Source: an uncultured virus (IMG/VR IMGVR_UViG_3300047315_000487)
Lineage: Duplodnaviria; Heunggongvirae; Uroviricota; Caudoviricetes
DNA: 20,000 bases
Virus record (IMG/VR): IMGVR_UViG_3300047315_000487
Direction: 5' to 3' (one strand)
Shown one piece after another: positions 1 to 20,000 of this stretch. Each line of letters begins with the position of its first letter. Within the stretch, counting starts at the first letter, position 1. Position numbers and translations under genes: made by a program. The notes below the pieces were generated by a model that searched no databases, was not told where the DNA came from, and worked only from the letters and a program-made list of their open reading frames with translations.

Positions 1-255
1 TCCGGCGAGCGCCCGTATCCCGGCCCGCAGCAGCCCCGCCTCCTCCGGCAGCAACGCCCCACGCTCAGCCCGATCCACCAGCGCCAGCAGGGACGCAGCG
101 GTCGGCCGCCCGTCGGCGCGCTGCACGAAGCCGGCGGACGCCTCGTAGTCGACGACGGTCTTGCGGGCGGCCAGGTAGGCGCGGAAGTCGGCCACGGCCT
201 GCGCGTCGCCATCGGACAGGACGGTGCGCGGGTCGTTGCCGCAACCCCGGGTCAC
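1..255 (-). CDS. Hypothetical phage protein (3' end runs off window), MTRGCGNDPRTVLSDG...
   Basis: GTG at 255 overlaps the stop of the LuxR gene (GTGA), with an AGGAGG RBS upstream. Frame open to position 1 with GC3-rich codons. Not in the supplied ORF track. Confidence 0.8.
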   Translation of the reverse strand, partial: MTRGCGNDPRTVLSDGDAQAVADFRAYLAARKTVVDYEASAGFVQRADGRPTAASLLALVDRAERGALLPEEAGLLRAGIRALAG

Positions 256-500
256 CGCCGTGCCTCCTTCCGTGGCGGCACGGCCACATCCCCCGGCCGC
301 ACCAGCCCGACCCGCATGGCCACCGCGACCGCCTGGGCCCGGGTGTCGGCGCCGAGTTCTGCCATGGCGGCCGTCATGTCGCGGCGGACGGTGTCGGGGC
401 CGCGCTTGAACTCGGCGGCTACCTCGGCTGTGGTGTGGCCGTTGGCGTAGAGGCGGAGGATGCGGGCCTGCCGGGCGGACAGGCTGCGGGGGGCGGTCAC
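252..500 (-). CDS. LuxR/GerE-type helix-turn-helix DNA-binding protein
   Basis: LSARQARILRLYANGHTTAEVAAEFKRGPDTVRRDM...LGADTRAQAVAVAMRVGLV matches the LuxR C-terminal pattern. Confidence 0.88.
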   Translation of the reverse strand: MTAPRSLSARQARILRLYANGHTTAEVAAEFKRGPDTVRRDMTAAMAELGADTRAQAVAVAMRVGLVRPGDVAVPPRKEARR

Positions 501-1252
501 CGCTGCGCCCCCTCAGCGGCCTCAGGCTGCTGCGGGATCAGGACGTCCGCGCCGCAGGTCGAATGCGCGCAGATCCCGCCGTCGGGCAGGTCCTCCGAGA
601 AGACCGGGGGCCAGTAGGGGCTGAGTTCGTCCCGGTGGCGGGTGCAGAACAGGGCGGTGCCGCCGGGTGACTGGTAGGCAACGATGCGGTCCCCGTCGGC
701 CTCCTGCGGCCGCTGCGCCACGGCGGCCGGGGCTCCGATGCCGAGGATGTGCACGGGGTCCATCGGCGGGCGCTTGGGCTGGGCGGCCTGCGTCTCCCGT
801 TCGTCACGGGCCTCGCCAGCCATGTCATGCAGCTCGGCCACCAGGACGCGGGCCACGTCCCGGAACGAGTGAAGCCGGGCCGCAGGAGCAGGCGCCTGCC
901 GTGCGCGGGTCTCAAGCCGCTCGATCACCTCACGGATCAGCGCGGCCCGGTCGGCGGGCGCAGGCGACGAGACGGCGGGCTCCCACACCGCACGGAACGC
1001 CGCATCCGACTTCGCCACGAAGTAGCCCTCAAAGCGCAGCACCCAGTCACCGGGGCCGATGCCCACCCAGTGGCTGGCCTCGACGAGCAACTGCGCGTCC
1101 TGGTCCGGGTCCTCGATGCGGTCCTGCGGGTCGATCGTGTCGAAGTCGGTACCGGCGAACGCGCGGAGTTCGTCGGCGTTGGTGCCGGTCCACTGGAGGG
1201 CTTCGGCTTCGAGAGGGCGCTGGCGGTAGGCGGGCTTGCTGGGTTCGGACAT
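497..1252 (-). CDS. Hypothetical phage protein (mosaic-looking, C-terminal Cys/His cluster)
   Basis: 251 aa ORF with GGAG RBS, coupled to the downstream gene. N-terminal EALQWTGTN...GDWV motif is seen in phage hypotheticals. Confidence 0.8.
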   Translation of the reverse strand: MSEPSKPAYRQRPLEAEALQWTGTNADELRAFAGTDFDTIDPQDRIEDPDQDAQLLVEASHWVGIGPGDWVLRFEGYFVAKSDAAFRAVWEPAVSSPAPADRAALIREVIERLETRARQAPAPAARLHSFRDVARVLVAELHDMAGEARDERETQAAQPKRPPMDPVHILGIGAPAAVAQRPQEADGDRIVAYQSPGGTALFCTRHRDELSPYWPPVFSEDLPDGGICAHSTCGADVLIPQQPEAAEGAQR

Positions 1253-1283
1253 CAGGGGTCTCCGGTCTCGGGATGGGCGGGGG

Positions 1284-2120
1284 TCAGGCTGCGGTCGGGT
1301 TGGCCTTGTTGGCCCGGGAGAACGAGGCGTTCACCATGCTTTTCGTCGCGCCGATCCGGGCGCCGGCCTGCTCGCGGGTGTAGCCCTGCGTCTCAATCAG
1401 CCACGTGACGTCCTCGACGACGGCGTCCTGCCGCGTGGTCTTGTCACCCACGCAGGGCTTGGCGGCCGGGTCGTCGATCGTGTCGTCGTCCCACGCGCCG
1501 ACGGGCGGCCAGCCCTGAGCGGCTGCGTGACGGCGGGCGCGGGTGGCTCCGGCCGGGCTGGCGCCATGTTCGGACGGGTCCGCACGCCATAGGTCGTCGT
1601 ACAGGCCGCGGACAGCCCGCGCGGTGCGGACGATGGTCCGGTCCCGGCGCAGGGCGTCGCTGAAGTTCGAGTCGGTCACGCCCAGCCGCACCGCGAGGTG
1701 ATGCTGCGGCCAGCCCGCGGCAACCAGCGCCCGCAGGCGGCGGTGCGTGCCGGTTGCGTCGATGACGGTGGCGGTGCCGAGGTTGTCGAGCGTCGGCTCG
1801 ACGGCCAGGACCGCGGCGGCGAACGCGGGGCGGACCTTCTCCTGCGGGCCGGTGCCGCGCTCGGGTCGGCCGCCGATGACGGCCTGCAGACGCTTACGGT
1901 CAACACCTGCCACGTCGGCGATCCGGCGCAGCCCGAGACCGCACGCCTGCAGATTGCGGATGTGATCGCGGACCGGCTCGGCGTCGGTCCAGGGCTGCCA
2001 CTGGCCGCGGCGGATCGCGTACTCCCGGGCATCCCGGTACGAGGCGACCGCCCAGCCGCAGGTGTAGCAACGGCAGCCGTCCAGCTTGTAGCGGGCGTAA
2101 CCGTGCGGGCGTTCGCTCAT
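1284..2120 (-). CDS. Actinophage DNA-binding protein (N-terminal HG-x-Y...CRCxxC Zn motif, multiple HTH-like segments)
   Basis: HGYARYKLDGCRCYTC; GLGLRRIADVAGVDRKRL; GWPQHHLAVRLGVTDSNFS; GYTREQAGARIGATKSMV. ATG at 2120 follows AGGAAGG. Confidence 0.8.
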   Translation of the reverse strand: MSERPHGYARYKLDGCRCYTCGWAVASYRDAREYAIRRGQWQPWTDAEPVRDHIRNLQACGLGLRRIADVAGVDRKRLQAVIGGRPERGTGPQEKVRPAFAAAVLAVEPTLDNLGTATVIDATGTHRRLRALVAAGWPQHHLAVRLGVTDSNFSDALRRDRTIVRTARAVRGLYDDLWRADPSEHGASPAGATRARRHAAAQGWPPVGAWDDDTIDDPAAKPCVGDKTTRQDAVVEDVTWLIETQGYTREQAGARIGATKSMVNASFSRANKANPTAA

Positions 2121-2121
2121 G

Positions 2122-2568
2122 TCAGCTGGCCTTCCTGTCATCGCGTGCGGGTTGGCAAACGGGCTGGTCGGGGGCCCGTCGCACGGTGAGGTGCGGGGGG
2201 TGGGGGGTGGTCATGAGGTCGGCCAGTTCGGCGGCCAGGCGGTGGATGCCGCCGGCGTGCGGGCTGCCGAGCGATGTGGCTTCGAGGACCCAGCCGACGA
2301 GGATGTAGGCCTCGGTCGGGCAGAACGAGGGCGGGCTCTGCGTGCACGGCCGGTGCGTGCCCCGGTCGATCTGGCCGAGCTCGCGACGCACCCGCTCCAG
2401 GCGCGGCACGTCGGCCACCGGGCGGTCCGTACCGCGGTTGGCGCGGATGACGCGGTCGAGGATTTCCCGCATCGCCGGGTAGGTGGCGTTCCACAGTGCG
2501 GCGAGGTCGGCGGCCTGGTCGGCGGTGAGGTGGCGGTAGGTGCGGAGGGTGGCGGGGGTGATGGTCAC
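2122..2568 (-). CDS. Hypothetical phage protein
   Basis: GTG at 2568 overlaps the upstream TGA, with a GGAGG RBS. The ORF-track start at 2727 is over-extended. Confidence 0.72.
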   Translation of the reverse strand: MTITPATLRTYRHLTADQAADLAALWNATYPAMREILDRVIRANRGTDRPVADVPRLERVRRELGQIDRGTHRPCTQSPPSFCPTEAYILVGWVLEATSLGSPHAGGIHRLAAELADLMTTPHPPHLTVRRAPDQPVCQPARDDRKAS

Positions 2569-2885
2569 GGCATCCTCCAGAGCGTCTTGGCGGCGATCCG
2601 GCAGCCGCTGCACTCGCAGTTGGCCGGGGCGTCGTAGTTGCCGTGGCGGTAGTCCTCGACGGCCTGCTGCCAGGCGGCGGGGTCCTGGGGTTCGACGGGG
2701 CCGGGCGGCCGGGTGCCGGTGGGCCATGCGCCGGGCCGGTGGTTCGGGTCGCGGGGCTCGAGCGCCTTGGCCTTTGCGGGCGGGGCTGCGGCCGGCTGGG
2801 GCTTGGAGCCGAGGTGGCGCAGGAACTCTCCGAAGGAGCCGTCGCGGCGCATGGCGGCGATGTCCTCGGCACTGACATCGGTCAT
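2565..2885 (-). CDS. Hypothetical phage protein (C-terminal CxCxxC)
   Basis: ATG at 2885 in an ATGA overlap; MTDVSAEDIAAMRRDGSF...CECSGC. Confidence 0.78.
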   Translation of the reverse strand: MTDVSAEDIAAMRRDGSFGEFLRHLGSKPQPAAAPPAKAKALEPRDPNHRPGAWPTGTRPPGPVEPQDPAAWQQAVEDYRHGNYDAPANCECSGCRIAAKTLWRMP

Positions 2886-3154
2886 GTTGCCCACGCCCCT
2901 TCGCCTTCGGGGAGCAGCCCGATGAGGTGCGATATGGCGGCGTGCCAGGCCTCTTCGGTGTGGAGCTCGGGGGCGGCGCCGGTGTCGCGTTCCCAGCCGG
3001 CGAGGGGCTTGATGGCGGGGCGCAGGGTCCAGCTCCAGTACTGCGAGAACGACCACATCGGGTTGTCCGCCGCCCGCTTGGCTTCGGCGAGGACGGTCTG
3101 CTCGAGGTCGATGAACCGCGGTTCTGCTGCCGTGAGTTCGAGCCAGGTGATCAC
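2882..3154 (-). CDS. Hypothetical phage protein
   Basis: 90 aa; GTGA overlap with the dnaB stop. Confidence 0.8.
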   Translation of the reverse strand: MITWLELTAAEPRFIDLEQTVLAEAKRAADNPMWSFSQYWSWTLRPAIKPLAGWERDTGAAPELHTEEAWHAAISHLIGLLPEGEGAWAT

Positions 3155-5754
3155 GTGTATTCCCTTCCGAAGTTGCTGAGGCGGGCGTAGTGGCCCTGCC
3201 AGACGAGCGGGATTTCGATCTTGTTTTTGCCTTGGCGCTGCTTCTCGACGAGCACGTCGACCTCGTCGGTGCGGTCCCTGTCGCCGCGGGCCCGCTCGTC
3301 GTCGGTGAGCGGCGGCGGCCGATGGAGGAGCAGCACGATGTCCGCGTCGTTCTCGATCGACCCCGACTCGCGAAGGTCGGACATGGCGGGCTTCTTGTCC
3401 GCGCGCCCCTCCGACGCCCGGTTCAACTGGGTGAGCGCGATGACCGGGATGTTGAACTCCATGGCGAGCTTCTTCAGCTCGCGCGAGAGCTCGCCGACCG
3501 CGGCGACACGGTTCTCGTGCCGGCCGGTGGGCTTCATCTGCTGGATGTAGTCGATGACGGCGACCGCGGCCGGAATGCCCTGGCCCTGCATCCAGCGGAG
3601 CCGGGTGCGGACGTGGGAGACGGTGAGGGACGTGGAGTCGTCGATGACAAGCGGGGCGTCCCGGACGCTCGACGACACGCCGGAGATGAGCATGAAGTCC
3701 CGGTCGGTGAAGTTGCGGTCCTCGAAAGCGGTTAGTGACACCGAGGCCTGCGAGGCGAGGATCCGGTCGTCGATCTGGAAGCGCGGCATCTCGAGGCTGA
3801 ACAGCACCGCGGGCTGACCGCGCTTGACGGCCGTGTGCACGGCGATGCCGAGCCCGGCGAGCGAGTTGTGCGTCGGGATGCAGGCGCGGCTGGCCAGGAA
3901 CAGGTGGCTCTCATTGTCGACGCGGACGCATCGCACCGGCACCGACGGGATCGGGCGAACATCCACGACGTAGCGCCGGTCGACGCCAGCACGGTTCGTG
4001 GTGACGAGTCGCTGTGCCTTTCGGGTCAGGTAGACGACCTTGTCGGTCGTGGTGAAGGTGACGATGTAGCAGGTGGATGTCTCCGGGTGGCGGCCCTTGA
4101 CGGGCTTGGTCCGTATGGCGGGCCGGTAGCCGAGCGATGCGATCAGCTCGTAGGCACCCTCGGCCAGGGCCCGGCTAGTGACAGCGAACTGGACACTGCC
4201 GCTCGTATTGACGGTGCCGTCGGTGTCGAGCAGCCCGGCGAGCAGCTTGCGCCGCTGACGCTCGGAAGCACGCAGATAGGCCGCAGGGATGTGCTTGTTG
4301 CCGAGGACGCCTATGTCGCGCAGCAGCTCTGTCAGAGTCCGATGTTTCTCGGCCTGAGGTGCCGTGGTCGGCACATAGCCGCGCTTCCAGCCGGTCAGAT
4401 TGGGGCCAGTGACCTTCCGGATGGCGTCGGCCGCAACGCCGACATGAACGGCCGCCCGCATGATCGGCATCCCGTCGCGCACCAACTCTGCGCCGTCGGT
4501 CACGCGCTGGCGCCACTCGGACTGGTTGCTGATCCCGTAGAGCAGGTAGTTCTTTCGCGGCGTGATCTCGTAACCGTCCAGCCGGATCCGGTCGAGGATC
4601 TCGGGGTCCACGGTGGTGATGTTGGGGGTGAGTGAGCCGCCATCACCCAGCCACGCACCCAGGGTGTACGGAGCGATGAGCAGGTCAGCTTCAGGAAGTT
4701 CGAACGGGCGGGCATTGACGATCGAGTGATTGGCCCGTTGATCCGCGGTCGTCGCCCTCACGGTTGCCGCGATCTCAGCGGTGGTTCGCACCGCGGGGAA
4801 GGTGCGTTGGTTCCGGTAGCGGTTCCGCCCAGCCGCCGCCTGCTGCGCTGACCGCAAGGACGCGCAAGTGTCCGTGAGCCACTGGTGCTCAGCATCGGCG
4901 ACGATCACCGTGCCATCGGAGAACTCGACCTCAAAGCAGGGGCGGCCGTGCATAACGTCGGTCGCTGCCGTGACAGTGCAGGGCTTGCCGTCGGCTCCGA
5001 TGAGCTGCTCGCCGACTCGGATGTCGCCCATCGTCGTCCAGCCGGACGGCGTAGGCAGTGGCGTGTCGAGAGCGAGCGCCTTGCCGCCACCCGGTCGGGC
5101 TCCGATCACCACAAGCTGGCCGCCACGAATGCGGACCCGCTCGTTCACGTCCAGCCACGGCGTCGGCAGCACCGGGTTCAGGTCGGGCTTCTCCAGCGAC
5201 GCCAGGTAGTCCTCGAAGTCATCAGCCAGCAACAGGGGCTGGCTGTCCGGCCGGCCGACGGCCGCGGCCTGGACTCCGGCGAGCACGATCTCGGTGTCGG
5301 TTGCCGCGTCGAAGGCGGGGCTCGAGGTGAGCTGCACGCCTCGGATGCAGGCTCGCCACACGGCGCGGCGGGCGTAGTCGTCGACGACGAGCTGGGCGTG
5401 GTTGCGGACGGCCTCGAGACCGATGGCTGCCCGGTTGGCGAGGTCGTACACGCGGTCGGGGCTGTTCCCGAACACCCGCATGCCGTCGGTCTTCTGGACC
5501 TGGCGGACGATGGACCGGACGTCGATCCACTGGTTGCCGCCAGCAAGCTCGAGGGCTGCGGCGAAGGCGGTCGAGCATGTCGCCTGGTAGAAGTGCTCGG
5601 GGGTGAGGATCTCCGCAGCGGTCTCGGTGTAGTTGCGGCCGTGAAGGGCGGCGCCGACTACGGCGTCCTCGGCGTCGAGAACGGCGCGGCTCGGGACCTC
5701 GCCGGATGGCGGACCGGGCTGCTCGTCGAGCGGGTCGTCGTCAAAGTGGCTCAT
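3151..5754 (-). CDS. dnaB: Replicative DNA helicase DnaB-like, intein-containing (867 aa precursor, ~462 aa mature)
   Basis: Walker A GARPGGGK|S split by the intein; FSLEM, IDYIQ, QLNR, SDLRESGSIENDAD and KQRQG motifs; N-terminal domain AEDAVVGA...HFY. ATG at 5754 overlaps the rep stop. Confidence 0.96.
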   Translation of the reverse strand: MSHFDDDPLDEQPGPPSGEVPSRAVLDAEDAVVGAALHGRNYTETAAEILTPEHFYQATCSTAFAAALELAGGNQWIDVRSIVRQVQKTDGMRVFGNSPDRVYDLANRAAIGLEAVRNHAQLVVDDYARRAVWRACIRGVQLTSSPAFDAATDTEIVLAGVQAAAVGRPDSQPLLLADDFEDYLASLEKPDLNPVLPTPWLDVNERVRIRGGQLVVIGARPGGGKALALDTPLPTPSGWTTMGDIRVGEQLIGADGKPCTVTAATDVMHGRPCFEVEFSDGTVIVADAEHQWLTDTCASLRSAQQAAAGRNRYRNQRTFPAVRTTAEIAATVRATTADQRANHSIVNARPFELPEADLLIAPYTLGAWLGDGGSLTPNITTVDPEILDRIRLDGYEITPRKNYLLYGISNQSEWRQRVTDGAELVRDGMPIMRAAVHVGVAADAIRKVTGPNLTGWKRGYVPTTAPQAEKHRTLTELLRDIGVLGNKHIPAAYLRASERQRRKLLAGLLDTDGTVNTSGSVQFAVTSRALAEGAYELIASLGYRPAIRTKPVKGRHPETSTCYIVTFTTTDKVVYLTRKAQRLVTTNRAGVDRRYVVDVRPIPSVPVRCVRVDNESHLFLASRACIPTHNSLAGLGIAVHTAVKRGQPAVLFSLEMPRFQIDDRILASQASVSLTAFEDRNFTDRDFMLISGVSSSVRDAPLVIDDSTSLTVSHVRTRLRWMQGQGIPAAVAVIDYIQQMKPTGRHENRVAAVGELSRELKKLAMEFNIPVIALTQLNRASEGRADKKPAMSDLRESGSIENDADIVLLLHRPPPLTDDERARGDRDRTDEVDVLVEKQRQGKNKIEIPLVWQGHYARLSNFGREYT
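3865..5079 (-). mobile_element. Class 3 intein with LAGLIDADG homing endonuclease (405 aa)
   Basis: Starts ALALDTPLPTPSGW and ends IPTHN before Ser+1. Block B ADAEHQW, block F VRCVRVD. LAGLIDADG motifs LGAWLGDG and LAGLLDTDG. Confidence 0.93.
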
Positions 5755-6671
5755 CGGGTGTCTCCCATGGCGTCGGGGTTGCAGTTGCGGCAGCGGACGT
5801 AGCCGGTGCCGTTGTCGAGCCAGCGGTAATCGGGGCTGTCGCACTTGCCGCACCACTCGGGGAGCGGGGCGGCGGAAGGCTTGGGGGAATCGCGGGCGGT
5901 GACGGTGTCCGGATGCCATGCAGTGCCGGGTCTGGGCGCCCCGTACTCCTGCCAGATGTCGAGCAGGAGCGTCGCGAACTTGATCGGGTTGGTCGGGTCG
6001 TAGCGGAGGCCGGCGAGGTGGACCAGGTAGGGCTGGCCGTGGCTCCCGAGTAGCTGCTGGAGTTGCACCCACCGGAGATCGCTCATCCGGTGCTTCCAGC
6101 TGACGACGATGCCCTTCGCCTCGAGCTCGTTGATGATGCTTTGGGCCCAGCCAGGTACACGAAGCCCGCGGTTGTCCGGAGGGCGGTGGGGTTGGTTTGC
6201 CTGCCTACCTACATACGTAGGTTCGTTACTCGGAGCGGAATACGAACTGCTCTCTTGTTCCGCTCCGGAACTTTGGTGTTCCGCTCCGGAGTGAGAGGCC
6301 GAACCCCTTGTGTTCCGCTCCGGAACGCTAGACATCCTCTTGTTCCGCTCCGGAACGGAGCCTGCGTCGTCTTGTGTTCCGCTCCGGAACGCTACGGGCG
6401 CCTCCTGGTCTCGCCCGGTGAGCACCACATAGCGGTTCGACCGCTTGCCGGCGCCGCCCTCGAACACCTCGATCTCCTTGAGCTCGATGAGCTTGGAGAC
6501 GGCCCGCTGGACCGTGGCAACGCCGACTCCGCAGCGGCGCGAAATGTCACCCATGGACGGCCACGCGACGCCCTCGTCATCAGCCCTGTCGGCGATGGCG
6601 AGCAGCACGTGGTGTGCCGGTCCGCGAGCGCTGGAGTGGTCCCAGACCCGCTTGGTGATTTTCTGGCTCAC
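5751..6671 (-). CDS. Phage replication initiator (N-terminal winged HTH, C-terminal CxxC...CxxC)
   Basis: VLLAIADRADDEGVAWPSMGDISRRCGVGVATVQRAVSKLIELKEI...SNRY (HTH_36-like). Lies directly upstream of dnaB and contains internal iterons. Confidence 0.9.
   Translation of the reverse strand: MSQKITKRVWDHSSARGPAHHVLLAIADRADDEGVAWPSMGDISRRCGVGVATVQRAVSKLIELKEIEVFEGGAGKRSNRYVVLTGRDQEAPVAFRSGTQDDAGSVPERNKRMSSVPERNTRGSASHSGAEHQSSGAEQESSSYSAPSNEPTYVGRQANQPHRPPDNRGLRVPGWAQSIINELEAKGIVVSWKHRMSDLRWVQLQQLLGSHGQPYLVHLAGLRYDPTNPIKFATLLLDIWQEYGAPRPGTAWHPDTVTARDSPKPSAAPLPEWCGKCDSPDYRWLDNGTGYVRCRNCNPDAMGDTR
6231..6390. repeat. Iteron array / putative phage replication origin
   Basis: TGTTCCGCTCCGGAAC at 6256, 6311, 6341 and 6375, a 14-nt copy at 6277, and an inverted partial copy CGGAGCGGAA at 6231-6240. 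Confidence 0.88.
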
Positions 6672-6760
6672 TGGCTCTTCTCTCGGGGTTGGTCGAGGGG
6701 TTCAGGGCATGCGGAACCAGGGCCTCAGGGAGGCTCGATTCGCGACTGGCGCGAACCCCT

Positions 6761-6798
6761 ATAGCCAACATACACTTGCACTCGTGCCTGTTGGCTAT
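6761..6798. promoter_or_regulatory. Operator-like inverted repeat in the divergent promoter region
   Basis: ATAGCCAACA-N18-TGTTGGCTAT, perfect 10-bp arms in an AT-rich patch. Overlaps a minus-strand -10-like TATGTT (6772-6767). Confidence 0.65.
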
Positions 6799-6844
6799 TT
6801 GAGGGAAACCAGTTGTGGCCTCGCCCGTGTGGGAACATGTGGCC

Positions 6845-7126
6845 ATGCCAGAGGAGGAAGTCGTGACCCGCCTGAAGCAGGCTGCCCGCGCCAAGCAGCG
6901 CGCCGACAAGCGCGCCAAGGACCTCGTCAAGAACGCCACGGAGGCGTTTGACCAGGCCGTTGTTGCCGCGCTGAATGCCGGCCTGAAGCCGACCGAGGTC
7001 GCCAAAGCGACCGACTACAGCTACGAAACGATCCGTCGTATCGCGCGCGCCAACCACATCGAACCCCTGCGCGAGCCGACCGTCACCAGCAGGAAACCGA
7101 AGCCCGAGGGCGCCTCCTCGGCCTGA
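6845..7126 (+). CDS. Small HTH DNA-binding protein (alternative start GTG 6863)
   Basis: AVVAALNAGLKPTEVAKATDYSYETIRRI HTH. GAGGAGG precedes GTG 6863. Confidence 0.85.
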   Translation: MPEEEVVTRLKQAARAKQRADKRAKDLVKNATEAFDQAVVAALNAGLKPTEVAKATDYSYETIRRIARANHIEPLREPTVTSRKPKPEGASSA

Positions 7127-7141
7127 TTGAGGAGACCCTTC

Positions 7142-7624
7142 ATGTGGCTTGATGACCACCGCACTGCCCTCTACCGCTTCTACGACGAGGGCGGTGCTTT
7201 GCTGTACGTCGGCATCACCGCGAACCTCGAGAGCCGTTGGCTCGACCATGAGCGCGAAAAGCCCTGGTGGCCGCAGGTCGTCGAGAAGACGGCGGAGTGG
7301 TTCGATAACCGCCCGGCCGCCGGTGCCGCCGAGCTGGAAGCGATCAAGACCGAGCACCCGGTCCACAACGTCAGCGGTACTCCGGCCGCCCATAAGCGCA
7401 GGGAACTCGCCCCCAATGAGGCTGGCCATGCCGCGCTCCGGTCGCAGCTCTCCGAGTACATCGGCCGGGCTCGATGGCGCGGCGAAGCCACAGTCATCGT
7501 GGATGGAACCCGGAAGCAGAAGCGCATCGCCGTCCTCGTCTCCATGGACTTTTACGAGCGCGCGCTCGCAGCCCTTGATGAGGTGCGCGTCCTGGTCGAG
7601 AAGGCCGAAGCCCCCGACGCCTGA
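7142..7624 (+). CDS. GIY-YIG nuclease domain fused to a Phd/YefM-like domain
   Basis: ALYRFYD...LLYVGIT...RW..H...E..AI..EHPVHN, then LRSQLSEYIGRARWRGEATVIV...IAVLVSMDFYE. GAGGAG RBS before ATG 7142. Confidence 0.82.
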   Translation: MWLDDHRTALYRFYDEGGALLYVGITANLESRWLDHEREKPWWPQVVEKTAEWFDNRPAAGAAELEAIKTEHPVHNVSGTPAAHKRRELAPNEAGHAALRSQLSEYIGRARWRGEATVIVDGTRKQKRIAVLVSMDFYERALAALDEVRVLVEKAEAPDA

Positions 7625-7677
7625 CCCCCGCTCCCCCTTCACCCCGCCCCCGCGGCGCGGCGTCCCCATGCCCGCGT

Positions 7678-7956
7678 TCACCGAGCACCGTCCTCGTCGC
7701 CCGAGGCCCCGGCTATCGCGGCCCGTTCGGCGGCGCTCTTCCCGCCGAGGACCCCGGCTCTCCCGTTGGCGCCCGCGGTTCCTTCCTGCTCCAGTGCCCA
7801 GGTGAGGCAGCGCGCTTCGACCGGGCACCTTCCGCAGACGGTTTTCGCGGCGACGGCGCGGGTGGCCCACGACATGCCGGGGACGCGCTGGTCGCCGAAC
7901 AGCGGGATGTAGGCGGGGATCAGGCACAGGCCGGCGGCCTGCCAGTCGGCGGTCAT
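7678..7956 (-). CDS. WhiB-family (Wbl) Fe-S transcription regulator
   Basis: WQAAGLC...AKTVCGRCPVEARCLTWAL...GVLGG: four conserved Cys and the G[V/I]xGG turn. ATGA overlap. Confidence 0.92.
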   Translation of the reverse strand: MTADWQAAGLCLIPAYIPLFGDQRVPGMSWATRAVAAKTVCGRCPVEARCLTWALEQEGTAGANGRAGVLGGKSAAERAAIAGASGDEDGAR

Positions 7957-8519
7957 GCGGCACCTGCCTGGCGTGTGTGTTGTTGGGCTTCGCGTTGGCA
8001 GCCGGTGCAGTAGGCGGTGCCGTTGGCCTCGAGGCGTCCGTCGACGGCCTGGTCGTGCCCGCCCTTGCAGGCGGTGGGGCGTGCGCCCATGCCGGTGAGG
8101 TAGCGGAACTGTTCGCGGACGCGTTGCCGTTCGGCGGTGTCGTCGACGTGCTCGGGTGCGACGCATAGGGGGGTGTCGCAGTTGCGGCGGGCGGAGCCTT
8201 GGGGGTCGCGTCCAGTGCGTATGCGGAAGGCGATGCGGGTCGGCTCGTAGCTTTTGCGGCGCCACCAGAGGTCGGGTAGGCCGTCGGCGCCGAGGCTGCT
8301 GGTCCAGATGAGGTGGCCGCCATCAACGGGCTGGACGCGTGCTTCCCATGCCTGTTCGAGGGTGCGGGGCACTGTCAGGTGGATGGCGGGGAGGCCCATG
8401 CGGGTGCGGCGTTTGGTGACGCATGAGCGGGTGATGCCGAGGCGGGTGGAGATTGCCTTGTCGCTGAGCCTTTCGTTGAGGACGAGGCGGCGGATGGTGT
8501 CGTCGCGGGTTTCGGTCAT
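7953..8519 (-). CDS. HTH + degenerate HNH (His-Me finger) + C-terminal Zn-finger protein
   Basis: LSDKAISTRLGITRSCV HTH; HLIWT...RIAF...CDTPLCVAPEH; CKGGH...CTGC. Confidence 0.75.
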   Translation of the reverse strand: MTETRDDTIRRLVLNERLSDKAISTRLGITRSCVTKRRTRMGLPAIHLTVPRTLEQAWEARVQPVDGGHLIWTSSLGADGLPDLWWRRKSYEPTRIAFRIRTGRDPQGSARRNCDTPLCVAPEHVDDTAERQRVREQFRYLTGMGARPTACKGGHDQAVDGRLEANGTAYCTGCQREAQQHTRQAGAA

Positions 8520-8932
8520 GCCGCCACCTCGAGGGCTTCGGCGATGGCTTGCTGCCACTGCTTTTCGGCGGTCTTGGCGGCCTGCAGGTGGCTGATGCAC
8601 AGGCCGCGGCCTCCCTTGGCTTTGCGGCAGCCGTCGGTGGTGCACAGGTCTTTGTCGGGGAGGAGTCCGGCGTCGGCTTGCCATTCGCGGATGAGGCGTT
8701 CGTAGAGTCCGAGGTGGGTGGAGATGGCTTTGCGGGCCCAGCCGGCGCGGGTCATGTAGGTGACGGCGGCGCGGAGTTCGGTGTCGGTGAGGGTGGGGAT
8801 GGGGGTGTCGCCGGTGACGGCGCGTTCGATGGCGTTCCAGTCGATGCCGTCTGTGTAGGTTTCGGTGGTGGGTGGTACGAAGACGGGGCGCTGGCCGCGG
8901 CAGATGGTGGCTTGGATGAACTCGGTGCTCAC
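8516..8932 (-). CDS. HTH protein with C-terminal CxxxxC...CxxH Zn motif
   Basis: GWARKAISTHLGLYERLIREW; CTTDGC...GRGLCISH. GTGA overlap. Confidence 0.75.
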   Translation of the reverse strand: MSTEFIQATICRGQRPVFVPPTTETYTDGIDWNAIERAVTGDTPIPTLTDTELRAAVTYMTRAGWARKAISTHLGLYERLIREWQADAGLLPDKDLCTTDGCRKAKGGRGLCISHLQAAKTAEKQWQQAIAEALEVAA

Positions 8933-9264
8933 CGCGGGTCCTCCTCGCCGATGTAGTCGTAGGCGGGCATCGCCCACAGCAGCTCGCACAGGTCGAGGCG
9001 TTCGGCTGCGTCGATGTGCGCGTAGAGGGCGGCCTGCGCCTCGAGGTCGACCGGCCACCCGTCTCCGCCGCCGGCGTTGTCCGCCCACGGCGCCCCGTTC
9101 TCCTCGGCGTCGATCGCGGCGGCTTCGGCCCGCATGTCGCGCGGGTCGCTGGTTCCGAGCCACACGCCGGCGGCGTGGCAGTCGACGCCCGGGGCGGTGA
9201 GGTGCCAGGGGCTGGAGCAGAACCAGGCGAGGAAGCAGACGGCGGCCCAGACGTAGTCGCTCAC
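8929..9264 (-). CDS. Hypothetical protein with hydrophobic N-terminus
   Basis: GTG at 9264 overlaps the stop of the displaced MTase 3' end; GGAGG RBS. Confidence 0.68.
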   Translation of the reverse strand: MSDYVWAAVCFLAWFCSSPWHLTAPGVDCHAAGVWLGTSDPRDMRAEAAAIDAEENGAPWADNAGGGDGWPVDLEAQAALYAHIDAAERLDLCELLWAMPAYDYIGEEDPR

Positions 9265-9464
9265 AGCGCCTCCAAGGTCAGGTTCGACAGGCGGCGGGCA
9301 GCGGCTTCGGCGTACCGCTCGTTGGCCTCGACGCCGATCGCCCGGCGGCCGCACTGGCGGGCGGCGTCCAACGTGCTGCCGGATCCGGCGAAGGGGTCGA
9401 GGACGAGGCCGCCGGGCGGGCAGGCGTAGCGGATCAGCGGGTCGAGGATCCCGAGCGGCTTCTC
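9261..9464 (-). pseudogene. Displaced second copy of the DNA methyltransferase 3' end (67 codons + stop)
   Basis: EKPLGILDPLIRYACPPGGLVLDPFAGSGST...IGVEANERY. 45/67 aa identical by hand count and gap-free against 10325-10528. No start codon of its own. Confidence 0.88.
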
Positions 9465-9475
9465 TCTAGCTCTAG

Positions 9476-9481
9476 TAGAAT
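9476..9481 (+). promoter_or_regulatory. Putative -10 box (TAGAAT) for a leaderless endonuclease transcript
   Basis: TAGAAT ends 7 nt before ATG 9489 and there is no SD sequence. This spacing is typical of actinobacterial leaderless genes. Confidence 0.55.
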
Positions 9482-9488
9482 GATCGCC

Positions 9489-10349
9489 ATGCCACCTCGC
9501 GGCGTCCGAAGCGGCGTCAACAAGCCCTGCCAAACCTGCGGTTCGACCTTCTACGTCACGGGCGCCCGAATAGACACGGCTCTCTTCTGCTCCCGCACCT
9601 GCAAGGGCGTAGCGTCTCGGCTGCTTCGAGACTGCGAGGCGTGCGGGAAGGAGATGTATCGGCGCGGGCCGGGAGGTAAGCGGTACTGCAGCCTGGCCTG
9701 TGCCGGACTTGGCCACCGAAGCGGTGGCGAAGTCAGTTGCGAGTCGTGTGGCAAGAACTTCTACGTCGAGGCGCATCGCCTGAGCCACGCCCGGTTCTGC
9801 AGCGTTGCCTGCCACGACGTCTGGCAGGGGCGAGCGAAGACCCGCCATGTCTGCAAGGTGTGCGATGAGGAGTTCCGGCTCTCGCCCTGTTTCGTCACCT
9901 ACCGCACGCCGATGTACTGCTCCGCCGACTGCCGCAATGCCGACCCAGAGCACAAGGCGCGACTGCTGGCCATGAACACGCTGCAGCAGGCCGAGCGCAT
10001 CACCCGCGCTGAGGCTGCGGGATACGCGCTCCTCGACCTGCTGGAAGTCGACTATCGGCCGCAGCAGATCTTCAAGGACAAGTTCACGCCGGACGCCACC
10101 GTCGAAGTCGCGCGCTTGGTCGTCCAGTTCGACGGCGACTACTGGCACGACCGGAAGGGCACGAGCATGGAGGCGAGGATCCGCCGCCGGGTGGCTCTGG
10201 ACCGCAGCCAGGATGCGTACATTCGGGCGTGCGGGTGGCGTGTGCTCCGACTCTGGGAGTCCGACCTGCATGGCGATCCGGAAGGATGCACTGAAAGGAT
10301 CGCCGCTGCGCTCGCGGATGAACATCACGAGACCTCCAGCATGAGCTGA
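9489..10349 (+). CDS. Four-Zn-finger + Vsr/DUF559 (PD-(D/E)XK-like) endonuclease, putative homing endonuclease (alternative start 9480)
   Basis: Four CxxC-x(n)-[FY]CSxxC repeats, then FTPDA...LVVQFDGDYWH...DRSQDAYIRACGWRVLRLWESD. Confidence 0.88.
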   Translation: MPPRGVRSGVNKPCQTCGSTFYVTGARIDTALFCSRTCKGVASRLLRDCEACGKEMYRRGPGGKRYCSLACAGLGHRSGGEVSCESCGKNFYVEAHRLSHARFCSVACHDVWQGRAKTRHVCKVCDEEFRLSPCFVTYRTPMYCSADCRNADPEHKARLLAMNTLQQAERITRAEAAGYALLDLLEVDYRPQQIFKDKFTPDATVEVARLVVQFDGDYWHDRKGTSMEARIRRRVALDRSQDAYIRACGWRVLRLWESDLHGDPEGCTERIAAALADEHHETSSMS

Positions 10350-11065
10350 GACAGCCACTGGGCAGCCAACTCGCAGTACTTCTCGTTGGCCTCGATCCCC
10401 ACGGCGCGGCGTCCGATCATGCGGGCAGCCATCAGCGTGGCCCCGCTCCCCGCAAAGGGATCCATGACCAATCCGCCTATGGGGCAGGCGTACTCGATCA
10501 GTGGCCGCAAGATTTCAGACGGCTTCTGGGTCGGATGCAGACCGCCGCGCACGGACTTGGCCTTGACGACCGACCGCACAAGCCGGGTGCCGTCGTCCTC
10601 GTAGGTCACGGCCTTGACTGACCCGGTGTGCGCCGCGCGGTCGTCGTAGCGGGCGCGGGCATGTTTGTCGGGTCCTACGTAGGCAACGCGGGGGGTGTCG
10701 TGGTGCACGGCCGACCAGTCGCCCCGGTACCAGTGGGTGGCGATCTCGTGGACGCGCTTGAAGCGGTCCGTTGCGAAGCCGGTGCCGTTCGCCTTCTCCC
10801 ATACCACGTCCTGGCTGAGCTTCCAGACGGCGAAGTCGGCGGCGCGGTCGAGGAACATGCGCATCGACCCGAAGCACCACATCGACCGGGCAACTGTGGC
10901 GGCGAGGGTGGGCCAGCCATCAGGCCACCGGTCCCACGCCAGCGACGTTTCCTGATACGGCGGGTCCGTGACGATGCAGTCAGCCTGCAGGCCGAGCGCG
11001 GGCAGGATCTCCCGCATGTCGCCGAGGTGCAGGGTGACCGTGTCGTCGGAGTAGTAGACGCTCAT
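10325..11065 (-). CDS. Orphan DNA amino-methyltransferase (N4-C/N6-A, beta class)
   Basis: LHLGD, VTDPPY (motif IV), VVWEK, HPTQKP, DPFAGSG (motif I). ATGA overlap at 11065. Confidence 0.94.
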   Translation of the reverse strand: MSVYYSDDTVTLHLGDMREILPALGLQADCIVTDPPYQETSLAWDRWPDGWPTLAATVARSMWCFGSMRMFLDRAADFAVWKLSQDVVWEKANGTGFATDRFKRVHEIATHWYRGDWSAVHHDTPRVAYVGPDKHARARYDDRAAHTGSVKAVTYEDDGTRLVRSVVKAKSVRGGLHPTQKPSEILRPLIEYACPIGGLVMDPFAGSGATLMAARMIGRRAVGIEANEKYCELAAQWLSQLMLEVS

Positions 11066-11433
11066 GCCGCATCCACCTCCGTCTGGTGGAACCTCTGCGC
11101 GGCCTCCCGGTGGCCCTTCGCGGTCAGCATCCAGACGGCGAGCCGGTGTCCGTGGGTGTTGTCGAGGGTGGAGGGGACGCCGTCGACGGGGACGCGGCGG
11201 ATGATTCCGGCGGCGCGGAGGCCGGTGATGGCGGCGCCGAGGTAGCCCTTGCCGAGTACGGGCAGCAGGTCGCGGATCTCGTTGGCAGTGAAGGTGTCGT
11301 GGCTGGAGCCGTATAGGAGGACGACCTGTCCGACGACGTACCGGTCCCATGCGGACCGCTTCACGATTTCGGCGAGGGTCTCGTCCCGGCGGGCGGCGGC
11401 CAGGCGCTCGGCGAAGTTGAGGCGGCGGGTCAC
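11062..11433 (-). CDS. Hypothetical phage protein (possible winged helix)
   Basis: FTANEIRDLLP...LGAAITGLRAAGII. GTGA overlap. Confidence 0.75.
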   Translation of the reverse strand: MTRRLNFAERLAAARRDETLAEIVKRSAWDRYVVGQVVLLYGSSHDTFTANEIRDLLPVLGKGYLGAAITGLRAAGIIRRVPVDGVPSTLDNTHGHRLAVWMLTAKGHREAAQRFHQTEVDAA

Positions 11434-12071
11434 TGGGCACCTCCGGCGGGGGCGAGCTGCAGCGCGCGGTCGTGCTGCGCGTTGAGTGCCATCACGGCGC
11501 TGATCGGTCGCGGGTCCTGTTCGGCGGCGGCGCGCAGGATTGGCATGCCGGAGTTGATCGAGGCGAGCACCTCGTCCCGGGTGGCGGCGCGGCCCTCGGC
11601 GAACCACAGGGTCTCGGCGGGCTCGCCGACGTCGAACAGACGATGGGCTGGCATCTGTTGCCAGGCGCGGGTGACCCAGACGAGGGCGACGCCGGGGTTG
11701 CGGCAGACCATGTCGCCATCCGGCTCGGATGCATCGTCGGGCAGGTTGCTGTCGCGGCGGCGCATGTTCGGGGTGGTGAGGAACGGGCAGGCGGTCGCGG
11801 CGTAGATGGCGCAGTCGCGGTGTGACGGGGGCTCCGAGCTGACCCGGTTGACGGCACACATGGGGCCGATGACGAATGCGACGTTCGCGCCGAGTCGGCC
11901 GCCGCACAGCCAGCACTGACCGAAGCGGACGGCGTCGTCCAGCTTGTTGAGGCCGACGACGCGGAAGTCGGGCTGGCCGTCGATCCAGGCCACGAACCAT
12001 GGCACGGGGTATCCGGCGGCATTCGTGGGCAGCTTGGCGATACGGGGCGGCGGGGTGGGTAGTGGGCGCAT
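11430..12071 (-). CDS. Conserved-looking Cys-rich phage hypothetical protein
   Basis: GYPVPWF...PDFR...CWLCG...GPMC...EPPSHRDCA.YA...CPFL. AAGGAG RBS. Confidence 0.82.
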   Translation of the reverse strand: MRPLPTPPPRIAKLPTNAAGYPVPWFVAWIDGQPDFRVVGLNKLDDAVRFGQCWLCGGRLGANVAFVIGPMCAVNRVSSEPPSHRDCAIYAATACPFLTTPNMRRRDSNLPDDASEPDGDMVCRNPGVALVWVTRAWQQMPAHRLFDVGEPAETLWFAEGRAATRDEVLASINSGMPILRAAAEQDPRPISAVMALNAQHDRALQLAPAGGAQ

Positions 12072-12139
12072 GGGATGCTCCTTGGGTCGGCCGGGGCCGC
12101 GGTGTTTCGGGCAGCGCGGCCACGGCGAAGCGGGTGGGG

Positions 12140-12787
12140 TTAGAACGGGGGGTCGGAGGGGTCGCGGCCGAGGGTGAGGTCGGTGATCCGCTTCTCGATG
12201 TCGCCCGTGAGGTCGGTGCCCGCGTGCTTCAGGGCGAAGGTGATCGTCTGGCCCACTCCCTGGGCGTCCCCTTTGCTGAGGAGCGCGGCGGCCAGGTATT
12301 CGGCAAGGACTCGACGGACGGGTCCCGGGACCTCTGCGGTGATGTCGGGGGTGGCCGCCCACGGGTCGTCGGCGGGCGCGGCGGTGCGGGTAGCGGATGC
12401 CGGGACTTTCCAGGCGGACCGCGCGTCCCACCCGTCGTCGGTGAGCCAGTTGTCGATGAGCCCGTCCATGTTGCAGTCGGCTTCGTCGAGGGCCTGCGCG
12501 AGGCTGCGGCCTGCGCCCCAGCGGTCGCGCTCCCTGCTGGCGAGGGCCTGCGCAATGTGCGCGGACACAAGCTCCCGCGTCGCGTACTCCCGCTTGCGGA
12601 GCAGAGCGAGGGCGTCCCGCATGTCGGCGGTCGTGGCCGCCTGCTCCTCGTTCCGGGCGAGGGCGGCGTGGCCCTGTCCGATCGAGGCGGCGACCTCGGC
12701 GATCCGCATGTCGGCCGGGAGTTCGGTGAGGTGGCGGGCCGCGTTCGCGAGATGCTGCTCGGCTTCGGCGCGGTGGTTGACGGTCAT
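12140..12787 (-). CDS. Hypothetical protein, helical, ending DPSDPPF
   Basis: ATG at 12787 with AGGAG RBS; 215 aa. Confidence 0.8.
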   Translation of the reverse strand: MTVNHRAEAEQHLANAARHLTELPADMRIAEVAASIGQGHAALARNEEQAATTADMRDALALLRKREYATRELVSAHIAQALASRERDRWGAGRSLAQALDEADCNMDGLIDNWLTDDGWDARSAWKVPASATRTAAPADDPWAATPDITAEVPGPVRRVLAEYLAAALLSKGDAQGVGQTITFALKHAGTDLTGDIEKRITDLTLGRDPSDPPF

Positions 12788-12807
12788 GGCGTGTGGTCTC
12801 CTGGTCC

Positions 12808-12838
12808 GGAGCGCCCCCGATTCCCGCGGGGGCGCTCC
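12808..12838 (-). other. Perfect 12-bp hairpin after recT (terminator-like or RNA-binding site)
   Basis: GGAGCGCCCCCG-N7-CGGGGGCGCTCC; no U-tract. Confidence 0.6.
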
Positions 12839-12849
12839 ATGCGTGCGGG

Positions 12850-13689
12850 CTAGTTGGCGGTGCCGGTGAGTCGTGCGAGCAGGTCGCGGATTGACTGTGC
12901 GGAGGCTTCCTCCAACGGCACACCGAGGGCGGTGAAGGCCTCGGCGTCCACGTCGTCGACACCGTTGGCCGCGCCGAACGCCCGCAGGTCGGCGACCGCG
13001 GCGGCGTGCTCGGCTTCCGCGGCGCTGACGGCCGGCTCCGCGGTCCCCGGGTCTGCCGTGGGCGCCGCGGTGATGGCGGCGACGCTCAGGCGGGGCGTGG
13101 CGGCCTGGACTTCGTAGGTGGTGGCCGAGTCGCGGAGTTCCTCGGACGTGTACGGCACGGCGTGCAGGACATCGGAGGCGACGAGGCGGCACAGTTCACC
13201 GGTGGCTCGGGCCAAGAGCATGGTCTGCGGCTGCTTCTTCCACTCGGACTTGCCGACGAGGCCCATCAGGGCCGCGCGCGGGATGGTCCAGGTGACTTCC
13301 TGCCAGTCCTCGTCGTCGTCACGGCGCCCACGCATGACGCAGTGCTTGTCGTCGGACGTGACGAGCTGGATCTTGTGGCCGTGAGACTGGACGAGGCCCC
13401 GCATGGCGTGCGCCCGCAGTGCCGGGGTGCCCTGGATGATGTCGAACGCCTTCAGTGCCGCCATCGGCTTCAAGCCGAGTTCATTCCCGGCGAGGATCAC
13501 CGCGGTGACCTCTTCGGGCTTGCCCCGGAGCTGGCCGGCGAACGGAGTCTTGGCGATGGACTGGGCGATGCTGGCGACGACGCGGGCTTCTTCGGCCCAG
13601 ATGACGAGGGCGCTCTTGGTGGTGATCTGCTGCTGCGGCTGGACGACTGCGGGCGCAGCGTCGGTGCGGCGGATGTCGAGCTCGGTCAT
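12850..13689 (-). CDS. RecT/Beta-like single-strand annealing recombinase
   Basis: GKPEEVTAVILAGNELGLKPMAAL...IIQGTP...WKKQPQTMLLARA. Coupled to the exonuclease gene. Confidence 0.82.
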   Translation of the reverse strand: MTELDIRRTDAAPAVVQPQQQITTKSALVIWAEEARVVASIAQSIAKTPFAGQLRGKPEEVTAVILAGNELGLKPMAALKAFDIIQGTPALRAHAMRGLVQSHGHKIQLVTSDDKHCVMRGRRDDDEDWQEVTWTIPRAALMGLVGKSEWKKQPQTMLLARATGELCRLVASDVLHAVPYTSEELRDSATTYEVQAATPRLSVAAITAAPTADPGTAEPAVSAAEAEHAAAVADLRAFGAANGVDDVDAEAFTALGVPLEEASAQSIRDLLARLTGTAN

Positions 13690-14555
13690 ACGAGGTACTC
13701 CTCAGCCTGTGTTTTCGCGTCCCAGGGCGGGAGCGAGATCATGGGGATGTCGGTGACGGGGCCGGTCCAGTCGGGCCATTCGTCGGTGCGCATGCACTCG
13801 GCGTAGAGGCGGAGTGCGCGCTGGTTGCGAGCGCGACCGATGGTGCGGTCGGCTTCGGACAGCTCCCGCACGGTGATCAGGTACGGCGCCGTCTTGGACT
13901 GGAAGACGAAGACGAACCGGCAGTGGTCCGGGGCCAGTCCGGCGGCCTCGATGCCGTCGAGGTACAGCGCGTCCTGCTGGTGATAGGAGCGGTCCCGGAT
14001 GGCGCGGGAGAGGGCCAGCGGGCTGGCATCCTTCGCCGTCTTGTAGTCGACGGCCAAGGTCAGACCGGGGAGCTGCTTGAGCCAGTCGGGGCGGACCCTG
14101 CAGCGGATTCCGGTCGCCGGGTCGGTCCAGAAAATCGACTGCTCCGCAATGCCGCTACCCGGCCTGAATAGCGGGCCGGCGATGGGGTCCTGCCGGATCG
14201 CCTCGGCCATCGCCTTGACCTGATCGTGGTCCTTGGTGAGCAGCGGCACCTTGCCCTCGTCGTAGGCGGCATCCCGCTTGCTCTGTGCGGCCTTCGTGCG
14301 CCAGTCCGGGAAGTCGATGACTTCCAGCTCCGGGCCTTCGCCGAGCACCAGGAGGTGGGCGGCATGCCCGATGTCGAACTCCTTCTTCGGGGCGGCCGGG
14401 TTGTCGCGGTCGTACTTGAACTGGGCGGGGCAGCCGGGGTCGAGGATGTTCCGCAGGCCGGTGGAGGAGATCGAGGTGCGGTCCGCGTGGTAGTCGTCGG
14501 CGGACATGCCGTCGATGACGACCGGGGCCGCAACCATCTCCGTAGTGGCCGTCAC
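13686..14555 (-). CDS. RecE/exonuclease VIII-like PD-(D/E)XK nuclease (DUF3799-like)
   Basis: YHAD...ISSTGL, GHAAHLLVLG, EQSIFW, RVRPDW, VDYKT, YHQQDALY. GTG at 14555. Confidence 0.92.
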   Translation of the reverse strand: MTATTEMVAAPVVIDGMSADDYHADRTSISSTGLRNILDPGCPAQFKYDRDNPAAPKKEFDIGHAAHLLVLGEGPELEVIDFPDWRTKAAQSKRDAAYDEGKVPLLTKDHDQVKAMAEAIRQDPIAGPLFRPGSGIAEQSIFWTDPATGIRCRVRPDWLKQLPGLTLAVDYKTAKDASPLALSRAIRDRSYHQQDALYLDGIEAAGLAPDHCRFVFVFQSKTAPYLITVRELSEADRTIGRARNQRALRLYAECMRTDEWPDWTGPVTDIPMISLPPWDAKTQAEEYLV

Positions 14556-14902
14556 GCGACACCGCCGACGAACGGCTGAGGCGCCGCGCAGGCCTCGCAG
14601 AGCGGATCGCCGTCGCTGTCGGCGAACGGCCCGTCGGCGTTGCTGCAGCGGGAGCAGCGGATGCCCTTGGCGAGGCGCTGGAGGAAGGCGATGCCGTCGT
14701 TGTCGAACTGGGCGATGGTGACGGCGGCGACATAGCCCGGGTAGGCGGTCGCGAGGATTGCCTTGTTGACGATGTCGGCGGCGGAGGCGGCGCGGATGAG
14801 GTGCTGGGTGAAGCTGCCGGGCTGCCAACCGCCGTCCGCGTCGAACGCCCACAGGACGTGGCGCGCGATCTCCGGGGTGATGGATGTGCTGTCGGTGCTC
14901 AT
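14552..14902 (-). CDS. Hypothetical phage protein (C-terminal CxxC...CxxC)
   Basis: PGSFTQHLIRA...AD..N...LA.AYP; CSRC...CEAC. Confidence 0.82.
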   Translation of the reverse strand: MSTDSTSITPEIARHVLWAFDADGGWQPGSFTQHLIRAASAADIVNKAILATAYPGYVAAVTIAQFDNDGIAFLQRLAKGIRCSRCSNADGPFADSDGDPLCEACAAPQPFVGGVA

Positions 14903-14930
14903 GGGATTCCGTTCGTGGCGTCGGGTAAGG

Positions 14931-15045
14931 GGCCCCGCTCTCCCTGGGGGGAGGCGGGAGAGCGGGGCCTGTGGCCCGGGACCGTTGGGGGGAGGTCGGT
15001 CCCCGGCCGTGGCGCCGTCTACTGGCGGGGGAGCCAGGAGGCGCC
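14931..15045 (-). ncRNA. Three tandem hairpins with C-rich loops, 6C-RNA-like
   Basis: Stems at 14931-14969 (14 bp perfect), 14973-15008 (11/12 bp) and 15011-15045. Minus-strand loops GCCUCCCCCCA, ACCUCCCCCCAA and UCCCCC. Confidence 0.5.
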
Positions 15046-15056
15046 GGTCGGGGTGG

Positions 15057-15803
15057 TCAGCGCACGATCCCGGCGGCCGTTGCGGCGCTCAGCCACCCCG
15101 CGTACTCGTGGGTCAGCCCGTCGTACAGGTCGGCGTCGCGGATACCGCGCGGGTTCGTACCTGCACCGAAGAACGAGGCGTTGTCGACGGTCCGGTCGCG
15201 CAGGTCGTCGAGCTTCTCCAGGAAGGAGACGCGCCCGCCGAAGCCGACGAACGCCCAGTGGATCGGCAGGTTGGAGGCCTCGCGGAGGAGTCGCTCGACC
15301 GCGCCTCGGTCGTCGGGTTCGCCGTCGGTCTGGAAGATGACGAACGCCGGGGCGGTGGCGCCGGAGGCCTGGTGCTCGTCGATGACGTTCCGCATCGCGG
15401 CGACGTAGTTGGTGGTGCCCCAGCGGACCGCGCTGTGGGTGCGGTCGATGACGCCCTGGTAGTTGTCGAGGCGCACGTCGAGCATGGCTTCGGCGGTGGA
15501 GTGGAAGTAGCCGACGGGCACCACGCCGTCGTCGTCGAGGTTCACGGACAGTCCGAGGGCCTGCTCGGCGAGGTGCTGGACGCTGCCGTCGCGGTAGTAC
15601 GGGCGCATGCTGCCGGAGTGGTCGAGGATCAGGTACACGGCGGCACGCCGCCCGGTGAGGCCCTTCTTCTCCAGCGAGATGGCGGCGGTCTTGGCGAGCG
15701 ACACGAGGCCGGGGGCGGCCTGGGCGACCTTCTCCAGGCTGATCGCGGGGCCGGTGCCGGTCGGGGCCGACGCGGTGGCGGTGGGGCGGCGGAACAGACT
15801 CAC
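15057..15803 (-). CDS. vWA domain protein, TerF-like
   Basis: MIDAS motif LILDHSGSM, GTTNY, FQTDGEP, WAFVGFG, FLEKLDDL..RTVDNASFF. GTG at 15803 with AGGAG RBS. Confidence 0.88.
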   Translation of the reverse strand: MSLFRRPTATASAPTGTGPAISLEKVAQAAPGLVSLAKTAAISLEKKGLTGRRAAVYLILDHSGSMRPYYRDGSVQHLAEQALGLSVNLDDDGVVPVGYFHSTAEAMLDVRLDNYQGVIDRTHSAVRWGTTNYVAAMRNVIDEHQASGATAPAFVIFQTDGEPDDRGAVERLLREASNLPIHWAFVGFGGRVSFLEKLDDLRDRTVDNASFFGAGTNPRGIRDADLYDGLTHEYAGWLSAATAAGIVR

Positions 15804-15874
15804 GGGGAACTCCTGTTTGATGTCAGTGGTGTCGCGCCCGGATTCCGCCCGGGCGCGGCGCTTCGGGTGGTGGA

Positions 15875-16492
15875 TCAGGCGGTGGCGGGTCGTGGTCCGC
15901 CGGAGACGGTGACCTTGCTGGCGCCGGCCGCGAACTGGTCGGCGAGGGTGCGCGGGTCCGTGTCGGGCTGGGCGAGAAAGTTGGCGAGGGCGATGTCGAC
16001 GGCCGTCTCGTCGTCCGGGTTGGCCGGGAAGGTCAGCCACTTGCCGAACGGGATCGGCTGGGTGTCGTCCGGGTTCTGGCCACGGAGGGCGCGGGGAGCG
16101 AACGGCGGAACGAGTGGCGCGGGGCCGACGGACAAGCGCGGCTGGGCGTGCTTCAGTGCCTTCTGCGTGTTCTTCAGCGACGCGACCAGGCGGCGGACGT
16201 CGGCTTCGGCGCGGACGACCTTCCCGGCCTGGAGCTTGGCCTCGCCCTCCAGTTCGCTCATCTTCTGGAGGCGGCCGACGGCGACGGCGATCGCGGCGTT
16301 GAGGTCGCGGTCCTTCTGCTCGATCTGGCCGTTGGCCTTGCGGAGTGCGCAGACGAGCTGGCCTTCGGTGCGGTCGCGCCGGGCGAGCTCGTTCTTGTGA
16401 CTCTGCTCCATGTAGGCGATGCGGCGCAGCAGGTCGGTGCGGGATTCCTTGCGGTGTCTGACGGCGGCGCGGGTGTCCTGGCTGACGCTCAT
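15875..16492 (-). CDS. Coiled-coil hypothetical phage protein
   Basis: ATG at 16492 in an ATGA overlap; heptad-rich N-terminal half. Confidence 0.75.
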   Translation of the reverse strand: MSVSQDTRAAVRHRKESRTDLLRRIAYMEQSHKNELARRDRTEGQLVCALRKANGQIEQKDRDLNAAIAVAVGRLQKMSELEGEAKLQAGKVVRAEADVRRLVASLKNTQKALKHAQPRLSVGPAPLVPPFAPRALRGQNPDDTQPIPFGKWLTFPANPDDETAVDIALANFLAQPDTDPRTLADQFAAGASKVTVSGGPRPATA

Positions 16493-16848
16493 GCCGCCAC
16501 CTCCCCGCGCAGGCTGGCCGCGGTCTCGCGCAGCAGTGCGATGGCCTGCTGGCCGCCGTTGCCCTTGAGGTCGCACCAGGCGACGACGCTCGCGGCGTCA
16601 ACACGGTCGTTGAGGGCCTGCTCGGCGGCCCGGGTGAGCGGGGTGCCGGGCCAGCGGGGTGTGCCGGTCGCGGCCAGGTTGAGGGCGCCGAGGATGTCGA
16701 CCCGGCAGGCGTGGATGGCCGTGCCGCCGTCGTGCTGCCGCGTGTCGTACAGGTACGTGCGGCACCAGCCGTTGGTGTGGATCGCGGCGGCGGCCTTGTC
16801 GAGGATGTCGGCGACGGCCTCGCGAGTCGGGGTGTCGGTGGTGGTCAC
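16489..16848 (-). CDS. Hypothetical phage protein (DUF6197-like)
   Basis: ILDKAAAAIHTNGWC...ILGAL...VVAWCD...AIALLRETA. GTGA overlap. Confidence 0.75.
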   Translation of the reverse strand: MTTTDTPTREAVADILDKAAAAIHTNGWCRTYLYDTRQHDGGTAIHACRVDILGALNLAATGTPRWPGTPLTRAAEQALNDRVDAASVVAWCDLKGNGGQQAIALLRETAASLRGEVAA

Positions 16849-17099
16849 AGGCTTCGGCCCCTGTTCGTCTGGTGCGGGATCTGCGAGACATGGCGGGCCA
16901 CGCGCGCCCCGCCGGCCTTCGGGCTGTCCTGAGCGGGGAGCGCGTTGTACGGCTCGGGCTCCGGCGGCGCCATCCCGGCGGGGCCGGTGGGCTTCGCGCC
17001 GGTGACGACGTTCAGCCACGGGAGCTGGCCGGACCAGACGGCGGCGGCCACCATGGCGACGGCGAACAGGGCGATCGCGGCGAGGAGGTAGGGGATCAC
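16845..17099 (-). CDS. Small membrane protein
   Basis: N-terminal hydrophobic helix YLLAAIALFAVAMVAAAVW; coupled on both sides. Confidence 0.72.
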   Translation of the reverse strand: MIPYLLAAIALFAVAMVAAAVWSGQLPWLNVVTGAKPTGPAGMAPPEPEPYNALPAQDSPKAGGARVARHVSQIPHQTNRGRSL

Positions 17100-18097
17100 G
17101 CGGCACCGCCTACCGGGAACTCGTCCCAGGTCCGGCCGTCCAGTTCGCGGCCAGCCGCTTTCTTGCCGACGCGCCGCAACTCCACGCGGTGCCCGTGCTC
17201 ATCGACCGGGCTGCCGACCAGGACACTGCCGGGCTCGGGCCTGTTGCGGATGACGACCGCACCGGACGGGGCCCACTCGCCGAACTGCTTGAACAGGAAC
17301 GGAACGTCGGCTTCCTGGCACTGATCACGCAACGACCGAGCCCAGTCCGGGTGCATCGGCCGGGCACCGTGGCCCGATTCGCCACCGACGATCAGCCACG
17401 AGATGGACGGTTCGTCGCGGCGGTACGGGTCTGCGCCCGTCCAGTGGCCAGCCAGAGTGATCGGGCCCAGCAGCGGCTCGCAGGACAGGAAGCGGACAGC
17501 GGCCGGGGTCTCCAGCAGAGCCGGGATGCGGGTGTCGGCCCACTTTTGATCCTCGACGGAGACGCCCAGCCAGACGTTGGGCAGCGGCCACGCCTTGAGG
17601 GTGCGGTCGCCGGGGTTCCAGGGCGGCATGGGGTGCTTGTCGTCCTGCATCCGCGCGGTCCAGGCGAGGACTGCGAGGTGGAACGACGGCTGATTGAGCA
17701 GGGACTTCATGCGGGCGTGCCGCTTGGTGAGCACCTGGTAGGTGTGGCGCGGGGTCAGTGCCATGACGGCGAAGACCTGCGCGATGTAGTCGCTCGGCAC
17801 GTCCTTGTGGAACAGGTCGGAGAGGGAGTTGACGAAGACCTTGACGGGCTTCTTCCAAGCCATCGGCTGGGTGAGGCGGTCGTCGAGCAGGTTGACCTTG
17901 CCGGACCAGTCGACGCCGTTGCCGTCGTTGATCGTGGTCCCGGCGAACGCGGTCGCGATCTTCGGGTTCGGGTTGAACTCCCGGATCCGGGCGGTCCCCA
18001 TCGCGTAGCACCGGTCGCATCCGGGCGAGACGCGGTCGCAGCCGATGATGGGCGACCATGTCTTGTCAGCCCATTCGATCTTTGTGGTCGTAGCCAC
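17096..18097 (-). CDS. Phage Gp37/Gp68 (DUF5131) family protein
   Basis: TKIEWADKTWSPIIGCDRVSPGCDRCYA, FVNSLSDLFH, QVLTKR, NVWLGVSVE, FLSCEPLLG, WLIVGGESG, FLFKQFG. Confidence 0.94.
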   Translation of the reverse strand: MATTTKIEWADKTWSPIIGCDRVSPGCDRCYAMGTARIREFNPNPKIATAFAGTTINDGNGVDWSGKVNLLDDRLTQPMAWKKPVKVFVNSLSDLFHKDVPSDYIAQVFAVMALTPRHTYQVLTKRHARMKSLLNQPSFHLAVLAWTARMQDDKHPMPPWNPGDRTLKAWPLPNVWLGVSVEDQKWADTRIPALLETPAAVRFLSCEPLLGPITLAGHWTGADPYRRDEPSISWLIVGGESGHGARPMHPDWARSLRDQCQEADVPFLFKQFGEWAPSGAVVIRNRPEPGSVLVGSPVDEHGHRVELRRVGKKAAGRELDGRTWDEFPVGGAA

Positions 18098-18100
18098 GGG

Positions 18101-18298
18101 TCAGCCCTCCTCGGGCGGGTTGGGGATGAGGCCGAGTGCGGTCATGAGCTGGAAGTCCTCCAGCGGCAGTTCGGGAAGCTCGCGTCCGCCGAGGCCGAGC
18201 GCGCGGATGAGCCCGGACCCCACGGCGTTACGCGTCTCAGGCGGCGCGTCCGGCAGGTGCTCCAGCGCGTCCACGGCCTGAGCAACATCGGTCGTCAC
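18101..18298 (-). CDS. Small hypothetical protein
   Basis: GTG at 18298 overlaps the upstream stop. Confidence 0.6.
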   Translation of the reverse strand: MTTDVAQAVDALEHLPDAPPETRNAVGSGLIRALGLGGRELPELPLEDFQLMTALGLIPNPPEEG

Positions 18299-18579
18299 GC
18301 CACCGCCCGCTTCCGGTAGGCGCGGGAGTCGTTCCGCCACCGCTGCCGATCGGCCGGAGCCCGCAGCACCGGCACGTCGAGGTTCGCGGCGGCACAGCCC
18401 TCCAAGAACCCGGCGGCCGACGCCAGATGGTCGCCGGAGATCAGCGACCGGAAGAACCCGTCCGTGTCGTCACCCTCGGATGCGGCCCGCAGACCGGCGT
18501 TGAAGCCGAGCATGTACAACTGCTGGCCCTCGGCCGGCAGGTGCGAGCAGTGCGTGAGCGCGCGGTCGTAGGTCTTCAT
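18295..18579 (-). CDS. Hypothetical phage protein
   Basis: ATGA overlap; 94 aa. Confidence 0.75.
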   Translation of the reverse strand: MKTYDRALTHCSHLPAEGQQLYMLGFNAGLRAASEGDDTDGFFRSLISGDHLASAAGFLEGCAAANLDVPVLRAPADRQRWRNDSRAYRKRAVA

Positions 18580-18815
18580 GCCGCCTCTTTCTGCGGGTGG
18601 TGGTAGTCGTGGATGGCGTCGCGGGAGGTGAGGTAGCCGCGGGTCACGTCCGGATCCCAGCGGGTCTCGTCGCGGCCGTAGACGCGGTGGAACTTGGCGT
18701 CCATGCGGGCCAGGTCGTCCTCCTCGACGTCCTCGGGCCGGGTCTCGTAGACCGGCGGGAGGCTGTCGTCAGCGGGGAGGGTGGCGGCCCAGTCGGCGAG
18801 CAGGCTCGGGGTCAT
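18576..18815 (-). CDS. Hypothetical phage protein
   Basis: ATGA overlap; 79 aa. Confidence 0.75.
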   Translation of the reverse strand: MTPSLLADWAATLPADDSLPPVYETRPEDVEEDDLARMDAKFHRVYGRDETRWDPDVTRGYLTSRDAIHDYHHPQKEAA

Positions 18816-19054
18816 GACCGCACCTGCTCCCGGGCTGCCGCGTTCTTGCTTTCGATCCAGTCGGCGAGGTCCAGGGCGCAGGCGGCGAGCTTCCGCAGGG
18901 TCTCCGGGGAGGCCTGCGTCGTCTGCACGTTCAGGTGCGGGCCGACCTGCAGCAGTGCGTGCTCGTCGCCGTCGGTCGACCAGTGGTGCACGCTGACCTC
19001 GTCGGGGTCGTCCCCCAGGAAGGCGCTCAGGCCGGACAGGAAGGTGTCAGCCAC
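18812..19054 (-). CDS. Hypothetical phage protein
   Basis: GTG at 19054 overlaps the upstream stop by 8 nt (alternative start 19063). Confidence 0.7.
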   Translation of the reverse strand: MADTFLSGLSAFLGDDPDEVSVHHWSTDGDEHALLQVGPHLNVQTTQASPETLRKLAACALDLADWIESKNAAAREQVRS

Positions 19055-19589
19055 GGGGCTCACTACCCTCAGCCACGCGGCGCAGCAGGGCGCCCATGGC
19101 GTGCACGGCGACGTGCTGCAGCTCGGACTCGTGGTCGAGGCAGCCGTGCCGGGCGTTCTCGGCGTCGTCGAGGCGGTGCTGCTCGGCCTCGATCAGGTCG
19201 GCGGCCTCGTTCAGTACGTCGGGGCGGGTGACCACCCCGAGCAGGTTGTTGGCGCGGACCGCACCCCGCTTGAGCTTCGACGCCATCGTGTCGATCGCAT
19301 CCGCCTGCAACGCGTCCTGCTTGCGGCCGGTAGAGCGGTACTCGCGGGCCTTTTTGCCCAGCCACGCGATGGTCTCGGCGTCGCGCTCGGCGATGACCTC
19401 CGCGCGGAAGGCGTCGAGCGTGGCGGAGTCCTTCTCCAGCTCGGCGATGCGGGCCTTGAGGCGCGCGATCTCCGGGCTGACGATGGCCATCGACAGGTGC
19501 GCGATGTCCAGCGCCTGCTGCGTGTTGAAGCAGGCGTCAGCGGCCTTGTCGCGGATCTGCTGCCGCAGCTTTTCCAAGTCGGCGTTCAT
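19047..19589 (-). CDS. Coiled-coil hypothetical phage protein
   Basis: 180 aa; IARLKARIAELE; ATGA overlap. Confidence 0.78.
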   Translation of the reverse strand: MNADLEKLRQQIRDKAADACFNTQQALDIAHLSMAIVSPEIARLKARIAELEKDSATLDAFRAEVIAERDAETIAWLGKKAREYRSTGRKQDALQADAIDTMASKLKRGAVRANNLLGVVTRPDVLNEAADLIEAEQHRLDDAENARHGCLDHESELQHVAVHAMGALLRRVAEGSEPRG

Positions 19590-19897
19590 GCGGTCACCTC
19601 GACCGTCTCGCCAGTGGCGGCCTTGAGGCGGTCGATCTCCGCGAGGGCCTGGGCGAGTTCGTCGGCGGTGGTCCGCTGGGTCTCCGCCGCGTCGGCGATC
19701 CCGTCCCGCCAGCGCTGCACAACGGCGAGTACGCGGTCGGCGACGGCGAGCTGCGTCTCCACGGGCATGCCCTGGTGGAACATCATCTGCATCTCGCTGC
19801 AGTTGGCCCTGTCGCTCGGGCGGAGCGAGAGGGATGCGATGGGGAACGGGCCGGACTGGGCGGTGCCGGTCTCGTCCCAGAAGTCGTATGCGCGCAT
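19586..19897 (-). CDS. Hypothetical phage protein
   Basis: ATG at 19897 in a TGATG overlap; GAGG RBS. Confidence 0.72.
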   Translation of the reverse strand: MRAYDFWDETGTAQSGPFPIASLSLRPSDRANCSEMQMMFHQGMPVETQLAVADRVLAVVQRWRDGIADAAETQRTTADELAQALAEIDRLKAATGETVEVTA

Positions 19898-20000
19898 CAC
19901 AGGGTCACCTCGGGTGCGTTGTCGTTGGGCGGGCAGGCGGGGCAGCCGGGCACCCAACCGGGGTAGTCGGCGGCGGTGTGGCAGCACTCGGGGTGCGCGA
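19897..20000 (-). CDS. 3' end of an upstream Cys-containing protein (...HPECCH...GCPACPPNDNAPEVTL*)
   Basis: Open frame from the window edge to TGA at 19899-19897; GC3-rich. Confidence 0.6.
   Translation of the reverse strand, partial: AHPECCHTAADYPGWVPGCPACPPNDNAPEVTL

Follow-up and report, generated by a model that had tools for sequence, protein, structure and literature searches.

We identified a 1,064-bp segment (positions 9465-10528 of the window, which is the whole 20,000-nucleotide stretch of DNA analysed) that we consider, with a probability of roughly 0.74, to be a foreign, splice-free homing cassette. It lies in an orphan DNA methyltransferase (MTase) gene of a Streptomyces prophage, between the codons for HPT and those for xKP, where its endonuclease is predicted to cleave. 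The cassette would consist of an antisense endonuclease gene together with a divergent duplicate of the final 67 codons of the MTase, the latter fused to the body of the resident gene, and the resident 3' end would be left downstream as an untranslated orphan. As the spare 3' end is fused in frame, the MTase gene is complete without any splicing. The usual view for phages is that homing endonucleases depend on introns, inteins or intergenic sites. Homing with a spare 3' end is known from fungal mitochondria and, as far as our literature searches show, there is no report of it for phages. If our reading is true, this mechanism extends to bacterial viruses and offers the endonuclease a way to avoid harming its host gene.

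Organization of the duplicated MTase 3' end

The features of the region are collected in Table 1. The two copies of the MTase 3' end, fused and orphan, are each 204 nt long and begin directly after the HPT position. The fused copy reads HPT/QKP, whereas the orphan opens with EKP and has unrelated sequence before it. Their DNA alignment is gap-free from the xKP codon to the stop codon, and the encoded proteins share 45 of 67 residues in an ungapped alignment (by BLASTP, 45/65 identities, 0 gaps, E = 1e-29). Compared codon by codon, 24 positions are identical, 21 differ synonymously and 22 non-synonymously. The fused MTase contains all three of the motifs DPPY, HPTQKP and DPFAGSG, the first being located by motif scan at about 10966, within the 5' part.

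The convergent overlap between the MTase and endonuclease genes ties the spare 3' end to the endonuclease gene. On the other side, the short junction that separates the orphan from the endonuclease start codon carries on its minus strand two tandem copies of CTAGAG, of which the second ends within the first codon of the orphan. The minus-strand frame antisense to the endonuclease gene is open and forms part of a 365-aa antisense ORF (9261-10358), and the orphan is joined to the next minus-strand ORF in a GTGA arrangement. Re-translation and alignment reproduced the coordinates, the duplication, the reading frames and the antisense endonuclease of the initial annotation, and the GTGA coupling that it had described is read directly in the sequence.

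Table 1. Features of the interrupted MTase locus, in coordinates of the window.
Feature	Position	Strand	Basis or remark
MTase ORF (246 aa)	11065..10325	-	PF01555 N6_N4_Mtase, E = 2e-29, profile positions 2-220 of 221
Resident MTase 5' part, codons 1-179, ending ...GGLHPT	10529..11065	-	Translation, PF01555, motif scan
Foreign replacement 3' end, in-frame fusion, 67 codons and stop, QKPSEILRPLIEY...DPFAGSGAT...LEVS (stop)	10325..10528	-	Homologue comparison
Endonuclease gene (289 aa)	9480-10349	+	Between MTase codon 179 and the native end
Convergent 25-nt overlap of MTase and endonuclease 3' ends	10325..10349	.	Coordinates
15-nt junction, endonuclease start codon to orphan	9465..9479	.	Read from sequence
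Orphan, native 3' end, 67 codons and stop, intact, without own start codon	9261..9464	-	PF01555 positions 165-220, E = 2.6e-17
Next operon gene, GTG overlapping the orphan TGA	8929..9264	-	No Pfam family found

GC3 was 89.9% in the N-part of the MTase and 95.5% in the orphan, while the value of the fused end (83.6%) was close to that of the endonuclease gene (81.7%); A/T-ending codons numbered 11 of 67 in the fused end and 3 of 67 in the orphan. This bias, initially annotated as atypical codons in the fused copy set against a GC3-rich orphan, agrees in direction with a foreign fused end, the difference being modest and the sample small.

The endonuclease

The endonuclease gene encodes four CxxC...CxxxC zinc modules followed by a C-terminal Vsr-like/DUF559 nuclease domain; alignment with its relatives begins at the second ATG (9489). 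The DUF559 match (E = 1e-5) was above the curated Pfam cut-off and that to REase_MTES_1575 (E = 3.5e-6) below it, and profile comparison gave a match to Vsr (1cw0, E = 2e-5). When an AF2 model of the protein (pLDDT 86) was searched with Foldseek, the top match was I-Bth0305I (3r3p; E = 6e-5, target-normalised TM 0.85), and 1vsr was also matched (E = 1.8e-4); at the sequence level there was no match to 3r3p at E ≤ 1. Pfam, the Vsr profile and Foldseek thus agree with the zinc-finger Vsr/DUF559 enzyme of I-Bth0305I type that had been proposed, and support a putative homing endonuclease whose modelled Vsr-like fold is nearest to I-Bth0305I.

Residues E178, D205, D218, D220, H223, D241 and D245 are invariant in 24 endonuclease sequences; EDxHD is the motif name for the conserved acidic and His catalytic residues of Vsr-like homing endonucleases. 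At the level of sequence, PDA of the endonuclease aligns with PDF of Vsr, and DGDYWH with HGCFWH. Invariant Cys pairs and QFDGDYWH are found in 163 homologues, and the closest relatives (P0005-P0007) are 66-77% identical. None of 401 Streptomyces genomes carried a close homologue, and one carried a distant one (35%). A scan of 9100-10700 for sigma-70 promoters and terminators gave 0 matches, none for the endonuclease gene.

Uninterrupted alleles and the origin of the two 3' ends

Comparison with MTase homologues identifies the orphan as the native end and the fused copy as the foreign one, in line with the assignment made initially. Among the 119 top homologues, the C-terminus was nearer to the orphan in 113 and nearer to the fused end in 5, in a ranking that used the fused protein as query and was thereby biased against this result. 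Mean identity to the same homologues was 76.6% for the N-part, 77.1% for the orphan and 64.9% for the fused end. An uninterrupted MTase (P0243) has a C-terminus identical to the orphan at 66 of 67 residues; its N-terminus is window-like, with the first ~53 aa nearly identical, and its central part differs from that of the window. Uninterrupted alleles, which the initial annotation had proposed to look for, exist in Streptomyces as well: an MTase homologue (E ≤ 1e-60) was present in 8 of the 401 sampled genomes, uninterrupted in all eight, and in six of these DNA homology to the orphan starts exactly at 9464. The Streptomyces alleles of L112 and L113 are examples of cassette-free genes.

Fused-type ends also occur in other proteins. 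In P0124, the C-terminus is 93% identical to the fused end, with 19 of 22 diagnostic positions fused-type, and the N-part only 75% identical. In three mosaic proteins (P0126, P0127 and P0130), fused-type sequence begins at the QKP junction and continues to the right for different distances; judged by their sequences, these stretches look as co-conversion tracts would. The strong mosaicism of the family, as in the centre of P0243, weakens a simple native-versus-foreign assignment.

Synteny of the flanking genes with the fetched loci was restricted to an upstream gene common to L201 only (69%), so that no empty allele of the same prophage with both flanks was found. The best match to P0243 among viral contigs was 70% identical. 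With the 365-aa antisense ORF as query, no gene call spanning the antisense endonuclease and the orphan was found in other contigs, the matches being only MTases along the orphan part, P0243 among them.

Related endonucleases occupy the same site in other MTase genes

We classified 38 loci of endonuclease homologues by their MTase layout. At 15 of them the MTase is split into pieces, without a spare 3' end; these split relatives include Techage, Seagreen, Malithi, a Rarobacter prophage and viral contigs. At three loci the MTase is intact, the endonuclease follows close behind it and no orphan was detected, and one locus (L096) repeats the layout of the window. In the flanks fetched for a further 16 loci there is no MTase, so the wider endonuclease family has other targets too. 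The relatives sit antisense at the same HPT/xKP codon junction in unrelated MTase genes: the MTase piece on the downstream side begins within profile positions 159-162 at 15/15 split loci, and the orphan of the window at 160/161. Between Techage (occupied) and Mangethe (empty), which share synteny, 956 nt replace 24 nt just before (T)VKP. The site is empty in Misha28 as well.

In the split relatives the MTase pieces are separately translatable, having acquired new tails together with a start codon and a Shine-Dalgarno sequence. When the 15-nt junction of the window was aligned with those of relatives, the latter were seen to carry a remnant coding for HPT, a stop codon and then 2-4 nt before the xKP codon. 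A programmed frameshift joining this mini-ORF to the C-piece was considered and rejected given the variable distance between stop and xKP. In L096 the MTase is intact and its site has diverged, the endonuclease is antisense with a 25-nt overlap as in the window, and the orphan, which begins TVKPIDLMKW, is decayed; the overlap of MTase and endonuclease is 83 nt in L093, 38 nt in L095 and 47 nt in L099.

The combination of spare 3' end and orphan was therefore seen at two loci only, the window and L096. The initial annotation had expected endonuclease homologues to be consistently flanked by duplicated 3' ends, and this expectation fails: with 15 split loci, three without orphan and one like the window, the spare 3' end is one of several outcomes and not a constant part of the family. 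Its proposal of a recoded site fared better, as the site adjoining the cassette is recoded in carriers compared with empty alleles. Its reading of the unit as a homing element accordingly stands as regards enzyme type, foreign end, empty alleles and same-site relatives, and has to be given up as regards constant flanking duplication.

The same loci bear on a different origin of the duplication, namely a one-off recombination scar around a free-standing endonuclease whose normal place is directly behind an intact MTase, so that the duplication would not be a transmissible design. Either the endonuclease and a fused-type 3' end would have been acquired when two MTase alleles underwent ordinary recombination, or another phage would have supplied the orphan and the genes downstream of it; in both versions one end would have been joined illegitimately, and cutting of the MTase by the endonuclease would not be required. 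The three loci with an endonuclease behind an intact MTase and no orphan fit this picture, as do the mosaicism of the MTase family and the nuclease genes described as bordering exchanged phage segments (PMC10448857), and microhomology joining could have left the CTAGAG tandem behind at the junction. We nevertheless judge a scar to be unlikely, since the break falls exactly where 15 relatives sit in unrelated MTases, L096 independently repeats the layout, and the N-part pairs with orphan-type ends in homologues.

More improbable still is that the endonuclease is the functional partner of the MTase, as in a type II restriction-modification pair or as a Vsr-type mismatch nickase in a vsr/dcm-like arrangement. 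In the dcm-vsr pair, Vsr is a single-domain nickase partnered with a C5-cytosine MTase. The convergent layout of endonuclease and MTase is typical of restriction-modification pairs, and the REase_MTES_1575 match and the sequence similarity to Vsr point in the same direction. However, the endonuclease gene lies inside the MTase gene and disrupts it at 15 loci, the MTase is of the N6/N4 type (PF01555) and not of the C5 type served by Vsr, and the four-module zinc array of the endonuclease has no counterpart in Vsr. Nor are the two genes co-inherited as a pair: the endonuclease was present in 0 of 160 loci fetched with the MTase as query and at 0 of the 8 Streptomyces MTase loci, MTases of this type being normally solitary.

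Proposed route of homing

In the homing reading that we prefer, the endonuclease would cut cassette-free MTase alleles at the conserved HPT/xKP-coding sequence and the break would be repaired from a cassette-bearing genome. Homology arms for this repair would be provided by the MTase body upstream and by the xKP... 3' end, that is, the orphan, downstream, and the recipient's own 3' end would become the new orphan. Carriers would themselves be spared, since their fused copy is recoded at the site and only half of the site is left at the orphan. We infer that the spare end would in this way travel with the endonuclease gene repeatedly rather than once.

A broader version, which we hold only tentatively and at somewhat less than even odds, is that one zinc-finger/Vsr-like endonuclease family colonises the HPT/xKP site of N6/N4 MTases across actinophages and other viruses, always splice-free, by three interchangeable solutions. 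In the first, the gene would be cut into separately translated pieces and a conserved cassette-borne mini-ORF would re-supply the HPT segment. The second would place the endonuclease tail to tail behind an intact, site-recoded MTase. In the third, represented by the window, a spare 3' end would be brought along, and the recipient's end would persist as an orphan, available as the downstream homology arm when the cassette homes again. Translational coupling of the operon may in addition be maintained by the antisense frame, which runs open and GTGA-coupled through the endonuclease gene.

Homing of this kind, if true, would help to explain the mosaicism of phage MTase genes and, in dozens of actinophage genomes, would account both for 'methylase' fragments that stand as orphans and for 'hypothetical proteins' called on the wrong strand. 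It would also point to a modular zinc-finger nuclease family with a defined natural target, which is testable in the harmless cultured phages Techage and Mangethe (M. smegmatis mc2155).

Read support and absence of splicing signals

Logan contigs of two runs, which may include the window's own sample of origin, span the whole unit with 0 differences (X1, 9210-11028; X2, 9222-12085) and bridge both of its junctions, so that the duplication is not an assembly artefact. A contig of X1 joins 9448 to 10581, near the predicted empty-allele junction, with a depth of 3.6 and a shorter side of 26 letters that make it too weak to count, and a contig of X4 aligned to 9373-9464 stops at 9464; the uncovered parts of the Logan contig layout were left uninterpreted. 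Megablast of the whole window against phage records gave a single 59-nt match only. No convincing terminal inverted repeats of an IS-like element were found.

That the insert is spliced out as an intein or intron, or that the contig is chimeric, is the least credible explanation: a preprint places antisense Vsr-like nucleases within full inteins of actinophages (bioRxiv 10.1101/2025.01.02.630785) and the frame antisense to the endonuclease gene is open, but the fused copy has a complete C-terminus and a stop codon, the orphan and the MTase body lie in different frames, and an intron is unsupported because no Rfam family was matched at gathering thresholds in the window or in L001-L003.

Comparison with known systems

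Fungal mitochondrial mORFs with a foreign C-terminus are described by Beaudet et al. (2013; PMC3630166) for atp6 of Allomyces macrogynus and for atp6, atp9, cox2 and nad3 of Glomus sp. There, as in the window, an endonuclease ORF has entered a conserved gene close to its 3' end, the native C-terminus persists downstream of the insert, and the native copy clusters with relatives while the inserted one does not. The enzymes differ, being LAGLIDADG or GIY-YIG in the mORFs of that report (PMC3630166) and Vsr-like with zinc fingers in the window. The window endonuclease is, moreover, on the opposite strand and in tail-to-tail overlap with the spare end, its host is a bacterial prophage and its target a DNA methyltransferase.

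The EDxHD/Vsr-like homing endonuclease I-Bth0305I (PDB 3r3p) is housed in a recA group I intron (Taylor et al., 2011; PMC3239194), and the 'fractured genes' rely on split inteins (Dassa et al., 2009; PMC2677866). They share with the window a Vsr-like fold, seen here by Foldseek, a phage-borne location and conserved sites in conserved genes. The window differs from both in having neither intron nor intein, and its DNA-binding part is an array of CxxC...CxxxC modules.

Insertion elements of actinophage methylases comprise an intein, the ShiLan/HNH element and a LAGLIDADG domain (Gosselin et al., 2023, PMC9957025; Arsenault et al., 2025, PMC11855218). These elements, in articles that name Glaske, KilKor, Willsammy and Kersh, belong to the same mycobacteriophage methylase family and resemble the window family in their conserved insertion sites and patchy distribution; a term search of both texts gave no mention of Vsr, DUF559, antisense or a split C-terminus. 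Unlike the window cassette, these elements are in-frame and at other sites (PMC9957025, PMC11855218).

For the split relatives listed above, the likeness is to nrdA and mobE of phage Aeh1. The genes-in-pieces of this pair were reportedly treated by Friedrich in 2007. In Aeromonas phage Aeh1, a free-standing homing endonuclease gene, mobE, leaves nrdA in pieces (Crona et al., 2011; PMC3045599). The MTase of the window, unlike nrdA of Aeh1, is unsplit and kept whole by its spare end.

The duplicated 3' end of the methyltransferase gene

Sequence comparisons and a structure model confirm the duplication and partly support its interpretation: the window contains a real, apparently recent insertion of a putative Vsr-like homing-endonuclease cassette (9465-10528), which brings a foreign replacement for the MTase 3' end and occupies a site that this enzyme family uses repeatedly. 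The initial annotation had proposed a splice-free homing element with a replacement 3' end; the foreign end and the Vsr-like enzyme stood, and relatives recur at the site, but the spare end is not constant in the family.

Features of the methyltransferase locus and a nearby gene
Feature	Coordinates	Strand	Basis
DNA methyltransferase (MTase) ORF, 246 aa	11065 to 10325	minus	translation; PF01555
Orphan: second copy of the last 67 MTase codons and stop	9464-9261	minus	PF01555 match
Endonuclease ORF, 289 aa, between both MTase 3' ends	9480-10349	plus	translation
WhiB gene	7678-7980	minus	

In Pfam, the MTase matched positions 2-220 of the 221-position profile PF01555 (N6_N4_Mtase; E 2e-29), and a motif scan located DPPY near its start and HPTQKP and DPFAGSG near its end. 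As annotated initially, its C-terminus is present twice with an antisense endonuclease gene in between. The MTase gene's own 67-codon end (fused end, 10325-10528) and the orphan both start with the codon right after HPT and aligned gap-free (BLASTP, 45/65 identities, E 1e-29); 24 codons are the same, 21 show a synonymous and 22 a non-synonymous difference, leaving 45 of 67 residues alike. The orphan (PF01555 positions 165-220, E 2.6e-17) has no start codon, follows unrelated sequence, and its TGA overlaps the GTG of the next ORF. The last 25 nt of the endonuclease ORF overlap the MTase gene end, tail to tail. A chimeric assembly as the origin of this layout was ruled out, since Logan contigs of two sequencing runs (X1, 9210-11028; X2, 9222-12085), one of which may be the source sample, span both junctions without any difference.

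Contigs of related genomes from the same kind of sample (runs X4 and X1) skip the entire MTase region through joints 9232-11054 and 9263-12085, one of them with 20 other letters in its place, which suggests that this prophage has relatives lacking an MTase altogether. The minus strand of the 9465-9479 junction has two tandem copies of CTAGAG, of which the second extends into the first codon of the orphan. Immediately upstream is CAT TCT ACT, whose CAT is the antisense of the endonuclease's ATG, and which resembles an HPT-coding remnant as at the junctions of split relatives. On the minus strand, 9261-10358 is an open frame of 365 codons, antisense to the endonuclease and in the orphan's frame; it begins at a GTG overlapping the TGA of the fused MTase (GTGA) and stops at the orphan's stop, itself GTGA-coupled to the next gene. 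The lack of antisense stops is unremarkable at 66% GC; yet over 250 codons of that frame none occurs either in the homologues L094 (28% GC) and L097 (34% GC), against 9-14 in other low-GC homologues. Elsewhere, a plus-strand ORF opposite to the operon (7127-7624), with a borderline GIY-YIG match (22.4 bits, cut-off 22.6), may be a second nuclease-type guest.

Origin of the two 3' ends

The ends were compared with the 119 best of 3,907 MTase homologues, ranked with the fused protein as query, which biases the ranking against finding the orphan closer. The best homologues, about 247 aa long, come from Streptomyces and are uninterrupted. Mean identity was 76.6% for MTase residues 1-179 (N-part), 77.1% between the homologues' C-terminus and the orphan, and 64.9% between that C-terminus and the fused end; the C-terminus was nearer the orphan in 113 homologues and nearer the fused end in 5. 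This points to the orphan as the native end and to the fused end as foreign. Empty alleles, as the initial annotation anticipated, do exist: 8 of 401 sampled Streptomyces genomes carry an MTase homologue (E<=1e-60), uninterrupted in all 8, and the Mycobacterium phages Techage and Mangethe form an occupied/empty pair. DNA homology to the orphan begins exactly at 9464 in six of these eight Streptomyces alleles (73-87% identity), and the gene with the fused end is 67-76% identical to them. In a small sample, GC3 of the fused end (83.6%) lies near that of the endonuclease gene (81.7%) and below those of the N-part (89.9%) and the orphan (95.5%).

Individual homologues carry either type of end. The orphan is identical at 66 of 67 residues to the end of P0243 (uninterrupted, 247 aa), and at 96%, 94% and 92% to those of P0244, P0190 and P0125; P0124 has a fused-type end (93% identical, 19/22 diagnostic positions) and an N-part of only 75% identity. 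P0126, P0127 and P0130 are fused-type rightward from the QKP junction for varying lengths and then orphan-type, a pattern expected of co-conversion tracts that begin at the site. Mosaicism is strong in the MTase family of Streptomyces prophages; besides these part-way switches, P0243 nearly matches the window MTase over its first ~53 residues and has a different centre.

The endonuclease and the layouts of its relatives

In Pfam, the endonuclease scored above the curated cut-off for DUF559 (E 1e-5) and below the one for REase_MTES_1575 (E 3.5e-6). A database search yielded 163 homologues, and an alignment of 24 showed as invariant four CxxC...CxxxC pairs, E178, D205, QFDGDYWH (216-223), D241 and Q244-D245. 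A profile of this alignment matched E. coli Vsr (1cw0, E 2e-5). The top structural match of the AlphaFold model (mean pLDDT 86) was the I-Bth0305I catalytic domain (3r3p; E 6e-5, target-normalised TM 0.85), with Vsr next. Inside the gene, DNA repeats spaced 105-210 nt apart mirror the zinc modules. The gene is 67% identical in DNA to genes of Mycobacterium phages, and all 17 phage records in which tblastn found a homologue (11 names) are from Mycobacterium phages, each homologue adjoining a methylase annotation.

Using an MTase profile of 154 sequences (P0001 and 153 locus ORFs; HPTxKP at positions 158-163), we classified 38 endonuclease homologue loci. In 15 (12 distinct) the MTase is split, and its DPPY-bearing N-piece and its C-piece flank the antisense endonuclease. 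In three (L093, L095, L099; no orphan found by tblastx) the endonuclease follows an intact MTase in tail-to-tail orientation, and in one (L010) it lies upstream of the MTase on the same strand; two loci gave weak MTase hits and 16 had no MTase within the fetched flanks. Only the remaining locus, L096, repeats the window's layout: its 505-aa MTase is intact and has a diverged site (HPTVKPVSLCQW), its endonuclease is antisense with the same 25-nt overlap, and a decayed orphan starting TVKPIDLMKW lies downstream. The earlier expectation that homologues are consistently flanked by duplicated 3' ends was therefore not borne out; not every member of the endonuclease family has a spare end, and most relatives split the MTase gene.

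The C-piece starts at profile positions 159-162 in all 15 split loci, and the window's orphan at 160/161. Techage (occupied) and Mangethe (empty) share neighbouring genes, and 24 nt directly preceding (T)VKP in Mangethe are replaced by 956 nt in Techage. Carriers differ strongly from empty alleles in the codons immediately 3' of the site, both in mycobacteriophages and in the window. Since the endonuclease was absent from all 160 loci fetched with the MTase query, and the 401 Streptomyces genomes held no close homologue (one distant, 35%), its gene only sporadically accompanies MTases, which otherwise stand alone.

Split methyltransferases

In all eight distinct split loci examined, the cassette carries a conserved mini-ORF, 29-35 aa long with AHPT and a stop at its end, in the stretch from the start of the endonuclease to the C-piece of the MTase (Techage gp60, L001 3283-3372; equivalents in L003, L004, L005, L007, L086, L088 and L092). 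It follows the pattern MR[DE][FL]...YFEEV...AHPT, the xKP codon comes 2-4 nt after its stop, and its substitutions favour third codon positions (21 vs 10 and 9). In Techage and Malithi, the C-piece is preceded by a Shine-Dalgarno sequence and a GTG start. The last ~18 residues of the mini-ORF duplicate, in diverged form, the segment that precedes VKP in the empty allele; the split MTases thus consist of three parts.

Mycobacterium phage Glaske (L279, 2361-2531) keeps a split MTase and a cassette-type junction and lacks ~702 nt of endonuclease gene (Techage L001 2550-3251), apparently a degenerated form of the element. The endonuclease is unannotated in GenBank for Techage (L001 2495-3283) and Malithi (L003 2476-3264), where an opposite-strand 'hypothetical protein' is called instead; the Seagreen annotation, 'DNA endonuclease (vsr)', is correct.

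Proposed mechanism and known systems

Because one site is occupied repeatedly and exactly, and because of the fold, we infer cleavage at the HPT/xKP-coding sequence (slash, insertion point), and the data fit a homing endonuclease recognising it. The tail-to-tail overlap, which measures 38-83 nt in L093, L095 and L099, obliges the endonuclease gene to take along at least the final MTase codons whenever it moves. In the window's layout, homology to a cassette-free allele exists on both sides, in the MTase body upstream and in the orphan downstream. Ordinary double-strand-break repair could copy the spare end plus endonuclease into the cut allele, whose own 3' end would become the next orphan. 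The insertion in the window is apparently recent, as suggested by an orphan that is intact, free of frameshifts and as similar to relatives as the N-part; L096 may represent a later, decayed state of the same layout in such a life cycle.

The closest analogue, as far as the part of the source consulted goes, is the fungal mitochondrial mORF, which likewise brings a foreign C-terminus while the native one is retained (Allomyces atp6; Glomus atp6, atp9, cox2 and nad3; PMC3630166). In the portions consulted, Vsr-like homing endonucleases are described in a phage intron (PMC3239194), between split inteins (PMC2677866), and antisense inside full actinophage inteins of four host protein types, methylases not among them (bioRxiv 10.1101/2025.01.02.630785). 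The literature searched, which covered few subscription journals, contained no account of a homing cassette that brings a spare 3' end in any phage or prophage. For the same actinophage methylase family, two papers describe, in the portions consulted, three insertion elements: an intein, the ShiLan/HNH element and a LAGLIDADG domain (PMC9957025, PMC11855218). The terms 'Vsr', 'DUF559' and 'antisense' did not occur in either text when searched for.
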